A stretch of DNA of 64,000 bases from Terriglobia bacterium (lineage in GTDB: Bacteria; Acidobacteriota; Terriglobia; JAIQFV01). The DNA lies in contig JAQUPQ010000015.1 in NCBI GenBank assembly GCA_028716525.1, positions 1,237-65,236 of the forward strand, in the 5' to 3' direction. Made by a program: the position numbers and the translations under genes. This document shows positions 1 through 64,000 of this stretch, piece after piece (positions within the stretch are counted from its first letter, which is position 1; every line of letters starts with the position of its first letter). Under the pieces are notes generated by a model that made no database searches, was not told the DNA's origin, and saw only the letters and a list, made by a program, of their open reading frames with translations.

Positions 1-11
1 GGAGGAAGCTT

Positions 12-734
12 TCAGTCGCGGATCACAAAGGTCGGCAGGCGCTGCCCTTGGAGCTTGTAGGCGAGATGATTCGCATCCGTGAGCGAGCGTTCCGCTCCCA
101 CGCGAACGCGGAACAGGACGCCCAGGCCGGAGTCATAACGACTGATGGAGATATGGTCGAAGCGGCGGGATAGCTCGCTGCGCAAATGGTCGGCATTGCT
201 CCGGTTCGAGAACGCCCCGACTTGAACGGTAAAAAGACCTGTCGCATCTGCCGGCATCGAGAGAATATCCAAGCGGACGTGTGCCGTCCCCGGACCGATC
301 AAACCCATGCGGCGGCCGGCTTCCTCGGAAAGGTCGATGATGCGGCCGTCGATGAACGGGCCGCGGTCGTTGATTCTCACTTCCACAGAGCGATGATTGT
401 CCAAATCGTTGACTCGAACCCGGGTATTGAACGGCAAGGTTCGATGCGCCGCCGTCAGGGCATGTTTGTCGAAAACTTCCCCGTTCGCGGTCGGGCGACC
501 GTTGTGAGGATCTCCGTAATACGAAGCGATCCCAACCAGTTCGCTGGAATAAGGAGCATCAGCGCGTGGCCCCGGAGGGGGTGCGGTTCGATAAGTGATC
601 TGCGGCGGGGATGAAACCGGGGGATGCACGGTATGGGCTTTGCCCCCACACGATAATGCCCCCGTCATGAGGCAAACCAAGCACACACTCTTGGCACAAT
701 CCAGCGCTGAAAATTCTCCCCAAATAACTGCCAT
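12..734 (-). CDS. rlpA: Septal ring lytic transglycosylase RlpA family protein (DPBB domain + C-terminal SPOR domain)
   Basis: Translation carries an RlpA double-psi beta-barrel signature (GIASYYG...TANGE...LTAAHRTLPF...RVRV) and a C-terminal SPOR-like segment (FTVQVGAFSNRSNADHL...). Full ORF, no competing frame. Confidence 0.8.
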   Translation of the reverse strand: MAVIWGEFSALDCAKSVCLVCLMTGALSCGGKAHTVHPPVSSPPQITYRTAPPPGPRADAPYSSELVGIASYYGDPHNGRPTANGEVFDKHALTAAHRTLPFNTRVRVNDLDNHRSVEVRINDRGPFIDGRIIDLSEEAGRRMGLIGPGTAHVRLDILSMPADATGLFTVQVGAFSNRSNADHLRSELSRRFDHISISRYDSGLGVLFRVRVGAERSLTDANHLAYKLQGQRLPTFVIRD

Positions 735-1008
735 GCGTTATTTCCTCGATTGCGGATTCATCGCGGGTTTCAGATGAACGTCTCCCGCCCTGAAACCCGG
801 CCCTGCGTCGAGCGAATTACGCCTGGAGTGTGCCAGGAGGATGTTAAGAAATTTTCACAACTATTTGATTTGGTGAGCGGCCAAACGGAGGGAAAAATCC
901 ACCCAAAGCATGCTCGAGGAAGGGCAACTCTTATTATATGTTCGATTTTTCTTTAATTGGAGTTAACGGAGGCTCGCTGAATTGAGGCGCACAACAGCGC
1001 AAGTTCTA

Positions 1009-1809
1009 TCAATCCTCCTCCACGGGGGGAAGGCGTTTGAGTTCCTCTTCAGCGGAGATGCGTCCTTCGACCAGGGAATCGTCGCGAATTCGCCCGTCTT
1101 TGAATACCACATTGCGTTTGGCATACTTGGCGATATCGTGCTCGTGCGTCACCAAGACAATGGTGATGTTGTAGCGGTCATTGAGTTTTTGAAAGATGTC
1201 CATGACTTCGACCGAGGTGCGGCTGTCGAGGTTACCGGTGGGTTCATCGGCCAGAATAATGGAAGGTTCATTCACCAGGGCCCGGGCGATCGCCACGCGC
1301 TGCTGCTGTCCTCCCGACAACTGATTGGGCATGTGATATTCACGTCCGGCCAAGCCCACGTCATGCAGCGCCTTCATGGACCGCTCGTGCCGCTCCTTGG
1401 AGTCCGTGCCGGCGTATAACAGCGGCAACTCCACGTTGTCCAGCGCCGTGGTCCGGGCCAGCAGGTTGAATCCCTGAAAGACAAATCCGATGCGGCGGTT
1501 GCGGATGTCGGCCAAGGCATCCTTGTTAAGCGTCGAGACGTCAACCGATTCCAGCCAATAGGTGCCTTGAGTAGGCCGGTCCAAGCAGCCCACAATATTC
1601 ATGAACGTGGACTTCCCCGATCCCGAGGCTCCCATTACAGCCACAAACTCGCCGCGATGAACTTCAATGGAAACCCCTCTCAAGGCATGGACTTTGACCT
1701 CACCCAGATCGTAGGTCTTGTGAAGATTCTCAATACGAATGACTTTATTGTTGGGACTTGTCACACTTGTGTCCTGATCCAAAGAATCGAGTACTTCTGT
1801 TGGCGCCAT
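1009..1809 (-). CDS. ABC transporter ATP-binding protein (MacB/LolD/DevA-like ATPase, no fused permease)
   Basis: Walker [13 protein letters not shown] signature [15 protein letters not shown], Walker [15 protein letters not shown] extends to 1935 but the homologous core starts at MAPTEVL (cat at 1807-1809), so the start was trimmed. Confidence 0.8.
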
Positions 1810-1879
1810 TTCAACGAATCCCTGCCGCGTCACCGGATGATCGCCGGCTCGCGAAAATTTTAGGCGAAGACATCCTGCA

Positions 1880-3328
1880 TCAATGGAATCCGCCGCGAGC
1901 GCCACCGGCCATCCCGGGAGGACGCTGTTGGCCATTGCGTACTGTGGTGGTCATTTGCTGCCCCACGACCACTCGATCGCCTTCCTGCAACTGACCTTCG
2001 ACCAATTCGGTGTAGATGCCGTCCGTGATGCCCAGTTTCACCGTGATGGGTCGCAGCTTGTTGCTCTTGGCATCCCACAACCACACCTTCTGCTCGCCCT
2101 GGTTGCGGCTGGCACCTCCGGCGCGCGGTCCCTGACCCTGCGGACGGGATCCGCCTTTGCTGAAACCTCCCGCGCCCCCGGGCTGGCCTGCGCCCTTGGC
2201 TTGAGCGTCACCCTTCGGTGTCTTGGCCACTCCCGCACTGGCTTTCTTCTCTTCCTCCGACTGCGGAGGAATAAAACGAATGGCGGCATTAGGAATCTTC
2301 AGTACATTTTCACGTTGCGCCACCAGGATGGTTACATTGGCCGTCATTCCCGGCATCAACTTCAATTCCGGATTCTCCACCTGGATTACGGCGGTGTAAG
2401 TCACCACGTTTGAAATCGTCGTGGGGTTCAATCGAATCTGTGAAATGCGTCCTCGAAACGTTTCGCCGGGATAAGCGTCCACATTGAACATGGCCGGACT
2501 GCCTTCATGAATGCTTCCGACGTCGGCTTCATCGATGTTGGCGAACACCTGCATTTTTGTGAGGTCGTTGGCAATGGTGAAAAGCGTGGGCGTTTGGAAG
2601 CTGGCCGCCACGGTCTGCCCGACATCGATGGCCCGGTTTACGATGACGCCGTCCATCGGCGCATAAATCTTGGTGTGATCCAAATTGACCCTGGCCGTGT
2701 CGAGACTGGCTTTGGCCTGTGCCACCCGCGCCACCGAAGAATTCACTTGGGCTTGCTGGGAATCAATCTGGGCCTCGGCGGACTTCTGAGTCGCCACCGC
2801 GGCATCGAAATTCACCTGCGCCGTGTCGAGGTCCTGCTGCGACAAGATGCCGTCTTTGACCAGTCCCTTGGACCGGTCCAACTTGATTCTGGCATCCCGC
2901 ACCCCGACCTGGGCCTTCACCAGGTTTGCCTGCATGTTCACCAGTGCGGCTCTTTGGTTGGCCACATCGGCTTGCGACGTCTTCAGATTTGCAGAAGCTT
3001 GCTCATAGGCCGCCTGAAAGAGGGAAGGCTCAATTTCAGCGAGGAGCTGGTGAGCTTTCACATGGTTGTTGAAGTCCGCATACCATTTTGAAATGGTGCC
3101 CGAAACCTGGGTTCCAACCTGGGTCGTGGTGATAGCCGTCAAAGTGCCTGTGGCGCCCACTTCGGCCCGGATGCTGCCCCGCTCGATGGGCTGGTCCAAA
3201 TACTTGGGTGCATCTTCACGCGAATAGACCATGTAAGCGGCGAACAATCCGACCACAACTATAAGTATAAGAACCGACGCGAAACGGTGTTTTTTAATAA
3301 AGTCCTTTGATGCCATGTGACTTCTCAC
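1880..3328 (-). CDS. Efflux transporter periplasmic adaptor subunit (HlyD/MacA family) with Gly-rich C-terminal tail
   Basis: N-terminal TM anchor, long coiled-coil (Q/A-rich heptads), then beta-barrel/lipoyl-like segments typical of membrane-fusion proteins. Directly upstream of and co-oriented with the ABC ATPase. Confidence 0.8.
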
Positions 3329-3465
3329 TTTCTCGAATTGGATCGAAGGAATAATGACTCGGCGGTCTTCCTTTCGTTCCTCCGCCCGCCCCCTGAGCGG
3401 ATACTTTAAAGACGAAGGGATAACGGCTGAAGTTACAACAGCATGCTTGGAACAATCCGGGACTT

Positions 3466-4323
3466 CTACCGGCGTTGCACCGCCACCACGCGGGGGATGG
3501 ACTGCAAATCGTTCACAAACCTCAGGCCCTGCCAGTCGTCAACCGAAAATTCCTCTTGCAACAGCGGTTTTTGACCTGCGCCGATCTCCATGACCAGATA
3601 CCCACCCTGTCGTAGAAGCGGCGCCGACTCCCGGATGAGGCGGCGAAATAGGGTCATGGGGCCGCTTTCTGGAGAATAAATAGCCGCGGGTGGTTCGTGA
3701 TCCCGCACTTCTTTCGCCAACGTCTCCCGATCACCGGGAGGGACATAAGGCGGATTGGAAACCACAAAGTCCAGGGCGGCGCGATCTTCTTTCAAATGGA
3801 GCGGCGCCAGCAGATCGCCGTTCACGAACTCGATCCGATCGCAGACTCCCAAGCGTTCGGCATTTCGAGCTGCGACGTTCAAAGCCGCTCGGGATTGGTC
3901 CACAGCCACGAGGCGCGCCCCGGGAATTTCTTTGGCTAACGCGATCGCAATACAACCTGATCCTGTCCCCACATCCACAATCTGAGGTTGCGGGGATTGG
4001 TTCAATTCCAAAACGGTTTCAATGAGGTGTTCCGTCTCCGGCCGGGGAATTAGAACTTCGGATGTCACTTCGAAATCGAGCCCCCAGAATTCCTGATGTC
4101 CGGTGATGTATTGAGCGGGCTCTCCACGGGACCGGCGGACTATCCAGGAAAAATAAGTGTGCTCCTCTTCGGGCGTCAAACCTCGTTCGGAATGAGAAAT
4201 CAGCCGGACTTTTTCCACTCCCAACAGCCTCTGCATCAATACTTCGGCGTTCAACGAGGGACTCGGCGTGCCGGCCTCCGCCAGTTGTTTCTTTCCGAGC
4301 GTTAATGCCTCCGCAAGGTCCAT
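3466..4323 (-). CDS. prmC: Peptide chain release factor N5-glutamine methyltransferase PrmC/HemK
   Basis: VDVGTGSGCIAIALA SAM-binding motif and the catalytic NPPY motif (VVSNPPYV). Sits immediately downstream of prfA, as is typical. Confidence 0.9.
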   Translation of the reverse strand: MDLAEALTLGKKQLAEAGTPSPSLNAEVLMQRLLGVEKVRLISHSERGLTPEEEHTYFSWIVRRSRGEPAQYITGHQEFWGLDFEVTSEVLIPRPETEHLIETVLELNQSPQPQIVDVGTGSGCIAIALAKEIPGARLVAVDQSRAALNVAARNAERLGVCDRIEFVNGDLLAPLHLKEDRAALDFVVSNPPYVPPGDRETLAKEVRDHEPPAAIYSPESGPMTLFRRLIRESAPLLRQGGYLVMEIGAGQKPLLQEEFSVDDWQGLRFVNDLQSIPRVVAVQRR

Positions 4324-4376
4324 CCGATTCCTTCGCCGTTCCTAATCCTTGAACTGCGCGCTTAGGCCCTTCAACC

Positions 4377-5456
4377 TCACGCCGCCTCCACCGTCTGTTT
4401 CAACTTCTCCGCTTGAAAATGCGACAGCACGGCGTCGATCACCGGGCTCAAACGGCCGTCCAGGATGGAATCCAGCTGATGCAAAGTCAATCCGATGCGA
4501 TGGTCGGTCAATCGATTCTGCGGATAATTGTACGTCCGAATTTTCTCGCTGCGGTCCCCGGATCCCACCTGTGAGCGGCGGGCCTGCGCAATCTCCTGCT
4601 GTTGTTTCGCCTGCTCCATCTCAAACAGACGCGATCTCAAGACGCGCATGGCCTTGGCGCGATTCTTGATCTGGGATTTCTCGTCCTGGCACGACACCAC
4701 CAGTCCCGTGGGCAAATGTGTGATGCGGACAGCGGAATAGGTGGTATTCACCGACTGTCCGCCCGGTCCGGAGGAACAAAACGTGTCGACGCGAACGTCT
4801 TTGGGGTCGATTTGAACCTCCACTTCATCGGCCTCCGGGAGCACGGCCACGGTGACCGCGGACGTATGAATCCGCCCGCTGGCTTCGGTTTTCGGGACGC
4901 GCTGTACGCGGTGAACGCCGCTTTCGTACTTCAGTTTGCTGTACACCTTGGCCCCTTCAATCACCGCGATGACTTCTTTGTAACCGCCCACGCCGGATTC
5001 CGAGGTCGAGAGGATATCCACACGCCAGCCCTGCGATTCAGCGTAACGCGAGTACATGCGAAAGACCTCGGCGGCAAACAGCGTGGCCTCATCGCCGCCT
5101 GTGCCGGCGCGTATCTCCAGGATCACGTTTTTCTCATCGTTGGGATCCCGCGGCAGCAACAGAACTTTCAGCGACTCGGTGCACTGCTGTTCCTGCCGCT
5201 CGAGCTTCTGCAGCTCTTCTTGAGCCATGGCTTTCATTTCGGGATCGTTTGCCGATTCCAACAGCAACTGCTTGGTCTCGCGCAGGTGCTTTTCGGCTTC
5301 CTTGTATTCGCGATACTTCTCGACGATGCCGGCGATTTCTGCCCGCGCTTTGGCGGTCTTCTGATATTTGCCCGGGTCGTTGAGCGTTTCGGGCTGAGCC
5401 AGTGACATGGTCAGCTCCTCAAATTTTTGCTCCAAGGCTTCGAGTTTGGAAAACAT
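4377..5456 (-). CDS. prfA: Peptide chain release factor 1
   Basis: GGQ motif ([12 protein letters not shown]), PxT-type recognition region, about 360 aa. Gene order prfA-prmC. Confidence 0.95.
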
Positions 5457-5546
5457 TTGAAAATCCTTAAGTCCTGCGTGGGTTGAAACGATGCGGCCGG
5501 AACTCGACCGCCCGAATGGGTTGATCGTTCAGAGGAGATCGGACCG

Positions 5547-6581
5547 CTAACCTTGGGGTGCGGAATACGTCGGTTCGAGCGAGAGGGCTTCTTCCAAAGC
5601 GCGGATTCCGGTGGCCAGTTGAGCGTCGTCGGGAGGCTGGGTGGTGATGCGCTGCAGCCACAATCCGGGTTTCGTCATGATGGCGAACAACGACCCCGGT
5701 TTCTTGGCGGCATATCGAATGATCTCGTAACTCAAACCCATCACGACCGGCAACAACAAGATTCGGAAGAGAAGTTTGAGGGCAAAGGATTGGAAAGGAA
5801 TAAAACAGTACACCACAATCGAAATCAACATCACAGTCAGCAAAAAACTGGTTCCGCATCGGGGATGCAGAGTGGAAAAACCGCGGGCATTTTCGACCGT
5901 GAGCGGTTTTTGGCTTTCAAAATTGAAAACCACCTTGTGCTCGGCGCCGTGATATTCGTACAGACGATGAAACTCCTTCCACAGACCCAAGCCGCCGATG
6001 TATCCGACGAAAAGCGCCAATCGCACCACACCGTCCACCAGGTTGAATGGAATCCGGCTCTTCGCCCATTGCGTGTGATTCTGAAAATAAGTGGCGACCG
6101 ACAAGGGAAGGAACTTGAACAAGAAAATGAACAACACCGTTGCCACGATGGCATTCACGGCGATAAACCACGGCCCCAACTCGCCGCCCTTCTTGGGAGG
6201 CTCGGCCGTCGATGTCGAAGGCGCCGCTTTCCGGGCCTCCTCCTGGTCGAAAGCCTCCATCAGCTGATCGGCTGAAAATTTGATGGCTTTCATTCCCAAA
6301 ACAAAGGCCTGTCCCAAAATTCCCACGCCGCGCAACACCGGCCACTTGAACAACGGATATTTCTCCGAAACCCGGGGAACCGGCTCTTTGCGCACGGCCA
6401 CTTCCTCCGGCGTCCGATGAACCGCAATGGCAAAGGAGTGCGGCGAGCGCATCATCACCCCTTCCAGGACCGCCTGGCCGCCCACCAACAAATCTTCGGT
6501 CGGTTGCATAACCGAGTCGTTCAGCAGCTGGGTGGTGGCCCCGAGTCCTTGCAGCCAAATTCGAAGTCGGACGTTCATCAA
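5547..6581 (-). CDS. DUF1385-family membrane protein (often encoded upstream of prfA)
   Basis: N-terminal VGGQAVLEGVMMR hallmark of DUF1385, followed by several hydrophobic helices. True start may be the internal Met at about 6509. Confidence 0.6.
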   Translation of the reverse strand: MMNVRLRIWLQGLGATTQLLNDSVMQPTEDLLVGGQAVLEGVMMRSPHSFAIAVHRTPEEVAVRKEPVPRVSEKYPLFKWPVLRGVGILGQAFVLGMKAIKFSADQLMEAFDQEEARKAAPSTSTAEPPKKGGELGPWFIAVNAIVATVLFIFLFKFLPLSVATYFQNHTQWAKSRIPFNLVDGVVRLALFVGYIGGLGLWKEFHRLYEYHGAEHKVVFNFESQKPLTVENARGFSTLHPRCGTSFLLTVMLISIVVYCFIPFQSFALKLLFRILLLPVVMGLSYEIIRYAAKKPGSLFAIMTKPGLWLQRITTQPPDDAQLATGIRALEEALSLEPTYSAPQG

Positions 6582-6631
6582 ATATCCAATCCTTTCGAGC
6601 TTCCGCGTTCTCGTTCAGAAATCCCCAAGCC

Positions 6632-6868
6632 TCAGGCGTTGGGGGATTTCTTTTCCGCCTTGCCTTTGTTCTCGTACTTCTTCTTGAATCGTTCGATGCG
6701 CCCGGCGGTGTCGATGAACTTCTGTTTGCCCGTAAAGAACGGATGGCAGCCCGAACAAATGTCGAGGCGGATCATATCGGCCTTGAATGTGGAGCGGGTC
6801 TTGAACGTATTCCCGCAGGCGCACACCACCTGCACCTCATGATACTTGGGATGAATCCCTTCTTTCAT
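6632..6868 (-). CDS. rpmE: 50S ribosomal protein L31
   Basis: [19 protein letters not shown]...[12 protein letters not shown]: classic L31 with the Zn-ribbon cysteines. Confidence 0.95.
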
Positions 6869-6989
6869 TGTGAGCTCCTCTAGTCTATCTCAGATGGCCC
6901 CTACAAAACGTAAAAATATACTATAAAACGGCTTGGGTATCAACTGGGGGCCCGGCTGTTCTCCACCGGAGAGGTGTGTCCCGACGGCG

Positions 6990-7507
6990 CTAATAGTGCA
7001 GCAGGGATGTGATATCGATTCCTTCCAGCTTTTGTCGGCCTTTCAAGAAATCCAACTCCACCACGAAAGCGGCCCCCACCACCTGTCCGCCGAGTTTCTG
7101 GATCAGTTTCACAACCGCCGCCGCCGTTCCCCCCGTCGCCAGGACATCATCCAGCAGCAGCACGCGCTGACCCGGTGTGATGCCGTCGCGATGGATTTCG
7201 AGCGTATCGGTTCCATACTCCAAGTCATAGGTAATGCGTTCGGTGGCGGCTGGCAGCTTCTTTGGCTTACGGACCGGGACGAAGCCGGCGCCGATGGCAT
7301 AGGCCACCGCGGGCGCAAAAATAAAGCCGCGGGCCTCCACCCCGACTATCTGATGGATTTCCTGATTCTTGAAAATTTCCGAGAATCCATCAATCACGTG
7401 CCGAAACCCTTCGGCATCCTTCAACAACGTGGTGATGTCGTAGAACAAAATCCCTTTTTTTGGAAAATCCGGAACTTCGCGAATCAAGCTCTTCAGTCGT
7501 TCCATAA
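6990..7507 (-). CDS. apt: Adenine phosphoribosyltransferase
   Basis: [25 protein letters not shown]... and the PRPP-binding [14 protein letters not shown] motif. The ORF track gives 7691 as start, but homology begins at the Met encoded at 7505-7507. Confidence 0.9.
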
Positions 7508-7524
7508 GAATGGTGTCCTCAGCT

Positions 7525-7794
7525 TCAGTAGGTGATGCGAAAAGATTCCAGCTCGCGGTCGACGCTCTCCGGAAACTCGTCCACGCGCTCGACAAACGCC
7601 ATGCGCGGCCCCTTGGCCAATTTCTCCTTGAACCGTTCGAGTTGTGCTTGCGTGCCGACGGCGTAACACTCCACGGTGCCCTCAGGGGCATTCCGCACGA
7701 AACCCTTGACGCCGAGTTCGGCGGCCCAGTGCTGGGCGTAATATCGAAAGCCCACGCCTTGAACCCGGCCCGATATGTGATAACCGCGGGCCAT
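7525..7794 (-). CDS. acyP: Acylphosphatase
   Basis: About 90 aa with the VQGVGFR...GFVRN acylphosphatase signature. Start trimmed to MARGY. Confidence 0.85.
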
Positions 7795-7907
7795 CAGCGA
7801 TTGAAACGAGTTACCCATTAGTCTTGATGAATGGGGAAAACCGCAGCGCCGGCGTTACCACGAAATCCCCGCGTGTCGGCCGTGGCTTTGACGGGCGCTC
7901 CATGATC

Positions 7908-8708
7908 TCAAATCTTCAACGAGGCCAACCTCTTCAACCACTGGGAGCGCTCTGTTTTTACCTTTTCCGTGAGCTCTTGCTGCCAGGGCGTCAGCGACTC
8001 CAGCGCCGAATAATCGGTGCGATTGATATTCAACGGGGTGATCGAAATCGTTCCGGCATCAATGGCGGCGTAATCGGTTCCGGCATCCCCGTGGTTGGCG
8101 GCGGGCGGGTCGTGCAGCCAAAAATACTTGCGGCCGCGAGGATCCTTGTTCTCCAGCAACATGTTCTTGTTGTTCTTCTTTCCCTGCCGGGTGAACTCCA
8201 CAGTCCCCGTCCAGTTGGGTGGAATATTGACGTTGAGCAGCACCCCGTCGGGCAAGCCCTTGGTCAGCACCGCCTCGGACAAACGGGCCGCAAATTCCGC
8301 GGCGGGCTTGAAATTGAAATCCGAGCGCATGCAAAGGGACAGGGCCAGCGACGGCACTCCGTTGAAGGTTCCTTCCAACGCGGCCGCCACGGTCCCGGAA
8401 TATGAAATGTCGTCGCCCAAGTTGGCGCCTTTGTTGATGCCCGACACGATCAGATCGGGCGGCGTTTTCATGATGGTCCGCAAAGCCAGGATCACACAAT
8501 CGGCCGGCGTGCCTTCCACTCGGAACTCGTGGTCGCTGAGTTGGGAATAACGCAGGGGGGAATGCAGCGTGATGGATTGCGACACGGCGCTCATCTCACG
8601 GTCCGGCGCCACAATCGTGACTTCACCCAGCGCCTGAAGAGCTTCGTTTAATGCCTTCAACCCTTCCGAATGAATCCCATCGTCATTGGTGAGCAGAATT
8701 CTCGCCAA
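7908..8708 (-). CDS. surE: 5'/3'-nucleotidase SurE
   Basis: MARILLTNDDGIHSEGL N-terminus and DDISYSGTVAAA core of the SurE family. Confidence 0.9.
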   Translation of the reverse strand: MARILLTNDDGIHSEGLKALNEALQALGEVTIVAPDREMSAVSQSITLHSPLRYSQLSDHEFRVEGTPADCVILALRTIMKTPPDLIVSGINKGANLGDDISYSGTVAAALEGTFNGVPSLALSLCMRSDFNFKPAAEFAARLSEAVLTKGLPDGVLLNVNIPPNWTGTVEFTRQGKKNNKNMLLENKDPRGRKYFWLHDPPAANHGDAGTDYAAIDAGTISITPLNINRTDYSALESLTPWQQELTEKVKTERSQWLKRLASLKI

Positions 8709-8801
8709 TTTCTATCTCAACCTCGTTCCCGTATTGGAATGAATGATGAAAAATGAGGCCGGCTCAGCATGCTGCACGCAAGGACGAAGCGCCGAGGTAA
8801 A

Positions 8802-8878
8802 TGGTCGGGGCGATCCGATTTGAACGGACGACCACTCGCACCCCAAGCGAGTGCGCTACCAGGCTGCGCCACGCCCCG
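8802..8878 (-). tRNA. tRNA-Pro (anticodon GGG)
   Basis: Reverse complement folds as a cloverleaf: acceptor CGGGGCG/CGCCCCG, D-arm GCGCAGCCTGGTAGCGC, anticodon stem CTCGC/GCGAG with loop TTGGGGT, T-arm GGTTCAAATCC, 3' CCA encoded. Confidence 0.85.
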
Positions 8879-8905
8879 ACATTCCGGTTTCGTCAACTCC
8901 TGCTT

Positions 8906-8984
<79 letters not shown>

Positions 8985-9069
8985 TCCGTCAACTTGTTTC
9001 AACTACCGTTCTTACAGCGCCGCCGTCTCACAGAAAAGATTTTCGTGTCCACGGCGACCGGCGAATCTA

Positions 9070-9471
9070 TCACCTTTTATTTAAGAGTGTCAAGATCGAC
9101 TCCAGCTCCCCTTTCACCTGGCGCAGTGTCTGTTGCGTGCGGGGTGCGCTCGCGGCCACGGCGACATTTTCATTTTCCGGCGCGGCTCTTTCCACGGCCG
9201 GCGCGGAGTGATGATTACCTTCCGTCAAACGTTTGCGCGCGCCATCAATCGTGAACCCTTCATCGTAAAGCAGCCGCTTGATCTCCAACACCTTCTCGAC
9301 ATCCTGGCGCCGATACACCCGCCAGCCGGCACGATTCTTCTCCGGCGCCAGCTCTTTGAATTCTGATTCCCAGAACCTCAGGACATAGGGCTCCACTTCC
9401 GCCAGCTTGGCCACCTCCCGAATCCGGAAAAAGAGTTTGTCGGGAATCTCTTTAACAACCTTGCTCATCAC
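9070..9471 (-). CDS. MerR-family transcriptional regulator
   Basis: N-terminal MerR-type HTH ([24 protein letters not shown]) and a coiled-coil dimerisation region; 133 aa. Confidence 0.75.
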
Positions 9472-9614
9472 TCAGACCGTCCGATCAGAAGATTGACCTC
9501 GTCTCGGGACGAAGGAAGAGGGGTTTCCCCGACTTTCGGCCGCCGCCTGGAATTCGGATTGGAGCTCCTCAAAAAATTCTAGCACCGCGGGCAAAGATTC
9601 AGAAGTTCAAAAAG

Positions 9615-11003
9615 TCAACGCGCCGACGAGCGGCCTTTTTTGATGCGCTGCTCAATGCGGATGGGCGTTCCTTCAAAACCAAAATGCTCCCGAATGCGGT
9701 TGATCAAAAAACGCTCGAAACCGAAATGAAACCGGCCCCGCCGATTTGTAAACAGGACGAAGGTGGGCGGACCCCAGCGGGTTTGAGTGGCATAAAAAAT
9801 TTTGGCGCGCTGCGACATCGGCACGGTAGCCCGTTCGATATCCAGTTTTTGAAAAAAGCGATTCAACTCCCCGGTGGTGATATGCCGCCGCCGCTGCCGG
9901 GCCACTTCCACCACGCGCTGCATGAGATTCGTAACTCGCTGCCCCGTCAACGCTGAAATGAACACCACGGGGGCATACTCCAGGAACTTGGCGCGCCGGC
10001 GGACGCTTGCTTCAAAACGTTTCGCGGCATCGGGGGTTTTCTTGGCCAAGTCCCATTTGTTGACCACCAGCACCAGGGACTTGCCGGCGTCGTGGGCGTA
10101 GCCCGCAATGGTGGCGTCTAACGCCGTGATTCCCTCCACGGCGTCGATCAACAGCAGCGCCACCTCAGATTGTTCGAGGTGTTTGCGCGCCAGAACGACG
10201 CTCAATTTTTCGGCAATTAACTTGGTCTTACCCTTGCGCCGAATGCCGGCGGTATCGACCAGACGAAAGCGCTGTCCCTCGCGTTCCACCAGCGCGTCCA
10301 CGCTGTCGCGCGTAGTCCCGGGAAGCGGCGAAACAATGGCCCGCTCTTTGCCGCAGAGGTTGTTGAGAAGAGTCGATTTCCCGACGTTGGGACGCCCCAT
10401 GATGGCCACCCGAATTTCCTCTTCCGGGCCGGCAACGGCCGCGTTTGAAGTTTCCTGGTCGGACGATGCCTGCTCTCCAAGCGCTTTCTCCGGGCCAGGG
10501 CGCAAGTGCGGTTGCGAAAACAGGACATCCAACATTTCCGTGATATTGTGGCTGTGTTCGGCTGAAATAAAAAAAACAGGCTCGATACCCAGGCGGTGAA
10601 ACTCGCCGGCGGCAGCGACCTGTTGCGGCGAATCGACTTTGTTCACCACCAGGGCCAACGGCTTTCCCAACGGTCTTAACAAATGCGCCAACTCCTCGTC
10701 GAGCGGCACCACACCTTCCCGGAAATTGGTCACCAACAAAACTTGTGCGGCCTCCTGAAGAGCCGTGCGCGCTTGCTTCAGAATGCTCTGGGCAATCACA
10801 TCTTCGTCATGAGGCAACAGGCCGCCGGTGTCCACGACTTCGAGCTGCCGTCCGCCCCATTCCAAGCGGCCGTAGATGCGATCGCGCGTGATGCCGGGCT
10901 CGTCCGTCACGATGGAGCGACGACGCCCCACCAGGCGGTTGAAGAGCGTCGACTTCCCCACGTTGGGGCGGCCCACAATGGCCAGCAGTGGCATTTTGCT
11001 CAT
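9615..11003 (-). CDS. der: Ribosome biogenesis GTPase Der (EngA), tandem GTPase domains + KH-like domain
   Basis: Two G-domains, each with [10 protein letters not shown] (G1), DTGG/DTAG (G3) and NKVD/NKWD (G4). Confidence 0.95.
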
Positions 11004-11544
11004 ACCACGCCAAGGTATGCGGTGAAGAAAAATCTGTCAAGCTGAGAAGAAATTCTTTTGTGTACACCCCGAGGGTTTGGAGACATGGTCGGATTGAAAA
11101 TTCCACACTCCAAGCACCCCAATCCAGATAAAATCCAATTCCCAAGAAAGCCAAGAACTCATGCTGTTATCTCGGATTTGGAGATCGGATATTGATATTT
11201 GGAATTTGTCTGGAGTTGGGTCACCGGGATTTGGATTTTTTCTCTACAGCCGGCAAGGTGGACAACTGTGCTATCGACGAACACCCCTCTATTTGTCGAC
11301 ATTTATGGTAGATCGCTTCACCGCCGAGACGCAGAGGCCGCAAAGAAAGCGCGAAGATTTTTTCCAACATTTGTTCATCTTGAAAACTCTCATTCCAGAC
11401 ACCTGATCAACGGCCCCTACGCCGCACACTCGACCCTCACACCTCGCACCTCAAACCGGATGACTCTTCTAAATTTTAAGGTTTGAATTTCGCCTGGAAT
11501 TTGATATTGGAAGTCTCCTGGGAGAACGCGCACCTCAAATCGGT

Positions 11545-13545
11545 TTGAACATGACGACCCCGCAATCCATCTTCGGCGCTCACGGCCGCTTGTCGACCCT
11601 GCTGGATAACTTTGAGTTCCGTTCCGGGCAGCTCGACATGGCCGAAGCTGTGGAGCATGCCATCCAGCATCAACATCACTTGGTGGTCGAAGCCGGAACG
11701 GGCACCGGAAAAACCCTGGCCTATCTTGTCCCGGCCGTGAAGAGCGGCAAGCGCGTGGTCATCTCGACGGGCACCAAAAATCTTCAGGAACAACTCTTCT
11801 TCAAGGATATTCCCCTGGTGGAAGAATTGTTTCCCGGCGAATGCCATGCCTGCCTGATGAAAGGGCGCTCCAACTATCTTTGCCTGAAGAAACTTTCAGA
11901 AGCCAAGAAACAACCGATGCTGGAATCCATGGAGGAGGTCGACCTCTTCCAACAGATCGATGAATGGGCGCAAGCCACGGAATCCGGCGACCGGGCCGAA
12001 ATTCCCGATCTGCCCGAAGATTTGCCTTTGTGGTCGCGGCTCGACGCGCGCGCCGAAGACTGTCTTGGCAAAAAATGCTCCGATTACGAGCGCTGTTTCA
12101 TCGTCCGGATGCGAGCCCGCGCCGAGCAATCCAACATTATCATTGCCAACCACCACCTGGTGTTCGCCGATCTGGCGGTGCGGGAAAGCGATTTCGGATC
12201 GGTTCTCCCGGAGTATGAAGTTTTGATTCTGGACGAAGCCCACACCATCGAGAACATCGCCACGCAATATTTCGGAATTCAGATATCCAACTATCGGCTG
12301 GAGGAGCTGGTGCGCGACACTTACGCCGCCCTGCGAGCCCATGAAATTTCGAGCGGATCCATCGATGCTGTTTTGAATGATCTCTCGGCCCGATCGCTGG
12401 CTTTCTTTGGATTGCTGGCAGGAAAGGAGGGACGCTTCAATCTGATTCCCCGGCTGGAACAAACCGAACATCTAGGCTCTCATGCGGACCGTTTGGCCTC
12501 CGGCTTGGAAAAGCTCGAAGGTCAGTTGGGCGAGTTGCCCAACCGGCCCGAGATCATCTTCGCCTTGATCCGCCGTTCCAAGGAAATGCGGCAGGAGTTG
12601 GATTTCTTGCTGCGTCACGACAGTCGCAATCATGTGTACTGGCTGGAATGCCGTGGGGGTACTCGTCGGGCTCACGCTTCCCACAAACCCTCCCGCGGGG
12701 GCGTTTTCCTGCAGGCCTCACCCATCCATCTGGGAGGCCTTCTCAGGGAGAGGTTGTTCGATCATGTGCCCACGGTGGTTTTGACTTCGGCGACGCTCTC
12801 CGTGAGCGGAAAGTTTGAGTTCATCCGTTCCCGGCTCGGACTGGAGGAGTCGCCGGTGGAACGCGTTCGAGAAGCCCTGTGCCCCTCGCACTTCGATCAT
12901 CGCCGCCAGGCCATTTTGTTTGTTCCGACGCATCTGCCTCCGCCCGGTTCGGCCGACTACACCACGGCTTCGGTGAGTTTGGTGGCGCAGCTGCTCGAGC
13001 TGACGCAAGGTCGCGCCTTCTTCCTCTTCACATCCATTGAGCAGATGCAGCGATCCTTTCGGGTGCTGAAGAAAAGCATTCCTTATCCCGTCCTGATGCA
13101 AGGCCAATTGAGCCGCACTGCATTGCTGAACAAATTCCGCAAGACGCCGCACGCCGTCTTGTGCGCCACAGCCAGCTTCTGGCACGGTGTAGACGTCGTG
13201 GGAGAGCAATTGAGCTGTGTTATAATCGACAAGCTCCCGTTTGCTGTGCCGGACGATCCGATTGTTCGGGCGCGCACGGAAGCGCTGGAAGCTGCCGGGC
13301 GAAACGGTTTTTTGGAATATCAGGTGCCGGAAGCCGTCATTCAGCTCAAGCAAGGCCTGGGCCGGTTGATTCGGTCGACGCGCGATTACGGGCTGTTGGC
13401 CGTGCTGGACGACCGGGTCATCCGTAAAAGTTACGGGCAGATGTTTCTGGCCAGCCTGCCCGATTATCGGCTGACCCACAGCTTGGATGAAATCCGGCAA
13501 TTCCTGGAGTCGTTCGCAGCGGCCCGCCAGTCCCGCCGCAAATGA
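11545..13545 (+). CDS. ATP-dependent DNA helicase, DinG/Rad3 (DEAH, Fe-S) family
   Basis: Walker A AGTGTGKT, four-Cys Fe-S insert (CLMKGRSNYLC...CLGKKCSDYERC), DEAH box, C-terminal helicase motifs; 666 aa. Confidence 0.85.
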   Translation: MNMTTPQSIFGAHGRLSTLLDNFEFRSGQLDMAEAVEHAIQHQHHLVVEAGTGTGKTLAYLVPAVKSGKRVVISTGTKNLQEQLFFKDIPLVEELFPGECHACLMKGRSNYLCLKKLSEAKKQPMLESMEEVDLFQQIDEWAQATESGDRAEIPDLPEDLPLWSRLDARAEDCLGKKCSDYERCFIVRMRARAEQSNIIIANHHLVFADLAVRESDFGSVLPEYEVLILDEAHTIENIATQYFGIQISNYRLEELVRDTYAALRAHEISSGSIDAVLNDLSARSLAFFGLLAGKEGRFNLIPRLEQTEHLGSHADRLASGLEKLEGQLGELPNRPEIIFALIRRSKEMRQELDFLLRHDSRNHVYWLECRGGTRRAHASHKPSRGGVFLQASPIHLGGLLRERLFDHVPTVVLTSATLSVSGKFEFIRSRLGLEESPVERVREALCPSHFDHRRQAILFVPTHLPPPGSADYTTASVSLVAQLLELTQGRAFFLFTSIEQMQRSFRVLKKSIPYPVLMQGQLSRTALLNKFRKTPHAVLCATASFWHGVDVVGEQLSCVIIDKLPFAVPDDPIVRARTEALEAAGRNGFLEYQVPEAVIQLKQGLGRLIRSTRDYGLLAVLDDRVIRKSYGQMFLASLPDYRLTHSLDEIRQFLESFAAARQSRRK

Positions 13546-13728
13546 TCCCCGGTAAAAAATCAACGAGGGAGACGGACGCTGTCGGGGAGTTTCCCCGCGC
13601 CCCAGAGCCGCTCAATTGCAGTGACCGCCAAAGCCACGCCCAGTTCGACTTCCGCGACGTGCCACCCGCAGAATTCGATTTCCCCGGATTCTACCCGCAA
13701 CGGCGCCCTCCGCCTGAAGACCCGCACA

Positions 13729-14418
13729 CTCAAGATCAATGAAATCTTCTATTCTCTTCAGGGCGAATCGTCGTGGGCCGGACAACCCTGCGTGTTTGTC
13801 CGCTTGGCCGCCTGCAATCTGCGCTGCCAATGGTGTGACACCACCTACTCTTTTTACAGGGGCGAGCCGATGTCGTTCGAGGAAATTCTGCGGCACGTCG
13901 AATCGTTCCATTGCCGGCTCGTCGAACTGACCGGCGGTGAACCATTGTTGCAACCGGAGGCCGTGGCGTTAATGCAGGAATTGCTGGCGCGAAATTTCCG
14001 GGTGATGCTCGAAACCAGCGGAGAACAATCCATCGCTCCGGTTCCCCGCGAGGTCGTGAAAATTGTGGACGTGAAATGCCCTTCCAGCGGCGAGGCCGGC
14101 AAGTTTCATCCCGACAATTTGAAACACCTGGCGCCTCATGACGAATTGAAATTCGTGATCGCGGATCGCTCCGATTATGAATTCGCGCGGGAATGGATCC
14201 GTTCCAAGGCCATTCCGCCGGAGGTGACGATCCTGTTTTCTCCCTTGTTCGATTCGGGCCAGGATACACCCTTCGCCGCGGCTTCGCCGGATCCGCTGGC
14301 TTCAAGCGCCACCCGCGCACGCCAACTGGCGGAGTGGGTGTTGCGTGATCATCTGCCGGTAAAGCTCCAAACACAGCTGCAGAAATGGTTGTGGGGCACC
14401 GACACGCGCGGTGTCTGA
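13729..14418 (+). CDS. queE: 7-carboxy-7-deazaguanine synthase QueE (radical SAM)
   Basis: INEIFYSLQGES...CNLRCQWCDT radical-SAM/QueE motif. The ORF opens at 13621, but the first 36 aa are low-complexity; conserved QueE begins at LKINEIF, likely a non-ATG start near 13729. Confidence 0.8.
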   Translation, partial: LKINEIFYSLQGESSWAGQPCVFVRLAACNLRCQWCDTTYSFYRGEPMSFEEILRHVESFHCRLVELTGGEPLLQPEAVALMQELLARNFRVMLETSGEQSIAPVPREVVKIVDVKCPSSGEAGKFHPDNLKHLAPHDELKFVIADRSDYEFAREWIRSKAIPPEVTILFSPLFDSGQDTPFAAASPDPLASSATRARQLAEWVLRDHLPVKLQTQLQKWLWGTDTRGV

Positions 14419-14446
14419 GGCCGGCCTGTAGCAGGAAAGCGTTTCT

Positions 14447-15142
14447 ATGACATCCGAGAAAAGAAACCGGGCCGTGGTTTTGTTGAGCGGCGGCATGGAC
14501 AGCTGCGTGACCACGGCCATCGCCCGACTCCAGTATGACCTGGCGCTGTTGCACGTCGACTACCACCAGCGGACATCCACTCGGGAACGGCAATCGTTTG
14601 AAGCCATTGCCGACCATTATCAGGTTTCCCGGCGCTGGGCGACCACCCTGGATCATCTGAGAACGATCGGGGGTTCGTCACTCACAGATCCCGGTGTCGA
14701 AGTGTCCCCAGCCAATTTGAATTCCACCACCATCCCCAGCAGCTATGTGCCCTTCCGCAATGCGCATTTGCTTTCCATAGCGACGTCCTGGGCGGAAGTG
14801 ATGGGGGCAACGCGAATCTTTATCGGCGCCGTGGCGGAAGACAGCTCCGGATACCCGGATTGCCGTCGCCAGTTCTACGACGCTTTTGAACGCGCCATTG
14901 AGGCCGGCACCAAACCGGAGACGCATATTCGAATCGAAACTCCGGTTATCGCCATGCGAAAATCGGAAATCGTCCGAAAAGGCATCGAATTGAACGCTCC
15001 CCTGCATCTCACCTGGTCCTGCTACCGCAACACCGAGGTGGCTTGTGGGGAGTGTGATAGTTGTGCGCTGCGACTGCGGGGCTTTCAGCAAGCGGGTGTC
15101 GAGGACCCTATTCCTTATGCCCGGCGCCCCTCGCTGGTTTGA
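14447..15142 (+). CDS. queC: 7-cyano-7-deazaguanine synthase QueC
   Basis: PP-loop [11 protein letters not shown] and C-terminal Zn-binding cysteines (CYRN...[10 protein letters not shown]). Confidence 0.9.
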
Positions 15143-15266
15143 ACAAACTTTGTCTGCGACAATTTGGAATTTTGGCCGCGGTAGATTAGGATAGGAACGG
15201 ACTTTTAATATGGAGGGCGGTTCCGTAGACCATTTTAAGGCTCACCCGCCCTGGGAGGACTTCATG

Positions 15267-16370
15267 TTGAAGAAATTTTTTATCGGCATTTTGTTGGTGG
15301 CGGCGTTCGCCCTCGTCGGCTTTCTCGCACCACGACCCGTCTTCGCTCAAATCGGCGGCATCGAAGGCGATGTTAAAGGTATGAAAGGCGAGCCCCTGAT
15401 CGGCATCACCGTTCAACTGGACCGTAAGGAAATCAAGGGCCACTTCGAAACCAAGACGGACAAGAAGGGACATTATTTCCATACCGGCCTACCCTCAGGC
15501 ACCTATCGCATCTCCTTGTGGGATGGCACTCAACAGATCGATTTCCACGACAACATCCGGATCCCCAGCGGAGAACCCACGCTTCACGATTTCGATCTGA
15601 AAGCGGATCAAGAAGCGGCGATGAAGAACATCCCCAAAGAAGTCAAAGAGCAGATGGAGAAGCGCGAGCAGGAAGTCAAGAAGCAGGGCGATTTGAAGCA
15701 GCATTTTGAAGCCGGTGTGGCCTTCCAGCAAAGCAATCAATACGATAAGGCGCTGGAAGAGTTCCAACAGGCCGCGCAAATCGATCCGACGCAGTACGTG
15801 GTCTTTGGCCGCATGGCCGATACTTATTCATCCATGGGAAAGTTGGATCTGGCCGCCACGAATTTTCAGAAGACCATCTCCATCCTGGAGAGCAAACCGG
15901 ATCTGAAGCCCGACATGAAGCAAAATTTGGCGGGTTACTACAACAACTATGGCGGCGTCCTCGCCAAGGAAGGCAAGACCAAGGATGCCATGGACACCTA
16001 CCAGAAAGCCGCCAACATCAATCCCGAGAGCGCCGGGATGTATTTCTATAACATGGGCGCAGTGCTGACCAATGCCCACGCGCCCGTCGACGACCGCGTT
16101 GCGGCCTTCAAGAAAGCCACCGAAGCCGATCCCAAGAATGCCAACGCCTGGTATCAGTACGGATTGACGCTTTCCGAGAAAATGTCGTTCACGTCCGACG
16201 GGAAAGTGACGGCGCCTCCGGAAATGGTCGTGGCACTCAACAAATATTTGGAGTTGGACCCGCAAGGCAAATATGCGGAAGGCGCCAAAGGGCTGATCCA
16301 AGCAGCCGGGCAAACCGTGACGACCTCGGTCGGCATGCGCAAAGAAACCAAGAAAGGCAAGAAGCAATAA
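15267..16370 (+). CDS. Secreted carboxypeptidase-regulatory-like domain + TPR repeat protein
   Basis: Signal peptide MLKKFFIGILLVAAFALVG, CarboxypepD_reg-like beta-sandwich (GxVKG...PLxGxTVQ...GxYxI), then TPR-like helical repeats (YDKALEEFQQAAQIDP..., AMDTYQKAANINP...). Confidence 0.65.
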   Translation: MKKFFIGILLVAAFALVGFLAPRPVFAQIGGIEGDVKGMKGEPLIGITVQLDRKEIKGHFETKTDKKGHYFHTGLPSGTYRISLWDGTQQIDFHDNIRIPSGEPTLHDFDLKADQEAAMKNIPKEVKEQMEKREQEVKKQGDLKQHFEAGVAFQQSNQYDKALEEFQQAAQIDPTQYVVFGRMADTYSSMGKLDLAATNFQKTISILESKPDLKPDMKQNLAGYYNNYGGVLAKEGKTKDAMDTYQKAANINPESAGMYFYNMGAVLTNAHAPVDDRVAAFKKATEADPKNANAWYQYGLTLSEKMSFTSDGKVTAPPEMVVALNKYLELDPQGKYAEGAKGLIQAAGQTVTTSVGMRKETKKGKKQ

Positions 16371-16533
16371 TTAATGATACGGCCGGCGCGGTCCTTTCCA
16401 CGACACGGGACTCGCCGTCCGTCTGCAAGGAATGGCGCGGCGACTTGGGGTCCCTGACCCGCCTGAAATGAGACGGACCGCAGGCGCCGCGAATTTGCCT
16501 GCAGTTATTCATTGAAAAATTCAATCTCCGGAT

Positions 16534-17172
16534 GTGTCCATGCCGTCTCGAATGGAAATACGAACTTCCTTTTTTTTGTTGACGCTGGTAATGGCACTGG
16601 TCATCGGATTTCTGGCCGGTTATATCTACACCAATCAAGTCAACTGGAATGCCCAACGCGGCGCCCCGGCCGCAAATTCCGCCGACACGGCCGGACTTCC
16701 GCCGGCGTCCGCGGATACGTCCGGCCGATTGCCCGAAGGCCATCCTCAAATCAATCCCGAACCCGTGATCGCCGCCATGAAGGCCGACGCCGAGAAGGAC
16801 CCCGGTAACATCGAGAAGACGGCCCGCCTGGCGAATTTTCTTTATGACAGCAAGCGCTACACGGAGGCCATCGATTGGTACCAAAAGGCGCTGCAGCTGG
16901 ATCCGAAAAACGCCGACATTGAGACCGATCTCGGGACGGCCTATTACTACACCAACGATCCCGACTCGGCGCTCTTGCACTTCAACAACGCCCTGCGCAA
17001 CGATCCGCGGCATATTCAGACGCTTCACAACAAGTTCATCGTTCTTCTCGAAGGGAAAAAAGATACCGCCGCAGCGCGGGCGACGATGAAGCAATTGGAG
17101 ACGATTGCCCCCAATGATGCTTCGCTCAAGGAGCTGCGCGACATGCTCGACCGCGCCGAAAAGCGCCCCTAA
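16534..17172 (+). CDS. Membrane-anchored tetratricopeptide-repeat protein
   Basis: One N-terminal TM helix, then three or four TPR motifs (YTEAIDWYQKALQLDPKNAD..., ALLHFNNALRNDPRH...). Confidence 0.6.
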   Translation: MSMPSRMEIRTSFFLLTLVMALVIGFLAGYIYTNQVNWNAQRGAPAANSADTAGLPPASADTSGRLPEGHPQINPEPVIAAMKADAEKDPGNIEKTARLANFLYDSKRYTEAIDWYQKALQLDPKNADIETDLGTAYYYTNDPDSALLHFNNALRNDPRHIQTLHNKFIVLLEGKKDTAAARATMKQLETIAPNDASLKELRDMLDRAEKRP

Positions 17173-17226
17173 GCGTCGCTCCAAACCGGCGTGCGAGCCC
17201 GCCAGGCTGACTCGCTTCAAAACAGA

Positions 17227-17502
17227 ATGATCCAGTTTCTGCTGCGCATTATCTTCTACGTCTTCCTCCTGTTCCTCCTGCTCCGCGTGATCCGGAGTTT
17301 GTTTTCTCGACCCTCCAAACCGCGGCCCAATCCCTCCGGTTCAAGCCCTGATTCCAGTGCCGTCACCGGCCGCATGGAGAAGGATCCCGTGTGCGGAATG
17401 TATGTGGATGTGTCCACGGCGCTCAGGGAGGAGCGAAGCGGAAAATCGTTTTTCTTTTGTTCGGAAGAGTGCCGGCGCCGATTTTTGAAATCTTCCCCCT
17501 AA
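17227..17502 (+). CDS. YHS/TRASH-domain small membrane protein
   Basis: N-terminal TM helix, C-terminal DPVCGMYVD...FFFCSEECRRRF (YHS metal-binding domain). Start set at MIQFLL. Confidence 0.65.
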   Translation: MIQFLLRIIFYVFLLFLLLRVIRSLFSRPSKPRPNPSGSSPDSSAVTGRMEKDPVCGMYVDVSTALREERSGKSFFFCSEECRRRFLKSSP

Positions 17503-17662
17503 AGCATTCTATAGAATCCTGTCGGAGCCAGTGCGGTGCCGGTGAGTTTACTTTCCCTTTTCGCTTGCCTAGAATATTATGAATTTGCAGCGCGTAAAGT
17601 CTGTCTTCCGCGTGCTCCCGGCGTGGGGGCCGGTGAACAAACGCAGTTAGGATGAGGTCATC

Positions 17663-19090
17663 ATGCGACACCAATCCGGGCAACACACCCTCGCGGTTTT
17701 ATGGATAACCCTGGTTCTGACAGCCAGTTCTTTTCTTCTGGAAGCGCGCACCGGCGTCAAACCGGGATTCAACATTTTTACTCCCCAGCAGGACATCGAA
17801 ATCGGCCGCGCCTCGGCTCAAAATGCCGAAAAACAGCTGGTGTTGTTGAACGATCCCGCGGCGGACCGCTATGTCACGGACATCGGCAAGAAGTTGGCGG
17901 CCAAATCCATGAACCCGAATTATCCGTGGACCTTCAAAGTGGTGAACGACCGCGCCATCAATGCCTTTGCGCTTCCGGGCGGATTCATCTATGTGAACCG
18001 CGGCGCCATACAATCGGCCGACAATGAAGCTCAGATCGCCGGAGTGATCGGACATGAGATCGGCCATGTCGTGGCCCGCCATGGAACCAATCAAATCTCT
18101 AAAGCCATCTGGCCGCAAGTGGGATTGGCCATGCTGGGCAGCCTCACCGCCGGCCGCGGCGGTTGGGCCAACACCTTGGCGCAATACGGCATCCCCATCG
18201 GAGTCAACCTCTATTTCCTGAAAAACTCCCGGGAGCACGAAGCGCAAGCCGATCTTCTCGGCACTCAAGAAATCACCGACGCCGGGTACGATCCTCATCA
18301 ATTCGCTTCATTTTTTGAAAAGCTGGAACGCGACAATAAACAGAATATTTCCGGCGCCGCCGCCTGGTTCGCCGATCACCCTTCGCCCGCCAACCGAGTT
18401 CAAAGCATCGACCGGGAAATTGACGGATTGAATGTTCCCGGTCAACCGATTCGGGATACGACCCGCTTTGAAGACCTCAAGACTCATTTAAGATCTTTGC
18501 CGCCCGCTCCTCAGCCCAAGCCGGCCGGCGCGGGATCGAAGACCACCAGCTCCGCCGGGAGCGCGGCGTCTCAAAGCGCCAACATTCCCTCACCCTCCGA
18601 AAACTTCTCGCGCTTTTCAGCGCGCGGCAATCTGTACCTCGTGGAATACCCTTCCGGCTGGAATGTTTCGGCGGTCGGTTCGGGGGTAAGCTTTTGGCCC
18701 GAGGGAGGCCTGCAAAAAATCGAGGAACGCAGCGATTTGGTGTATGGAATTCAAGTCTCCATTTTCGAGCCCCAAGGTCACGGCGGACACCAGGATTCAC
18801 TCGACGCGATGACGGATCTGTTCGTCGGCAATCTTCTCAAAGGCAATAATTACTTGCAGGAAGACACTTCCGGGCATGTTCAGATGCGCGTGGGGAATGA
18901 TCGACTCCTGGTGACACAACTGGGAGGTAAGCCGCCGTACCGCCCCGAAGATTCCACCGTGCGAGTGGCCACCCGGATGTATGACGCCCACCGGCTTTTT
19001 GCGGTCGTGTGCATCGCGCCGACCGACCGCTTCAAGGAATTTGAACCCGCATTTCGGCACGTCTACGAAAGTGCGCGTTTCGAATTCTAG
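17663..19090 (+). CDS. M48-family zinc metalloprotease (secreted/periplasmic)
   Basis: Signal peptide, HEIGHVVARH (HExxH), downstream E and typical M48 context (NAFALPGGFIYVNRG). Confidence 0.8.
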   Translation: MRHQSGQHTLAVLWITLVLTASSFLLEARTGVKPGFNIFTPQQDIEIGRASAQNAEKQLVLLNDPAADRYVTDIGKKLAAKSMNPNYPWTFKVVNDRAINAFALPGGFIYVNRGAIQSADNEAQIAGVIGHEIGHVVARHGTNQISKAIWPQVGLAMLGSLTAGRGGWANTLAQYGIPIGVNLYFLKNSREHEAQADLLGTQEITDAGYDPHQFASFFEKLERDNKQNISGAAAWFADHPSPANRVQSIDREIDGLNVPGQPIRDTTRFEDLKTHLRSLPPAPQPKPAGAGSKTTSSAGSAASQSANIPSPSENFSRFSARGNLYLVEYPSGWNVSAVGSGVSFWPEGGLQKIEERSDLVYGIQVSIFEPQGHGGHQDSLDAMTDLFVGNLLKGNNYLQEDTSGHVQMRVGNDRLLVTQLGGKPPYRPEDSTVRVATRMYDAHRLFAVVCIAPTDRFKEFEPAFRHVYESARFEF

Positions 19091-19132
19091 GGAGGCGCAG
19101 ACTTTTTCGCCGAGGTTCACGCTCGACATTCC

Positions 19133-20731
19133 ATGTCCGATATCCGCAAGCCAACAACAGCTTCCGCGTCTGCGTCCCCAGCCGCTCGGGACTCCAGGCC
19201 CATCAACCCTTGGTTTGCCGCCTTGGCGGTGACACCGGCCACGCTGATGGAGGTTCTCGATTCCACCGTGGTGAATGTTTCCATCCCTCACATCGCGGGA
19301 TCCATGGGTGTCACCAATGCGGAAGCGACCTGGACCATGACCACTTATCTGGTGGCCAACGCCATCGTTCTTCCCATGACCGGATGGTTAGCCAACTATT
19401 TCGGGCGCCGTCGGCTGTTCATCATCTGCCTGTGGAGTTTTACGTTTGCCTCGGTGTTGTGCGGCGCAGCCCCTTCGCTGGGATTTATGCTGTTCTTTCG
19501 GGTGCTTCAAGGCATGAGCGGCGGCATCCTGGTCCCCATCGCCCAGGCCATCATGCTGGAGAGCTTTCCCCCCGAAAAACGCGGCCGCGCCATGGCCGCC
19601 TTCGCCATCATTATTATATTCGCTCCCATCGTGGGACCCATTTTGGGCGGTTTCATCACCGACAACTATTCCTGGCGCTGGGTTTTCTATATCAACGTAC
19701 CGGTCGGAGCGTTTGCGTTTCTGCTGGCCAACGCCTTGGTCTTTGACCCGCCTTACATCCGGCGCAAGCACAACGTCATCGATTACTTCGGATTGGCCCT
19801 GCTGGCCATCGGCCTGGGATCGCTCGAAATCGTTCTCGACAACGGCGAACTCAAAGATTGGTTCGGTTCCCCCTTCATCCGGAACTTCAGCTTCCTGGCT
19901 GCGGCGGCGTTGGTTGTTTTTATTTTCTGGGAATTGTCGACGGATCATCCCGTCGTCGACTTGCACCTGCTCAAAGATCGAAATTTCAGCGCCGGATTAT
20001 TATTGATGACCACGCTCGGCATGGTGCTGTACGGATCCATTGTCTTGCAACCCATCTATCTTCAAACCCTCATGGGTTACACGGCGCTTCTGAGCGGTTT
20101 GACGCTGGCGCCACGCGGGGTCACGAGCCTGCTCTTTGCGCCGCTGGCGGGCCGGCTGACCGAAAAGAAAGATGCGCGCTGGTTGATTGCCTTTGGCGTC
20201 ATCATGACATCGCTCACCCTGTGGATGATGTCGCACTGGAATCTGCAAACGGATTTCCGCGCTCTCATGCTGCCGAATTTGATCCAAGGCGCCGGCATCG
20301 TTTTCTTGTTTGTCCCGTTGACGACGGCCACGATGGCCTACATATCGAATGAAAACATGGGCATGGCTTCGGGACTTTATAACCTGATGCGGAACATGGG
20401 GGGCAGCGCCGGCATCGCTTTTGTCAACACGCTGCTCTCGCGGCGGCTGCAGTTCCACCATGAACGTCTGGCCGAGCACATCACTCCTTACAACCCGGCA
20501 ATGCAACAGGCCTTGCATCGGCTCCCAACCCTGTTGTTCCAACACGGGGTTCCATCCGGAAACACCAAGGCCCTAAGCTATGGAATGATCCACGGTGAAC
20601 TCTCGCGGCAGGCCGCCATGTTGGCCTTCATCGACAACTTTTGGATGTTGGGGCTCATTTTCCTCATCATGCTGCCGCTCCTCCTTTTAATGAAAAAACC
20701 GCCCCACCAGCAAATCAAAGCCGGCCACTGA
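19133..20731 (+). CDS. MFS transporter, DHA2 (EmrB/QacA, 14-TMS) drug:H+ antiporter family
   Basis: About 14 predicted TM segments; conserved LDSTVVNVSIPHI, GxLaDrxGrR-like loop and FRVLQGMSGG motif. Confidence 0.85.
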   Translation: MSDIRKPTTASASASPAARDSRPINPWFAALAVTPATLMEVLDSTVVNVSIPHIAGSMGVTNAEATWTMTTYLVANAIVLPMTGWLANYFGRRRLFIICLWSFTFASVLCGAAPSLGFMLFFRVLQGMSGGILVPIAQAIMLESFPPEKRGRAMAAFAIIIIFAPIVGPILGGFITDNYSWRWVFYINVPVGAFAFLLANALVFDPPYIRRKHNVIDYFGLALLAIGLGSLEIVLDNGELKDWFGSPFIRNFSFLAAAALVVFIFWELSTDHPVVDLHLLKDRNFSAGLLLMTTLGMVLYGSIVLQPIYLQTLMGYTALLSGLTLAPRGVTSLLFAPLAGRLTEKKDARWLIAFGVIMTSLTLWMMSHWNLQTDFRALMLPNLIQGAGIVFLFVPLTTATMAYISNENMGMASGLYNLMRNMGGSAGIAFVNTLLSRRLQFHHERLAEHITPYNPAMQQALHRLPTLLFQHGVPSGNTKALSYGMIHGELSRQAAMLAFIDNFWMLGLIFLIMLPLLLLMKKPPHQQIKAGH

Positions 20732-20804
20732 CCCTGCCGTTTGATCCTAAATTCCATATGAACACAGTGGATCGTAAAGCGATATATCCACCCTCGCTTC
20801 TACA

Positions 20805-20842
20805 AAAATCCGTAGCCCTTTACGGATTTTAGAATATTTTTT
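20805..20842 (+). terminator. Rho-independent terminator downstream of the MFS gene
   Basis: Perfect 10-bp stem AAAATCCGTA/TACGGATTTT with loop GCCCTT, followed by a T-run (AGAATATTTTTT). Confidence 0.6.
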
Positions 20843-21267
20843 GGGCCTCGCCGGGCCTTCGGAAACTCCGAAGTTGCGCATTGAAATTCCTGGAGGAAAA
20901 TGGATATGCCTTATCTTATGCATTTTTAAAATGTTAAAGGATCCCCTCCGAAGGGGAACGCTCCTCCCCGTGCAACAATATCGCAACACGATATAGTGTA
21001 CTGTTTTGGCTGGACGATTGCAGTACAACAATGTGCCAAATATTACAAGCTTAAGAAACTGATGTTTGAACGGGCGCGCGCGCCTTCGGGGTCTTGCAAA
21101 CACAAGTTATCGAGGAATGTTTAACGCTCTTCGTTCTGAGGAAATCGGGTGGGTTTTTCCGAGGCGGCTTGTCACGCAAGCCGCGTTTTGCCCCCAACAA
21201 TCAATTCGGCATCATGATCAGATTTCAGGCAGCACATTCAAACCCTACTTCGACAGGAGGATATTCC

Positions 21268-24200
21268 ATGAAGGATTTGCATCGGCAGCGTTTTGTTCGC
21301 CTCTTAAGCGGCGTTGTATTAGCCGCTCTCTTCTTCCTACCCGCGCTGCAGAGGGCGCAGTCGACCGTATCGTCGGGGAGCATTCAAGGCACCATCAGTG
21401 ATCCCACGGGTGCTGTGGTCCCGGGCGCGGTCATTAAGATCACCAACGCCGCGACCTCGCAATCTATTGCAGTGAGCAGCAGCAGCACGGGTACCTACAA
21501 CTCCGGCGCTTTGTTGCCGGGCAGTTACACCGTGCGCGTCACAGCGAAGGGATTCAAAACTTCCGAAGCCACGGTGTCGGTTCAGGTCGGTGTCACCACA
21601 CCCGCCAATGTAACCCTGCAGCTGGGTGCGGAGAGCACGGTGGTTTCCGTGGAGGAATCCGCTAACGTGGTGAATACCGAACAAGCCTCGGTTCAGGGTG
21701 TGATGACCACTCAACAGATCGAAAATCTTCCTATTGGCGGGCGCAATTTCCTCGATCTGGCGCAGTTGCAACCGGGCGTACAAATTCAGGACGGATCGAA
21801 TTTCGATCCCACCAAGAACGGATTTCAATCCATTTCATTCGGCGGAAGATTCGGACGCACCGCCCGCATTGAAGTCGATGGCGTGGACATCAGCGACGAA
21901 ACCGTCGGCACCACCACGCAAAACATCCCCGCCAGCGGCATTCAAGAATTTCAGGTGGGGCAATCGACCCTGGATCTGTCGACCGAGCTGACCTCTTCCG
22001 GCGCCGTCAACGTGGTCACGCGTTCCGGCAGCAACCAGCTTCACGGGGAATTCTTTGACGTCTATCGGAACGACAACTTTGCGGCCCGCTTGTCCAATCA
22101 GCCGACCCCCTTCGACCGCGAGCAATTCGGCGCGCGCATTGGCGGACCCTTCATCAAAGACAAACTCTTTTTCTTTATGGACTACGAACGCACGATTCAG
22201 GACCAGGCCGCCCCGGCCGCACTGACCGCTCCCTTTTCCGGTTTCGACACGGGAATCAACTCGCCGTTTCATGAAAGCGAATTGTTGGGGCGCCTCGACT
22301 GGCAGATCAAGCCCGACATGCGGGCCTTCTATCGATGGACCTACGATCAGAACGACAGCTTCGTGCCCTTCATTCCGAACACTTTTTCGTTGTTCCGCAA
22401 CCGCGACAACACACCCGTTCAGGCGGCCGGACTGGATTTTAATACCGGCTCCTTCACGCACAGCATCCGGTTTGGATACACCCGTTTCCGCAATGCCATC
22501 GCGGACGCGAGTTTCAGTCTGCCCAATCCGGCGCCGGGCGTGGAACTGGCTATCGGCAACGACCCCTTCTGCCTGACGGCAGGGGCGGATCAATTCTGCT
22601 CCGGTCCCAATATTCTGGCCCCGCAACAAACCTTGCAGCACAACACGCAGATTAAGTACGACGGCAGCAAGGTGTTCCACTCCCACATTTTCCGTTACGG
22701 CGTCAGCCTGAACCACATTCTGGGCGGCGGCTTTGCAAACTTCTTCGGCTTGGCTCCGCCGGCCAGTTCCCAACTGACGGCGGCGACCGAAGCCTTTGCC
22801 GCCAGTGGCCCTCTGGCCGGAGGCGCCAGCAATCCGGCTAATTACCCTGCACAGTTTGTGCTGCTGGGAAACGGCCAAGGATTCTTCTCGGAAATTCCGC
22901 AATTTGGTCTTCCGGCGGGCGGGCAATATGATAATCGGTTTGCCTGGTATTTCGGCGACACTTGGAAGGTGCGGCCGAATCTGACCCTGACCTACGGAAT
23001 CCGCTATGACCGCGACACCGGCCGATCCGACAGCGATCTTCCGGCCGTAGCAGCGCTCAATCAGCTCGCGCCCGGCCTCGGAAATCCGGTCCATCAGCCC
23101 AACAGGAACTTCGCGCCTCAAGCGGGTATCGCTTGGGATCCTTGGAACAATGGAAAGACGGTCTTTCGCGCGGGAATCGGGCTCTACTATGAGAACGCGA
23201 TTTTCAACAACGTCTTGTTCGACCGTCCCGGGCGCCTCACCAAGGGATTGTTCAACGGGACGGCCTTAGCTTGCTTGGACAGTCAAGCTGTTCCTGTCAC
23301 ATTTCCGAACGGAACCACGGTGACCCCGGCGTTCTGCGGCCAGCCCATCGGATCAGTCGCCAGCCAGATCGCGGCGTTGCAATCCCAATTCCAAGCCGCC
23401 GTGGCGGCCGCGGGCCCGCAAAGCAACGGCAGCTTCTTTGGAAACGCTATGGCCGCCGGAAGCTTAGTCAACGGCGTGACTTTCTTCTCCCCCGATTATC
23501 GCTCTCCTTACTCCGTGCAAATGAACGTGGGAGTTGAACATCAATTGGGGAAAGGCATCGTCATCTCGGCCGACTATCTGAGAAACGTGGGATTGCACTA
23601 TCTGGTCGCCTATGATGTGAACCACACGGGCGACGCCCGGTTTTTGAATAAAGGAGCCGCTGTCGCAGCGATTACCGCCACCAACGCCGCGTTTGGATGC
23701 CCGCCGGGACAGGCCGGCATCACTTGCGCCATCAACAATGGAGCGACCATCGCCGACTACGCCGGAAACGGATTGACCTCCACGGCGGAATTTTCCGGAG
23801 GCTTTCCTGCACCTGGAAGTATCGCCTTCGGTGGAATCAATCCCAATTTCGGCGAAGTCTTCATGAACTTTCCGATCGGCCGTTCCGTCTACAACGCCCT
23901 GCAGATTTCCTTGCGGATGAACCGGGCGCATCCGCTGCCGTTCGTCCGTAACGCCAACCTTCAGGTGTCCTATTCCTTGTCACGATTCAACAGCATGGTA
24001 CGTGACCAGGATTTCGTGAACAATGCCATCGACAACAACAATGTGAACGGATTCTTCGGTCCGAATTCCCTGGATCGCACCAGCCAGTTGTCGTACGGAG
24101 GAACATTGGATCTTCCGGGCGCACTGCGGGCCAGTTTCATTTCCCACATCTACTCGCCGTTGTCCACCACCTTGACAGTTGCTCCGGTAGGAACGGGCGG

Positions 24201-24756
24201 CGAAATTTTCATGACGGATTTTACGGGCGACGGCACGATAGGTGATGTCATACCCGGAACCAACGTCGGCGCCTTCGGGCGAGGCATCGATTCGGGCAAC
24301 ATCAACAGCTTCATCAGTGCCTACAACAGCCAATTCGCCGGCAAGCTCACGCCCGCCGGCCAGGCCTTGGTCAGTTCCGGCCTATTCACTCAGGCGCAAT
24401 TGATTGCCTTGGGCGCCGTTGCTCCCACGGTGCCGTTGGCCCCGGCAAACCAGGTGAATCTGAGCTGGCTCACGACTTTCGATTTCCGCTTGGGTTGGGA
24501 ATTGAAGCCGCATCGGGTGATGGACCGCATTCCGGAAGGCGTGGTCGTGGAGCCCAGTGTTTCAATTTACAATCTGTTCAACTTTGCCAACTTTGACGGA
24601 CCCAGCAACCCCATGAGCGGGCAGTTGAACGGATCAGCCGGTTCGGTGAACGGAACTACACCCGGGGATCGCACCAACCGCATCGGATTGGGTTCGGGTG
24701 TGTTCGGCCTGGGCGCCCCGAGACAGTTTGAATTCGGGGTCAAAGTCACTTTCTAG
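21268..24756 (+). CDS. TonB-dependent receptor with N-terminal carboxypeptidase-regulatory-like domain (Acidobacteria-type)
   Basis: AGGAGG RBS then ATG at 21268, signal peptide, CarboxypepD_reg domain (GTISDPTGAVVPGAVIKITN...GSYTVRV), TonB plug (NxxxLPIGGRNFLDLAQLQPGV) and about 900-aa barrel ending in aromatic F. The upstream 58 codons of the ORF are not part of the protein. Confidence 0.85.
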   Translation: MKDLHRQRFVRLLSGVVLAALFFLPALQRAQSTVSSGSIQGTISDPTGAVVPGAVIKITNAATSQSIAVSSSSTGTYNSGALLPGSYTVRVTAKGFKTSEATVSVQVGVTTPANVTLQLGAESTVVSVEESANVVNTEQASVQGVMTTQQIENLPIGGRNFLDLAQLQPGVQIQDGSNFDPTKNGFQSISFGGRFGRTARIEVDGVDISDETVGTTTQNIPASGIQEFQVGQSTLDLSTELTSSGAVNVVTRSGSNQLHGEFFDVYRNDNFAARLSNQPTPFDREQFGARIGGPFIKDKLFFFMDYERTIQDQAAPAALTAPFSGFDTGINSPFHESELLGRLDWQIKPDMRAFYRWTYDQNDSFVPFIPNTFSLFRNRDNTPVQAAGLDFNTGSFTHSIRFGYTRFRNAIADASFSLPNPAPGVELAIGNDPFCLTAGADQFCSGPNILAPQQTLQHNTQIKYDGSKVFHSHIFRYGVSLNHILGGGFANFFGLAPPASSQLTAATEAFAASGPLAGGASNPANYPAQFVLLGNGQGFFSEIPQFGLPAGGQYDNRFAWYFGDTWKVRPNLTLTYGIRYDRDTGRSDSDLPAVAALNQLAPGLGNPVHQPNRNFAPQAGIAWDPWNNGKTVFRAGIGLYYENAIFNNVLFDRPGRLTKGLFNGTALACLDSQAVPVTFPNGTTVTPAFCGQPIGSVASQIAALQSQFQAAVAAAGPQSNGSFFGNAMAAGSLVNGVTFFSPDYRSPYSVQMNVGVEHQLGKGIVISADYLRNVGLHYLVAYDVNHTGDARFLNKGAAVAAITATNAAFGCPPGQAGITCAINNGATIADYAGNGLTSTAEFSGGFPAPGSIAFGGINPNFGEVFMNFPIGRSVYNALQISLRMNRAHPLPFVRNANLQVSYSLSRFNSMVRDQDFVNNAIDNNNVNGFFGPNSLDRTSQLSYGGTLDLPGALRASFISHIYSPLSTTLTVAPVGTGGEIFMTDFTGDGTIGDVIPGTNVGAFGRGIDSGNINSFISAYNSQFAGKLTPAGQALVSSGLFTQAQLIALGAVAPTVPLAPANQVNLSWLTTFDFRLGWELKPHRVMDRIPEGVVVEPSVSIYNLFNFANFDGPSNPMSGQLNGSAGSVNGTTPGDRTNRIGLGSGVFGLGAPRQFEFGVKVTF

Positions 24757-24827
24757 GAGGGCTAAGTTCTGACCTTATGGACGAACTGGAGGCCACCAGT
24801 TCCACTTAAGGTTGATGAACCTCTCTC

Positions 24828-24860
24828 GCGGCGGAGTTGAAACACTCCGCCGCTTTTTTT
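24828..24860 (+). terminator. Rho-independent terminator after the TonB-dependent receptor gene
   Basis: 10-bp stem GCGGCGGAGT/ACTCCGCCGC, 6-nt loop, then TTTTTTT. Confidence 0.75.
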
Positions 24861-25247
24861 ATGGCTGAAACTCTTCGGTAGTAACTCAAGTGGCCCGTCG
24901 GTCAAGCTGAAGTCGCCGCGGAGCGGCGTAATCGAGTAGCCTGGGGTGGGGGCTGGCCTTAGAGCCTCCACCCCAGGTAAGAGAGCTCTTCATGGAGGGC
25001 AATTGTGCCGCCCTGTCAGGGCTGACGGGGGTGGTCCATAGGGAGAAGAGATGACGACCCTCTTCCTTGGGTCGCGGGCTCCAATAAAGCTGGAGCTCCG
25101 CGGCCAAGTTGGCGCTACGGCAAGAGGATCTCACATCGAGCCCCCCCTTCCCTTCCATTTGCTTCTCGTCCACCTCCCCTTCCGGTATAATTGATCGCAC
25201 CCCAAGGAAGCGGTAGTTTTCGAATTTCAGTTTCGCGGAGATCGGGC

Positions 25248-26390
25248 ATGACACTGGAAGCATTTTCGCTGGTGCTGATTGTTCTTCTCGCCCTGGTCGG
25301 TCTGGCGATCTATTTTCGGTCCCAGATTCGAGGGTTGCAACACTCCGGCGACGCCACCCCGGCCCTGCAGATCATGCAGCAACAGATCGACGCCCTGCGG
25401 GCCCAACTGCAGGAATCTCTCAACGCCAACGCCCAACAGATCTCCCGACAAATGGCACAGACGATCGACACCGTGGGCAACGGCTTGAATCAAATCACCT
25501 CCCAGTTGCAAACCTCTCAAAGCGCCATCGGCCAACGGCTCGATCACGCCGCCCGGGTGGTGGGCGAGGTTCAGAATAAACTGGGGGTCATGGAAGAATC
25601 CTCCAAACGCATTTTCGACATCGGCAAAGACCTGGCGGAATTGCAGAACATCCTGCGGGCGCCCAAACTGCGCGGAGGATTGGGTGAGCTGTTCCTCGAA
25701 GACCTGTTGCGACAGATCTTTCCCCCGCAATACTTCGAAATGCAATACACCTTCAAAAGCGGTGAACGCGTGGACGCCGCATTGCGCCTCATGAACGGGC
25801 TGGTACCCATCGATTCGAAGTTTCCTCTGGAAAGCTTCAAACGCATCAGCGAGGCCGGCTCGGATGATGAACGCCGCACCGCCCGCCGGTCGTTCAATAC
25901 CGACGTCAAAAAGCATATCGAAGCGATTGCCAAGAAATACATTCTGCCGGAGGAAGGCACGTTCGACTTCGCTTTGATGTACATTCCGGCCGAGAACGTC
26001 TACTACGAAACCATCATCAAAGACGAAACCTTCGGCGAAGAACACAGCATTGCGCATTATGCCCTGATCCGCCACGTCGTTCCCGTCTCCCCCAACAGTT
26101 TTTATGCTTATCTGCAAGCCATCCTGCTGGGGCTTCGGGGATTGCACGTCGAAGAAAGCGCCCACCAGATCATTCGCACCCTGCAGCAACTGCAGGGCGA
26201 TTTTGACAAGTTCTCAGAAACCTTCGGGTTGCTCGGCAAACATCTGAATTTTGCGCAATCCAATTTTTCCGAGGGCGAGAAGCGCCTGGAAAAACTGCAG
26301 ACCAAGTTGAGTCAGACGCTTCCCGATAAAGAAGCCGCCGAACTCGCGCCCGAGGCGCCCGTGGGCGCAAAAACGCTGTCTGATTCTTAA
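25248..26390 (+). CDS. rmuC: DNA recombination protein RmuC
   Basis: N-terminal TM helix, long Q-rich coiled coil, C-terminal RmuC domain (MYIPAENVYYE, ...SPNSFYAYLQAI). Start at the Met at 25248. Confidence 0.85.
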   Translation: MTLEAFSLVLIVLLALVGLAIYFRSQIRGLQHSGDATPALQIMQQQIDALRAQLQESLNANAQQISRQMAQTIDTVGNGLNQITSQLQTSQSAIGQRLDHAARVVGEVQNKLGVMEESSKRIFDIGKDLAELQNILRAPKLRGGLGELFLEDLLRQIFPPQYFEMQYTFKSGERVDAALRLMNGLVPIDSKFPLESFKRISEAGSDDERRTARRSFNTDVKKHIEAIAKKYILPEEGTFDFALMYIPAENVYYETIIKDETFGEEHSIAHYALIRHVVPVSPNSFYAYLQAILLGLRGLHVEESAHQIIRTLQQLQGDFDKFSETFGLLGKHLNFAQSNFSEGEKRLEKLQTKLSQTLPDKEAAELAPEAPVGAKTLSDS

Positions 26391-26529
26391 ACAGCCGGAA
26401 AAATAATGAGGAATTCAGGAGACCAGATATTTAACGATCAAATCTCCCCAGCACGCCGTCCCGGAGATGTACTTTGGGGCCTCATGGTTTCCTTATTGAA
26501 ATCTTTTTGACCGCCAAGGAGGCACTCCC

Positions 26530-26964
26530 ATGAAACGCATCGGTGAAATCGTGGCGAACCGGGAAGTTTATTTCGTACGGGAAGGACAAACGGTGATGGA
26601 AGCGGCGCGCTACATGGCCGAAAAAAATATCGGCGCCGTCCTGGTGCTGGGAACCGACCGCATGACCGGCATTTTCTCGGAACGCGACGTGATCAAACGC
26701 GTGTTAAGCGCCGGCTTGGATCCGGAGCACACCCGCATCGAACAGGTCATGACGCATGAAATGGTCACGGCCGATGCGGATGATTCTTATGAAGACTGCC
26801 TCCGCAAAATGAAACAAATGAGTATCCGGCACCTGCCGGTGCTGGAGAAAGGCACACTGCAGGGCCTGGTTTCATTGCGTGACTTGTTGCTGGTGGATCT
26901 GGACGAAAAAGATCACGAACTGAAGATGATGACTGCCTATATCCACTATGTGCCGCCCCGATGA
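26530..26964 (+). CDS. CBS domain-pair protein
   Basis: Two CBS motifs (...VYFVREGQTVMEAARYMAEKNIGAVLV... and ...HEMVTADADDSYEDCLRKMKQMSIRHLPVLE...). Confidence 0.75.
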   Translation: MKRIGEIVANREVYFVREGQTVMEAARYMAEKNIGAVLVLGTDRMTGIFSERDVIKRVLSAGLDPEHTRIEQVMTHEMVTADADDSYEDCLRKMKQMSIRHLPVLEKGTLQGLVSLRDLLLVDLDEKDHELKMMTAYIHYVPPR

Positions 26965-27065
26965 TCGCGGGCGGCTTCGCCTTCCGAGCGCCGCGGAAAT
27001 CATCCGGGAGAACTGAGGATTTCCCTTCAACCTGAGATCTCAGGCCCTCGTCCATACCCTTCCCC

Positions 27066-27821
27066 ATGAAATTGATCGCCCATCGCGGAGATTCGGCCCA
27101 CGCCCCGGAAAACACCCTGGAAGCTTTTCGCCGGGCTATTCGATGCGGCGCCCCAGCCGTGGAATGCGATCTGCAGCGAACGCGCGACGGCCAGTGGACG
27201 GTCCTTCACGACGCCATCCTGGGCCGCACCACCAATGGACGGGGACTGGTCCGAAGAAAATCGGCGGCCGAGTTGCGCCGGCTTTCCGCGGGATATCGAA
27301 GAAAATTCGGGGACAAATTTTTAACCGAACCTATCCCCACTTTCGAGGATTTGTTGCGCCTGCTGCAGCCCTGGGGCGTTCATCTCTACGCCGAAATTAA
27401 ACGGGAAGCGCTGTGGGGAAGATCGAAGTATCTGGAATCTCTCGTGACCCCGGTCGATGTCCATAAAATGATCTCCAACCTGACCTTCATTTCCTTTGAC
27501 TGGCGGGCCTTGAAAGCTCTGCACACATTGAATTCCAACTTGAGTTTGGGGCTGCTGTTTGAACACCACCAACCCCGCAGGCTTTTTGCTGCGGCCGAGA
27601 GAATTGGGGCGAAAATCCTGATCGGGCACGTGGGCGTGGTGGAACGGCATCCCGATCTGGTGACTTGGGCTCATCAGTTGGGGACCCCCGTGGGCGTATA
27701 TACGGTCGATTCGCTCGAACGCCTGAGAAAACTGGAACGCCTCGGCATTGATGCTGCAGCGACCAACCGGATTTGCGAATTCCAAAGATTTTTCAATCGC
27801 AGCGCGCTTCCCCGACGATAA
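27066..27821 (+). CDS. Glycerophosphodiester phosphodiesterase family protein
   Basis: MKLIAHRGDSAHAPENTLEAF...ECDLQRTRDGQWTVLHD: GDPD catalytic His/Glu motifs. Confidence 0.85.
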   Translation: MKLIAHRGDSAHAPENTLEAFRRAIRCGAPAVECDLQRTRDGQWTVLHDAILGRTTNGRGLVRRKSAAELRRLSAGYRRKFGDKFLTEPIPTFEDLLRLLQPWGVHLYAEIKREALWGRSKYLESLVTPVDVHKMISNLTFISFDWRALKALHTLNSNLSLGLLFEHHQPRRLFAAAERIGAKILIGHVGVVERHPDLVTWAHQLGTPVGVYTVDSLERLRKLERLGIDAAATNRICEFQRFFNRSALPRR

Positions 27822-27912
27822 AAATGTTTCCTGCAACTGGGATGAAAAAGAATGTTATGGTACCCTTGCTTCAGTACTCTCCTGATTCGGTTTCCCCCCG
27901 CCAAGGAGAAGG

Positions 27913-29607
27913 ATGAGACCTGTCCCGATGAAAAAATTTGAGGTTTTTTTTGACAGATTTCTTGCGGACTACTATGCCGCTCACCCCGATGTTGCAACCC
28001 ACTGTGGGTTTCACGATTTCGACTCGCAACTTCCCGATTTCAGTTGCGCCGGAATTTCTCGAGATGTGACACGCCTCCGGAGTGCCCTTTCTCAATTAAA
28101 ACGCCTGAGGCCTTCGCGGCAGCCTGGAAAACCTGACGCGGTTTCTCCGCAGTTCAACCTGGATTTGCAGCTAACCCAACAAACCTTGGAGGCGGCTTTA
28201 TTCAATCAGGAGATCCTACGCCCCTGGGAATGGAATCCGAATTTTTATAACGAACGCCTTTTTCAGGCTATTTTTCTGCTTATTCGACGGGATTTCGCTC
28301 CCCTGGAGCGGCGTGTCCAATCGCTGATTGAGCGGGAGCGTCAAATCCCGGATGTGCTCCGGGCTGCCGAGAAGCAGTTGAAAAATGTTCCCCAAATGGT
28401 GGCCCGCCTGGCCGTGGCGCACTGCGATGGAACCATCAACTTCTTGAAACACTCTTTACCACGCTCCGTGCACGCCCTGAAAAATCCCGAATGGAAGGCC
28501 CGCTTTGAAACAGCCAATGCCGGGGCTGTGGCGGCGTTTCAGCGGTACGGTGGTTTCATTCGTGAAAGGCTTCTTCCCAAGGGTCGAACCTCCTTTGCCT
28601 TGGGAGAAGATCTGTACTGCCGCAAACTCGCCGTGGATGAACTCGTGGAACTGCCTCTGGATTTTCTCCTGGCCCAGGCCGAGGGTTCGCTCGAAGAGCA
28701 TGAAGAAGAAATGAAGCGCGTCGGCGCTTTGATTCATCCGCGCCGGAAACCGGACCAGATTTTGGAAAACATGACCGCCGATCACCCGGGCGCCGGCCGG
28801 TTGATCGCATCGACAACCGGAGTGTTGAACCGGCTGCGGACGTTTCTTCGAACTCACAACATCGTTTCGTTGCCACCCTCGAAGCACAAGCCACACGACA
28901 ACTGTACGGTGGAAGAAAGCCCCGAATGCCTGCGGGAGTTGACTTTTGCTTCTCTCGACATTCCGGGCCCGTTTGAGCGCAAGGCGAATGACTATTATTA
29001 CTATGTCACGCTGCCGGATCCGCGTTGGACCCGGGCACAACAGGAACAACATCTGCGTTTTTTCTCCCGGCATCTCATTTTGACGACCTCCATCCACGAA
29101 GCCTACCCCGGTCACTTGGTGCATTTCCGCTGGGTGAACCGGCATCCTTCCAAAGCGCGCCGCATGTTCGGGGCCATCTCCCATGTGGAAGGCTGGGCTC
29201 ATTACTGCGAACAGATGATGATCGAAGAGGGATTCGGTAACAGCGATCCCCTTCTGCACCTGGCGCAACTTCACGAAGCCCAAATGCGGTTGTGCCGCTT
29301 CATCGCCGGCATCCGGATGCATACCCGGGGAATGACTTTCGAACAAGCCAAGAACCTCTTCATTCGAGGCGCCCACACCCAGCCCCTCAACGCCGAACGC
29401 GAGGCCAAGCGCGGCATCGTCGATCCTACTTACATCGTTTACACCCTCGGCAAAATGCAATTCCTGCGGTTGCGCGAAGATCTCCAAAAAAAGTGGGGAC
29501 CAAAATTCTCGCTCAAGAGGTTTCACAACAACTGCATTCAAAACGGATTTCCTCCGATCCCGCTGCTGCGCGAATTGTTGCTGAATGATCGGCGCGCAGT
29601 GGTGTGA
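27913..29607 (+). CDS. DUF885-family protein (putative metallo-hydrolase)
   Basis: About 560 aa with conserved HEAYPGHLVHF and YYYYVTLPDP-like segments typical of DUF885. Assignment from motif memory only. Confidence 0.5.
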   Translation: MRPVPMKKFEVFFDRFLADYYAAHPDVATHCGFHDFDSQLPDFSCAGISRDVTRLRSALSQLKRLRPSRQPGKPDAVSPQFNLDLQLTQQTLEAALFNQEILRPWEWNPNFYNERLFQAIFLLIRRDFAPLERRVQSLIERERQIPDVLRAAEKQLKNVPQMVARLAVAHCDGTINFLKHSLPRSVHALKNPEWKARFETANAGAVAAFQRYGGFIRERLLPKGRTSFALGEDLYCRKLAVDELVELPLDFLLAQAEGSLEEHEEEMKRVGALIHPRRKPDQILENMTADHPGAGRLIASTTGVLNRLRTFLRTHNIVSLPPSKHKPHDNCTVEESPECLRELTFASLDIPGPFERKANDYYYYVTLPDPRWTRAQQEQHLRFFSRHLILTTSIHEAYPGHLVHFRWVNRHPSKARRMFGAISHVEGWAHYCEQMMIEEGFGNSDPLLHLAQLHEAQMRLCRFIAGIRMHTRGMTFEQAKNLFIRGAHTQPLNAEREAKRGIVDPTYIVYTLGKMQFLRLREDLQKKWGPKFSLKRFHNNCIQNGFPPIPLLRELLLNDRRAVV

Positions 29608-30015
29608 CCAATCTTTGGTTTCCTCCCCGACCATAGATTCGGCCAGTCTCCGCGGACCCTCCGCGTCCTTTGCGCCTCGGCGGTGAAGGACCTAGTTTGT
29701 GACATGAACTGGTTAGCCCCCTCAACATCGCATCAGACAGATTGACAAACCCCAACCGAAAATGGCAGAATCCCTGCCGTATCCTAAAAGAAGAGACATT
29801 CTTAAATCATAAGCTTTCTTAAGATTTATGGCGTGAGGACTTACGCTAGCGCCGCGATCAGCACGCGGGAGGGGAGTTTTTCCTAATAACACCCTCTTGC
29901 CGATATTGGGGGGCCGTTCATCGCGTGATGCACAAGTGTCCAAAAGATTGCTGCAATGACATTCGAAGCCAAGTTGCAAATTTCGTGAATTTCACCAACT
30001 AACACAGGAGATAAC

Positions 30016-31461
30016 ATGAACAAGAAATGGTTCGTCTGCATTATCACGGGCGTTGTGCTCAGCCTGACCCTTTCGGCGACAGCTCCCGCCCAAAACTGCA
30101 AAATCGATGGATTCAACTCCGTTCGCGCGGGCAACGGATGGAGTTTTACCGACGGTACGTTCTTGGCGCCCCTTCGGGCCTTGTTGACCAGCACTACCTA
30201 CTTTGACGCCACCGCGGGCGCCGTTCCGTTCGGCATCACCATTCTGGCGGGACAAACCACGGTGACCGGTGCCTCGCTCACATTTCCAGCCAGCACCGTT
30301 TTCGCAACCGGATGGATTCCGACCTCTTCCTACACGGGCGCGGAAAAAACGGCCATCTTGGCCTATGTCATGGCTGGCGGCAATTTTCTGGGAACCTTCG
30401 ACGATACCGGGCATACCGCCTCCGACATTTTCGGGGTCACAACCATCGACTTTGGGGGGTCGGCTAATCTCACCATTAAGGATAGAAACCATTCCATCAT
30501 GGACGGTCCTTTTGGGGGTGTGGAGACCCTCATCAACGCCGGCGCTTATAGCCAATTTTCGGTGCTTCCCGGGAGCACGGCGCAGATCTTAGCCGCGAAC
30601 CAGACAGGCACAAATCCTTTTGAGGCGACTGTCCTTGTCTTTGACAATAATGCATTGGGCCCCGGATCAGGTCGGGTCGTGCTGATTAACGATACCAACT
30701 TCGGCTCTGTATCAGATGGTGGTGGCGACGACAACGTGATGATCCTCAACACCTTCGCTTTCCTTTGCGGCGCTCCCGGTACGCGGGGCGGCAACACTTT
30801 CTATTTTCCCCAGACAGCCCAGAATCAGGGATTCTCCACCCGCATGATTGCTACGAGCGCGTTCAATTCCAGCTCGGTTCCGGTAAGCATCAATTTTTTC
30901 AGTAACACTGGAGTTGCGACCGGAAATTGCGGCACAACAACTGTGGGCGGGTCATCCACGTTCGCCGGTTGCAATTTAGGTAATTCCCAAACCTCACCGA
31001 TTGTCACGGGTTGGGCTCGGACACGAAGCAGCGATCGGAACAACTATTTCGCAACGGAGAGTTTTCTCTTGTCCGATCCTTCGGGCAACCCTCAGAGTGT
31101 TGTGGGAGTTCCTGCTGCCTCGCCAGGCCACAACTTTACCCTTACAGGAATCATCGGGCCGAACAATGACTTGGGCGTGGCCATCCTGGCGCTGCCGACC
31201 AACAGCGCGGTCGCAAACATTACGGTCAAAGCGTTCGACGGGACCGGAACGCAAATCGGCGCGACCGGGAACTTGACCCTAAACCCCGGAAATCAGACGG
31301 CCGCGTTTGCCTCGCAGGCGCCGTTCAATGTTCCTCGAGCCACCTTCCAAGGGATCTCGGTCACCATTTCAAGCGATCAACAAATTGGCGTCTTAGCTTT
31401 GGGAGACGCCGAACCGGGCGCGCGGCTCTTCGGGACTCCAACTTTTGGCGGCCGAAAATAA
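30016..31461 (+). CDS. Secreted hypothetical protein, paralog A of a tandem pair (unknown function)
   Basis: Signal peptide (MNKKWFVCIITGVVLSLTLSATAPAQN). Clearly homologous to ORF 32043..33599 over its whole length (GFNxxRxxxGxSxxDG..., TGWxxTSSYTxxEKTxIL, NxALGPxSGRVVxxNDxxxx, YFPQxAxNxGFST, GWAxxRSDxxxxFxxExFxxSDxSGNP, GxLGPxxDxGxAxLALPT). No confident known domain. Confidence 0.7.
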   Translation: MNKKWFVCIITGVVLSLTLSATAPAQNCKIDGFNSVRAGNGWSFTDGTFLAPLRALLTSTTYFDATAGAVPFGITILAGQTTVTGASLTFPASTVFATGWIPTSSYTGAEKTAILAYVMAGGNFLGTFDDTGHTASDIFGVTTIDFGGSANLTIKDRNHSIMDGPFGGVETLINAGAYSQFSVLPGSTAQILAANQTGTNPFEATVLVFDNNALGPGSGRVVLINDTNFGSVSDGGGDDNVMILNTFAFLCGAPGTRGGNTFYFPQTAQNQGFSTRMIATSAFNSSSVPVSINFFSNTGVATGNCGTTTVGGSSTFAGCNLGNSQTSPIVTGWARTRSSDRNNYFATESFLLSDPSGNPQSVVGVPAASPGHNFTLTGIIGPNNDLGVAILALPTNSAVANITVKAFDGTGTQIGATGNLTLNPGNQTAAFASQAPFNVPRATFQGISVTISSDQQIGVLALGDAEPGARLFGTPTFGGRK

Positions 31462-31530
31462 AAAATCGGACGATCCAAATTAATCAGTGCCGTTCGCGAT
31501 GAGATGCGGTCGGCCAATGACAATAACCTC

Positions 31531-31567
31531 GGGCGCTGAGCAAATTGACTGTCAGCGCCCCTTTTTT
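31531..31567 (+). terminator. Rho-independent terminator after secreted paralog A
   Basis: Stem GGGCGCTGA/TCAGCGCCC with a 12-nt loop, followed by CTTTTTT. Confidence 0.7.
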
Positions 31568-32042
31568 GTCATGGATCCACCACGTTCCATCGCAATACGA
31601 TATTTGACTTCACTTCTTCTCTCGTGAGAGAATCTCTCGTCCATAAGCTGCAGTTGGTTCTTATCCCGAATTCAACAACTTTCATAATGATTGGGTAGCA
31701 GCCTTCGAGCGAGATGAACGGTTCATGCAACGGAGGCAGCCGGCGCTTGAAGAGGCATGTGGTGGGTCACCATCACTGCATTTTGAGGCGGAGCAACGCG
31801 TCTCTTGATGGGTTGCGGCAAGCGTGGGCTTGTGGGCCATGCTGGAGCAGGGTGCGTGGCCGTCAGTTTCATACACGTTCTTGATTGAGAATCATCCTGG
31901 TTGATGGGGGTTCTTATTTTGCGGTTCTCTTCATTCGGTTTCATGCATCGGTGTTTTCAGACGTCCAGGAAAGATCAAGCTCTTTCGAGGGCAGTTGGCT
32001 TGACCTGAAGGCAATTGGAGAATCCCAAACCCAGGAGGGAAC

Positions 32043-33599
32043 ATGAAAAGACAGGTTTTTCGCATTGCATGCCTTGGCATTTGTTGGTTTATTCTTATGA
32101 GTCTTGTGCTCCATGCCCAGACTCCTTGTGTTGTCAATGGATTCAACAATGCTCGTGTCGATGGGGGATACAGCATCATTGATGGGAGTGTTTATACTAA
32201 CCTCCGCAGCAAGCTTTCAAATCCGACCTTTTTCAGTTTTGCGTCAGGAGCCGCTCCCTTTCCCATCCAGTTGCAATCGGGCTTATCGACGGTGGGTTCC
32301 TCCTCGCTCCAGCCGGGAAATCCGACTGTGTTTGTAACCGGCTGGACCGCCACGTCAAGCTATACCCCGACCGAGAAAACGAATATTCTTAATGCGGTGA
32401 TGAACGGGGTCAGCATTATTGTCCAAGCAGACGATATCAACCACAGCATTGTTGATCTCTTTGGCCTGACCCAAGTGAATAGCGGCACGGGGGGAGGAAG
32501 CACCAATCAAGAGATCGCGGATTACGATAACCCCGTCATGAATGGCCCCTTCGGCCGAGTGGGTCTGTTGATACCGGCCGGGTTTGTGGGTCAGTTCTCG
32601 GGTGTTCCCGGGAATGCCACCCTTCTGGCGCGTAATATCGGTGGATCAACTGGCGGAAACACGGCAGCCGTAGTCATATTTCGAGAGAACGCCCTCGGGC
32701 CAACCTCTGGACGTGTGGTGATTTTGAACGACTCGGATTATGCCGGTAATTCTGAGGCTACCAGCCCCAACGGCAACGACGCGACCGTCATGTTCCTCAA
32801 TGCCTTGGCCTTTGCCTGCTTCATTCCCGATGCCCCTGGCGGTGCCAATTACAATACCTACTACTTCCCGCAAATCGCATTCAACGGCGGTTTCAGCACT
32901 GTCGAACAGTCTTCCAACGGCACTACTGGAAACACGATCGCCAATATTCAGTTCACCAATTTTGATGACAACGGAAGCTCCATTGGGTCATGCTCGTTTT
33001 CCACTGAACCGGGCAGTGGGACCAACAGCTGTGTTACCAACGGGACTTTATCCTCCCCGATTAAGACCGGCTGGGCGTGGATTCGCTCCGACGACCTGCA
33101 TGCGTTTTTTGCCCAGGAGAAGTTCATTCAGTCGGACGGATCCGGAAATCCCATTACTGCAGTGGGTGTTCCGCCGGCACAACTAGGACGGGCGTTCACA
33201 CTGGTCGGATTCTTGGGCCCCTTGGACGACATTGGAATTGCCTTTCTGGCCCTTCCTACAGATCCCGCAACCGCTCACATCCAGGTGATGGCATTCAACT
33301 CTGGTGGAAGCCAGGTGGGGAGCACCGGTAGCATCAATTTGCCACCGGGTACGCACACGGCCGCATTCATTGATGGAATCGTGAGTGTCAATCGGAACAC
33401 CCTCACCCCCACAAATCTGTCGGTGGTCATCACGAGCGACCAACAACTGGCCATCACCGGTTTGGCTTCCAATGATCCGGGCTTCAAACTGAGTGGAATC
33501 CCCACGTTGCCGGGCCGGCTAATTACGCTGTTTGCCGTAACTAAAAATGCAACGGGAAGAGCTTCCAGGTCAGTAGAGTCTGGCCGGTCGAGCCATTAG
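32043..33599 (+). CDS. Secreted hypothetical protein, paralog B of the tandem pair (unknown function)
   Basis: Signal peptide (MKRQVFRIACLGICWFILMSLVLHAQT). Collinear similarity to 30016..31461, plus an extra about 40-aa C-terminal tail. Confidence 0.7.
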   Translation: MKRQVFRIACLGICWFILMSLVLHAQTPCVVNGFNNARVDGGYSIIDGSVYTNLRSKLSNPTFFSFASGAAPFPIQLQSGLSTVGSSSLQPGNPTVFVTGWTATSSYTPTEKTNILNAVMNGVSIIVQADDINHSIVDLFGLTQVNSGTGGGSTNQEIADYDNPVMNGPFGRVGLLIPAGFVGQFSGVPGNATLLARNIGGSTGGNTAAVVIFRENALGPTSGRVVILNDSDYAGNSEATSPNGNDATVMFLNALAFACFIPDAPGGANYNTYYFPQIAFNGGFSTVEQSSNGTTGNTIANIQFTNFDDNGSSIGSCSFSTEPGSGTNSCVTNGTLSSPIKTGWAWIRSDDLHAFFAQEKFIQSDGSGNPITAVGVPPAQLGRAFTLVGFLGPLDDIGIAFLALPTDPATAHIQVMAFNSGGSQVGSTGSINLPPGTHTAAFIDGIVSVNRNTLTPTNLSVVITSDQQLAITGLASNDPGFKLSGIPTLPGRLITLFAVTKNATGRASRSVESGRSSH

Positions 33600-33605
33600 A
33601 AAACC

Positions 33606-33699
33606 AGGGACAGACACCGGCGGCTCAACACATTGGAAAGAGTAAAGCCTGAGGTGTCTGTCCCTATCTTCGGGATGCTTCAAGAAAGGAAGCATCCCG
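33606..33699 (+). terminator. Two consecutive strong hairpins downstream of paralog B (terminator-like, no T-run)
   Basis: 13-bp perfect stem AGGGACAGACACC...GGTGTCTGTCCCT with a 34-nt loop, immediately followed by an 11-bp stem CGGGATGCTTC/GAAGCATCCCG. Confidence 0.45.
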
Positions 33700-33812
33700 G
33701 CTACCAGATTACTTTGCCCATTCCCCCAAGATTCAGTAGAATGCCCACTTTACAAATCGACGGTTGACACCGCCGGCGCGGCGCCACCGAACGGAGCACT
33801 CTCTCAAAACTC

Positions 33813-34622
33813 ATGCGGGCGGATTTGCATATTCATACCTACCACTCCGACGGATCATTTCCGACGGAAACCCTGATTGATCTGGCCGAAAAAAACCGGC
33901 TCGATTATCTGGCCATCACCGACCATGACTGCTTCGCTTCCTTCGAAACCGCCACTCGCTTAATCGGCGAGCGGGGATTGGGCCTGAAGCTGATTCCCGC
34001 AGCCGAATTTACGGCCATGCTGAACGGCGAAGAAATCCACATTCACGGCTACTTCAAAGAGGCGCCGTCGCCGCGGTTGCTGCAATATGCCCAAATGGTG
34101 CAGGCGGAGCGCCGGGCTCGCATCGAACGCGCCCTTGAGATCCTCGGAACCATCGGCGTGAAAGCCACCATGGATGAAATTCCGGCGCATCCGGATTGCC
34201 TCAGCCTGACGCAGTTGCATCTGGCCTTTTTGCTGATCAGCAAGAATTACGCCCGTTCGATGGGGGAAGCGCGCCGTGTATACCTGAACGAGCGTGTGCT
34301 TCCGAAGTTTACAATGCGGGCCGAAGATGTCATCCAAACCATTTCGAGCGAGGGCGGCTTGGCCGTGTGGGCCCATCCGGATGAAGAAAATTTCGACAAC
34401 CGATTGAAGACTCTGATGGGATTCGGTTTGGCCGGCCTGGAAGTCTTCAACCTGCGACGCCAGGAGAAAGCTTCCAAACAATTTCTGAAAGCTTCAAAGA
34501 AAAACGGGCTGGTGGCCTCTCTGGGCAGCGATTGGCACGGCCACAGTCATACCTATCATTATGATCACCAGCTGGACGGCACAAAAATTTTGCCGGAGTT
34601 TCTGGGGAAACTGTATCATTAA
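33813..34622 (+). CDS. PHP-domain metal-dependent phosphoesterase
   Basis: MRADLHIHTYHSDGS...LAITDHD motif set of the PHP (polymerase/histidinol phosphatase) family. Confidence 0.8.
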   Translation: MRADLHIHTYHSDGSFPTETLIDLAEKNRLDYLAITDHDCFASFETATRLIGERGLGLKLIPAAEFTAMLNGEEIHIHGYFKEAPSPRLLQYAQMVQAERRARIERALEILGTIGVKATMDEIPAHPDCLSLTQLHLAFLLISKNYARSMGEARRVYLNERVLPKFTMRAEDVIQTISSEGGLAVWAHPDEENFDNRLKTLMGFGLAGLEVFNLRRQEKASKQFLKASKKNGLVASLGSDWHGHSHTYHYDHQLDGTKILPEFLGKLYH

Positions 34623-34692
34623 AACCGTTGGTTGTTTCCGGGGATGAATTGAATTCCGTCTAACCCGACCTTTTTCAAACCCACTGAGAAAT

Positions 34693-35628
34693 TTGATGAA
34701 AGACGAATTGGAAGAAATCCGAAAAGCCATTCTTGCCGGAGAAGCTGAGGGGAATGTTCGCCGCACGCCTACCGGCTCCACTCCCCTGCCTTCCAAAGAA
34801 ATTCTCGGCGTCATCCTGGAGGCGCTCGAGGCCCTGATTTATCCCGGCTACTTTGGAGAATATTCCACTCATCCGGGTGATAGAAGCGAACGCGCGGGCC
34901 GTCTCGTCGAGGCGATTTTTGAAAAACTGCACGAGCAGGTGTACTTAAGCTTCCGGCATTTTTGCGAGAGCCCGAGCTCACCGTGCCCTCACTGCCAGGA
35001 AGCGGCGAAAACCAACACGCTGGATTTTTTGAGGAAGATTCCGGCGCTGCGGGGAATGTTGCGCGCGGATGTTGAAGCCGCCTTGGATGGCGACCCGGCC
35101 GCCAAGAGCACCGACGAAATCATTTTCAGCTACCCCGGCATGTACGCCGTCACCGTCTACCGGCTGGCGCATGAGCTGGAGCTTCAGCGGGTGCCCATCA
35201 TTCCGCGTATTCTGACCGAAATCGCCCACTCCCGAACCGGAATCGACATCCACCCCGGCGCCCGCATCGGACGACGCTTCTTCATCGATCACGGCACGGG
35301 CGTGGTCATCGGCGAAACGACGATCATCGGCGATCGCGTCCGCCTCTACCAGGGCGTGACACTCGGCGCGGTTAATTTTCCCAGAGATACCCAGGGACGC
35401 CTCATCCGCGGTACCAAACGACATCCCACGGTAGAAGACGATTGCATCATCTACGCTAATGCCACCGTCCTGGGTGGTGAAACCGTGGTGGGGCACGGCT
35501 CCATCATCGGATCCAACGTTCGCTTGATGGAAAGCGTTCCACCCGGTTCGAAGGTCATGGCCGAGCCGGCCCGCCATACCATCACCACGCGACGGACTAC
35601 GCCGAATGCACCTTCCAAGAAACGCTGA
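34693..35628 (+). CDS. cysE: Serine O-acetyltransferase (long form with N-terminal helical extension)
   Basis: Left-handed beta-helix hexapeptide repeats: IDIHPGARIGRRFFIDHGTGVVIGETTIIGDRVRLYQGVTLG. Confidence 0.8.
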   Translation: MMKDELEEIRKAILAGEAEGNVRRTPTGSTPLPSKEILGVILEALEALIYPGYFGEYSTHPGDRSERAGRLVEAIFEKLHEQVYLSFRHFCESPSSPCPHCQEAAKTNTLDFLRKIPALRGMLRADVEAALDGDPAAKSTDEIIFSYPGMYAVTVYRLAHELELQRVPIIPRILTEIAHSRTGIDIHPGARIGRRFFIDHGTGVVIGETTIIGDRVRLYQGVTLGAVNFPRDTQGRLIRGTKRHPTVEDDCIIYANATVLGGETVVGHGSIIGSNVRLMESVPPGSKVMAEPARHTITTRRTTPNAPSKKR

Positions 35629-35671
35629 GTATCATAGGTGCCGGGTGTCGGGTGTCAGGGGTATGAGAAGA

Positions 35672-35934
35672 GCAGTCAGCCGTCAGCTTTCAGCCGTCAG
35701 CTTTCAGCTACAAGCCATAAGCCTAAAGCAAACAGGAATTAGCCGGAAGCCCCAAGCTTTAAGCCCTAAGCGTTCAATGCGGATCCGAAAACAAGAATAT
35801 CTTTTGGACGAGACTTCATCGATAAGCCATTCTTCTCGACCGATGACAGGTTTTTGAATATTGAGTTTCTTGTTTGCTTACAGCTTAAGGCTTGTAGCTG
35901 AAAGCTGACGGCTGAAAGCTGACAGCTGACGGCT
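35672..35934. repeat. Heptad-periodic repeat array forming an about 40-bp imperfect inverted repeat around a 170-bp spacer
   Basis: 35674-35771 consists of 14 consecutive heptamers NNN(C/A)AGC (cgtcagc tttcagc cgtcagc tttcagc tacaagc cataagc ...). 35889-35934 carries the reverse-complement heptamers (gctgaaa gctgacg gctgaaa gctgaca gctgacg). Left arm 35681-35716 is the exact reverse complement of 35889-35924. Confidence 0.8.
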
Positions 35935-36298
35935 GATACGGATGTTCCGCAGAATCGAGATCGGTGAACGCCGTCAGCGCGCCCAAAGCTTCATTGAAAA
36001 GTACCGGCAGGCCCACAGCGTCTTTAAAATCTTGATAGAAATCATTGATGTGTTCCAGCATGTCGGCAAGTGCAGGAATTTCCACGGAGTCGTCGCTTAA
36101 AAATTTCTGGAACCCACGGTCCAAGAGTCGGAAGATTTTCCCTTTCCGCACCAATCCCGCAGACCTGAAAATCTCAACACGCCCGGCGTTGGCCCGGAAA
36201 AGAATGGCGCAGCCTTGGCGTTCGGCTCTGTACCAGCCCGCCGGGTCTGGCGACGATATCTCAAAGCCAAAAGCTTTAAGGTTTTGAATCGGATCCAT
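35885..36298 (-). CDS. Hypothetical protein (C-terminal about 15 aa encoded by the heptad repeat arm)
   Basis: 137-aa ORF with no recognised motif. Its last codons (…SAVSFQPSAFSYKP) are a translation of the inverted-repeat arm, so the true stop or length is uncertain. Confidence 0.35.
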   Translation of the reverse strand: MDPIQNLKAFGFEISSPDPAGWYRAERQGCAILFRANAGRVEIFRSAGLVRKGKIFRLLDRGFQKFLSDDSVEIPALADMLEHINDFYQDFKDAVGLPVLFNEALGALTAFTDLDSAEHPYQPSAVSFQPSAFSYKP

Positions 36299-36755
36299 AG
36301 TCGGTCGATCCTGTCTTGAAGACGCCTCTTCCAGCCGCCGTCAAGTTCTCGCATGCAATATAAGTTTTCAAGATACCACAAGAGAACAACCAACGCCACC
36401 CTCGGCGATCCTGATTGCACTGAGCCTGAAAATTTTGAATCGGAACCACCATGTCTTCCTTATACATCTAACTCTCTCCACAAAGACCTGTGAATTCAGA
36501 CCGTTTTTATGCGACAATTACACCGGAGGCTTGAAGGCGGTTCGCAGCAAAGGATCGCTGAATTGGATTCTTTTTGGGGGGCTTGACCGCAGGAAAAGTT
36601 TCGGCTTCTTTTTTGCCATCATAAATGGTATTTAGCTTCGTCTTTTTGTCTTATTCGCACTTCAACGCCCTTCCTGCCCTCAGTGCCCCAAGCCATCCCG
36701 GAATGAACGGCGAACGCATCCGCCAGCACCCCTCCGCTCCTCATTTGAGGACATC

Positions 36756-38390
36756 ATGCCCAAGCGGTTGGTTCAGAAGCTCATCCTCGCCTTAACCATC
36801 CTGGTGGTGGTTGTGGAAGGCGTGGCGGGTCTGATCAATATGCGCACCCAGGAGCGGCAACTGCTGAACGCCATGATTCTGGGCGCCGATCAGCTCTCCA
36901 AGGGCATCGCCAGCGCCACTTGGCACGCCATGTTGGCGGACCGTCGCGAAGCCGCCTACGAAGTGATGCAGACCATCGCCTTGAAGCAGGGCATCAGCCG
37001 CATCCGAATGTTCAATCACGAAGGTCGCGTCATGTTCTCGACCGCCCCGACCGAACAGGGCCAGGTGGACAAGACCACGGAAGTGTGCTCGGCCTGCCAT
37101 ATTCCGGGGCAGCCCAAGCTGCATGTCGATATTCCCTCCCGGTCGCGCATTCTGGTCGATCCCAGCGGACGGCGCCGGCTGGCCATGTTCACACCCATTT
37201 ACAACGAACCTTCCTGCAGTCAGGCAGTGTGTCATGCCCATCCGGAGTCGAGGCGCGTTTTAGGCGTGTTGGATGTGGCCTTGAACCTCGACACCGTGGA
37301 CCGCGAAGTGGCCGGTATCAAGTGGCGCGTATTGCTGGTCACCGGTGTTCAGATTCTCCTGATGGGATCGTTCATTGTGTTGTTCGCGCGGCGATTTGTC
37401 GAAGCCCCCATCCGCAAATTAATTGAGGGCACACGCGCGGTGAGCGACATGAAGCTGGACCAGCCCATCACCATCGATTCCAGTGAAGAACTGGGCGAGC
37501 TGGCCCGTTCCTTCAACGTAATGCGGGATCGGTTGCGACAGGCCATCGAGGAAATCAATCAATTCACACAAAGCCTCGAAACCAAAGTCGAGGAACGCAC
37601 CGAACAACTGAAAACGGCCCATGAACGCTTGATGAAAAGTGATCGGCTGGCGTCGCTCGGACAGCTGGCCGCCAGCGTCGCCCACGAAATCAACAACCCC
37701 ATCTCGGGAGTCTTGAATCTGGCGATGCTGATGCAGCGGATCCTCAAAGACGACGGTGTCCCACCCGACCGGCTCAACGATTTTCGCAAGTATCTCTCGC
37801 AGGTCATCACCGAAACTTCCCGGGTCGGACGAATCGTGTCGGACCTGCTGGCGTTCTCCCGCCGTTCCAAACCTCAACACACGAACGCCGATCTAAACAA
37901 GATCGTAAAGACCACATTATCGCTGGTGGATCACAAACTGAAGCTGAACAATGTGGCGGTCTCAGCCCATTTCGAGGAGCAGTTGCCCCCGGTGTCCTGT
38001 GACGCTTCGCAAATCCAGCAGGTCGTCATGAACCTTATCTTGAATGGCGCCGAGGCTACCCAGCCCCGCGGCTCGGGCCGAATCGCGGTGACCACGCAGT
38101 CCGATCCCAAGAACCACGTGGTGGCCCTCACCGTCAGCGATAATGGCGAGGGAATTCGCCCGGAGCATCTTTCGAAGGTCTTCGACCCATTTTTCACCAC
38201 CAAGGAGGAAGGCAAAGGAGTCGGCCTGGGTTTGGCCGTGGTTTATGGAATCGTGGAATCCCATGGCGGCGACATCGAAGTGAAGAGCACCTTGGGAGAA
38301 GGGACCTCGTTTCGTGTCACTCTGCCGCTGAGCCCGGCAGAAAAAGCGCCGGTGGCGCCGGCGGAGGCGGGAGCCGCCTCGAGGCGGTGA
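36756..38390 (+). CDS. Sensor histidine kinase with periplasmic domain carrying CxxCH / Cx4CH putative heme-c binding motifs
   Basis: TM1 (aa 8-28), about 160-aa periplasmic loop containing CSACH (aa 111-115) and CSQAVCH (aa 154-160), TM2, HAMP-like linker, H-box [13 protein letters not shown], HATPase_c N/G1/G2 boxes ([26 protein letters not shown]). Confidence 0.85.
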
Positions 38391-38978
38391 GTGAGCGTGA
38401 ACCGGATTTATCTGGCGTCGATGGGACACTTGGACGCAGACATTCTTGAAGATCTGGAAGAAGCCTTGACGATGCACTTTGGCTTTGAAACACGCCGACA
38501 CCCTCCGATCGCCGAACCGGAGCATGCCTATGATCCGCAACGACGCCAGTTTAGCGCCGTGGCTTTTCTGCAGCAGGCCGTGGAACATTGTCCCCCCGAG
38601 GCAGTCAAGATGTTGACGATCACAGAACGGGATTTGTTCATCCCGATGCTGAGTTTTGTTTATGGACAAGCTCAACTCGGCGGGAAAGTCGCGGTCGTAT
38701 CACTGGCCCAATTGCGGCAGGAATTTTACGGCTTTCCCTCGGACGGCGATCTCTTGCGTGAACGCGCCTTGAAAGAAATGTCGCATGAGATGGGCCACAC
38801 CTTCGGATTGATTCATTGTCCGGAACGGCTTTGTATCATGTCGTTGTCAACCAATATCCGGCACATTGATTTAAAGGGAAGCGAATTTTGCGGCGGTTGC
38901 CGCGCCGTGCTGCGGGAAAACACTGCGGTCACTCGAGCCGGCGGTTCTGAAGTTTTAGCGTGGGAGGAACGATTATGA
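38391..38978 (+). CDS. Archaemetzincin-family zinc metallopeptidase (peptidase M54-like)
   Basis: Complete archaemetzincin signature HExxHxxGx3Cx4CxMx16CxxC: SHEMGHTFGLIHCPERLCIMS...SEFCGGC. Start/stop fused with the flanking kinase and regulator genes. Confidence 0.8.
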   Translation: MSVNRIYLASMGHLDADILEDLEEALTMHFGFETRRHPPIAEPEHAYDPQRRQFSAVAFLQQAVEHCPPEAVKMLTITERDLFIPMLSFVYGQAQLGGKVAVVSLAQLRQEFYGFPSDGDLLRERALKEMSHEMGHTFGLIHCPERLCIMSLSTNIRHIDLKGSEFCGGCRAVLRENTAVTRAGGSEVLAWEERL

Positions 38979-40351
38979 AATCAGCATGGGAAATCCTGGT
39001 GGTGGACGATGAGGAGATTATGCGGGAATCTTTGGCCGCCTGGTTGCGCGAAGACGGCTACGAAGTCGAGACCGCGTGTTCCGGCCGCGAAGCGCTCGAC
39101 AAGGCCCGCGCCAAGGAATACGCCATCTATTTTGTCGATTTAAAAATGCCGGGCGGCATGGATGGCATTGAAACCATGATGGAAATCCGCCGGCTGCACG
39201 CCGAGGCCTCCATCATTATTATTACGGCCTTTGCCACCGTCGACACCGCCATCACCGCCATGAAGGAAGGCGCCCAGGAATATATCGTCAAGCCGTGCAA
39301 TCCGGCGGAAATCTCGATGCTGGTCAACCGCATCATCAAGGTGAAAAACCTGCAGCGCGAGAATGCCATTTTGCGCAAGAAATTGTCGCGCCAATACAGT
39401 TTTCACGACATCATCAGCAAAAACCCGAAGATGCTGGAAATCTTCGACCTCATCAAGGAAATTGCCAGTTTGCGCAGCACGGTGCTGATTCATGGAGGCA
39501 GCGGAACCGGCAAGGAGCTCATCGCCCGCGCCATTCACAATTCAGGAAATCGCGCCGACAAGCCGTTCATTGGCGTTTCCTGCGCTGCTCTGGCCGAGAC
39601 CTTGCTGGAATCGGAGCTCTTTGGTCACGAGAAGGGATCGTTCACAGGCGCGGATCAACGCAAGAAGGGGAAGTTTGAACTGGCGGATGGCGGCACGATC
39701 TTCCTGGACGAAATCGGCGACATCTCGCCTAAATTGCAGTTGGACCTGCTGCGGGTGCTGCAGGAACGCTCCTTTTATCGGGTGGGCGGGTCTGAAGAAG
39801 TCCAGGTCGATGTGCGGGTCATCGCGGCTTCCCATGTGGATTTGCGGCAGGCCGTCCAGGAGGGAAAATTCCGCGACGACCTCTATTATCGCCTGAATGT
39901 CATCACTATTTATATCCCGCCTCTCAGCGAACGCCGTGAAGACATTCCGCTGTTGGCGCGTCACTTCATCGAACGCCTCTCCCACGAACTGGCTAAAGAG
40001 GTCGTGGATCTTTCGGAAAATGCTTTGAAATTATTGCTGGAATACGACTGGCCCGGAAACGTTCGGGAGCTTGAAAACGCCATCGAGCGCGCCATCGTCA
40101 CCTGTCGCAGCAAAATTCTCACGGAAGAGGATTTCAATTTTCTGCAGCGCAGCATCGAAGACAAGAAAGGCTGGACCGTCCCAACCCACCTTTCCCTTGA
40201 CGAGCTGGAACGCCAGGTCATTACCGCCACGCTTCAACGCACCCAAGGCAACATCAAAGAAGCGGCGGCGGTGCTCGACATTGACCGCTCCACCTTGTAC
40301 GAGCGCATCAAGAGATACGGAATCCAACGCGAACGGCTGGTCGAAAAATAA
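38975..40351 (+). CDS. Sigma-54-dependent Fis-family response regulator (NtrC class)
   Basis: REC domain (VVDDEE...D...K), AAA+ sigma54-activation domain with Walker A GGSGTGKE, the GAFTGA-equivalent motif (EKGSFTGA) and ESELFGHE, C-terminal Fis-type HTH. Confidence 0.9.
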   Translation: MKSAWEILVVDDEEIMRESLAAWLREDGYEVETACSGREALDKARAKEYAIYFVDLKMPGGMDGIETMMEIRRLHAEASIIIITAFATVDTAITAMKEGAQEYIVKPCNPAEISMLVNRIIKVKNLQRENAILRKKLSRQYSFHDIISKNPKMLEIFDLIKEIASLRSTVLIHGGSGTGKELIARAIHNSGNRADKPFIGVSCAALAETLLESELFGHEKGSFTGADQRKKGKFELADGGTIFLDEIGDISPKLQLDLLRVLQERSFYRVGGSEEVQVDVRVIAASHVDLRQAVQEGKFRDDLYYRLNVITIYIPPLSERREDIPLLARHFIERLSHELAKEVVDLSENALKLLLEYDWPGNVRELENAIERAIVTCRSKILTEEDFNFLQRSIEDKKGWTVPTHLSLDELERQVITATLQRTQGNIKEAAAVLDIDRSTLYERIKRYGIQRERLVEK

Positions 40352-40375
40352 TCTTTCGGGATTCGCTGTGCGCGG

Positions 40376-41218
40376 CTAGGGTCGAAGGAACAACGCATCA
40401 CACACCAGTTGCCAATCAGCTTTCGGGTGCGTTGCCCCCAAATCGCGCACCGGGACGCCGCCGTCGGCCAAACTGACGCCGACACCCTCCACCGCCAAGG
40501 CGCTTTGAAGCCGATCCAGCTCCCTCAAAAACCAGGGTCGAAGTTCGTTCCCATGCAACAAGGATCGAAGGTTGAAGCCGGCTTCCGGCTTCACTTTGAG
40601 GAACCAGCCTTGCTCCGGGCCGCCGGCGGCTACCACTTCGCCGGAAATCGGAGCAAGAACTCGAATGGCCACTCCGGATTTTTTCATGAACCAGCCGATC
40701 CCGTTTACCTTCAGCTTGGCGCCCACCGGAGGCAGGTCGAGGACCTCGGGATCGGGCATCATCCGGGCGCCCAAATCGTCCAAACCCACATGCACGGTTC
40801 CATCATTCTCAGGTTTCACCCAGGTGTGTCCGCGATGATAAAACCGGTCCAAAGGCACTTCCAACCCAAAAACATCTTCAGTCGCTTGAAAATTTTCTTC
40901 AACCCGAATATCGGAAGGAAGAGCCTTCGCCGTCAACCGTGCGTGCTCAGCGCAATCCCAGCATTCGAACTGGTTTTCACAGACACGCTGTTTGAACTCC
41001 CCCGTCCAAACGTGACGGCACGTGCGGTCCTGCGGCGATAATTCCTGGAAATCGGATTTCCAACGGATCGTTTCCTGCAGGTCGGAGCGAAAGGCTTTCA
41101 CGGCTCGCCACACCGCCAGGCCGACGGTCACGCCGATCACCATCAACACGGAATAAAAGACTCCCAGAAAAATCAAGAACCCAGGGCTCCAATGAAAACC
41201 ATAAATTCCGGGGAACAT
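40376..41218 (-). CDS. Membrane-anchored glycine-cleavage-H-like (lipoyl-carrier fold) domain protein with 4-Cys cluster
   Basis: N-terminal TM helix, Cx13Cx5Cx2C segment, then a GcvH-like domain: HTWVKPENDGTVHVGLDD...LPPVGAKLKVNGIGWFMKKSGVAIRVLAPISGEVV...GWFLKVKP aligns with GcvH HEW...DGT.TVGIT...LPEVG...ESVKA...APVSGEIV...GWIFKIK. Last gene of the redox operon. Confidence 0.6.
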   Translation of the reverse strand: MFPGIYGFHWSPGFLIFLGVFYSVLMVIGVTVGLAVWRAVKAFRSDLQETIRWKSDFQELSPQDRTCRHVWTGEFKQRVCENQFECWDCAEHARLTAKALPSDIRVEENFQATEDVFGLEVPLDRFYHRGHTWVKPENDGTVHVGLDDLGARMMPDPEVLDLPPVGAKLKVNGIGWFMKKSGVAIRVLAPISGEVVAAGGPEQGWFLKVKPEAGFNLRSLLHGNELRPWFLRELDRLQSALAVEGVGVSLADGGVPVRDLGATHPKADWQLVCDALFLRP

Positions 41219-41230
41219 GCTCTTCCTCCA

Positions 41231-42463
41231 TCACGGCCGCGCCAATTCCCTTTCCTGCGGGAAAAGATTGAGATAGCGGAATGAAAAAGAATAAACCAAC
41301 ACACCGTAAGCCACGATCGCCAGGAACGCCGCCGTCTCCTGCCAGCTGGGCAGATACGACAAGAACCGATCAAAGGGCAACGTCGGCAACGCCAAGGTTT
41401 GAATGGTCAGCACAAAACGGTTCAAGGCGACACCGCCGCAGACCAGCACGGCGGCCGTCAACAACCAGCCACGGTGCGCCCGAAGACGGCGGCTCAACAA
41501 AATCACAGCGGGGAGCAAGCCGAACAGCACAATCTCTGCAAACAGGATCCAGGTTCCGAACGGTTTCCACTGATAATACTGGTAGGCCGGAAAGCCCCGC
41601 GCCGGCGAAGTACCGTTGATCCATACCAGGGTATCCACGGTTTTTAACAAGGTATAAACGATCAACAGGATTCCGGAAATCTGGCCCAGCTCGCTGAACA
41701 CTTCGGGCCGGACGAGTCTTTTGCGGGAAATTTTTGACACCAGCCAGGTTGTCAACAGAATGAAGCACGGCCCGGCGGCCAGCGCCGACAGGATGAAGAG
41801 GAAAAATGTCGACGGCCAAATCGCCAGGCCCTCGCGAAATGCAAAGGGCCGCCCTCGCAGGACACCATACAGCCCTCCCAACGATCCCTGGTGGAAAAAC
41901 GAGAGAATCGTGCCGACACCCGCCAACACCACCATAAGTTTGTGCAATTCAAACTCAAAGACCAGGAACGACGGCACCTGCCGCAGTTTGCGGTTCTTCA
42001 AAATGATGGGAAGATATTCGATGAAGAGCACCGCCAGATAGCAACTGATGCAAAACGTCACTTCCGTGAGCATGGAATGCACATTGGGATGCCAAAAAGT
42101 AAACCAGGCCCGCAGGGGCTGTCCCACGTCAACCATCAACACGGCCACCGCGCCGCTGTAGCAGACGAAACCCAGCACTACGGCGCTGTTAATTACGGCT
42201 TTCAACTCTTCTTTCTTCAAAATATAGACCAGGAATCCGGTGAAGAAAGCGCCCGCACCCAACGCAATCACCGTGAGATCCAGAAAAATCCACAGCCCGA
42301 AGGCAAAACGATTGTCCATGTGCGTTTGATTCAAGCCCCGCGAAAAACACAGCCATGCCGCGTAGAGCCCCAAAGCCAACAGGGCCGTCCAAGGAAGAAT
42401 CCACATCAAAAATTTCGAAAAGGACGAGCGGGTGACGCCGCGAACCATGTATCCCCTATCCAT
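41231..42463 (-). CDS. NrfD/PsrC-type polysulfide-reductase-family integral membrane (quinone-interacting) subunit
   Basis: About 410 aa, 9-10 predicted TM helices with the NrfD-family pattern. Positioned downstream of the Fe-S subunit, as in psr/qrc/act operons. Confidence 0.75.
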   Translation of the reverse strand: MDRGYMVRGVTRSSFSKFLMWILPWTALLALGLYAAWLCFSRGLNQTHMDNRFAFGLWIFLDLTVIALGAGAFFTGFLVYILKKEELKAVINSAVVLGFVCYSGAVAVLMVDVGQPLRAWFTFWHPNVHSMLTEVTFCISCYLAVLFIEYLPIILKNRKLRQVPSFLVFEFELHKLMVVLAGVGTILSFFHQGSLGGLYGVLRGRPFAFREGLAIWPSTFFLFILSALAAGPCFILLTTWLVSKISRKRLVRPEVFSELGQISGILLIVYTLLKTVDTLVWINGTSPARGFPAYQYYQWKPFGTWILFAEIVLFGLLPAVILLSRRLRAHRGWLLTAAVLVCGGVALNRFVLTIQTLALPTLPFDRFLSYLPSWQETAAFLAIVAYGVLVYSFSFRYLNLFPQERELARP

Positions 42464-43229
42464 GAGTTTGGTCCTTCCGTGCCATCTGCACCTCATCTTC
42501 TGAAACTTTCCTGACCCAGGATTGGCGCGTCAGGTAATAAATTTTCGGTTCGGTTCCAAGTTGTTCGAGCATGCGAAAGGCTTCGGGACGCCGCGCCAGA
42601 CGGGCCACTTCACTGGTTTCGTCATTCAAATCACCGAAGACGATGGCGCGCGCCGGGCATGCTTCGACACAGGCGGGAACATATTCGCCGGGTTGAAGTG
42701 TGTCGCGGCCTGCGGCGGCCGCTCTCTCCCGTGCCGCATGCAATCGCCCGTGACAGAAATTGCATTTTTCCACGACACCCCGCATGCGCGTGGAAACATC
42801 CGGATTGAGAGTTTTTTCCATCCCCGGGGGCCACACGGCGTCCCACCAATTGAAATAGCGGGCGTGATACGGGCACGCGGCCATGCAATAACGGCATCCC
42901 AGGCAGCGTTCCGGCATCTGGCCGACCACGCCGGTCGCCGGGTCGACATCCACGGCTTGTTGCGGACAAACCGAAACGCACGGTGTCTCGCGGCCGCATT
43001 GCTGGCAGGGCACAGGTACAAACACAGAACGGTTGTTCGGAAACTTCAATCCATTGTTGAAACGATACACGCGCAGCCAGGTGATCCCGGTGCGATCGGT
43101 GGCCTCACGGTGCGCCGGAGGAACATTGTTTTCCACCGCACAGGCCATCATGCAGGCCCCGCATCCGTTGCAGCGATCCAGATCGATTACCATGCCGTAT
43201 CGAGATTTTTTTTGTGTTGGCGTGGTCAT
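42456..43229 (-). CDS. 4Fe-4S ferredoxin-type iron-sulfur subunit (PsrB/QrcC/HybA-like, four clusters)
   Basis: Four Cys clusters: CNGCGACMMAC, CQQCGRETPCVSVCP, CLGCRYCMAACP, C...CVEACP. Start set at MTTPTQ. Confidence 0.85.
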   Translation of the reverse strand: MTTPTQKKSRYGMVIDLDRCNGCGACMMACAVENNVPPAHREATDRTGITWLRVYRFNNGLKFPNNRSVFVPVPCQQCGRETPCVSVCPQQAVDVDPATGVVGQMPERCLGCRYCMAACPYHARYFNWWDAVWPPGMEKTLNPDVSTRMRGVVEKCNFCHGRLHAARERAAAAGRDTLQPGEYVPACVEACPARAIVFGDLNDETSEVARLARRPEAFRMLEQLGTEPKIYYLTRQSWVRKVSEDEVQMARKDQTHG

Positions 43230-43234
43230 GGCTG

Positions 43235-45481
43235 TCAGACTCCGCTCATCTTTGCCCGCGTCACCCTCCACACGCCATCGTCGTCGAGGTTGCACAGACA
43301 CAGAATATTCCGGCCGTCCACTTCCTGAGATTCGTGGAATTCTTTAAGGTTGGGCCCGACGATGACTTGAATTACTTCCGGCATCACAGCGTCGTCGAAA
43401 TGAACCCGCGCCACTTTGGATCCGCAGCGCGTTTGAATCAGAGCCGGGCCGCCATCCGTCAGACCCCAACGCCGTCCCGTTTCTACATTGACTCGAGCTT
43501 CGCCTCCAAGGTGGCGCAATCCCGATTCCTGATAAATCTTCGTCATGACGGGTGAAAGGCCATTCTGGCCCACGGCGCCACGCCAACCTTCCGGCATCAA
43601 GACCAGCGGAAATTCAGTTGCCGGGTCTCGCTGTATTTCCAAGCGTCCATGGCCCACGGCCTCCAGTCTTTCCGCCGCGTTGGCGGCCTTCCCCAGCAAG
43701 GAGAAACGAGAAGCAATCGGCGATGTGGAAGACGGTGGGTCATCGCGCCACGACGCTCCATCGCAAAACATGGCCCACATCGAATCCGCTGATGCGACGT
43801 CTTTCACCCGTGTCTCGGACTCGTTACGATAGCTGAAGATCGTTCCGCGGCGATCACGATGGAACTGCTCCACTCGCCGTTTGAACAAATCCTTCGGAGA
43901 GACGTCTTGAAATTCGGGGGCCAGGTGAACTCCCGCAGCCACAGCGACACGCCGAATAAAATCAAACGGCTCTTGAACTCCACCCGGTGGGACCAGCAGC
44001 GGCAGGGACAGACTGTAGGAAGTCGTCGGAGAATCCAATGGAGTCAAGACTTCTTCCCAAGACTCCAAATAGACCGGTGAAGGAACAATGAACTGCGCAT
44101 TCCGGCTTATTCCCAACAGGTACGGTGAAAAACTGACGACCACAGGATTGTCTCGCACCAACTTCTTTTCCAAGAGGGTCCAGGGGATGGCATTCCCAGA
44201 AGGCAAGGCATCGACGAATAAAACCCTGATGGAATGGTCGGGAATATCGCGAAGAGAACTTGCGGGTTTCAAATTCTTCGATGGCTCTTTTAACCATTTC
44301 GGCAGCTCGCGACGAGGGAGAAATCCGCCCCTGCGACCTACATTTCCCAACACGAAATTCAGCGCCGCAATAGCCGTTTCTTCCTCCGGACCCAACGGTC
44401 CAGCTCCCGGATCGCCTCCTCCCAAAACGATGGAGGGACCGCGTTGGACCAATTCCCGGGCCAGACTGACGATTTTATCTTCAGATACTCCCGTAATGGC
44501 AGCGGTCGTTCGGGGAGAAAACTTTTCCGTGAGCTCACGAAATGATCCCTGGGCTCCCTGCTCAAGATCGATCGCCTGCCGAGAAAGCGCCGCCATGTCG
44601 ATCAACTTTTCTTTAATCAATATGCCCGCCAGACCCAGAGCCAAAGCCGCTTCCGTGCCCGGGCGCAGAGGCAGCCACTCATCGGCCAGGAGAGCCGTGC
44701 GCGATTGGTGCGTCTCAGCCTGAATGATTTTGAGATGACTTTCAGAGGAATCTTGCAGCCCTTCCGACATTTTCCAGAGCCTTGCAGGATTCCCCCATCC
44801 GTCCAGCAGCGGCGTTCCAAAACTCAGAATGGTTCGTGTGTTTTCAAGATCAATTCCCAGGGCGCCATAGGGTTTCTCCGCGGCTGATTCCATGGCATGC
44901 AATGTGGCCCCGGAATCAGAAACCGGGTTCAGATAAACGCCGTTGGGAAAACCCGACAAAAAATTCCGATACATCAATGAGGTGACACGCCCCGGCCGTT
45001 CGTCAAGGATCGCCGCCAGATCCCCGGAACCGGACGCCCGCGTGGTGGCCAACGCCTCGGACACAGTCAAGACAATATCCTCCGGCGTACACGGCTGAAA
45101 CGATGCAGATATTCCGGAGGCGCGCCGGAGTGGCTGTGTGACACGTTGGGGATGGTAACGGAGATGATGCCCTCCGAGGCCCACGGCACACAGCGCACCC
45201 CGGCTCCCGGATTGCGGTGCGATACCCGCCAAACTAATGGGCTGTCCGCCCACGCATCGCGCCCGCACTCCACACCCTGCCGGACACAAGGTGCAGTTGG
45301 AATAACGAAACTGGATTTCGCCGCGTGGAGGAGAGGTCACCCAGCGGCCGTTTTGCGTCCAGATGGACACATCATCGAGGAGCTTCCAGGGAATGGGCGT
45401 GAACCACAACCCCAGGGCCGAACCCCCGGCCAGCCTTAACAGATCTCGACGCGAAATCTTTTCCCTCATGGCGACCCTCAA
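43235..45481 (-). CDS. TAT-exported molybdopterin-oxidoreductase (MopB/CISM family) catalytic-type subunit
   Basis: Twin-arginine signal SRRDLLRLAGGSALG. N-terminal 4Fe-4S motif CTLCPAGCGVRARC...C. About 745 aa with MopB-like domain order. Confidence 0.8.
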   Translation of the reverse strand: MRVAMREKISRRDLLRLAGGSALGLWFTPIPWKLLDDVSIWTQNGRWVTSPPRGEIQFRYSNCTLCPAGCGVRARCVGGQPISLAGIAPQSGSRGALCAVGLGGHHLRYHPQRVTQPLRRASGISASFQPCTPEDIVLTVSEALATTRASGSGDLAAILDERPGRVTSLMYRNFLSGFPNGVYLNPVSDSGATLHAMESAAEKPYGALGIDLENTRTILSFGTPLLDGWGNPARLWKMSEGLQDSSESHLKIIQAETHQSRTALLADEWLPLRPGTEAALALGLAGILIKEKLIDMAALSRQAIDLEQGAQGSFRELTEKFSPRTTAAITGVSEDKIVSLARELVQRGPSIVLGGGDPGAGPLGPEEETAIAALNFVLGNVGRRGGFLPRRELPKWLKEPSKNLKPASSLRDIPDHSIRVLFVDALPSGNAIPWTLLEKKLVRDNPVVVSFSPYLLGISRNAQFIVPSPVYLESWEEVLTPLDSPTTSYSLSLPLLVPPGGVQEPFDFIRRVAVAAGVHLAPEFQDVSPKDLFKRRVEQFHRDRRGTIFSYRNESETRVKDVASADSMWAMFCDGASWRDDPPSSTSPIASRFSLLGKAANAAERLEAVGHGRLEIQRDPATEFPLVLMPEGWRGAVGQNGLSPVMTKIYQESGLRHLGGEARVNVETGRRWGLTDGGPALIQTRCGSKVARVHFDDAVMPEVIQVIVGPNLKEFHESQEVDGRNILCLCNLDDDGVWRVTRAKMSGV

Positions 45482-46063
45482 CTACTTGTGACAATCCAGA
45501 CAGGCATCGGAACGCCCGCGGGCGGCATGACACCGTGAGCACTCCGTCATCTTCATGCCTCGCGAGAAGCCGGCAATGTTCTGCCCCCAGATATCGCGGC
45601 TGTACCCGCTGAGGCGATTGCGTTGGAATTCCCGCAACGACTCACTCGACCCGTGCGATCCATGGCATTCATCGCATTTCAGCCGGGCTTGCCGGACATG
45701 AAAGAGATGTGAGAAATAGGTGTTATCGGGTTGCCGGGAATACACGCGCCACGGGATTTCTTCGCCCGGGACGATGTATTTTTCGACGAGAAGTTTTTCG
45801 TCCGCAGAAGCCGTCAATGGCGCGGCATGGCACTCCGCGCACTTGGAGACGCTTGGAATTCCGGCAAACGAGCCGTCGCTGCGGAAGGCGTGGCAATCGT
45901 CACATTTCAAGCCGACTTTTTCCGAGGTGTGAACGCGATGGCTGAATTGCAGTGGTTGATCGATCCGCTCATAAAGCATCCGGGGAAATCCCATCCATCC
46001 AATCCCCAGTGCGGCCAATAATCCAGCCGCAAAAAATAAGAGGCCTCGATTCATTACCACCAT
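45482..46063 (-). CDS. Membrane-anchored pentaheme c-type cytochrome (NapC/NrfH/ActA-like)
   Basis: N-terminal TM helix, then five CxxCH motifs (CDDCH, CAECH, CDECH, CSRCH, CLDCH) in 193 aa. Confidence 0.85.
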   Translation of the reverse strand: MVVMNRGLLFFAAGLLAALGIGWMGFPRMLYERIDQPLQFSHRVHTSEKVGLKCDDCHAFRSDGSFAGIPSVSKCAECHAAPLTASADEKLLVEKYIVPGEEIPWRVYSRQPDNTYFSHLFHVRQARLKCDECHGSHGSSESLREFQRNRLSGYSRDIWGQNIAGFSRGMKMTECSRCHAARGRSDACLDCHK

Positions 46064-47010
46064 TTCCTCCAGTTGGCATAAGGCGAAAAGAATTGATTGA
46101 TAAACGACAGGCGGGCTTCATAGTCCAAACGATTGAAGAAACCGGGAACAAACAAACCGCCGTCGGTCATCAGCTTTTCATCCTGAGGAGCGTCCGGCGC
46201 ATGGTTCTGTATAAATTCGGTGACCCGGTTGAATTCCTGCTCCATCCAGGTCTTCGCTTCCGCCCCCGGCATCAATCCGGAGCGCGCGCCGCGTTCTCCC
46301 GCTCCGTTGGGAGGGTCCATGGTTTCGAACAACCATCCGGCTCCATAGGGTTCGGACGTCAAACGCTCGGGACTGCTCCGCAAACTCACGTTGGTGTTCG
46401 TCACGACGACAAGATTTGGAAACGCCATCTGCAGCTCCACATCCTTCAGCGTCAAAACCACGGTGGGACGATCCATCGCCCGTCGGGCCAGAAACCGGAC
46501 TTGATCCACCCGTCCCAACGCTCTCGCTAAAAACGCATCGACACCGATGTGGCACATGCCGTCATCACCCACGTCCAGCCACATGTGATTGGCGGAGTAA
46601 AACAGCTCCGGGGGAACGGGAATGCCTTCCACACGGTCATCTTCGGTGGAGGAGTGTGAACCCGACCAACCCGCCGGCGCCGTCCCCGGCATGCGGGGAT
46701 GCGCCAGGGCATAAAACAAATCGCAGAAGCGGTGAGAATCGCTGCTGCAGCGCGAGGCCAAAGACTCACTGTAAGGGATGAATTTCGTGACGGGCGCCGC
46801 CGAACAAAACTGCACCAGGGATTCTTCCAGGAACGGACACTTCTCTTGAGCCGGTCCCTCGGCATGCATTCGGGCCACCGGACAATCCAGATATGCCGGC
46901 GTGGAGCATTTTTCGCCGGCCGCGTTTCCCGGCCTTTCCACAATCATCTTGCGGAACGTCGCCGTCTGGCAGTTCTTCACGTAGGTTTCCTTGAGGAATG
47001 GACACTTCAT
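46054..47010 (-). CDS. Cys-rich protein with GcvH-like (lipoyl-carrier fold) domain; first gene of the redox operon
   Basis: N-terminal 100 aa carry 10 Cys, including two repeats KCPFL(K/E)E..V..C. Central HMWLDVGDDGMCHIGVD...LTLKDVELQMAFPNLVVVTN...SEPYGAGWLFETMD matches the GcvH fold (HEW..DG..VGIT...ESVKAASD..APVSGEIV..SEPYAGGWIFKIK). Confidence 0.6.
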   Translation of the reverse strand: MKCPFLKETYVKNCQTATFRKMIVERPGNAAGEKCSTPAYLDCPVARMHAEGPAQEKCPFLEESLVQFCSAAPVTKFIPYSESLASRCSSDSHRFCDLFYALAHPRMPGTAPAGWSGSHSSTEDDRVEGIPVPPELFYSANHMWLDVGDDGMCHIGVDAFLARALGRVDQVRFLARRAMDRPTVVLTLKDVELQMAFPNLVVVTNTNVSLRSSPERLTSEPYGAGWLFETMDPPNGAGERGARSGLMPGAEAKTWMEQEFNRVTEFIQNHAPDAPQDEKLMTDGGLFVPGFFNRLDYEARLSFINQFFSPYANWRKWW

Positions 47011-47240
47011 GTGGCACTCGTTTCTGCTATCTCACCCTCTGCCCGCCGAGAGAGTCTCCATGTCGAGTCGAAATCGAGTTTGAGTGTTTTCATCTCTGCC
47101 TCTCGACAACTTCCTCGGCGTTTTCCAAAAGGGATGGTGGCAAGAAGGCGTGAGATGGAAATTTCTCCTCGCCACCACCCTTCGCCGACGAACCACCCGC
47201 TGATTCACGTGTTTGGGGTTCGCGGCACACTGGTGCGGCC

Positions 47241-47627
47241 CTAATTCACCGACCGCACAATGTGAGGTTCTTCATCGTCCGAGACGCAATCGCCGTGCAC
47301 ATGCGGTAAGGTCGGCGCTACAGACTCGCCCCCATCCGCCATCGTGAATCCCAATTCCGGTATGAGGAAAGCATGATCGTCTTCCTTTACACTCTTGCGC
47401 TTCCGGATCATGACCATCTCGGAGTAAACCACTCGTCCCACCACGATCACGCAAGCCAAGGTCACCAATCCCAATGCAACATTGGTCAGGTTTAACCAGA
47501 ACGTGGCAGGATCAGTTGCGTTGAACACGACGCGCCTCCTTTGAAGACTTCCCGGTCTTCGCTGAACGTTGTTCACAAGGACTGGAGTGCAATCGGATGA
47601 CCGATCCGTGTTCAGCTTGTGGGACAA
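47241..47627 (-). CDS. Hypothetical small membrane protein
   Basis: ORF with one clear TM helix (NVALGLVTLACVIVVGRVV) and no recognisable motifs. Coding status uncertain. Confidence 0.25.
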   Translation of the reverse strand: MSHKLNTDRSSDCTPVLVNNVQRRPGSLQRRRVVFNATDPATFWLNLTNVALGLVTLACVIVVGRVVYSEMVMIRKRKSVKEDDHAFLIPELGFTMADGGESVAPTLPHVHGDCVSDDEEPHIVRSVN

Positions 47628-47834
47628 GCCAACATCGCATTGAAAAATCTGGAAATTAAATTGTTGGGGTGAAACGCGGCATCAGCGGACGATCACAACG
47701 GATGTGGGGTTTTCCAACACAGAATTCTAAAATTCCGGCACGACAAAGATGCGGATCTGACGTGAGATAAATCTTCTTGCAGGGGGTCGGGCGGAGGAAA
47801 GGAAGAGGAGATCCCCAGGTTTCAAAAGGGCGGT

Positions 47835-48797
47835 TCAGCTTCCCAGCTTCTTCAGCTCGCCATCAATAATCTTTTGGAATACCGGGAAAGGTTGAGCGCC
47901 GGCCACGGGACGGCCATCAATGAAGAACAGCGGTGTACCCGTGAGGTTGAGCGCCTGACCTTCCTCGATGTCGGCTTGAATTTGCGGCAAGGGCTTCTTC
48001 TGGTCGTAACAGCTTTCAAACTCGGGGATATTCAGCCCCGATTGCGTGGCGATTTCCACCGACTTAGCGCGAATCGTTTGTTCGGTGATCGTAGACTGAT
48101 TTTCAAAAAAACCGTTGTAGAAATTCCAAAAGGCGTCCTTCTTCTGCTCAAACGCGCACAAGCCGGCCACGGCAGCGCTCTCCGCCCACTTATGGATGGG
48201 CAGGGGATAATTCTTGTAAATCAGTTTGATCTTGTCGCCGTAGCTTTTGAGTACTTCTTTTTCCAGAGTTTGATAGGCCTGGCCACACATGGGGCATTCG
48301 AAATCGGAAAATTCCACAATGGTGACGGGAGCATTTTTGTTGCCGAGCATGGGCTCATTATCGAGCTTCATTTTCTTGAGATTCTCTTTGAACGGATCGA
48401 CCGTGAGATCCAGAATCTGCCCCAGGAAGGCCAAGCGATTATCCTTGCTGACCAGGACCTGAATGCGCTCGATATTGGTCCCGTCGCTGTATTTAACCGT
48501 CACGGTATCAAAACCGCTGAGCTTGGAGGAAGTACGGTCCACCACCCACATTTCCAGCCCGGCTGCCACGGGCTGGGCATTTAGAATGTTGTTGACGAGG
48601 CGCTCATTGAACTGCTCCGTGGTCATCGTGGAAGTCGGCTTTTCATCCGCGCGAGCTACGGATTTCTTGGCCGCAGCCGGCGGGGATGTTTTCTTGGTCG
48701 TCTGGGCCAAGGCCGCGGGAAAATTGAGGGCCAACAATCCCACCAGGACAAACAAAATCTCGGTAAAGAAGAAACAATTCAGGCTTCTCGGCTTCAT
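47835..48797 (-). CDS. Periplasmic DsbA-family thiol:disulfide oxidoreductase (thioredoxin fold)
   Basis: Signal peptide, Ala/Lys/Pro-rich linker, thioredoxin-like domain with active-site FECPMCGQ and the conserved cis-Pro region. Confidence 0.8.
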   Translation of the reverse strand: MKPRSLNCFFFTEILFVLVGLLALNFPAALAQTTKKTSPPAAAKKSVARADEKPTSTMTTEQFNERLVNNILNAQPVAAGLEMWVVDRTSSKLSGFDTVTVKYSDGTNIERIQVLVSKDNRLAFLGQILDLTVDPFKENLKKMKLDNEPMLGNKNAPVTIVEFSDFECPMCGQAYQTLEKEVLKSYGDKIKLIYKNYPLPIHKWAESAAVAGLCAFEQKKDAFWNFYNGFFENQSTITEQTIRAKSVEIATQSGLNIPEFESCYDQKKPLPQIQADIEEGQALNLTGTPLFFIDGRPVAGAQPFPVFQKIIDGELKKLGS

Positions 48798-49152
48798 ACG
48801 TATTGAACCCTCCTCGTCCTAATCTTCGGGCCTTCAACGCCGCAACATCATCACTGGTGACGGCTCAGTCGAAACGAATGCATTTTCAAAAGCGCCGCCC
48901 AGTGTATCAAAGTTTCCGAAGGCTGTCGCGCCGAGTTGAAATGCCCGAACGACATTTCCTCCCATATGCGTCACGTGGTCTTTTGATTTTTGGATTTTGG
49001 TGATTGGATTTTATTTGAATTTCGATTTTTGGGGTCTGGAATTTGCGGTCGAGGCTCTGTCCCCAAATTTCCGGTCGAGAATGTTATACTCCCCATTCGT
49101 CTCCAGGGCCTGATCCACAAACCATTTTCCAAATCAAAGGAGCGTCCCCACG

Positions 49153-52100
49153 ATGCTTTCTCCTCTGAGCCGTTCCCCTTTCAAGCTTCTGGCATTGCTA
49201 GCTTGCGTTTTTATTCTCTCGTCTTCAACCGTTTTGCCCCAAGATGTGCCCGCCAATGCTTTGGCGGCCCTGAAGTGGCGACTGATTGGGCCCTTCCGGG
49301 GAGGCCGGGCTTTAACCGCTGCAGGCATCCCTGGCGACCCCGCCACATTTTATTTCGGGGCGGTGGGAGGCGGTGTTTGGAAAACCACCGACGGCGGCGT
49401 GGTGTGGAGGCCCCTCTTCGATTCCCAGCCGATCGCTTCCATCGGCGCGCTGGCTATCGCACCTTCCGATCCGAAAATTCTTTATGTCGGGAGCGGTGAA
49501 GCCGACATGCGCTCCGACATCTCTTTCGGCGACGGCCTTTACAAATCCACGGACGCCGGGGCTACTTGGACGCCTATCGGGTTACGCGATTCTCACCAAA
49601 TCGGCCGCATTCTTGTCGACCCGCACGACCCCAATATCGTTTTAGTGGCGGCGCTGGGGCATGCCTACGGACCCAACATCGAACGCGGGATCTTTCGCTC
49701 CACAGACGGCGGAAAAACATGGTCGCGGGTGTTGTACAAGGACGAGAATACCGGGGCCGTCGATTTGTGCTTCGATCCTGAAAACTCAAAGGTCGTTTAT
49801 GCTTCGCTGTGGCGCACACGCCGTCCGCCTTGGAACGTGTATCCGCCTTCTGGAGGTCCGGGCAGCGGACTCTACAAATCCAGGGATAACGGTCAAACCT
49901 GGCAGGAACTTCAGGGCAACGGTCTTCCCTCGGGAGAATGGGGGCGCGTCGGCATCGCAGTCGGCTACGGCAAGGATCACAACCGCGTCTACGCCCTCAT
50001 CGATGCTCGTGAGGGCGGGCTGTTTCGGTCTGATGACGCCGGAAAGAACTGGCAACGGGTCAGCACCGACTCCCGTGTGCGCGGCCGCGCCTGGTACTTC
50101 AGCGGCGTGACGGTCGATCCGCACAACGCCGATGTGGTCTACATACCCAATGTCTCAATTTACAAATCCACGGATGCCGGAAAAACTTTTGTGGCTTTCA
50201 AGGGCGCCCCGGGAGGAGATGATTACCATTTCTTGTGGATCGACCCCACTGATTCGCAGCGCATGATCGTGGCCAGCGACCAGGGCACGGTCATCAGCGT
50301 CAACGGCGGGCGAACCTGGAGCTCCTGGTACAACCAGCCCACGGCCCAGTTCTATCACGTCGTCACCGACCATCGCTTTCCCTATCACGTTTACGGCGCA
50401 CAGCAGGACAGCGGCACCGCCGCCGTCTTGAGCCGCAGCGATTACGGCTCCATCACATTTCGCAACTGGTACCCGGTTGGCGCCGGTGAAAGCGGGACCA
50501 TTGCTCCGGATCCGACGAATCCCAACATCGTCTTCGGCGGCGACACGAACGGCCGCCTCTTCCGCTTCAATCGCGTCACCGGACAATCTCAAAACATCTC
50601 TCCTTCACCGGCTTCTGCTTTTGGCGAGGATCCGGCCACCGCGAAGTTTCGGTTTACCTGGACTTCACCGCTTGTTTTTTCCCCCTTGCAGCCTCACACG
50701 CTGTATTTCGGCTCTCAATTCGTCCTGCAGACAAAAGATGGAGGCATGAGCTGGACGAAGATCAGCCCCGATTTGACACGCCATGCGGATAAGCCGCCGA
50801 AAACGACCGCTGCCGAGGGCGGCTCCATCGATACCAGCCACAGCTATGGCCGCGGCGTGGTTTATTCGATTGCGCCTTCATTCGTGAAATCCGGTGTCAT
50901 TTGGGCGGGCACGGACGACGGGCTCATTCAACTCACCCGCGATGACGGGAAGGCCTGGCACAACGTCACGCCGCCCGAACTCACCGTGTGGAGCAAGATC
51001 GGAATCATCGAGGCCTCCCACTTCGACCCCGCCACCGCCTACGCCGCCGTGGATCGACATCGTTTGGACGATTATCAACCGTATATCTATCGCACCCATG
51101 ATTTCGGAAAAACCTGGAAGCGCATTAACGACGGAATTCGAGAGCCTGCATTCGTCAACGCCGTGCGCGAGGATCCGGTGCGAAAGGGGTTGCTCTTCGC
51201 CGGGACGGAACTGGGGGTCTACGTGTCATTCGATGACGGCGAACACTGGCAACCCTTGCAACTGAATCTTCCCGTCGCATCGATACGCGACCTCGCCGTC
51301 GAGCAGAACGATTTGATCGCCGCCACGCACGGGCGTTCCTTTTGGATTCTCGATGACATTGCGTCTCTGCGGCAGATGAATCGTGGTGTGTTGGAAAGCG
51401 AGGCCCACCTGTTTAAACCGCAGGATACCGTGCGCGTTCGCGAAAACGTCACTCATGATACGCCCCTGCCGCCGGAGGAACCGGCCGGCCAGAATCCGCC
51501 CTACGGCGCATTGATCGACTACTACCTGAAGTCCGAGCCCGCCGGTGACGTCTCCATCGAGATTCTCGATAACACGGGAAAACTGGTTCGAAAATTCTCC
51601 AGCAGCGACAAACCCTTCGACCCCGGGACTCCTCCTTTTCCCAATTACTGGCTTCGCCCGGCCGGTCCTCCTTCGAAAAATCCAGGGTTGAATCGGTTGG
51701 CGTGGGATCTGCGCTATCCCAGGCCGGCGGTATTGAATTTTCAATTCGGAATCGCCGCGGCTTTCGGCGCCAACGCGCCCGCCCTGCCCATGGGCCCGCG
51801 AGTTTTGCCCGGAACCTATCGCGTTCGGCTCGCTGTGAACGGCAAGTCCTATTCACAAACTTTCTCTGTGAAACCGGATCCGCGGGTCACCACAGCCCGG
51901 CTCGATCTGGTCAAACAATTTGATCTGGAGATGAAAATCGATGGCGCATTGAAACAAGATTTTGATGCGCTCACCGAAGCGCGGAAGGTTCGCGAGCAAA
52001 TTAAGAAACTGGATAACAGTCTCTCGAAAACAGCCGGCAACGAAACGTTGCTTGGTCATTTGAAGTCGCTCGATGAAAAGATCGGCGGCCTTCTCGGAGA

Positions 52101-52341
52101 AGGGGGCTCGCGGCGTTCTGCCGGCGCGGGTTTGGCGCGATTAAACGGGGGTCTGGCGGGATTGATGACCGTCGTCGATACCGCGGATCGGGCGCCCACG
52201 GCGGCGGCACAGTCGGCCTTCGCGGATTTCCGAAAACAGCTTGATGCCGGGCTTCAAGCTTGGAACAAATTGAAACAATCCGATCTCGCGGATCTCAACA
52301 CTGAACTTCGGAACAATCACCTGCAAGAAATCACGCCGTAG
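49153..52341 (+). CDS. Secreted BNR/Asp-box repeat protein of the sortilin-VPS10 / GH74-like family
   Basis: Signal peptide. At least 10 Asp-box motifs S-x-D-x-G-x-T-W (STDAGATWTPI, STDGGKTWSRV, SRDNGQTWQEL, SDDAGKNWQRV, STDAGKTF, SVNGGRTWSS, TKDGGMSWTKI, TRDDGKAWHNV, THDFGKTWKRI, SFDDGEHWQP) spread over about 1060 aa. Confidence 0.8.
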   Translation: MLSPLSRSPFKLLALLACVFILSSSTVLPQDVPANALAALKWRLIGPFRGGRALTAAGIPGDPATFYFGAVGGGVWKTTDGGVVWRPLFDSQPIASIGALAIAPSDPKILYVGSGEADMRSDISFGDGLYKSTDAGATWTPIGLRDSHQIGRILVDPHDPNIVLVAALGHAYGPNIERGIFRSTDGGKTWSRVLYKDENTGAVDLCFDPENSKVVYASLWRTRRPPWNVYPPSGGPGSGLYKSRDNGQTWQELQGNGLPSGEWGRVGIAVGYGKDHNRVYALIDAREGGLFRSDDAGKNWQRVSTDSRVRGRAWYFSGVTVDPHNADVVYIPNVSIYKSTDAGKTFVAFKGAPGGDDYHFLWIDPTDSQRMIVASDQGTVISVNGGRTWSSWYNQPTAQFYHVVTDHRFPYHVYGAQQDSGTAAVLSRSDYGSITFRNWYPVGAGESGTIAPDPTNPNIVFGGDTNGRLFRFNRVTGQSQNISPSPASAFGEDPATAKFRFTWTSPLVFSPLQPHTLYFGSQFVLQTKDGGMSWTKISPDLTRHADKPPKTTAAEGGSIDTSHSYGRGVVYSIAPSFVKSGVIWAGTDDGLIQLTRDDGKAWHNVTPPELTVWSKIGIIEASHFDPATAYAAVDRHRLDDYQPYIYRTHDFGKTWKRINDGIREPAFVNAVREDPVRKGLLFAGTELGVYVSFDDGEHWQPLQLNLPVASIRDLAVEQNDLIAATHGRSFWILDDIASLRQMNRGVLESEAHLFKPQDTVRVRENVTHDTPLPPEEPAGQNPPYGALIDYYLKSEPAGDVSIEILDNTGKLVRKFSSSDKPFDPGTPPFPNYWLRPAGPPSKNPGLNRLAWDLRYPRPAVLNFQFGIAAAFGANAPALPMGPRVLPGTYRVRLAVNGKSYSQTFSVKPDPRVTTARLDLVKQFDLEMKIDGALKQDFDALTEARKVREQIKKLDNSLSKTAGNETLLGHLKSLDEKIGGLLGEGGSRRSAGAGLARLNGGLAGLMTVVDTADRAPTAAAQSAFADFRKQLDAGLQAWNKLKQSDLADLNTELRNNHLQEITP

Positions 52342-52507
52342 TGAGGGACGATGCACGCCGGGTGAAAAAGCCATCTTCACCGTATCTTGGGACTCCGGCA
52401 TGAAATAAAAAACCACGTCGAATAACTTAGGCTCGACGTGGTTGGTTCCTTGAAGTGATTTCAGGACTCAGATCATCGCGGGCTGAAACTTTTCGCCTGC
52501 GACGCTC

Positions 52508-52810
52508 TCAACCTTTGACATGACACTTGGCGCAATTACCCGCCGACGGGAAGGCTTTCCCACCAGCCACATGGCAGGCCCCACAGGATTTCTTGGCGGC
52601 TTCCGCGGGCTTATGCATTCCCGCGGCGAAATTCAAGGGCGCCTTTTTCTGTGGAAACAAGGTGTCGTGGCACGTCTTGCAGTTATTCTTCTCACGGGCC
52701 ACGTGCTTGGCGTGATCAAAGGTTACCTTTCCGGTCTTGGCCTCAAACACGAGCTTGTCGGGAGCCTTCTGGGCCAACAGGTTCAAGGTCAAAATGGAAA
52801 ATAGAAGTCC
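52508..52810 (-). CDS. Small periplasmic triheme cytochrome c (cytochrome c7/c3-family-like)
   Basis: Signal peptide MKKYLSIFLILGLLFSILTLNLLA, then three CxxCH motifs (CKTCH, CGACH, CAKCH) in an about 75-aa mature protein with many Lys. Start trimmed to MKKYLS. Confidence 0.75.
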   Translation of the reverse strand, partial: GLLFSILTLNLLAQKAPDKLVFEAKTGKVTFDHAKHVAREKNNCKTCHDTLFPQKKAPLNFAAGMHKPAEAAKKSCGACHVAGGKAFPSAGNCAKCHVKG

Positions 52811-53053
52811 AAGGATTAAAAAGATTGAGAGATATTTCTTCATCGGGTCGAGCCTCCTGGTATGAAAGATCAACTGCGTTCTCTCACAAACAATTGGATG
52901 TGATTGTATGCATTCTCCGTTGTTTTTCAATCTATTTAATTTCCCATTCTGACGTCAACGTGCAATTTTGACGGCGCGTATCTTGAAGTGAGTTCTTGTC
53001 TATCACTACGGATTGATGCTTGGCCTTTAACTCAAAATTCATGGAGGATGATT

Positions 53054-54064
53054 ATGAAGAAGTTATTGTTCATGGCGATTTTGGTGCTGGCGTTCGGTGG
53101 CCTTCTGACGGGCGCAGAACCGGCGGCTCAGGCCCGATCCGCCTCGGCAATGCCGGCGGTATATAACCTGCAGCAGGGCTTTGTGGATGCCCACGGAGTT
53201 CTTATTTATTACGAGTCTCTAGGCGTCGGCGCGCCGCTTGTAATTGTTCATGGGGGACCGGGCGCATCACATGACTATTTCCTTCCTTACCTGCTTCCCC
53301 TGGCGCGAAAGAATCGATTGATTTTCATCGATGAACGCGGTTCCGGTCGATCGGGAAAACTGGAAGACCCCAAAGGTTATACGGTTGAAAATATGGTGGA
53401 AGATGTGGAAGCGGTCCGCCAAGCGCTTCACCTTGGCCAGATCAACTTGTTGGGCCACTCCTACGGCGGCGTTCTGGCACAAGCTTATGCGCTGAAATAT
53501 CAGAAAAACCTCTCTCACTTGATTCTTTGCAGCACCTTTGCCAGCACCAAAGAAATGAATGAAGTCTTTGTCCGGATGAAGGAAAAAATGGCGCCGGAAC
53601 TTCGAGAACGAATCGATCGTTTGGAAAAAGCCGGTCTGTTTGGTCACGGAAAGGATTATGAGAAGAATCGCTATACCAATGATTACATGGTGGCGGCATG
53701 GGGCGAGGGTTACTTTCCATACCTCTATCAAAACCATCCCGACCCCAATTTCGATCCAGCCGGACAAGGCGTGACCTCGTGGGACCTCTACCGTGAAATG
53801 TGGGGGTCAAACGGCGAGTTCATTATCGATGGCAACCTGAAGTCGGTAGAGTACCTGAAACGCCTTCCCTCGATCAAAGTGCGGACGCTCATTACCGCCG
53901 GCGACCACGACGAATGCGACCCCAGCTTGTCGCGCGAGACGCACGAAAAAATCGCCGGCTCCAAGCTGGTCATCTTTCCCAAAAGCGGGCACATGACCTT
54001 CGTCGATCAGCCCAAGATGTTCATCTCGACCATCAATGACTTTCTGCACCCTGCAGCGAAATAG
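53054..54064 (+). CDS. Secreted alpha/beta-hydrolase (proline iminopeptidase-like family)
   Basis: GGAGGA RBS then ATG at 53054, signal peptide, HGGPG oxyanion motif, nucleophile elbow GHSYGG, C-terminal catalytic D/H. Confidence 0.8.
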   Translation: MKKLLFMAILVLAFGGLLTGAEPAAQARSASAMPAVYNLQQGFVDAHGVLIYYESLGVGAPLVIVHGGPGASHDYFLPYLLPLARKNRLIFIDERGSGRSGKLEDPKGYTVENMVEDVEAVRQALHLGQINLLGHSYGGVLAQAYALKYQKNLSHLILCSTFASTKEMNEVFVRMKEKMAPELRERIDRLEKAGLFGHGKDYEKNRYTNDYMVAAWGEGYFPYLYQNHPDPNFDPAGQGVTSWDLYREMWGSNGEFIIDGNLKSVEYLKRLPSIKVRTLITAGDHDECDPSLSRETHEKIAGSKLVIFPKSGHMTFVDQPKMFISTINDFLHPAAK

Positions 54065-54218
54065 TTGAATGATCGGGTCGGACCAGGACGACAGATCCGG
54101 TCCGGCCCGAATCAGAGCCGCCCCCTCATCGTAAAAAAAATTGAAACCCTAGACCCCGATTTAACATCTTAGTATACGTTACAGGGTTGGGCTCCCATCT
54201 TTCCTTAAGGATACTTCC

Positions 54219-56036
54219 ATGGCTCGCACTCTTGTAGTCTTAGCTGCCGCTCTATTCCTGACACTTAGTCTGCAAATCCCGGCACAAAACCCCGCTCCGA
54301 CCACGCCGGGGCTCACCGACGAGCAGCTTAAAGCCAAGCAGGAGCTGGAGCGCAAAGGCGCTCAACTGCTCCTTGAAACCGTCCCGGAGATTGGCCTGCT
54401 GAGGACCGGCTACAACCGCGCCCGATCGTACGCCCTGGCCGGAAGCCTTCTGTGGAAATTTGATGAAACACGCGCCAGGAGTTTTATCCAACAGGCCCAG
54501 GAAGAATTTCAGCACATCTTCGGGGCGGAAGATCCGAACGATATGAATTATATGGGCCGGTTCTACACCTTGCAGCAATTGCGGAGAGAAATGTTCCAGT
54601 CTATTTCACCACTGGACCCCCAAGTGGCTCTCGATTTTCTGCATGCCACGAAACTCCCTCCCCCCGCTCAGATGGGGAGCCGTTTCGCTTCGATTGATCA
54701 GGATGCCGGCCTGGAATTAGAGCTTGCACTCCGCCTTGTAAAGACCGATCCGCAGAGGGCGCTTGAGATCGGAGAGGCGGCCGTTGCTTTGGGCCCGTCT
54801 CCCCAAGTGATCACCCTCCTCAATCTGCTTCGAGCGGGCAATCCGGATGCAGCGGGCGCCTTGATGAATGATCTGCTCAAGGCTTTCGCTTCCGGTAAAC
54901 TCAACACTAATAATCAAGCGTTCTACGCGGCCTACAACCTTCTTCAGATTGGATTGCGATCGAAGTCGACACCGGTCCAGGCGCCGGGGACCGGCCAAAT
55001 ACAGCCCCTCCAATTGAGTGATGCATCGATGGGCCTCCTGGTATCGTACTTGGCTTCGGCTATCGCGGCAGCCAAGGACGATTCTGCCGGCCCTGGGGGC
55101 GGATACTATTCAAATTTTGTGCAAGCGTCCTCGTCGCTCCTCCCCGATCTTCAAAAATTCGGGTTGATGACCGATGCCCTCCGAACAGCGATCGGCTCCG
55201 GCGCTTCCTCCATCAACCCGGGCCAACAAGCCTGGACCGACTTTCAAGCCCTCCAAGCGAAGAACCCCTCCGTGGATGCTTTGATTCAAGCAGCAGCTTC
55301 CGCGCCGATGCAGACACGCAACAACTATTATCAGGCGGCTTCCAATCAAGCCGTCAATGCCGGCGACTACGACCGGGCGCGCCAAATCCTGAACGATAAT
55401 GTTTCCGCTGAAGCGAAAAGCAATATGCTTGATAATTTGAATTTTCAAATCCTCATTAATTTGGGGCAGAAAGGAAACTTCGAACAGGCGCGGCAGCTGG
55501 CCTTGGGGCTTTCGAAAATCCAGAATCGCGTGAATGGATTGTTGCAGCTCTCCCGAATTGCCGGACAGAAGAAAGACCTTTCGCTGGCGCTCAACCTGAC
55601 GGATGATGCAAGAAATCTGCTCACCGTTCCGCCTGAAAACATCCAACAGCTAAGTTCTCTGCTCGCGGTGGCGGAAACGTTTGCCAGCTTGAAATCAAAG
55701 CATGGTTTGGACCTTCTTGATCCGCTGCCCCCGCAGATGAATCAATTAATCTCTGCTTCGCTGCTGATCGATTCCTACATGCAACCTGATAATCCCGCCA
55801 TCAGAGAAGGCGAATTGACATTCGTCGGTGGGTTCGGTCTGTCGAGCTCCATTCAGCAAATCAGCAACGCCTTGGAAAGCCTGTGCGTTAACGATTTCGA
55901 CGACGCGAAATCCGTTGCCGATCATTTTCAACCTGTCGAAGTGCGTGTGCGCCTTCATCTCGCCCTGGCGCGTGCCGCCCTCGGCGGCGCTTCAAACGAA
56001 GCGCAGTCCGGCTTTTTCTTCGGTATCGTGCGCTAA
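54219..56036 (+). CDS. Secreted alpha-helical repeat protein of unknown function
   Basis: Signal peptide (MARTLVVLAAALFLTLSLQIPAQ), then 580 aa with helical/Ala-Leu-rich repeat character and no catalytic motif I recognise. Confidence 0.5.
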   Translation: MARTLVVLAAALFLTLSLQIPAQNPAPTTPGLTDEQLKAKQELERKGAQLLLETVPEIGLLRTGYNRARSYALAGSLLWKFDETRARSFIQQAQEEFQHIFGAEDPNDMNYMGRFYTLQQLRREMFQSISPLDPQVALDFLHATKLPPPAQMGSRFASIDQDAGLELELALRLVKTDPQRALEIGEAAVALGPSPQVITLLNLLRAGNPDAAGALMNDLLKAFASGKLNTNNQAFYAAYNLLQIGLRSKSTPVQAPGTGQIQPLQLSDASMGLLVSYLASAIAAAKDDSAGPGGGYYSNFVQASSSLLPDLQKFGLMTDALRTAIGSGASSINPGQQAWTDFQALQAKNPSVDALIQAAASAPMQTRNNYYQAASNQAVNAGDYDRARQILNDNVSAEAKSNMLDNLNFQILINLGQKGNFEQARQLALGLSKIQNRVNGLLQLSRIAGQKKDLSLALNLTDDARNLLTVPPENIQQLSSLLAVAETFASLKSKHGLDLLDPLPPQMNQLISASLLIDSYMQPDNPAIREGELTFVGGFGLSSSIQQISNALESLCVNDFDDAKSVADHFQPVEVRVRLHLALARAALGGASNEAQSGFFFGIVR

Positions 56037-56169
56037 CATTCGATTGGCAGCACCCGCAGACAACAAAAACTGCATCACTCTTCCACTTCGAAATGCTTCT
56101 TTCGGATGGTAAACTCTGCCGTCCGGAGTTGCGATCCATAATCCCGCCGCGGGGAGGCCTGTCGCTTCG

Positions 56170-57825
56170 ATGTGGCAGCAGATTTATGTTCCGCTGGAAG
56201 GCAATTTGGGACTTTCCTGTGCGGTCGCGGCTATTCCCATCTTCGTGGTGCTTTTTCTGATCGGCCTCCGGCGCAAGCCCGCCTGGATTTCCTCGCTGGC
56301 CGGATTAGCTGCAGCTTTCTTGGTGGCTGTGGCCGTCTACCGCATGCCCGTGGGAAAAACCGTGAGCGCCACTCTCTACGGCGGCGCATTCGGACTGTTT
56401 CCCATCGGCTGGGTGGTTTTCTGGGCGATTCTTCTCTATCGCCTGGCGGTCGAAAGCGGGCAGTTCACCCTCATCAAAGACTCTCTCGGCAGCCTGACGC
56501 CCGATCGTCGGCTGCAAGCGCTGCTGATCGCCTTCGCTTTTGGGGCCTTCATCGAAGGTGCTTCCGGATTCGGAACGCCCGTCGCGGTGGCCGGCGCCAT
56601 GCTCGCCGGACTCGGCTTCTCCCCCTTTTATGCTGCCGGAATTTGCCTTCTGGCCAACACCGCCCCCGTGGCTTTTGGAGCCATCGGAATTCCTATCGTC
56701 ACACTGGCCGGTACCACCGGACTTCCCCTCGACCGCCTGAGCGCCGGCGTGGGACGCATCTGCGCCCCCATTTCACTGTTCATTCCCGCTTATCTCATTT
56801 GGGTTATGGGCGGATTCAAAGCTTTGAAAAAAGTGATCCCTGCCGTGGCGGTTTGCGGGATCGCTTTTGCGGGAATGCAATTCTTCATCTCCAATTTTGT
56901 GGGTGTCTATTTGACCGACATCCTGGCCTCCCTGACCGCCATAGCGGCGCTCACGGCTCTGCTGCGTTTTTGGAAGCCACGTGAAACAGCCGAAGTTGGA
57001 ACCAGCAAAAGAGAGGCGGCTTGGTCCGTCAATGAGGGTGCGGGCCTTAGTCCTGCCATCACACACTCTCCGCGAAGCCTGCTCCGGGCCTGGGGACCTT
57101 ACGGATTTCTGGTGGTCCTCGTCTTGTTGTGGGGCTACGCGCCGGTGCAAGGGTTCTTGAATCGCGTGAATCTATCCTTTGCCTGGCCGGGTTTGCACAA
57201 TTTGATTCAACGCATGCCGCCAGTGGTGGCCCAACCGGCTGCTTACCCCGCCCTCTTCAATTTCAATTGGCTTTCGGCTTCGGGGACGGCGTGTTTGGTC
57301 GCCTGCCTCCTCTCGGTCGTGTGGTTGCGAATGTCGATGAAAACTTTTTTGGGGATTCTGGCGCGGACTGCCCGACAAATGTTTTTCGCGGAGCTTACCA
57401 TTGCAGCAGTGCTTTCGCTGGCCTTCCTGATGAATTACTCCGGCGCCACGGCCACGCTGGGGATTGGATTTGCCGCCACCGGCCGGCTGTTTCCGTTCTT
57501 CAGTGCATTGTTGGGATGGTTGGGCGTGTTTTTGACGGGGAGCGATACTTCGTCAAATGCTTTGTTCGGAAACCTTCAGGTCGTGACTGCCGGCAAGCTC
57601 CACATGAGTCCGCTCCTGATGGCGTCCTCGAATTCTGCCGGAGGGGTGATGGGCAAAATGATCAGCCTGCAAAGCATCGCGGTGGCAGCCGCCGCGACCA
57701 ACCTGAAACCTGAAGAAGAACCGAAACTGTTTCGTTTTACCTTGCGCCACAGCTTGTTTCTTGCTGCGGTCGTCGGACTTGTTGTGACCTTTTATGCCTA
57801 CGTCGCCCCCCGGTTGGCGCCTTAA
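56170..57825 (+). CDS. lldP: L-lactate permease (LctP family)
   Basis: Strong collinear match to LldP/LctP: N-terminus MWQQIY.PL.N...L.A..PI, PDRRLQALLIAFAFGAFIEGASGFGTPVA, NTAPVAFGAIGIPI, WLGVFLTGSDTSSNALF, GKMISLQSIAVA. Confidence 0.9.
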   Translation: MWQQIYVPLEGNLGLSCAVAAIPIFVVLFLIGLRRKPAWISSLAGLAAAFLVAVAVYRMPVGKTVSATLYGGAFGLFPIGWVVFWAILLYRLAVESGQFTLIKDSLGSLTPDRRLQALLIAFAFGAFIEGASGFGTPVAVAGAMLAGLGFSPFYAAGICLLANTAPVAFGAIGIPIVTLAGTTGLPLDRLSAGVGRICAPISLFIPAYLIWVMGGFKALKKVIPAVAVCGIAFAGMQFFISNFVGVYLTDILASLTAIAALTALLRFWKPRETAEVGTSKREAAWSVNEGAGLSPAITHSPRSLLRAWGPYGFLVVLVLLWGYAPVQGFLNRVNLSFAWPGLHNLIQRMPPVVAQPAAYPALFNFNWLSASGTACLVACLLSVVWLRMSMKTFLGILARTARQMFFAELTIAAVLSLAFLMNYSGATATLGIGFAATGRLFPFFSALLGWLGVFLTGSDTSSNALFGNLQVVTAGKLHMSPLLMASSNSAGGVMGKMISLQSIAVAAAATNLKPEEEPKLFRFTLRHSLFLAAVVGLVVTFYAYVAPRLAP

Positions 57826-57865
57826 ACCGGACGTCTCCCATGGTTAGTTGAAAATAGAAGAGGTC

Positions 57866-58323
57866 TCTGTCGCCCCTGAAGGGGCTGCGCGATAAGGTCC
57901 TACAACCTACCCCACCCTTGCTCTCCGCCTACGGCGGACGAGCGGAGGGTGGGGCTACTATCTGACCGGCCCTCCGGGCCTAACCGAATCGACCACCATC
58001 ATTTTCATGCTCCTATTGACGAAGATAAAATATAGAGACAGACAGCAGCTCTTGGCGACGCGCCATCGTTTGGGTAGCCGCGGTGCGGTTTCTGCACCGC
58101 GGGACTCGAGGCGTCACTATATTCTGTCAGCATCTGCAGGCGCGACAAAAGCCCATGAGGAACTGCTCCGAAAACAGATGGAGCTCTGGTAGCCACCCCG
58201 ATGGATCGGGGTGGGGTTTTCCCTAATCCATCTCAAGAGCTTACCCCGATTCATCAGGGTGGGCTCTTTCTGCCTTCCAGATATCTTCAAGCAAAACAAT
58301 CAAGCCCCTTCAGGGGCGACAGA
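57866..58323. repeat. about 460-bp structured non-coding element bounded by perfect 20-bp terminal inverted repeats (element 1)
   Basis: TCTGTCGCCCCTGAAGGGGC at 57866-57885 and its exact reverse complement at 58304-58323. Interior is hairpin-rich (CCGCGGTGC..GCACCGCGG; CCACCCCGATGGATCGGGGTGG followed by TTTT at 58185-58219). No credible ORF. Confidence 0.7.
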
Positions 58324-58337
58324 ACCTTATCGACAAA

Positions 58338-58733
58338 TCAAAAAATCTTTCGGATTTTGGCCACTCCGATCGCGGTTCCCTTGGCGGCATGCGCGGCCGA
58401 TTTTCCAACACCAATCCCCACGTTCTTTCCAAATCCCCCGACCCCTGCACCAAACGCCATCGTTCCCTTAATCGGCTCGCCTTGCACGGTGTCCGACGCC
58501 AGCTTCACGCTGCCGTCCCCCAAATCGGACCCGGCTTTTCCCGCATGCGTGGTGAGCGTTTCTCCGGACTTCTTGAATTCAGTAACGGAAGAATCGGACT
58601 TCTGATGATGATTGGCCTTCTTGCTGCTGGAGACGGCGTATGAATCGTTGTCTGAAGCCGTTGTCGATTGCGCCAACAAAAAGGCAGGACACAAAAGAAG
58701 AAGCAAAAAGATCATGTATCGAGCTGGTCGCAT
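58338..58733 (-). CDS. Small secreted Gly/Ala/Lys-rich protein (unknown function)
   Basis: Signal peptide MRPARYMIFLLLLLCPAFLLAQS, then low-complexity GxGxG-rich C-terminus. Compositionally plausible but unsupported by motifs. Confidence 0.4.
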   Translation of the reverse strand: MRPARYMIFLLLLLCPAFLLAQSTTASDNDSYAVSSSKKANHHQKSDSSVTEFKKSGETLTTHAGKAGSDLGDGSVKLASDTVQGEPIKGTMAFGAGVGGFGKNVGIGVGKSAAHAAKGTAIGVAKIRKIF

Positions 58734-59013
58734 GAAAACCCTCCAATGAAATCCTGGTTTTTGATCATTCTATTGGATGTTGAAAAGTATAAAAGAAGTT
58801 GGCTCGGGAAGAACGGGTGTCGGGTGTCAGGTGTCGGGCCGTCAGGTCCGCCCACTTTTTGGCAGATGCCCGGGATGAGGTGTGAGACACCACCTTGCCC
58901 CCAACCGCGCCTTTGCCGTAAACTTCGTATATCGATTGATTTAATAAAGAGCCGCGGCCCCGGCTTCCCAAGATGGAAGCGAGGGGCCATTTGCATTCGA
59001 AGGATTTGAAACC

Positions 59014-60345
59014 ATGAACCTCAAATCTCGCGTTGTCGCCGCCACCCTCGGGCTCGTGTTCCTTGCCGCTTATGTGGTTTTATCTTGCCGCTCGCGCTCC
59101 ATGGGCGGCGAAAATTCATCCGGTGACTTAAGAATATTTCACGACTATCGCACCGAAAAACCCGGACAGACTTACAAGATTACAGTCGCCGATCTTCCCC
59201 GACCTTATACCACGCACTCCGTAGACAACGGTCCGCGCCTTATCCGGCGTCCCGCCGATGCCTGGCCGCAAGCGCCTGCAGGTTTCAAAGTGGATCAATA
59301 CGCCGCGGGACTCGACAATCCCCGTCTTCTTCGCACCGCGCCCAACGGCGATGTGTTTCTGGCCGAGAGCCGGCCGGGGCGCATCAAAATTTTTCGGGGA
59401 GTCGACAAGAACGGTCAAGCCCAAACGGTCAGCGTTTTTGCGTCCGGATTGGATCTGCCCTTCGGAATCGCTTTTTATCCGCCCGGGCCCAACCCGAAAT
59501 ATGTTTATGTGGGTAACACCGGGTCGGTGGTTCGATTTCCTTATGAAAACGGTGACTTGAAAGCGCGCGGCCCGGCAGAAACTATCGCGGAGATTCCCAG
59601 CGGCGGACACCTTCGCGGCGGTGGACACTGGACCCGCGATCTGGCTTTTTCTCTTGATGGCCAACACCTTTTCATTTCCGTCGGCTCGCACTCCAACGTC
59701 GATGACACCGACGGCAATCCTCGCGAACACAATCGCGCCGACATTCTCGAAGCCAATCCCGACGGAACAGGGCTCCACGTCTACGCCTGGGGAATTCGCA
59801 ACGCCGTCGGCATTGCCGTTCATCCCCGCAGCGGCGAACTGTGGGCTTCAGTGAACGAACGCGACGAACTCGGCGACAATCTTCCCCCCGATTACATCAC
59901 GCACATTCAGGAAGGCGGTTTCTACGGCTGGCCGTGGTTTTACATCGGCGACCACCAGGATCCCCGCCACGCCGGCAAACATCCCGAACTAAGAAACAAC
60001 GTCATCGTGCCGGATGTGCTCCTCCAACCGCATTACGCTTCACTGGAATTAGCTTTTTATGAAGGCAGCGGCGCCTCGGCATTTCCAAAAGAATATTCCG
60101 GCGAAATCTTCGCGGCCGAACACGGGTCTTGGAACCGCGCTCTTCGGACTGGTTATGAAGTCATCCGGGTTCCATTGAAAGACAGACACGCCACGGGCGA
60201 GTATCAGGATTTCCTGACGGGCTTTGTGACACCCCAAGGCGAAGTGTGGGGTCGTCCGGTGGGCGTGGCCGTTGCGCCCGACGGATCGCTCTTGATCAGC
60301 GACGACGGATCGGAATCCATCTGGCGAGTGAGCTATACGAGATAG
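59014..60345 (+). CDS. PQQ-dependent sugar (glucose/sorbosone) dehydrogenase-family beta-propeller protein
   Basis: Signal/TM N-terminus. Conserved SGDH-family blocks (LDNPRLLRTAPNGDVFLAE...GRI, GWPWFYIGDHQDP, GSLLISDDG). Confidence 0.75.
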   Translation: MNLKSRVVAATLGLVFLAAYVVLSCRSRSMGGENSSGDLRIFHDYRTEKPGQTYKITVADLPRPYTTHSVDNGPRLIRRPADAWPQAPAGFKVDQYAAGLDNPRLLRTAPNGDVFLAESRPGRIKIFRGVDKNGQAQTVSVFASGLDLPFGIAFYPPGPNPKYVYVGNTGSVVRFPYENGDLKARGPAETIAEIPSGGHLRGGGHWTRDLAFSLDGQHLFISVGSHSNVDDTDGNPREHNRADILEANPDGTGLHVYAWGIRNAVGIAVHPRSGELWASVNERDELGDNLPPDYITHIQEGGFYGWPWFYIGDHQDPRHAGKHPELRNNVIVPDVLLQPHYASLELAFYEGSGASAFPKEYSGEIFAAEHGSWNRALRTGYEVIRVPLKDRHATGEYQDFLTGFVTPQGEVWGRPVGVAVAPDGSLLISDDGSESIWRVSYTR

Positions 60346-60409
60346 CCTCGGTAGCCATGATGCTTCGCTCCTCAGAGCATTCTGGGAATCGGATTCATTT
60401 CGAACAGAA

Positions 60410-60900
60410 GAACCACTCACCGCAGAGGCGCAGAGGGCGCCGAGAACACTTGGTTATTTTCGGGGCTGCTCCTCACGCGTTGTGGTCGCACCCGGGATCA
60501 TGAAAATGGCAGGATCTGGTAGCCACCCCAATTCATCGGGGAGGCTACCAAAGCGCCACCTGTTTTCAAGGCAGTTCTCCATACCCCGATGGGTCAGGGC
60601 ACCCAAGGGAATGAAAATCACCAGGTCGCTCCATTCGAGGCCCGCAGGGCCGACCAGAATTTAGCCCCGTCCGATGCTCCACGCCTTTTGTGGAGCAAGG
60701 GCGGGGTACGGTGATGGGCAGGGCCGTCCAGCCCGCCTTGGCGGGCGGCAGAACAGCCTGTTCGAGACACTTGACCATCCAGTGAGATAGACAGAAACAG
60801 ATTAGGAACCAGAACCGGCATCCGAATAAATCTGTTCTTCATACAGCCATTGAACCTCTGCGCAACCTCTGCGTTCTCTGCGCCTCCGCGGTGAGTGGTT
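60410..60900. repeat. about 490-bp structured non-coding element bounded by 26-bp terminal inverted repeats (element 2, homologous to element 1)
   Basis: GAACCACTCACCGCAGAGGCGCAGAG at 60410-60435 versus reverse complement of 60875-60900 (1 mismatch). Interior contains the same two motifs as element 1: CTGGTAGCCACCCC..ATCGGGG hairpin (60516-60549) and TACCCCGAT..TCAGGG (60583-60605). Confidence 0.7.
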
Positions 60901-60910
60901 CTCAAAATCT

Positions 60911-62050
60911 CTACACGCGCGACAACCGCCCTTGCCGAGATTCGTACTCCTCACCTTGCCAATACACTCGATTCACCCACAGACTCACGAACCACACGAG
61001 AAATCCAATGGCATCGTGAACTGGCAACATCCACCATCTTTTTCTCACCAATCGATCTCCCAGAACCCAATCCCCCACCACCAGGGCCATAACAGTGCGC
61101 AGGACGAGATATGCCGCAAGAAATCCAACCGTAATGCGGCTTGATGGCGCCATCGCGGCCGCAGCAACAGCCCAAGGCAAGCCTTGCGCGAAGACATAAC
61201 CGAGGTAGCCCGCGAGCTCTGACTGCCGTGTCACCACTCCCCATCGCACCTGATGCCGGAAAAAATCGCGCCAGCTCCCGGAGGAACACTGGGTCTCGAC
61301 AACGCTCCGTGTTACCTCGACTTTGTACCCGCGCTCGGCGATTCGATGGCCCAGCTCACGGTCATCTGCAGCGGAGTCGAGCAGTGCTTCGAAACCTCCA
61401 ATATCCTGAATGGCTTTTCGAGTCACCGCCATGGTGGCGCCAAAAGTAAATTTCACACCCAACACGCGAGCCACAAAAGCGCCCGGCAGAAAATCGGTGC
61501 TCACATGCAACGCTTCGAGCTCCGACCACACATTCCGTCGGGCGATTCCCCGATAGAAACACGTTGCCGCCCCCACTCGAGTGTCACCGAACACCGCCGC
61601 CACGCGGCGAAGATAATCTCGATCAGCGCGAATATCACTGTCACTCACCACCAAGAGGTCATGGTGCGCCTCCCGCGCCAATCGGCACAGTTTCTCGACC
61701 TTGTTGTTCGAACCGCGGGCCTCCGTGCCGATGAAAAGCCGGATGCTCGCCGCCGGAAAATCACGAATCAGTTGATGAACCGTTGGAATCGCGGCATCTT
61801 CGCTCGAATCGACCGCCAGCAGAACTTCATAATCTCCGTAATCCTGTCGGCAGAAGCTGGCGAGGTTTTCATAGAGCTGTGGCTCCGCTCCGTGAAGCGG
61901 CTTGAGAACGCTGACAGAAGGCAAGAAATCATTCCGGCCTTCATCCTTTGTCACGTGAAATTGCCACGCCGAGATGAAGGCGGCCACGTAATAAATTCCT
62001 GCAATCCCAAATCCGAGATCGAAAATTGTCTTGAGGATGCTCCAAAACAC
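60911..62050 (-). CDS. Family-2 glycosyltransferase of the ceramide-glucosyltransferase-like (GT21/HpnI-like) type
   Basis: N-terminal TM helix, VLKPLHG...D motif, DSD (SDSDIR) and later Q/RxxRW-like region. Membrane-embedded C-terminus. Confidence 0.65.
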   Translation of the reverse strand: MFWSILKTIFDLGFGIAGIYYVAAFISAWQFHVTKDEGRNDFLPSVSVLKPLHGAEPQLYENLASFCRQDYGDYEVLLAVDSSEDAAIPTVHQLIRDFPAASIRLFIGTEARGSNNKVEKLCRLAREAHHDLLVVSDSDIRADRDYLRRVAAVFGDTRVGAATCFYRGIARRNVWSELEALHVSTDFLPGAFVARVLGVKFTFGATMAVTRKAIQDIGGFEALLDSAADDRELGHRIAERGYKVEVTRSVVETQCSSGSWRDFFRHQVRWGVVTRQSELAGYLGYVFAQGLPWAVAAAAMAPSSRITVGFLAAYLVLRTVMALVVGDWVLGDRLVRKRWWMLPVHDAIGFLVWFVSLWVNRVYWQGEEYESRQGRLSRV

Positions 62051-62062
62051 AAAGTTTCTCTT

Positions 62063-62437
62063 TCAGCGATTCGTGAGAGCCACCAGCGCCACGCCGAGGG
62101 TGACGAGCACAATGCCCATCCACCGCATCGAGGAAAGCCTTTCTCCCAAGAACACCTTGGCCCCGAGCGCGCCCGCGACGTATCCTAGCGCCGTGGCCGG
62201 AATCACAAAACTGACGTCGTTCCACGAGAGCAGCACCAGCAATGAGAAAAATCCCATGGCCAGAAACACAATCCCCAATCCAAACGATTTCTTCCGAATC
62301 CCCTGCCCCAAAAATCGAAAGATCGACCGCAGCGAGAAGTTTTTCACTTCCTCCATCTGCTTCATGGCGCGCGTGACGAGGAGCTCACCGGCTGTTGTCG
62401 CGAAGACTACGATCAGGAGCCAGATTGTGGTGCGCAT
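62063..62437 (-). CDS. Half-size DMT-superfamily (EamA/SMR-like, 4-TMS) transporter subunit
   Basis: 124 aa, four TM helices, EamA-like pattern. Confidence 0.6.
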   Translation of the reverse strand: MRTTIWLLIVVFATTAGELLVTRAMKQMEEVKNFSLRSIFRFLGQGIRKKSFGLGIVFLAMGFFSLLVLLSWNDVSFVIPATALGYVAGALGAKVFLGERLSSMRWMGIVLVTLGVALVALTNR

Positions 62438-62438
62438 G

Positions 62439-62855
62439 TCAATTCTGCCTTGTTGTTGACGAGGGCGTGCGGGTGATCAGCGCCACACCCACACAGATGC
62501 ACACGACGCCCGTCCAGCGCAGAGCCGTTACCGATTCGCCCAGCCACCAGCGGCTGAAAATCGCCAGCAGGACATAGTTCAGTGCCGACGCCGGCATCAC
62601 AAAACTGAAGTCGGCCCACGAGAGAATCACCATGAAAGAAATCAGAAAAAGAAGCAGGCCGGCAATCCCCAGCCAGATCCAGCCGTTCGTAAAGACTTTT
62701 ATGAAGAGCAGGCCCAGCGCCGCCGGCGTCCACTCGTGGACATCACCAATCTGCCGCATGCCCATGCCCAGCAAGACATTGCCGATCGCCGAGAAAAAAA
62801 TGATCGGAACCAGAATGGTGTAGGTTTTCAACTGCAAGTTTTGTGGCTGAGACAT
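62439..62855 (-). CDS. Half-size DMT-superfamily (EamA/SMR-like, 4-TMS) transporter subunit
   Basis: Four TM helices. The 40 N-terminal codons of the ORF as given are a translation of the upstream tandem repeat, so start trimmed to MSQPQNL. Confidence 0.55.
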   Translation of the reverse strand: MSQPQNLQLKTYTILVPIIFFSAIGNVLLGMGMRQIGDVHEWTPAALGLLFIKVFTNGWIWLGIAGLLLFLISFMVILSWADFSFVMPASALNYVLLAIFSRWWLGESVTALRWTGVVCICVGVALITRTPSSTTRQN

Positions 62856-62874
62856 AAGAAGAAAAGAGGTCCGT

Positions 62875-62971
62875 GGGTGGCGCAGGCACGCGTTCGTGGC
62901 ATGTCTGCGGTGTGTCAGATAGGCGGGTGGCGCAGACATGCGCTCGTGGCATGTCTGCGGGATCTCAGACA
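62875..62971. repeat. Two-copy 50-bp tandem direct repeat immediately upstream of the DMT/glycosyltransferase operon
   Basis: GGGTGGCGCAGGCACGCGTTCGTGGCATGTCTGCGGTGTGTCAGATA (62875-62921) and GGGTGGCGCAGACATGCGCTCGTGGCATGTCTGCGGGATCTCAGACA (62925-62971), about 85% identical, 20-115 bp upstream of the predicted start. Confidence 0.75.
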
Positions 62972-63269
62972 CCTTCCTTTACTTGATCCCTACCTGTCGA
63001 ATCATCCTCAGTCCCCCCGATTCCTCGGGGCGCCACCCAACAGCTATTCTAACCCGAGTCACGCCAACGAGAAATCAAAGCTCGGTAGCGCCGGCAAGTT
63101 CTTGAGCCGGCGAAAAACAACAGCCGCCGCCTTAAAGAACAGGCGGCGCTACCAAAACCGGTCATCATAAGCACCGGCTCGATGTTGAACCTGATCTCTT
63201 GAATAATGTAGACTCTCATCTTGAAGGTGCCCTGCAACAAGGAGGCACAAACCTTCCGGGAGGCCTACC

Positions 63270-63791
63270 ATGAACCGTGCCGCGTTGTTGGCGCTTGTGC
63301 TTTGCCTGATGATTCTGTTGATGGGTTGTCCCTACGAGTCGACCGTTCCGATCGGCGCTCCCGGGCCGGGCTCATTGGATGCGCGCCTGTCGGGTCACTG
63401 GACTTCGACGGATTCAAAAGACGGCAAGGTCACGAAGATTGACTTTGCGCCGTTCAACAAAACCGAATATCACGTCGAAGCCCGAGAGCAGGACCAGCCG
63501 ACTGATGTGGAGCGCTATCGCGTCTACACAGTGAAGATCGGCGAGCGGTTGTTTCTCAACATCAACGAAATCAAAACCGAAGCCAAGCCGGGTCCGTATT
63601 ACCTGGCTGAATACTCCTTTTCTAAATCCGGCGAGCTCTCGATGCGTTTCGTGAGCGACACGGTAGTTCCAAAGTCTCTGCAATCCGATCCCAAGGGTTT
63701 AGTGAATTATTTGGAAAAGCATCCCACCGGCATTTTTGATCCTGACGACCAACCCCTCCTGCTCGAGCGTTCCAAGGAAAAGAAGCGTTAG
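63270..63791 (+). CDS. Lipoprotein of unknown function
   Basis: Lipoprotein signal with lipobox LLMGC (Cys25). About 150-aa mature soluble domain, no known motif. Confidence 0.55.
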   Translation: MNRAALLALVLCLMILLMGCPYESTVPIGAPGPGSLDARLSGHWTSTDSKDGKVTKIDFAPFNKTEYHVEAREQDQPTDVERYRVYTVKIGERLFLNINEIKTEAKPGPYYLAEYSFSKSGELSMRFVSDTVVPKSLQSDPKGLVNYLEKHPTGIFDPDDQPLLLERSKEKKR

Positions 63792-63800
63792 CGCTGGTAG

Positions 63801-63838
63801 CGCAGCCTTCGCCCCGATGAATCGGGGCGAAGGCTGCG
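63801..63838 (+). terminator. Very stable hairpin (18-bp perfect stem) directly after the lipoprotein gene
   Basis: CGCAGCCTTCGCCCCGAT ga ATCGGGGCGAAGGCTGCG. Shares the CCCCGAT..ATCGGGG palindromic core and CTGGTAGC 5' flank with elements 1 and 2. Confidence 0.5.
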
Positions 63839-64000
63839 GCGTTTGTGCACTGGTAGCCCCGGCATTTTTCAGGCCGGCGGATCCCCTCCGCAAATCCCGG
63901 ACTGTCCGGATGAAATAGAATCGACGCAGCGAAAAGCCCCGCCCTGCGGGCGAGCTACCCAAACCGCGATCAATGGGGTAGCACAGCCCAGCCCGTTTTA

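What the first reader, a model, noticed from the sequence alone, without database searches (positions are those of the whole stretch)
30016..33599. Tandem pair of divergent paralogous secreted proteins of unknown function, each with its own terminator
Two about 480-520-aa proteins with signal peptides share collinear motifs along their entire length. Examples: NCKIDGFNSVRAGNGWSFTDG vs PCVVNGFNNARVDGGYSIIDG; TGWIPTSSYTGAEKTAIL vs TGWTATSSYTPTEKTNIL; NTFYFPQTAQNQGFST vs NTYYFPQIAFNGGFST; GWARTRSSDRNNYFATESFLLSDPSGNP vs GWAWIRSDDLHAFFAQEKFIQSDGSGNP. I cannot assign any known domain. They are separated by a 580-bp ORF-free spacer with a clean terminator. The N-terminal half has a pattern reminiscent of a class-I glutamine-amidotransferase-like/ThuA-like fold (ILAYVMAGGNFLG). 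The C-terminal half looks like a beta-sandwich. This is a candidate novel secreted family, possibly carbohydrate-binding or cell-surface.
Basis: seen in the sequence. Interest (0 to 1): 0.6.

Follow-up and report, generated by a model that had tools for sequence, protein, structure and literature searches.

The report
Paired secreted two-module binding proteins
Two neighbouring genes of an acidobacterium encode related secreted proteins that each join a GldG/IFT52-like domain to a doubled beta-sandwich like those predicted to bind sugars: a rare family made of known but uncharacterised parts, and of modest interest.

Summary
ORFs 30016-31461 (481 aa) and 32043-33599 (518 aa) are intact, collinear paralogs (43% identity, E 3e-110). 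Each has a Sec-type signal peptide, its own promoter-like site and its own downstream hairpins.

Neither protein hits Pfam, NCBIfam, PADLOC or PHROGs directly. The full-length family has only 11 clusters among 5.8 billion proteins. An exhaustive profile search shows two separable modules that are each widespread.
- Residues ~26-256 are a divergent DUF4350 / GldG / IFT52 "GIFT" domain. It has the class-I glutamine-amidotransferase-like fold but no catalytic triad.
- Residues ~257-481 are an internal duplication of a beta-sandwich whose fold matches ASRT/TM1070 and which is related to Pfam DUF5719.

Both modules recur, often in tandem, in large extracellular proteins with adhesin, lectin or protease domains. 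Two disulfide pairs, one invariant and one co-varying, support export.

The most likely function is a soluble periplasmic or extracellular binding protein, probably for glycans. That is inferred, not shown. The two paralog types are also neighbours in a second metagenome, and they share a promoter motif found nowhere else in the window.

The claim of novelty holds for the family, not for the superfamilies.

The parts
29742..29771 (+). Promoter-like site of gene 1: TTGACA, 18 nt, CAGAAT, with TG before the second hexamer. It lies about 245 nt upstream of the ATG.
   Evidence: Scan hit with 10 of 12 matches. The same element aligns upstream of family genes in L001 and twice in L007. The motif TTGAC-N16-TGNNAGAAT occurs only twice in the 64 kb window, against 0.02 expected.
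30006..30010 (+). Ribosome-binding site AGGAG of gene 1
   Evidence: Read from the sequence.
30016..31461 (+). Gene 1, 481 aa (NCBI PHX83_07915, annotated as hypothetical protein)
30016..30090 (+). Signal peptide of gene 1, aa 1-25, with predicted cleavage at APA|QNC
   Evidence: Sequence pattern and hydrophobicity. The family alignment shows the same layout in 9 of the 11 members; in P0005 and P0008 the called start is probably wrong, too far downstream and too far upstream respectively.
30091..30783 (+). N-module of gene 1, aa 26-256: divergent DUF4350 / GldG / IFT52-GIFT domain with the class-I GATase-like fold. Conserved residues are R54, E110, D129, D130, G164-P-F-G167, D226 and N245. Cys28 and Cys251 are invariant.
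30784..31119 (+). C-module repeat 1 of gene 1, aa 257-368: eight-stranded beta-sandwich beginning YFPQxA. It holds the co-varying pair Cys305/Cys319.
   Evidence: AF2 model with pLDDT 91, hhalign of the two halves, cysteine pattern.
31120..31458 (+). C-module repeat 2 of gene 1, aa 369-481: a second beta-sandwich. A weak sequence match to ASRT aligns to this half. Foldseek matches ASRT and TM1070 over about 100 residues, one sandwich, with TM 0.61-0.75, but its output does not say which half.
31531..31568 (+). Intrinsic terminator of gene 1: hairpin followed by a U-tract
31604..31633 (+). Promoter-like site of gene 2: TTGACT, 18 nt, GAGAAT, with TG. It lies about 410 nt upstream of the ATG and just after the gene 1 terminator.
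32033..32038 (+). Ribosome-binding site AGGAGG of gene 2
   Evidence: Read from the sequence.
32043..33599 (+). Gene 2, 518 aa (NCBI PHX83_07920, annotated as hypothetical protein). Signal peptide aa 1-25 (32043-32117), N-module aa 26-264 (32118-32834), C-module aa 265-492 (32835-33518), then a 26-aa tail not found in gene 1 (33519-33596).
33606..33698 (+). Two strong hairpins after gene 2 (33606-33665 and 33672-33698), neither with a U-tract
   Evidence: z -6.9.

Best explanation
Each gene is its own transcription unit. Each encodes a Sec-exported, disulfide-stabilised soluble protein built from two non-catalytic extracellular modules.

The N-terminal module belongs to the DUF4350 / GldG / IFT52 'GIFT' branch of the class-I glutamine-amidotransferase-like fold. 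It has lost, or never had, the Cys-His-Glu triad. An acidic cluster (D129, D130, D226) sits where that fold normally carries its active or ligand site.

The C-terminal module is a tandem pair of homologous eight-stranded beta-sandwiches of the ASRT/TM1070 type. It is related to the actinobacterial family DUF5719.

The protein most likely acts in the periplasm or outside the cell as a binding protein. The probable ligand is a carbohydrate polymer or cell-envelope glycan, held by the sandwich pair. The GIFT-like module would add a second binding or oligomerisation surface.

Shown: gene integrity, paralogy, domain boundaries, module homologies, the fold of the C-module, and the extracellular company both modules keep.
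Inferred: export (from sequence features), ligand class, and oligomeric state.

Confidence is about 0.8 for the domain and architecture statement and about 0.35-0.4 for glycan binding. The single figure given is a blend of the two.
For: Paralogy: 43% identity, E 3e-110.

Rarity and modules:
- The full-length family has 11 clusters.
- An exhaustive profile search gives 907 hits at E<=1e-3. These split into hits on the N-module only and hits on the C-module only.

N-module:
- Relatives that match the window family profile at E 1e-27 to 1e-44 carry Pfam DUF4350 above its cut-off on the same stretch. Examples are P0014 (54 bits), P0016 (59.7) and P0035 (33.5).
- Of 24 aligned N-modules, 17 hit DUF4350, 10 hit ABC_transp_aux (the GldG type), 3 hit ThuA, 2 hit Glyco_hydro_42M and 1 hits IFT52_GIFT.
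- The best PDB sequence match of the N profile is IFT52, E 0.0097.
- Foldseek with the full-length model finds the IFT52 GIFT domain 5fmr (TM 0.61), STM3548, ThuA-like 1t0b, GATase1-like 3rht and the central domain of GH42 enzymes.

C-module:
- The AF2 model has pLDDT 91.4 and pTM 0.89, with 16 strands in two sandwiches.
- The two halves are homologous: hhalign probability 96%, E 2e-9.
- Foldseek matches ASRT 2ii7/2ii8 (TM 0.64-0.75, probability 1.0) and TM1070 1nc7 (TM 0.61) over about 100 residues.
- Of 32 aligned C-modules, 12 hit DUF5719, best E 1.5e-7. P0050 scores 34.9 bits, above the cut-off.

Extracellular, non-catalytic character:
- Both modules occur in tandem arrays: up to five N-modules, and pairs of C-modules.
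- They sit beside Calx-beta, cadherin, SpaA, PKD, legume lectin, M10 peptidase, PPC, DUF11, TIG, GDSL, NHL/YvrE propellers, YD repeats, CARDB and BACON.

Export: signal peptides. Cys28/Cys251 are invariant. Cys305/Cys319 are present together in 8 members and absent together in 3. The mature proteins have exactly four cysteines.

Literature:
- DUF4350 is an extracellular domain homologous to GldG and the beta-galactosidase trimerisation domain (PMC5898192).
- GIFT domains are proposed to bind sugars (PMC7226087, citing Beatson and Ponting 2004).
- ASRT-like domains are predicted to bind sugars and occur as dyads or tetrads in secreted proteins (PMC2739507).

Selection: dN/dS is 0.28-0.49 among close relatives.
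Against: - The window proteins hit no Pfam, NCBIfam or PDB entry directly. All assignments go through intermediate sequences or through predicted folds.
- The sequence link to ASRT itself is not significant (E about 1).
- The N-module model is only moderately confident (pLDDT about 50-88).
- No member of either superfamily branch has an experimentally shown ligand. The sugar-binding idea is itself a published prediction.
- Gene neighbourhoods are not conserved and contain no carbohydrate genes.
- The Asn that marks strand 2 of ASRT-like domains is replaced by Ala in repeat 2 of both window proteins.
Confidence: 0.5

Rival explanations
1. The N-module is an active hydrolase. The class-I GATase-like fold also houses PfpI/DJ-1 peptidases and LD-carboxypeptidases. 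Here the conserved D129-D130-x-x-H132 after the central strand, together with D226, would do the chemistry. The sandwich pair would target the enzyme to a polymeric substrate such as peptidoglycan or exopolysaccharide.
For: - D129 and D226 are conserved across the whole N-module superfamily alignment (D226 in all 24 sequences, D129 in at least 90%), and D130 is invariant in the 11-member family. They follow two predicted beta-strands (E123-128 and E221-225 of the model), the positions where this fold usually carries catalytic or ligand residues by my reading of the fold.
- ASRT-like domains are fused to secreted N-acetylmuramoyl-L-alanine amidases in Chloroflexi (PMC2739507).
- Some relatives carry true catalytic domains: M10 peptidase and GDSL lipase.
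Against: - There is no Cys nucleophile.
- H132 is not invariant even within the 11-member family; P0002 and P0003 have Asp there.
- N-modules occur three to five times in tandem in single proteins. That is usual for binding modules and unusual for enzymes.
- The nearest solved folds (IFT52 GIFT, STM3548, the GH42 central domain) are non-catalytic.
Confidence: 0.15
2. It is a protein-protein scaffold or accessory subunit rather than a lectin. Like GldG with its ABC transporter, IFT52 in IFT-B or OST48/Wbp1 in oligosaccharyltransferase, the GIFT-like module would dock onto an envelope machine. Alternatively the protein could be a structural matrix or S-layer-associated component.
For: - The known roles of GIFT-domain proteins are as subunits of complexes (PMC5898192, PMC7226087).
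- The two paralog types are neighbours in two organisms, which fits a hetero-oligomer.
- The solved ASRT-like proteins form tetramers (PMC2739507).
Against: - No transporter or machine genes are conserved next to family members.
- The proteins have no membrane anchor, lipobox or recognisable sorting signal.
- The company the modules keep is adhesin- and lectin-like rather than transporter-like.
Confidence: 0.2
3. One or both ORFs are decaying duplicates or chance ORFs with no function.
For: The family is very small and lineage-restricted. dN/dS of 0.3-0.5 is fairly high.
Against: - Both ORFs are uninterrupted. Both keep all 90 family-invariant residues, strong ribosome-binding sites and promoter-like sites.
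- Each paralog type has its own ortholog elsewhere. P0002-P0005 are 59-61% identical to gene 1, and P0010 is 66% identical to gene 2.
- dN/dS is below 1 in every pair.
Confidence: 0.01

Closest known systems
DUF4350 (Pfam PF14258) and the GldG-type ABC_transp_aux (PF09822) / IFT52 GIFT domains, within the class-I glutamine-amidotransferase-like (flavodoxin-like) clan
   Same: The alpha/beta fold matches. So does the extracellular location behind a signal peptide, as described for archaeal DUF4350 proteins (PMC5898192). The strand-helix-strand motif xxVxxGGxLxxxxDD and the HPIxxGPFG-type loop are shared. There is no catalytic triad.
   Different: - The window proteins fall below every Pfam threshold.
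- They have about 75 extra N-terminal residues not covered by the DUF4350 profile, including the disulfide to the last helix.
- They are soluble, with no C-terminal membrane helix and no ABC-transporter partner.
- They are fused to a sandwich pair.
ASRT / TM1070 'ASRAH' superfamily (Pfam PF07100; PDB 2II7, 1NC7; De Souza, Iyer and Aravind 2009, PMC2739507)
   Same: Each domain is an eight-stranded sandwich of about 100-110 residues. The fold match has TM 0.61-0.75. The domains occur as a dyad in a secreted protein. The wider C-module family has an Asn at the end of an early strand in both repeats (consensus TxxxxxN and TGxAxxNP).
   Different: - Sequence similarity to ASRT is not significant (E about 1).
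- The SHExxCxxN ligand signature is absent.
- There is no conserved Trp at the first strand; YFPQ stands there instead.
- In the window proteins the Asn of repeat 2 is Ala.
- ASRT itself is intracellular and a single domain.
DUF5719 (Pfam PF18986), actinobacterial secreted or lipoprotein family
   Same: It is the only Pfam model that recognises relatives of the C-module: 12 of 32, best E 1.5e-7, with one above the cut-off. It covers a two-sandwich unit in an exported protein.
   Different: - The window proteins do not hit it.
- They have no lipobox.
- There is no WhiB / glycosyltransferase neighbourhood.
- The lineage is Acidobacteriota.
- Equating DUF5719 with the actinobacterial dyad family of PMC2739507 is my inference and was not tested.
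ThuA-like proteins and the GH42 beta-galactosidase central (trimerisation) domain
   Same: They share the fold (Foldseek 1t0b, 5xb7, 4ucf, 8ibt). Weak Pfam hits appear in relatives.
   Different: The sequence relation is more distant than to DUF4350/GldG. There is no glycoside hydrolase catalytic domain and no trehalose-utilisation gene context.

Membership tests
DUF4350 / GldG / GIFT superfamily (class-I GATase-like clan) | Direct match to the Pfam model above its gathering score | tested here: not met
   Neither window protein hits any Pfam family, even at E<=1.
DUF4350 / GldG / GIFT superfamily (class-I GATase-like clan) | Homology through intermediate sequences over the same stretch | tested here: met
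   The window family profile hits P0014, P0016, P0018, P0026 and P0035 at E 1e-27 to 1e-44. In those proteins DUF4350 covers the same region, with 3 above the cut-off. Of 24 aligned N-modules, 17 hit DUF4350 and 10 hit ABC_transp_aux. The PDB profile search puts IFT52 first, E 0.0097.
DUF4350 / GldG / GIFT superfamily (class-I GATase-like clan) | Flavodoxin-like / GATase1-like three-layer alpha/beta fold | tested here: met
   Foldseek finds IFT52 GIFT 5fmr (TM 0.61), STM3548 2gk3, ThuA-like 1t0b and GATase1-like 3rht, all with probability 1.0. Caveat: pLDDT in this region of the model is only about 50-88.
Class-I glutamine amidotransferase (the enzyme) | Cys-His-Glu catalytic triad with Cys at the nucleophile elbow | tested here: not met
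   The only conserved cysteines of the N-module are Cys28 and Cys251, at its two ends. By my reading of the model's strands, Asp129 stands at the elbow position. No invariant His exists.
ASRT-like (ASRAH) beta-sandwich superfamily | Eight-stranded sandwich fold like 2II7 / 1NC7 | tested here: met
   The model is high-confidence (pLDDT 91.4). Foldseek gives TM 0.64-0.75 to ASRT chains and 0.61 to TM1070, probability 1.0. Strand order was not checked independently.
ASRT-like (ASRAH) beta-sandwich superfamily | Significant sequence or profile similarity to ASRT / PF07100 | tested here: inconclusive
   The profiles align nearly end to end with 2ii7, but at E 0.93-1.1. One of 32 members hits PF07100, at E 0.037.
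ASRT-like (ASRAH) beta-sandwich superfamily | Conserved Asn ending strand 2 and conserved Trp at strand 1 (PMC2739507) | tested here: inconclusive
   Asn is nearly invariant in repeat 1 and common in repeat 2 of the wider family. In both window proteins the Asn of repeat 2 is Ala. The Trp is absent; YFPQ stands in its place.
ASRT-like (ASRAH) beta-sandwich superfamily | Secreted versions occur as dyads or tetrads | tested here: met
   The two halves of the C-module are homologous (hhalign probability 96%, E 2e-9). Many relatives carry two C-modules, which makes four sandwiches.
DUF5719 (PF18986) | Match to the Pfam model | tested here: not met
   The window C-modules give no hit. Relatives do: 12 of 32 at E<=1, best 1.5e-7, and P0050 scores 34.9 bits against a cut-off of 26.2. 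The relation is at superfamily level only.
Bacterial lipoprotein / sorted surface protein | Lipobox L-[AS]-[GA]-C, or a C-terminal sorting signal (PEP-CTERM, LPXTG, type IX) | tested here: not met
   The conserved Cys28 follows Q-N rather than a lipobox. The proteins end at PxFxGR[KRN], or with a short polar tail, and have no hydrophobic segment there.

The most novel reading that the evidence does not exclude
The two divergent paralogs form an obligate pair. They are neighbours in two different organisms, in swapped order. They share a promoter motif found nowhere else in the 64 kb window, and both have long untranslated leaders. Together they might assemble into a heteromer that brings four ASRT-like sandwiches together. 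Solo ASRT-like proteins reach the same number as homotetramers, and secreted amidase-linked ones as tetrads. The result would be a lineage-specific secreted lectin complex of Acidobacteriota, acting in exopolysaccharide or biofilm-matrix organisation or in capture of plant-polymer fragments.
Probability: 0.12. Interest if true: 0.5.

Novelty: new variant of a known kind. Interest (0 to 1): 0.27.

Why it matters
If right, the pair gives a small, soluble and tractable representative of two widespread extracellular modules. Current domain libraries model both poorly, and nobody has characterised either. One is a divergent DUF4350/GIFT branch. The other is a YFPQxA-type double sandwich that Pfam recognises only marginally, as DUF5719.

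A ligand for either module would carry over to hundreds of large surface proteins in Acidobacteriota, Actinomycetota and other phyla. It would also test the long-standing predictions that GIFT and ASRT-like domains bind sugars.

In itself the locus is not surprising. It adds an uncharacterised secreted protein family to a phylum that is rich in them.

Tried and rejected
Searches that found nothing:
- Direct scans of both proteins against Pfam, NCBIfam, PADLOC and PHROGs. This rules out a known defence or phage family.
- PDB sequence searches with the full-length, C-module and single-repeat profiles gave only marginal hits: AbpX, YceI and ASRT at E 0.005-1.
- Rfam on 29400-34000 gave nothing.
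- Folding the two leaders gave z -0.25 and -1.4. I dropped the riboswitch or structured-leader idea.

Context and distribution:
- The neighbourhoods of P0004 and P0008 share nothing with the window. No function can be read from context.
- The genome-contig scan with the family alignment found no relative among the representative genomes of the 185,579 species.
- Alignments A2 and A3 were too diverse for the search for related loci.
- A degenerate DNA pattern for HPIA[ND]GPFG gave 4 loci. Only the two Solirubrobacteraceae loci encode the N-module.
- The third word-indexed protein search, with a combined alignment, returned only 25 proteins and no taxonomy.

Other:
- dN/dS between the two window paralogs cannot be computed, because dS is saturated.
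- Composition shows no sign of recent horizontal transfer: GC is 54-55%, like the flanks.
- The top Foldseek rows by E-value for the C-module (CBM22 tandem, SIDT1, IBDV VP2) have TM 0.2-0.3 and rmsd above 15 Å. I rejected them as two-domain misalignments.


Full report
**Observation.** The window comes from an Acidobacteriia (Terriglobia) metagenome-assembled genome. The two ORFs are NCBI PHX83_07915 and PHX83_07920, both annotated as hypothetical proteins.
- ORF 30016-31461 (481 aa) and ORF 32043-33599 (518 aa) lie on the + strand.
- BLASTP of one against the other gives 43% identity over 493 columns, E 3e-110. The match is collinear from the signal peptide to the last conserved PGR.
- Both genes have a strong ribosome-binding site: AGGAG at 30006-30010 and AGGAGG at 32033-32038.
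- The spacer is 581 bp and holds only short chance ORFs.
- Gene 1 ends in a textbook intrinsic terminator (31531-31568, -18.5 kcal/mol plus a U-tract).
- Gene 2 is followed by two very stable hairpins (z -6.9) with no U-tract. That part of the title is only half right.
- GC content matches the flanks.

**Export.** I infer export from three features.
- Both N-termini have a basic start, a hydrophobic core and a small-x-small site before Gln26.
- The mature proteins contain exactly four cysteines.
- Cys28 and Cys251 are invariant in all 11 family members. Cys305 and Cys319 are present together in eight members and absent together in three. That is the pattern expected for two disulfides in an oxidising compartment.
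There is no lipobox, membrane helix or recognisable C-terminal sorting signal.

**Family size.** Word-indexed searches of 5.8 billion proteins found only 11 full-length clusters, all unannotated and nearly all from a few metagenome projects. A scan of one genome per species (185,579 species) found none. Direct scans against Pfam, NCBIfam, PADLOC and PHROGs were empty.

**Two mobile modules.** An exhaustive HMMER search with the family profile against 1.84 billion representatives gave 907 hits at E<=1e-3 and 211 at E<=1e-10.
- The hits match either profile positions about 25-255 or about 256-480. They rarely match both.
- Separate module profiles found 68 proteins with the N-module and 102 with the C-module among the listed proteins. 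Both modules often occur in tandem: up to five N-modules, and typically two C-modules.
- Apart from the 11-member family, the top 150 hits hold three proteins with the same N+C order. P0013 and P0015 have it in full. P0056 is a 366-aa protein that begins inside the N-module.

**N-module (aa 26-256).**
- Relatives recognised at E 1e-27 to 1e-44 carry Pfam DUF4350 on the same stretch. Three are above the gathering score.
- Of 24 aligned N-modules, 17 hit DUF4350, 10 hit ABC_transp_aux (the GldG type), 3 hit ThuA, 2 hit Glyco_hydro_42M and 1 hits IFT52_GIFT.
- The N profile's best PDB sequence match is IFT52, at E 0.0097.
- Independently, Foldseek with the full-length model puts the IFT52 GIFT domain (5fmr, TM 0.61) at ranks 2-3, behind a GH42 enzyme. 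STM3548, ThuA-like 1t0b, GATase1-like 3rht and further GH42 enzymes follow, the GH42 hits presumably through their GATase1-like central domain.
- Makarova et al. describe DUF4350 as an extracellular domain homologous to GldG and to the beta-galactosidase trimerisation domain (PMC5898192).
- The amidotransferase triad is absent. By my reading of the model's strands, Asp129 stands at the elbow position.
- Conserved polar residues are R54, E110, D129, D130, D226 and N245, plus the GPFG loop.

**C-module (aa 257-481).**
- With a 32-sequence alignment of C-modules, AlphaFold2 gave pLDDT 91.4 and pTM 0.89. The model has sixteen strands in two sandwiches.
- Profile-profile comparison of the two halves gives 96% probability, E 2e-9. 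The module is an internal duplication.
- In Foldseek, the only matches with good superposition are ASRT (2ii7/2ii8, TM 0.64-0.75, probability 1.0) and its Thermotoga homolog TM1070 (1nc7, TM 0.61). Each covers about 100 residues.
- Sequence profiles align with ASRT nearly end to end, but not significantly (E about 1).
- Twelve of 32 C-modules hit Pfam DUF5719, best E 1.5e-7. One relative is above the cut-off.
- De Souza, Iyer and Aravind defined the ASRT-like superfamily, predicted that it binds sugars, and noted that secreted versions come as dyads or tetrads, including an actinobacterial surface-lipoprotein family (PMC2739507).
- That this actinobacterial family is DUF5719 is my inference.

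**What the modules travel with.** The partner domains are Calx-beta, cadherin, SpaA-type, PKD, legume lectin, M10 peptidase, PPC, DUF11, TIG, GDSL lipase, beta-helix, NHL/YvrE propellers, YD repeats, CARDB and BACON. All are extracellular. Repetition in arrays argues for binding modules rather than enzymes. The N-module was confirmed in two Solirubrobacteraceae genomes.

**Selection and duplication history.**
- Neither copy is a pseudogene. All 90 invariant family positions are kept in both.
- Each paralog type has its own orthologs: 59-61% identity for gene 1 and 66% for gene 2. The duplication is therefore old.
- dS between the window pair is saturated. Among close relatives dN/dS is 0.28-0.49, meaning purifying but fairly relaxed selection.
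- Tandem pairing recurs. L007 carries two 82%-identical copies 567 bp apart.
- L008 carries the gene-2 type followed, about 400 bp later, by the start of a gene-1 type. That is both paralog types in swapped order.

**Regulation.**
- The motif TTGAC-N16-TGNNAGAAT occurs exactly twice in 64 kb, against 0.02 expected. The sites are 29742-29771 and 31604-31633, one upstream of each gene.
- The same promoter-like element aligns upstream of relatives.
- The implied leaders, about 245 and 410 nt, match no Rfam family and are not unusually structured.

**Context.** The neighbours in the window are GDPD, DUF885, RmuC, a TonB-type outer-membrane protein, a PHP-domain protein, a hexapeptide transferase and a sigma-54 two-component pair. 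The neighbours of relatives are different. Context says nothing about function.

**Conclusion.** These are real, exported, paralogous two-module proteins: a GIFT/DUF4350-like domain followed by an ASRT-like double sandwich.
- The most likely role is a soluble glycan-binding protein of the envelope or the exterior. Confidence is about 0.8 for the architecture and about 0.35-0.4 for the ligand class.
- The rivals are a hydrolase that uses the acidic cluster (0.15) and a protein-docking or structural subunit (0.2).
- The family is new at family level and is a new combination of modules, but both modules belong to known, uncharacterised superfamilies. I rate it a new variant of a known kind, of modest interest.

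Noticed in passing
window 29742-29771 and 31604-31633: The promoter-like motif TTGAC-N16-TGNNAGAAT occurs only twice in 64 kb, against 0.02 expected, once upstream of each paralog. A near-identical element (TTGACA, 17-18 nt, GAGAAT or GAAAAT, preceded by TG) aligns upstream of family genes in L001 and twice in L007. This suggests a conserved promoter for the family and co-regulation of the two genes.
   Followed up: partly
window 29772-30015 and 31634-32042: If the promoter-like sites are real, the leaders are about 245 and 410 nt long. They match no Rfam family and fold no better than shuffles (z -0.25 and -1.4). Intergenic regions of 400-850 bp precede family genes in the other loci as well.
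   Followed up: partly
L008 1774-4031 (JGI 3300067036): The ortholog of gene 2 (P0010) is followed about 400 bp later by the start of a gene-1-type protein (MSKKRFVGF...QNCKLDGFSNARADSGWSFTDG...), which runs off the contig. Both paralog types are therefore neighbours in a second organism, in the opposite order to the window.
   Followed up: partly
L007 690-4097 (JGI 3300036886): There is a second, younger tandem pair: P0005 and P0003, 82% identical, dN/dS 0.38, 567 bp apart. The called start of P0005 is probably too far downstream. An in-frame ATG upstream gives MKRTWLTRFVMCVVL.
   Followed up: partly
window 33606-33698: Two very stable hairpins (13-bp and 10-bp stems, z -6.9) follow gene 2 with no U-tract. 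They could be a non-canonical terminator, an RNA-stability element or a protein-binding site.
   Followed up: no
L005/L006 10001-11575 (P0008): The called start of P0008 (VQALPGDF...) gives a 44-aa N-terminal extension that no other family member has. The signal-peptide-like segment begins at the internal Met (MRYAFLKWVF...), so the annotated start is probably wrong.
   Followed up: no
proteins P0027 and P0031 (N-module relatives): Both end with Thr/Pro-rich linkers and ...PRFTG or ...PAFTG. That resembles a truncated sortase (LPXTG/LAXTG-type) signal and suggests cell-wall-anchored forms of the N-module in Gram-positive lineages. P0022 carries thrombospondin-type-3-like Asp-rich repeats after the module.
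   Followed up: no
window 21094-24756: A 1220-aa outer-membrane protein has a CarboxypepD_reg domain followed by an OMP beta-barrel (PF25183). This is a TonB-dependent-type architecture that I recall as common in Acidobacteriota. It lies 5 kb upstream and showed no evident link to the pair.
   Followed up: no
window 36756-40351: A HAMP/HisKA histidine kinase and a sigma-54-dependent response regulator (receiver, AAA+ and Fis-type HTH domains) lie 3 kb downstream. I did not search for a sigma-54 (-24/-12) promoter element upstream of the two paralogs; the only promoter-like sites the scan found there are of the sigma-70 type.
   Followed up: no

What the first reader, a model, noticed from the sequence alone, without database searches (positions are those of the whole stretch)
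35637..35940. Heptanucleotide-periodic repeat array forming a large inverted repeat between convergent genes
Fourteen consecutive 7-nt units NNN(C/A)AGC occupy 35674-35771. About 170 bp downstream their reverse complements (GCTGAAA GCTGACG ...) recur. This gives an about 40-bp near-perfect inverted repeat (35681-35716 vs 35889-35924) that could form a very long stem or cruciform. The array is preceded by a GGGTGTC GGGTGTC AGG heptamer block. Both predicted ORFs that cross it (35606..35857 plus, and the C-terminus of 35885..36298 minus) are just translations of the repeat. This is not CRISPR-like (period 7, no spacers). It could be a bidirectional terminator, a MITE, or a recombination or phase-variation substrate.
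Basis: seen in the sequence. Interest (0 to 1): 0.55.

Follow-up and report, generated by a model that had tools for sequence, protein, structure and literature searches.

The report
Heptamer-repeat palindrome between convergent genes
Two mirror-image arrays of 7-base repeats sit between the ends of two facing genes in a soil Acidobacteria genome and can fold into a roughly 68-base-pair hairpin; this is a new example of the "heptanucleotide repeat" arrays known from cyanobacteria and Xanthomonas, and most likely a 3'-end RNA hairpin rather than a mobile element or a switch.

Summary
Window 35636-35775 is a phased array of 20 heptamers. Its units 6-15 (35671-35738) are copied in inverse orientation at 35867-35934: 68 nt, 61/68 complementary, 128 nt apart. 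It is the largest inverted repeat in the window, and the RNA folds at -139/-144 kcal/mol (z -9.6/-11.3).

The genome is a Terriglobia (Acidobacteriota) MAG. The element lies between a serine O-acetyltransferase (EpsC-type, +) and a conserved 137-aa hypothetical gene (-). That gene is real; only its last 16 codons are repeat-derived.

I found no sibling copies, no target-site duplication and no Rfam match, so it is not a MITE, REP or CRISPR. It is also not a canonical intrinsic terminator, because it has no U-tract.

Relatives carry inverted heptamer arrays at the same site but with other units (TCAGA, TCCAAA). The closest relatives carry none.

(nnTCAGC)n...(GCTGAnn)n pairs recur in many phyla, especially Acidobacteriota. 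They are mostly intergenic, rarely between divergent genes, and almost always in one polarity (45:4).

Best reading: an STRR-like heptanucleotide array palindrome made by slippage plus inverted duplication, probably acting as a two-way 3'-end RNA hairpin. The function is inferred. It is a new member of a known kind and of moderate interest.

The parts
34693..35628 (+). Upstream convergent gene: serine O-acetyltransferase, EpsC/CysE type (311 aa), stop at 35626-35628
   Evidence: NCBIfam NF041874 EpsC scores 159.3 bits against a cutoff of 150, and Pfam finds Hexapep. The gene is syntenic in L001, L004, L125, L128, L131 and L132.
35636..35670 (+). G-rich lead-in of the phased array: AGGTGCC GGGTGTC GGGTGTC AGGGGTA TGAGAAG
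   Evidence: It sits in the same 7-nt phase as the AGC units. TRF reports period 7. The same GGGTGTC GGGTGTC block recurs at 58815.
35671..35738 (+). Left arm: ten heptamers (nnTCAGC grading into nnnAAGC), sense-oriented for the + strand gene
   Evidence: Inverted repeat I1, 68 nt, 90% complementary. The units match the right arm one for one.
35739..35775 (+). Five further degenerate heptamers (AGCCGGA AGCCCCA AGCTTTA AGCCCTA AGCGTTC) that have no partner in the right arm
   Evidence: AGC recurs at lag 7 up to 35771.
35776..35866 (.). Non-periodic centre (the loop of the hairpin)
   Evidence: It has no other copy in the window or in about 250 loci. It shows no significant similarity to the orthologous spacers.
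35867..35934 (-). Right arm: inverted copy of the left arm (GCTGAnn on the + strand, nnTCAGC on the - strand)
   Evidence: TRF reports period 7/14/21 over 35896-35936.
35885..36298 (-). Downstream convergent gene: conserved hypothetical protein (137 aa, NCBI PHX83_07935). Codons for YQPSAVSFQPSAFSYKP plus the stop (35885-35938) lie inside the right arm.
   Evidence: Ten homologues align up to about residue 120 and then diverge in the tail.
35606..35857 (+). Spurious ORF (83 aa) produced by the stop-free frames of the TCAGC-sense array
   Evidence: It has no Pfam match. It overlaps the 3' end of the EpsC gene. nnTCAGC units cannot encode a stop codon in any sense frame, which follows directly from the sequence.

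Best explanation
This is a lineage-specific palindromic pair of heterogeneous heptanucleotide repeat arrays. It belongs to the same kind of sequence as cyanobacterial STRR arrays and the heptameric long simple-sequence repeats of Xanthomonas.

Origin (inferred): a 7-nt unit (nnTCAGC) was amplified by replication slippage just downstream of a gene. A ten-unit block was then duplicated in inverse orientation, or the two arms are kept alike by conversion between them. The result fills the 3' intergenic space between two convergent genes and overwrites the last codons of one of them.

Function (inferred, not shown): a transcript from either gene contains first the G-poor (nnUCAGC)n arm and then, 128 nt later, its complement, so it can form a hairpin of about 68 bp. 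By analogy with REP/BIME and STRR hairpins, such a hairpin would act as a two-way 3'-end barrier. It would limit read-through into the opposing gene and/or protect the mRNA 3' end from exonucleases.
For: Shown:
- Twenty phased heptamers and a 68-nt, 90% inverted copy, far beyond chance.
- The arms match unit for unit, including the degenerate inner units, so they are copies of one array rather than independent expansions.
- The RNA hairpin has z -9.6 and -11.3 on the two strands.
- The site lies between the convergent EpsC-type and hypothetical genes, and this synteny is conserved.
- No sibling copies were found and no Rfam family matches.
- The orthologous site in relatives carries other inverted heptamer arrays that also fold into long hairpins: L004 with TCAGA (z -3.8), L125 with TCCAAA (z -9.5), L128 with TCCAAA (z -7.9).
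- The TCCAAA arrays are retained across a clade whose flanking protein is only 73-88% identical, while their units turn over.
- Class level: heterogeneous (nnTCAGC)n arrays were found in two independent samples of 120 loci each. In the genome sample, 30 of the 120 loci are Acidobacteriota.
- Position 3 of the unit is T in 73% of units, while positions 1-2 vary.
- By intergenic context the arrays split into 20 convergent, 42 tandem and 6 divergent, which fits 3'-end elements.
- Canonical hairpin-plus-T terminators are not enriched in this genome region (25 found against 21.2 in shuffles), so other 3'-end structures are plausible.

From the literature:
- Heptamers are the most over-represented long SSRs in bacteria, and slippage has been proposed as the cause (PMC4679880, PMC4692102).
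- Heterogeneous (GGGANTN)n arrays in Xanthomonas occur as inverted pairs between convergent genes (PMC4692102).
- STRR 7-bp arrays form intergenic hairpins that have been suggested to stabilise transcripts (PMC2670836).
- REP325 acts as both a terminator and an mRNA stabiliser (bioRxiv 10.64898/2026.03.23.713779).
Against: - There are no expression data, so termination or stabilisation is pure inference.
- No U-tract follows either arm, and the 128-nt loop is unlike any characterised intrinsic terminator.
- The two closest relatives (L003, flanking protein 77% identical; L001, 69%) have no array at this site, so the array is dispensable there.
- Only one TCAGC site exists in 64 kb of this genome, so it is not the general terminator of the organism.
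- In most other members of the class the variable dinucleotides of the two arms do not pair. Perfect stem pairing is therefore not what is conserved.
- The strong polarity of the pairs (45:4) is not predicted by 'any hairpin will do'.
Confidence: 0.55

Rival explanations
1. It is a neutral by-product. Heptamer slippage plus a template-switch inverted duplication produced junk DNA that is tolerated because it lies in a 3' intergenic region. It has no function.
For: - The closest relatives lack it, and the unit sequence is not conserved at the orthologous site.
- Arrays often begin within 1-6 nt of stop codons, as if they expand until coding constraint stops them.
- The repeat overwrote a non-conserved protein tail without apparent harm.
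- Slippage-driven over-representation of heptamers is the published default (PMC4679880, PMC4692102).
Against: - Variation within arrays is confined to 2 of the 7 positions, with TCAGC kept across phyla. Uniform decay of a perfect repeat would not do that.
- Paired arrays have one polarity, 45:4, in two independent samples.
- Arrays are depleted between divergent genes (6 of 68).
- The TCCAAA arrays persist at this site across species whose flanking protein is 73-88% identical.
Confidence: 0.25
2. It is a periodic binding array. The conserved TCAGC (UCAGC) pentamer at 7-nt spacing would be read by an unknown single-strand nucleic-acid-binding factor on the nascent transcript, such as Rho or a cold-shock-like or other OB-fold protein. 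The hairpin would then be secondary, for example limiting the binding window.
For: - The 5-nt core is conserved and the dinucleotide is free, across many phyla.
- In most members the arms pair only through the core.
- The G-poor arm is always transcribed first from either side (45:4). The same holds for the TCAGA and TCCAAA arrays at the orthologous site.
- CspB binds one heptamer per protein (cited in PMC4679880).
Against: - No candidate protein has been identified and no co-occurrence has been tested.
- The unit sequence differs completely between relatives at the same site (TCAGC, TCAGA, TCCAAA). A sequence-specific reader would not tolerate that unless it co-evolves.
- Single arrays show no significant orientation relative to the upstream gene (15:10).
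Confidence: 0.12
3. [quoted passage not shown]
For: - It has long terminal inverted repeats and a size of about 264 nt.
- It is absent from the closest orthologous loci.
- It replaces the native stop codon.
Against: - There is no second copy of the arms or centre in the window, in about 250 loci or in JGI metagenomes.
- No target-site duplication is present at the arm ends.
- The arms are simple heptamer arrays, and other class members differ in every variable position rather than being copies of a master element.
- No transposase gene lies next to it.
Confidence: 0.04
4. It is a contingency (phase-variation) or recombination locus. Changes in unit number would shift the frame of the hypothetical protein's C-terminus, or the palindrome would drive rearrangements.
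For: - A 7-nt unit is not a multiple of 3, and the tract overlaps the last 16 codons.
- Arrays differ in unit number and order between the species behind L125 and L128.
Against: - Only the non-conserved tail beyond the conserved domain is affected.
- The array regions are identical between L125 and L126, and between L128 and L129/L130.
- The units are heterogeneous, which lowers slippage rates (general knowledge of SSR mutability).
Confidence: 0.04

Closest known systems
Cyanobacterial STRR (short tandemly repeated repetitive) heptanucleotide sequences
   Same: Both are tandem 7-bp units, intergenic, dispersed in many copies, and able to form hairpins when arrays face each other. In both cases the function is unknown, with transcript stabilisation suggested (PMC2670836, PMC4692102).
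   Different: The unit sequence differs (nnTCAGC here; CCCCAGT, TTGGTCA and CAACAGT from memory of Mazel et al. 1990). The host phylum is Acidobacteriota. Here the two arms are 68-nt unit-for-unit copies, and the class shows a strict arm polarity that has not been reported for STRR.
Heterogeneous heptameric SSRs of Xanthomonas and Nostoc, (GGGANTN)n / GGGGA(C/T)T (Rehm et al. 2015, PMC4692102)
   Same: Both are heterogeneous heptamers with conserved core positions and free positions. Both are intergenic, vary in length and sequence between related species, and sometimes form inverted pairs between convergent genes.
   Different: Those repeats are G-rich and studied as G-quadruplex formers. The TCAGC units cannot form G4. 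Only the GGGTGTC lead-in (35643-35659) resembles them.
REP/BIME elements of enterobacteria and pseudomonads
   Same: Both are extragenic palindromes at gene 3' ends, between tandem and convergent genes. REPs have been shown to act as partial terminators and mRNA stabilisers (bioRxiv 10.64898/2026.03.23.713779). The likely mode of action is therefore the same.
   Different: REPs are 20-40 bp units with 5-13 bp stems, carry GTAG or CGTC tags, are high-copy near-identical families, and are mobilised by RAYT transposases (PMC3733652). None of these features is present here.
TAACTGA heptamer direct repeats of Beggiatoaceae, cyanobacteria and Bacteroidetes (PMC4679880)
   Same: Both are intergenic heptamer arrays with a patchy distribution across phyla. 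The reverse complement TCAGTTA shares the TCAG core. One orientation has stop codons in all frames and the other is open.
   Different: Those repeats are mostly homogeneous, lie directly upstream of start codons and are proposed to be translational regulators. Only one inverted case was reported.
Bidirectional intrinsic terminators between convergent genes
   Same: The position is the same, and a single hairpin can be used by both transcripts.
   Different: Canonical examples have short GC-rich stems, loops of 3-8 nt, and flanking A- and U-tracts. Here the stem is 68 bp, the loop is 128 nt and there is no U-tract.

Membership tests
Heptanucleotide long SSR / STRR-like arrays | Head-to-tail tandem units of exactly 7 nt | tested here: met
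   There are 20 phased units over 35636-35775 and 9-10 over 35867-35934. TRF reports period 7/14/21. Other lags give nothing.
Heptanucleotide long SSR / STRR-like arrays | Predominantly intergenic location | tested here: met
   The element lies between the stop at 35628 and the conserved end of the minus-strand gene at about 35940. Only a non-conserved 16-codon tail overlaps it.
Heptanucleotide long SSR / STRR-like arrays | Many dispersed arrays of the same unit family per genome | tested here: inconclusive
   The 64-kb window has only one TCAGC site and two GGGTGTC sites. Related Acidobacteriota loci show 2.3 extra sites per 100 kb, against 0 in shuffles.
Heptanucleotide long SSR / STRR-like arrays | Length and sequence variation between related genomes at the same site | tested here: met
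   Relatives carry TCAGC, TCAGA, TCCAAA or no array at the orthologous site. L125 and L128 share the outer units but differ inside.
STRR sensu stricto (cyanobacteria) | STRR1-3 unit sequences in heterocystous cyanobacteria | tested here: not met
   The units are nnTCAGC / nnnAAGC and the host is a Terriglobia MAG. The unit sequences of STRR1-3 are recalled from memory.
REP/BIME | A 20-40 bp palindromic unit with a 5-13 bp stem and a GTAG or CGTC tag, in a high-copy near-identical family | tested here: not met
   The arms are 68 nt and heptamer-periodic, and there is a single copy in the window. The REP definition is taken from PMC3733652.
REP/BIME | Associated RAYT (Y1) transposase in the genome | not tested
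   The window's ORFs were not all screened, and the rest of the genome is unavailable.
MITE | Terminal inverted repeats | tested here: met
   There is a 68-nt inverted repeat at both ends of a 264-nt unit.
MITE | Target-site duplication flanking the TIRs | tested here: not met
   The flanks...TGAGAAG| and |ATACGGA..., share no direct repeat.
MITE | Multiple near-identical copies | tested here: not met
   No other copy of the centre or of the arm-specific core was found in the window, in about 250 loci or in JGI metagenomes. The remainder of the source genome was not searched.
Canonical intrinsic (Rho-independent) terminator | A short GC-rich stem with a 3-8 nt loop, followed by a U-tract | tested here: not met
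   The consensus scan finds none at 35630-35940. The arms are followed by AUACGGAUG on the + strand and CUCUUCUCAUACCCC on the - strand.
CRISPR array | Repeats of 24-48 nt separated by unique spacers of similar length | tested here: not met
   The period is 7 and there are no spacers.
Phase-variable contingency locus | The repeat tract lies in a promoter or ORF, so that unit number switches expression, with polymorphism between close strains | tested here: inconclusive
   The tract touches only the variable tail. No close strain of this genome is available. The arrays of relatives are identical between near-identical assemblies.

The most novel reading that the evidence does not exclude
The (nnTCAGC)n ... 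(GCTGAnn)n pairs are not accidental slippage products. They would be a widespread, transcription-oriented 3'-UTR device of soil bacteria, with Acidobacteriota foremost. A conserved pentamer at 7-nt spacing, always presented G-poor arm first to RNA polymerase coming from either side, would be read by an as yet unknown factor that sets mRNA 3' ends. That factor could be a termination, processing or protection factor, possibly Rho loading on the UC-periodic arm before the complement is made. The recurrence of such pairs with different units at the same convergent site, and the 45:4 polarity, would be signatures of that function.
Probability: 0.15. Interest if true: 0.7.

Novelty: new member of a known kind. 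Interest (0 to 1): 0.4.

Why it matters
How transcripts end in Acidobacteria and other abundant soil phyla is poorly known, and canonical hairpin-plus-U terminators are not enriched here. If these heptamer palindromes set 3' ends, they would be an easily recognisable marker of transcription-unit boundaries in thousands of uncultured genomes. They would also be a fast-evolving knob on the expression of convergent gene pairs.

There is a practical side as well. Such arrays create spurious ORFs and repeat-encoded protein tails: the 83-aa ORF here, and the tails of the 137-148-aa proteins here and in relatives. They also often sit at contig ends in MAGs, so annotators and assemblers benefit from recognising them.

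The polarity rule (45:4) is a simple, testable regularity that current 'slippage' explanations of heptamer over-representation do not predict.

Tried and rejected
- Rfam at gathering threshold over the whole window, at E<=10 over 35300-36400, and at gathering threshold over 18 class loci. Nothing matched at the arrays. The best hits were sub-threshold chance matches (mir-879, ssnA); an Acido-Lenti-1 hit in L070 is unrelated.
- Exact look-up of the 137-aa protein in the assembly index: not on record. The source was identified through the homology search instead.
- Metagenome scan for the arm-specific 21-mer GTCAGCTTTCAGCTACAAGCC: 0 hits.
- Homology between the 128-nt centre and the orthologous spacers: not significant. 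The best result was z about 3 for an 11-mer shared with L003, so whether the loop is ancestral spacer is undecided.
- Using G-U asymmetry at the 7 arm mismatches to tell which strand's RNA matters: 2 favour the - strand, 1 favours the + strand and 4 favour neither, so it is uninformative.
- Orientation of single, unpaired arrays relative to the upstream stop codon: 7:3 in one sample and 8:7 in the other, not significant. The test is also confounded because GCTGA arrays themselves supply TGA stops.
- Assembly artefact (inverted chimera): rejected. The arms are 90% rather than 100% identical, the flanking synteny is the conserved one, and similar pairs occur in long-read MAGs.
- DNA cruciform in vivo: considered unlikely because of the 128-nt spacer. 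This rests on general knowledge and was not computed.
- Literature search for heptanucleotide repeats in Acidobacteria: no paper in the held library. One malformed search failed.
Full report
**1. What is in the sequence**

The region between the stop codon of a + strand gene (35626-35628) and the conserved end of a - strand gene (about 35940) is filled almost entirely by 7-nt periodic sequence.

Read in one phase, 35636-35775 is: AGGTGCC GGGTGTC GGGTGTC AGGGGTA TGAGAAG AGCAGTC AGCCGTC AGCTTTC AGCCGTC AGCTTTC AGCTACA AGCCATA AGCCTAA AGCAAAC AGGAATT AGCCGGA AGCCCCA AGCTTTA AGCCCTA AGCGTTC. That is 20 units.

The reverse complement of 35867-35934 reads: AGCCGTC AGCTGTC AGCTTTC AGCCGTC AGCTTTC AGCTACA AGCCTTA AGCTGTA AGCAAAC AAGAAAC. 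This matches units 6-15 of the left array one for one, including the degenerate inner units.

The repeat finder reports arms 35671-35738 and 35867-35934: 68 nt, 90% complementary, 128 nt apart.

Several controls show this is not chance:
- The CAGC-N3 triple motif occurs 10 times, all here, against 0.32 expected.
- Trinucleotide runs at lag 7 cluster here (8 of 10, including runs of up to 9 units), are nearly absent at lags 5, 6 and 8-11, and occur 0.23 times per shuffled window.
- It is the largest inverted repeat in the 64 kb.
- As RNA the region folds into one long stem on either strand: -139.4 kcal/mol (z -9.6) and -144.0 kcal/mol (z -11.3).

**2. Genomic setting**

The best protein hit identifies the source as a Terriglobia/Acidobacteriia MAG (locus tag PHX83_07935).

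The + strand gene 34693-35628 is a serine O-acetyltransferase of the EpsC type (NF041874, above cutoff).

The - strand ORF 35885-36298 is a real gene. Ten homologues at 52-75% identity align up to about residue 120 and then diverge in length and sequence. In the window its last 16 codons (YQPSAVSFQPSAFSYKP) and its stop lie inside the right arm. The array has therefore replaced the native tail and stop codon.

The + ORF 35606-35857 has no family match and overlaps the EpsC stop. It exists only because nnTCAGC units cannot encode a stop codon in any sense frame. The possible codons are nnT, CAG, Cnn, TCA, GCn, nTC and AGC. The GCTGAnn orientation, by contrast, supplies TGA in all three frames within 21 nt.

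**3. What it is not**

- Known RNA family: no Rfam family matches, even at E<=10 or on 18 related loci.
- CRISPR: the period is 7 and there are no spacers.
- Canonical intrinsic terminator: there is no U-tract after either arm and the loop is 128 nt. The consensus terminator scan is also not enriched in this part of the genome (25 found against 21.2 in shuffles).
- REP: those are 20-40 bp tagged units in high-copy families (PMC3733652).
- MITE: the 128-nt centre and the arm-specific core have no second copy in the window, in about 250 fetched loci or in the JGI metagenome collection. The ends carry no target-site duplication.
- Assembly chimera: the arms are 90% rather than 100% identical, the flanking synteny is the conserved one, and similar pairs occur in long-read MAGs.

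**4. The orthologous site in relatives**

The gene order (histidine kinase, hypothetical gene, convergent EpsC-type gene, PHP) is conserved. The spacer between the convergent pair varies as follows:

| Locus | Flanking protein | Spacer content |
|---|---|---|
| L001 | P0002 | no periodicity |
| L003 | P0003 | no periodicity |
| L131 | P0006 | no periodicity |
| L132 | P0004 | no periodicity |
| L004 | P0005 | (nnTCAGA)n ... (TCTGAnn)n, starting directly at both stop codons |
| L125/L126 | P0007 | (nTCCAAA)n ... (TTTGGAn)n, again encoding the hypothetical protein's tail (NSKIQTPNSK) |
| L128/L129 | P0009 | (nTCCAAA)n ... (TTTGGAn)n |

These arrays also fold into long hairpins, with z -3.8 (L004), -9.5 (L125) and -7.9 (L128).

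Within each 6-8 kb locus this is the only period-7 site.

The TCCAAA arrays are kept across a clade whose flanking protein is only 73-88% identical, with the outer units conserved and the inner ones replaced.

The window's nearest relative (P0003, 77% in the identity matrix) has no array, and neither does L004's nearest relative (P0002, 74%).

So the architecture recurs at this site while the sequence does not. That fits either repeated origin or in-place turnover of a maintained structure.

**5. The wider class**

Thirty of those loci are Acidobacteriota. From memory that is several-fold above their share of species; I did not compute the base rate.

About half the hits are perfect heptamer microsatellites, often at contig ends. 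The other half are heterogeneous arrays. In 59 heterogeneous arrays the free position next to the core is T in 73% of units (within-array majority 85%), while the other two free positions vary (majority 61% and 53%). This gives the consensus nnTCAGC across phyla.

About 40% of heterogeneous arrays have an inverted partner within 300 nt. In most of these pairs only the cores are complementary, not the dinucleotides. The window's pair, with 87% identity at the free positions, is unusually young or unusually well homogenised.

With a rough ORF caller, the intergenic contexts are 20 convergent, 42 tandem and 6 divergent over the two samples. Arrays often start 1-12 nt after a stop codon.

Extra sites occur at 2.3 per 100 kb in Acidobacteriota loci, 0.8 in other phyla and 0 in shuffles.

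The most striking regularity is polarity. Pairs are arranged 5'-(nnTCAGC)n ... (GCTGAnn)n-3', which reads the same on both strands, 24 times against 3 for the opposite order in the genome sample. In the independent metagenome sample the count is 21 against 1 (binomial p about 1e-5). The window and the TCAGA and TCCAAA arrays of relatives follow the same rule, with the G-poor arm first. I have no tested explanation for this.

**6. Comparison with what is known**

- Heptamers are the most over-represented long simple-sequence repeats in bacteria, and slippage linked to the polymerase footprint has been proposed as the cause (Mrazek et al. 2007, as summarised in PMC4679880 and PMC4692102).
- Cyanobacterial STRR arrays are 7-bp repeats that form intergenic hairpins, with a suggested role in transcript stability (PMC2670836).
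- Xanthomonas has heterogeneous (GGGANTN)n arrays that vary between related species and sometimes form inverted pairs between convergent genes (PMC4692102).
- Beggiatoaceae, cyanobacteria and Bacteroidetes share TAACTGA arrays (PMC4679880).
- REP elements, a different family, have recently been shown to act as combined partial terminators and mRNA stabilisers in 3' UTRs (bioRxiv 10.64898/2026.03.23.713779).

I found no description of heptamer arrays in Acidobacteria in the held library.

The present element meets the defining features of heptanucleotide SSR arrays: tandem 7-nt units, intergenic position and variation between species. It fails those of STRR sensu stricto, REP, MITE, CRISPR and canonical terminators (see the membership table).

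**7. Most likely mechanism**

Shown: this is a phased heptamer array with an inverted unit-for-unit copy. It has very strong hairpin potential on both strands. It sits at the 3' ends of a convergent pair and is specific to this lineage.

Inferred: the array arose by slippage amplification and then inverted duplication or arm-to-arm conversion. Each gene's transcript, once it passes the distal arm, would form a hairpin of about 68 bp. That hairpin would hinder read-through into the opposing gene and/or block 3' exonucleases, working like REP or STRR hairpins.

I put about 0.55 on this combined statement. Identity as an STRR-like array palindrome is about 0.85. An RNA 3'-end function is about 0.4.

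The rivals are:
- a functionless slippage by-product (0.25);
- a periodic binding array for an unknown single-strand-binding factor (0.12), which the polarity and core conservation hint at;
- a MITE (0.04);
- a contingency or recombination locus (0.04).

**8. Verdict**

This is a real, well-defined feature and a new member of a known kind. The window instance alone is ordinary for that kind, apart from its size and near-perfect arms.

The class-level regularities met along the way are modestly surprising and cheaply testable. These are the cross-phylum nnTCAGC core, the 45:4 polarity, and the recurrence at one convergent site with different units. Interest 0.4.

Noticed in passing
window 58814-58847: A second G-rich heptamer block (CGGGTGT CGGGTGT CAGGTGT CGGGCCGT CAGG) shares an 18-nt exact match with 35642-35659. 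It lies about 170 nt upstream of the + strand gene that starts at 59014. It has four G3 runs, so G-quadruplex potential is conceivable.
   Followed up: partly
Class loci L005-L124 and L135-L254 (e.g. L016:220-425, L071:5727-5831, L081:6293-6367): Paired heterogeneous heptamer arrays almost always have the order (nnTCAGC)n ... (GCTGAnn)n rather than the reverse. The counts are 24:3 and 21:1 in two independent samples. This is unexplained.
   Followed up: partly
L006, L008, L040, L048, L053, L065, L074, L112 and others (contig ends): Many perfect heptamer microsatellites (GCTGAGT, GCTGAGG, CCAGCAT and others) sit exactly at contig ends of MAGs from many phyla. This suggests such arrays commonly break short-read assemblies.
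   Followed up: no
L125:3460-3640 (GCA_041490505 / JGI Ga0534150): Inside the TCCAAA palindrome there are three copies of a short REP-like hairpin TCCGCC-NNN(N)-GGCGGA, one in the left arm and two in the right. They are absent from the related L128.
   Followed up: no
L003:908-1160: The closest relative's spacer has no heptamers but contains another imperfect palindrome (CGCGCCAAGACGCAAAG ... CTTTGCCACTTGGCGCC). So this convergent spacer seems prone to carrying hairpins of various kinds.
   Followed up: no
window 62875-62969: There is a 50-nt tandem duplication (1.9 copies, 86% match). Each copy contains a GCGCAGACATGC...GCATGTCTGCG hairpin, and it lies at or just past the end of ORF 62439-62972.
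   Followed up: no
window 33606-33665: A 29-nt-arm imperfect hairpin (AGGGACAGACACC ... GGTGTCTGTCCCT) lies 7 nt after the stop of gene 32043-33599. It is another non-canonical 3'-end hairpin and contains the GGTGTC motif.
   Followed up: no
window 8805-8982 (- strand): There are two adjacent tRNA genes (Rfam tRNA, 58.5 and 65.8 bits).
   Followed up: no
L004:4578-5447: In GCA_036704725 the EpsC-type gene seems to be mis-called as two + strand ORFs of 126 and 154 aa. The - strand translation next to the array ends KVMAEPTRHTIMPRTSAEKKAAVKKR*, matching the window's EpsC C-terminus.
   Followed up: partly
L070:53-98: An Acido-Lenti-1 sRNA (Rfam RF01687, 46.8 bits) lies in a Deltaproteobacteria MAG contig. 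It is unrelated to the heptamer pair at 2277-2413 of the same locus.
   Followed up: no

Follow-up and report, generated by a model that had tools for sequence, protein, structure and literature searches.

What an archaemetzincin (AMZ) may be doing between the two halves of a bacterial two-component system is the question raised by the locus described here, which lies in a 64 kb stretch of DNA analysed as a whole (the window). Archaemetzincins are found from archaea to humans and their structures have been solved, with no known physiological role; the characterized members have neither a known physiological substrate nor a known genomic partner (PMC3427221; PMC4681839). In the window, three tightly packed genes form a cassette:

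36756–38390, plus strand: sensor histidine kinase with TM1, a periplasmic sCache domain (approximately residues 28–190), TM2, HAMP, HisKA and HATPase_c (translation, Pfam).
38397–38978, plus strand: archaemetzincin (peptidase M54), cytoplasmic, 193 amino acids (Pfam, NCBIfam, match to PDB entry 2x7m; NCBI start).
38975–40351, plus strand: NtrC-class σ54-dependent response regulator with REC, AAA+ (GSFTGA loop) and HTH_8 domains (Pfam, sequence).

The genes abut or overlap, as the sequence-only reading had stated. The kinase stop codon TGA (38388–38390) is directly followed by a GTG (38391) that is an alternative AMZ start; the GTG at 38397 is the NCBI start for a 99%-identical protein (P0121, MNRIYL...) and agrees with the N-termini of orthologues. 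The AMZ stop codon and the most likely regulator start, the ATG at 38975 with GGGAGGAA just before it, overlap as ATGA, and 4-nt overlaps recur among the called genes of related loci. Kinase–AMZ–regulator order was found in 79 of 80 species-level genomes, a set selected through AMZ itself, and, among metagenome loci retrieved by way of the sensor domain, in 45 of the roughly 62 that were informative (approximately 73%), the hosts being Acidobacteriota, Bacteroidota/Ignavibacteriota and other phyla. Hundreds of bacteria from soil and sediment keep the cassette, which goes beyond a chance arrangement: more than 140 independent loci share the Cys/His motifs of its sensor and its gene order. A metzincin in a two-component operon had been called unusual; this is true of the literature, where no paper linking an archaemetzincin to a kinase was found, but not of nature: close relatives of the window's AMZ are present in at least 565 species-level genomes. 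On the other hand, the synteny is not universal: in 18 of 144 loci the kinase–regulator pair occurs without AMZ, with a clean 4-nt overlap. These AMZ-less pairs are scattered over the kinase distance tree, one being nested deep in an AMZ-positive clade, and AMZ has been lost several times.

The sequence statements of the earlier reading all hold and its interpretation is partly supported. As a whole, the locus can with reasonable probability be explained as a conserved set of genes that regulates a respiratory module of the Qrc type, in which heme sensing would lead to σ54 activation, with AMZ as an accessory; very probably, the cassette switches on the neighbouring Qrc-type operon.

The kinase ORF encodes 544 amino acids, with hydrophobic helices at approximately residues 7–27 and 190–212 and a loop of about 160 residues between them. 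Both of the motifs attributed earlier to this loop, CSACH and CSQAVCH, are read in the translation:

37086–37100, plus strand: accessory canonical heme-c motif C111-S-A-C-H115, in a helical insertion between β2 and β3 (translation).
37215–37241, plus strand: core motif C154-S-Q-A-V-C-H160-A-H162, between β4 and β5; predicted homologous heme-c attachment site (translation, homologues).

The extracytoplasmic loop adopts a single Cache fold, for which the extracellular domain of WalK is the best structural match and PDB entry 3b42 the second-best PDB match in Foldseek (3b42_B, E = 5.4e-6). The closest sensors are GSU0582 and GSU0935 of Geobacter sulfurreducens (PDB entries 3b47 and 3b42; PF21563), formerly described as 'PAS-like', together with the sCache_heme family (DUF3365/Tll0287, PF11845; PMC12889525). 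The window's protein shares with them the extracytoplasmic single Cache domain between two TM helices and the HAMP-linked output, and with the GSU0935-type sensors a Cys...Cys-His at the same place, after a strand ending in PxNE; the NEPAC-QAACH of a homologue aligns with the NEQRCQSCH of 3b42. In the sCache_heme family, CxxCH is 99% conserved and lies in an insertion between two late β-strands (PMC12889525), whereas the window's kinase carries Cx4CH (CSQAVCH) at this position, with an additional AH conserved in its own family, and CSACH in a different loop. By homology, the predicted core heme site is the Cx4CH, and the canonical CxxCH is accessory. The earlier proposal of a heme-c sensor stands as regards the fold, akin to that of the Geobacter c-heme sensors, and the retention of the motifs in homologues, NExxCx4CH being present in 144 of 144 relatives; it does not stand as regards the weight of the canonical motif, which occurs in 118 of the 144 (82%), the loop being deleted in the remaining 18% or so.

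Covalent binding of c-type heme is the most likely property of this domain, as judged from sequence comparison. The same residues could instead form a metal site (Cys2His2 zinc, iron or copper) or disulfides, making the protein a metal or thiol-redox sensor devoid of heme. C154, C159, H160 and H162 could make a tetrahedral site, the core spacing is not the canonical CxxCH, PF11845 (sCache_heme proper) has no match in the window's kinase even at E ≤ 10, and PF21563, which matches 94 of 117 relatives at E ≤ 0.01, scores it at 18.7 bits, below the cut-off of 27 (29.7 bits for relative P0011). A heme-free sensor is nonetheless unlikely, as the core motif can be aligned position by position with the heme Cys-Cys-His of 3b42, both standing in a strand–PxNE–motif–strand setting, the accessory motif is an exact CxxCH located in a helix (residues 109–115 in the structure model) and multiheme cytochrome genes adjoin the cassette. 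Furthermore, P0011 has Cx3CH at the core site, so that the spacing varies and the C...CH order is constant. Desulfovibrio cytochrome c3 is a known case of heme attachment at Cx4CH.

In a heme sensor of this kind, one heme would be attached at the family-wide NExxCx4CH, homologous to the heme site of GSU0935, and a second may occupy the accessory CxxCH of the window's kinase, the domain reporting periplasmic redox state or a diatomic gas (NO, O2 or CO). W56 and M59 are invariant, and H57 is near-invariant, on the N-terminal helix of the domain; the GSU sensors hold their distal Met on the N-terminal helix (PMC8396549), and GSU0591/0599 and Adeh_2011/3383 are earlier examples of such sensors with a second heme motif (PMC3831638). 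The sensor would add to the newly defined heme-containing Cache domains a variant with Cx4CH in which a second heme is optional, and such a sensor would be linked to a defined target promoter.

From the domains present, the signal would pass via HAMP to the kinase core and on to phosphorylation of the NtrC-type regulator. The latter is indeed the NtrC-class σ54 activator that it had been taken for, with Response_reg (103.8 bits), Sigma54_activat (236.5 bits), AAA_lid_14 and a Fis-type HTH (HTH_8); its σ54-interaction loop, GAFTGA in the consensus, reads GSFTGA. Orthology to AtoC, ZraR or NtrC was not found, all equivalog models scoring below cut-off: in NCBIfam the cassette comes nearest to AtoSC and ZraSR, with 482 bits for the regulator against the AtoC model (cut-off 714) and 252 bits for the kinase against AtoS (cut-off 646). 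The cassette resembles NtrB/NtrC-type systems in its REC–AAA+–HTH_8 regulator, HisKA/HATPase kinase, upstream palindromic enhancers and GG-N10-GC promoter, and differs from them in its sensor domain, its regulon and the enzymatic third gene between kinase and regulator. The output, a kinase and a σ54 regulator with an attached AMZ gene, also sets it apart from the sCache_heme and GSU0935-type sensors. The ORFs scanned did not include rpoN.

A redox operon had been described as convergent to the cassette across a short gap, and its last gene does end at 40376, 24 nt downstream of the regulator gene. The operon runs in the order small membrane ORF – GcvH-like 1 – QrcABCD – GcvH-like 2, and its features are, from the upstream end:

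47703–47719: putative distal enhancer palindrome TGTTGGAAAACCCCACA, as read on the minus strand (PWM, pattern search).
47618–47634: putative promoter-proximal enhancer palindrome TGTTGGCTTGTCCCACA, as read on the minus strand (PWM, pattern search).
47588–47603, minus strand: σ54-type promoter CGGTCATCCGATTGCA, with GG at 47602–47601 and GC at 47590–47589 (comparison with relatives).
47241–47528, minus strand: small membrane protein, 95 amino acids, GTG start after AAGGAGG, the first gene (sequence).
46054–47010, minus strand: GcvH-like protein 1, with a Cys-rich N-terminal region and GCV_H fold (Pfam GCV_H).
45482–46063, minus strand: QrcA-like multiheme cytochrome c (NCBIfam QrcA, 216.3 bits, cut-off 180).
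43235–45481, minus strand: QrcB-like subunit of the molybdopterin family, bearing a twin-arginine leader (NCBIfam QrcB, 257 bits, cut-off 440; sequence).
42456–43301, minus strand: QrcC-like 4Fe-4S subunit (NCBIfam QrcC, 363 bits, cut-off 400; Pfam Fer4 families).
41231–42496, minus strand: QrcD-like NrfD-family membrane subunit (NCBIfam QrcD, 576.8 bits, cut-off 570).
40376–41218, minus strand: GcvH-like protein 2, with an N-terminal TM helix, a Cys-rich segment and GCV_H fold, the last gene, convergent on the regulator gene (Pfam GCV_H, sequence).

With the QrcA and QrcD models above their cut-offs and the QrcB and QrcC models below theirs, the Qrc-like assignment made earlier is supported; the true start of the QrcB-like protein is probably a few codons inside the annotated ORF. 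The four subunits are in the same order as in the QrcABCD menaquinone reductase of sulfate-reducing Desulfobacterota; unlike there, the hosts are Acidobacteriota, Bacteroidota, Ignavibacteriota and others, and the operon includes two flanking GcvH-like proteins and a small membrane protein ahead of them. In a survey of 2021, QrcD was confined to Deltaproteobacteria (PMC8076601), and the qrcABCD genes of an acidobacterial MAG are transcribed under anoxia (PMC10564751). Qrc has been regarded as typical of sulfate-reducing Desulfobacterota. The target proposed here, a Qrc-type quinone reductase accompanied by GcvH-like proteins, occurs in Acidobacteriota, Bacteroidota and further bacteria of soil and sediment, so that the cassette points to a way in which abundant environmental bacteria may control an anaerobic respiratory module.

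A σ54 promoter for this operon had been expected within 47010–47240; a conserved −24/−12 promoter with tandem upstream palindromes does exist, but at 47588–47719. Of 23 loci, 22 have a GG-N10-G[C/T] element at the corresponding position, as do five of five independent loci that had not been used for the matrix, and the window's promoter is identical to that of relative L060 (TGGTCTTCCGATTGCA), at the same place, in 13 of 16 positions. Its −24 element (CGGTCA) is poor in comparison with the generic σ54 consensus, and a search with the strict consensus gave no enrichment. The enhancer consensus is a TGTYGG-N5-CCRACA palindrome, the distal and proximal copies being the best (20.4 bits) and second-best (15.8 bits) matches to the UAS PWM in the 64 kb window. 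Homologous tandem palindromes occur in every locus with the upstream region visible, at distances from the GG of −117 and −32 in the window versus −81/−60 or −128/−106 in relatives. Predicted σ54 control of the redox operon is well supported, because the GG-N10-GC promoter and the tandem palindromes upstream of it are conserved. From adjacency only, we infer that the regulator binds the palindromes at 47703–47719 and 47618–47634, after which its AAA+ domain would open the promoter at 47588–47603 and drive the operon from the small membrane protein to GcvH-like protein 2.

It could be argued that the kinase–regulator pair regulates something else, the proximity of the Qrc genes being conserved linkage only and the palindromes belonging to another regulator. 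Qrc genes adjoin the cassette, convergently or divergently, in 66 of 94 AMZ-positive loci (against none of nine AMZ-less loci; Fisher p = 5e-5), and about 30% of the AMZ-positive loci have none within the fetched flanks. Against such an explanation, which we consider very improbable, palindromes, promoter and small ORF accompany the kinase–regulator pair whether the operon is divergent (Bacteroidota) or convergent (Acidobacteriota), and the association of Qrc genes with the cassette survives reshuffled gene orders (L081 and L078). The same UAS, promoter and small ORF are present in the AMZ-less loci L092 and L096, the genes downstream in L092 being an ABC transporter and the kinase and regulator themselves, and similar sites lie just upstream of the kinase gene in eight loci.

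By its sequence, the middle gene encodes a bona fide archaemetzincin:

38784–38900, plus strand: catalytic and structural zinc signature HExxHxxGxxHCx4CxMx16CxxC (translation).

The M54 assignment was upheld by Pfam Peptidase_M54 (PF07998, 85 bits, cut-off 24.4) and NCBIfam archmetzin (NF033823, 161.4 bits, cut-off 145), whereas the non-proteolytic myxobacterial model NF033824 reached only 96.5 bits against a cut-off of 250. The signature, complete as first read, is HEMGHTFGLIHCPERLCIMx16CGGC: the catalytic zinc motif HEMGHTFGLIH spans residues 132–142, and C143, C148, M150, C167 and C170 supply the second zinc site and the Met-turn. AMZ matches AmzA of Methanopyrus kandleri (PDB entry 2x7m) with E = 1.6e-29 and the same x16 spacing; the signature residues are all invariant in 30 orthologues, and the full signature, catalytic residues included, is intact in 129 of 131 related genes. 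AMZ is thus predicted to be a catalytically intact zinc hydrolase. It resembles the M54 members of MEROPS, which include AmzA, the Archaeoglobus fulgidus enzyme (3zvs and 4axq), AMZ-tk and human AMZ1/AMZ2, in being a single-domain cytoplasmic protein of about 190 residues with the full two-zinc signature, and differs from those characterized in being bacterial and part of a two-component operon linked to a Qrc-type complex. With a neighbourhood conserved across several phyla and catalytic residues kept, the cassette provides concrete candidate partners and a first testable bacterial context for archaemetzincins.

AMZ might cleave or trim the regulator, for instance removing or degrading an inhibitory receiver domain, or the kinase, resulting in irreversible activation or signal termination. 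In 126 loci, the AMZ gene separates the kinase gene from the regulator gene, its frame overlapping or abutting theirs, a position that favours a signalling partner over a structural one: AMZ would be co-expressed at regulator-like levels, in fixed proportion with kinase and regulator, and not with the structural operon. Cleavage within the pathway is all the same doubtful, and the earlier suggestion that the protease processes a signalling component is not upheld, since same-family pairs do without AMZ in the 18 loci mentioned above, the regulator N-termini (MKTHWEILVVDDEEVM...) and kinase C-terminal tails are the same with or without AMZ, and in L081 AMZ lies beside GcvH-like genes, away from the kinase–regulator pair. 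AMZ appears to be an accessory rather than a core part of the relay, and its co-occurrence points to the regulated module of Qrc, GcvH and small protein no less than to signalling.

The role of AMZ is most likely a post-translational action on a partner from the Qrc/GcvH version of the system. The small membrane protein, identical to NCBI hypothetical protein P0241, has an N-terminal FWLNLTN, one TM helix and a cytoplasmic tail DDHAF...LGFTMADGGE; its relatives (about 199 clusters) are all small proteins without fusions, and the adjoining GcvH-like gene 1 is conserved in relatives. The tail motif (DDHxF...LGxTMADGGE) is present in all AMZ-positive loci with the ORF visible, including L081 and L146, and missing from the two AMZ-less loci that show the small ORF (n = 2 only). 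This tail would be our first guess at a substrate, followed by a GcvH-like protein or the regulator; it is a guess because the motif follows Qrc/GcvH as closely as it follows AMZ. More specifically, and quite tentatively, AMZ may be a dedicated site-specific hydrolase of the small-protein tail or of the lipoyl-carrier-like GcvH, with cleavage feeding back on the kinase or maturing the Qrc/GcvH complex. If true, this would provide the first physiological substrate and pathway for archaemetzincins, including human AMZ1 and AMZ2, and a new kind of three-component σ54 circuit.

Accessory genes are also found in the WalRK operon, namely yycH, yycI and the metallo-hydrolase-fold yycJ, the role of which is unclear. 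The likeness, a two-component operon with an accessory zinc-hydrolase-fold gene and a kinase whose extracellular domain matches the present sensor best in structure, is by analogy only, as the accessory proteins are not homologous and the regulator class and regulon differ.

The segment 36756-40351 is filled by three plus-strand open reading frames, and what the sequence-only reading had stated about the sequence of this cassette proved correct throughout.

36756-38390, plus strand, sensor kinase of 544 aa: hydrophobic N-terminal helix, loop of ~160 residues, second hydrophobic helix, HAMP, HisKA, HATPase_c
38397-38978, plus strand, archaemetzincin (AMZ)
38975-40351, plus strand, sigma54 response regulator: REC–AAA+(GSFTGA)–HTH_8

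In translation, the kinase loop carries the motifs C111SACH115 and C154SQAVCH160AH162. The kinase stop codon (TGA, 38388-38390) is directly followed by in-frame GTG codons at 38391 and 38397, the second of which (MNRIYL) is the start of a 99%-identical NCBI protein from an 'Acidobacteriia bacterium' MAG and agrees with the orthologue consensus MxxIYL. The regulator most likely starts at ATG 38975, downstream of GGGAGGAA and in an ATGA overlap with the AMZ stop. AMZ scores above both curated thresholds (Pfam Peptidase_M54 and NCBIfam archmetzin), contains the complete archaemetzincin signature and aligns with AmzA from M. kandleri (PDB 2x7m; E=1.6e-29); its catalytic residues are intact and, lacking a leader and a TM segment, it is cytoplasmic by sequence. 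The kinase and the regulator both score below the cut-off of every named orthologue group, and Rfam gives zero matches across 35500-48500.

Around three AMZ relatives the genes are again arranged as kinase–AMZ–regulator, overlapping by 4 nt. A scan with the AMZ alignment over one genome per GTDB species found close relatives in at least 565 genomes, and among the best 80 of these, which include Terriglobia, Bryobacterales, Thermoanaerobaculia, Holophagales, Bacteroidota, Ignavibacteriota, Kryptoniota, Eisenbacteria and others, the order sensor kinase–AMZ–sigma54 regulator is found in 79. The exception, a deltaproteobacterial MAG (L081), encodes AMZ–GcvH-like–GcvH-like–FeS–NrfD–kinase–regulator on a single strand, while an acidobacterial genome (L078, 570-6350) has a second, divergent copy, NrfD–GcvH-like–kinase–regulator–AMZ, immediately upstream of the canonical one; these reshuffled orders indicate that the association of the cassette outlasts rearrangement. 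Because these genomes had been selected through AMZ, metagenomes were additionally sampled through the sensor domain. AMZ is present in 45 of the ~62 metagenome loci with visible post-kinase sequence, and in the remainder the kinase is followed directly by the regulator, with a 4-nt overlap. In the kinase tree, AMZ-less loci form a clade of seven, several scattered singles and one pair, with one single nested deep within an AMZ-positive clade; this crude neighbour-joining distance tree suggests that AMZ was lost repeatedly. Where the gene is present, its signature is unbroken in 129/131 cases. The parts of the cassette are of known kinds, and their combination, conserved across phyla, is apparently undescribed.

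The idea of a heme-bearing sensor is supported by homology, with a shift of emphasis from the canonical CxxCH, stressed in the sequence-only reading, to Cx4CH as the core site. Among 120 sensor-domain relatives, collected with the N-terminal 225 residues, Cx4CH occurs in the context NEPSCSxAxCHAHP in 100 of the 106 sequences that cover the site, the other six resembling frameshifted fragments; CxxCH is found in 74/106, its loop being deleted in the remainder. Across all the loci fetched later, Cx4CH is present in 144/144 and CxxCH in 118/144. A confident, alignment-based AlphaFold model of the domain (pLDDT 88) predicts a single-Cache topology of two helices, the N-terminal one long, and five strands; a short helix that lies between strands 2 and 3 carries CxxCH, and Cx4CH falls between strands 4 and 5. 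The second-best PDB match of this model in Foldseek is the c-heme sensor domain of GSU0935 from Geobacter (3b42_B, E=5.4e-6). A domain-only search with P0011, one of the relatives, aligned ...LTMVTPIYNEPACQAACHAHP...VLGVL... with ...LSLVLPFPNEQRCQS-CH...YLGGL... of 3b42 (E=0.063), so that the family motif falls on the Cys-Cys-His that binds heme in the solved sensor. The link to heme sensors is visible only with a domain-only query and a fold search; a profile of the N-terminal half run against PDB sequences matched HAMP and kinase regions only. The Pfam model that picks out the relatives is PF21563, with matches in 94 of 117 (E<=0.01), the kinase in the window scoring 18.7 bits against a cut-off of 27; the sensor domain has no match whatever to PF11845, which represents the sCache_heme family reported in 2026 (PMC12889525). 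Sensors of like kind with an extra heme motif were noted earlier in Geobacter and Anaeromyxobacter (PMC3831638). In our reading, Cx4CH is the predicted core heme site, a spacing variant of the known heme-Cache sensor, and CxxCH an optional second predicted site. The N-terminal helix has an invariant W56 and M59 and a nearly invariant H57; in Geobacter sensors a Met on the corresponding side is a redox-dependent distal ligand (PMC8396549), and we infer that W56/H57/M59 may act likewise.

The cassette adjoins a convergent, minus-strand operon encoding a small membrane protein, two GcvH-like proteins and a Qrc-type complex.

47528-47241, minus strand, small membrane protein of 95 aa, GTG start after AAGGAGG
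46054-47010, minus strand, GcvH-like 1, with GCV_H domain, first gene after the small ORF
minus strand, QrcA (216 bits, cut-off 180)
minus strand, QrcB-like (257 bits, cut-off 440)
minus strand, QrcC-like (363 bits, cut-off 400)
minus strand, QrcD (577 bits, cut-off 570)
40376-41218, minus strand, GcvH-like 2, the second GcvH-like protein, last gene

The GcvH/Qrc part of this set adjoins the cassette in 66 of the 94 AMZ-positive loci with visible flanks, convergently in Acidobacteriota and divergently in Bacteroidota; in several loci the regulated unit beside the cassette consists of the small ORF and GcvH-like 1 only. Both GcvH-like proteins keep a lysine at what we take to be the lipoylation position, from a manual alignment with the E. 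coli GcvH sequence. GcvH-like 1 has two copies of a CPF(L)-x7-C ... C-x7-C pattern ahead of its GCV_H domain; GcvH-like 2 has a TM helix at its N-terminus and a segment rich in Cys. No Qrc-type complex with lipoyl-carrier-like partners was found in the literature searched on Qrc/NrfD. A 2021 survey, whose text does not contain GcvH, detected QrcD in Deltaproteobacteria only (PMC8076601); Qrc-like operons are common in MAGs of Acidobacteriota, Bacteroidota, Ignavibacteriota, Kryptoniota and Eisenbacteria (loci L008-L170), the QrcA and QrcD models scoring above cut-off in the window. Transcription of qrcABCD by an acidobacterial MAG under anoxic conditions (PMC10564751) is consistent with a switch that responds to redox state or to a gas.

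At the head of the operon, the small membrane protein is unreported. Its sequence is that of a hypothetical protein at NCBI, and neither Pfam nor NCBIfam has a model for its family. Its parts are an N-terminal FWLNLTN motif (FWLNxTN in the family), a single TM helix, a basic segment and a cytoplasmic tail that contains DDHAF...LGFTMADGGE (DDHxF...LGxTMADGGE in the family). A word-indexed search found four relatives only, and an exhaustive one reached far wider, to ~199 clusters at 50% identity, all of 52-160 aa and none with a fusion. All AMZ-positive loci with a visible ORF have the tail motif, the reshuffled L081 and L146 included, and the versions in the two AMZ-less loci are 45-46 aa long and have no tail. 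A spacer of 230 nt (47011-47240) separates gcvH1 from the small ORF and is unusual for its length: phmmer matches in relatives are ~5-135 nt apart, mostly 25-45.

It was to this spacer region (47010-47240) that the sequence-only reading had looked for sigma54 control of the redox operon; read by eye it contains no -24/-12 element, and it has no Rfam match. A search with the strict consensus (TGGCAC-N5-TTGC, at most two mismatches) returned 65 matches, with 72 expected, none of them the real promoter, which only the comparison between loci brought out. When the upstream regions of 22 loci were aligned on the small ORF ahead of gcvH1, a GG-N10-G(C/T) element was found directly 5' of this ORF in nearly all of them (for example TGGCACCCTTCTTGCA, CGGCACTTGGATTGCA and TGGTCTTCCGATTGCA), together with two tandem palindromes of consensus TGTCGG-N5-CCGACA, at constant distances: -81/-60 from the GG in Acidobacteriota and -128/-106 in Bacteroidota.

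47603-47588, minus strand, sigma54-type promoter, CGGTCATCCGATTGCA, from the cross-locus alignment
47703-47719, palindrome, best match within the 64 kb to a matrix derived from these sites (20.4 bits)
47618-47634, palindrome, second-best matrix match within the 64 kb (15.8 bits)

A third pattern match, 58662-58678, was dismissed at 8.5 bits with the matrix. Five metagenome loci outside the matrix set, serving as an independent check, have the same promoter and sites. A conserved putative -24/-12 promoter is present near the redox operon and, together with the enhancer, supports sigma54 control, both being located elsewhere than predicted. In the AMZ-less locus L092 (4290-9999) the palindrome, a TGGCAC-N5-CTGCT promoter and a short form of the small ORF (46 aa) come ahead of an ABC ATPase, an ABC-2 permease, the kinase and the regulator, an arrangement that suggests autoregulation; in L096 (9958-10160), also AMZ-less, palindrome and promoter elements precede nothing but a 45-aa ORF that converges on the regulator gene. 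Enhancer, promoter and small ORF therefore travel with the kinase-regulator family. There is strong comparative evidence for the regulator as the predicted activator of the small-ORF promoter, through putative binding. In the paper on the sigma54 regulome of D. vulgaris, qrc does not appear.

As a whole, the sequence-only reading is confirmed in its observation and partly supported in its interpretation, on the basis of homology and of regulatory elements found at another position. AMZ is co-encoded with the kinase and the regulator and is dispensable for the pair in some lineages. No cleavage-related difference was found in kinase C-termini or regulator N-termini between loci with and without AMZ, which weakens the idea of a processed signalling component and leaves it unlikely. 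The presence of AMZ is statistically associated with the Qrc/GcvH form of the system (66/94 versus 0/9, p=5e-5, with biased sampling). We tentatively consider the small-protein tail or a GcvH-like protein, taken together, as possible substrates, rather more so than the regulator or the kinase. The remaining probability lies with a non-proteolytic or other role. The reading of AMZ as a passenger gene was rejected, since its position and its catalytic residues are conserved. For the archaemetzincins characterised so far no physiological substrate is known (PMC3427221, PMC4681839), and the literature searched for archaemetzincin with histidine kinase, or peptidase M54 with response regulator, contained nothing relevant and no paper linking archaemetzincins to two-component systems; the cassette context makes archaemetzincin function directly testable.

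Some further features of these loci were observed. Immediately upstream of the enhancer region, 47835-48797 (minus strand) encodes a 320-aa DsbA/thioredoxin-like protein, which as a query found zero counterparts in 87 loci (L001-L087) and is probably unrelated to the module. In the majority of Bacteroidota-labelled loci, a few of the set being labelled Ignavibacteriota (L032, L034, L037, L044, L051, L058, L062 and L142), the -12 element of the putative sigma54 promoter 5' of the small ORF reads TTTGT(C/A) or CTTGTT rather than TTGC, as in CGGCATACTGTTTGTC, which may represent a lineage-specific promoter form or plain shared ancestry. Matches to the enhancer palindrome of up to 23 bits lie within the qrcB coding sequence (44942-44958 in the window; L032 3594, L034 2316, L058 3601 and L142 3092) and might reflect either regulation from within the gene or simply the conservation of the encoded peptide. 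The search of the region 5' of the kinase gene in the window gave no sigma70-like promoter and no enhancer site. Elsewhere, eight enhancer-matrix matches (13.6-18.1 bits; L029, L034, L035, L062, L063, L070, L074 and L082) have the kinase gene as their nearest gene, 48-270 nt upstream of it in seven cases and ~3.5 kb away in L074, and hint at autoregulation in some lineages.
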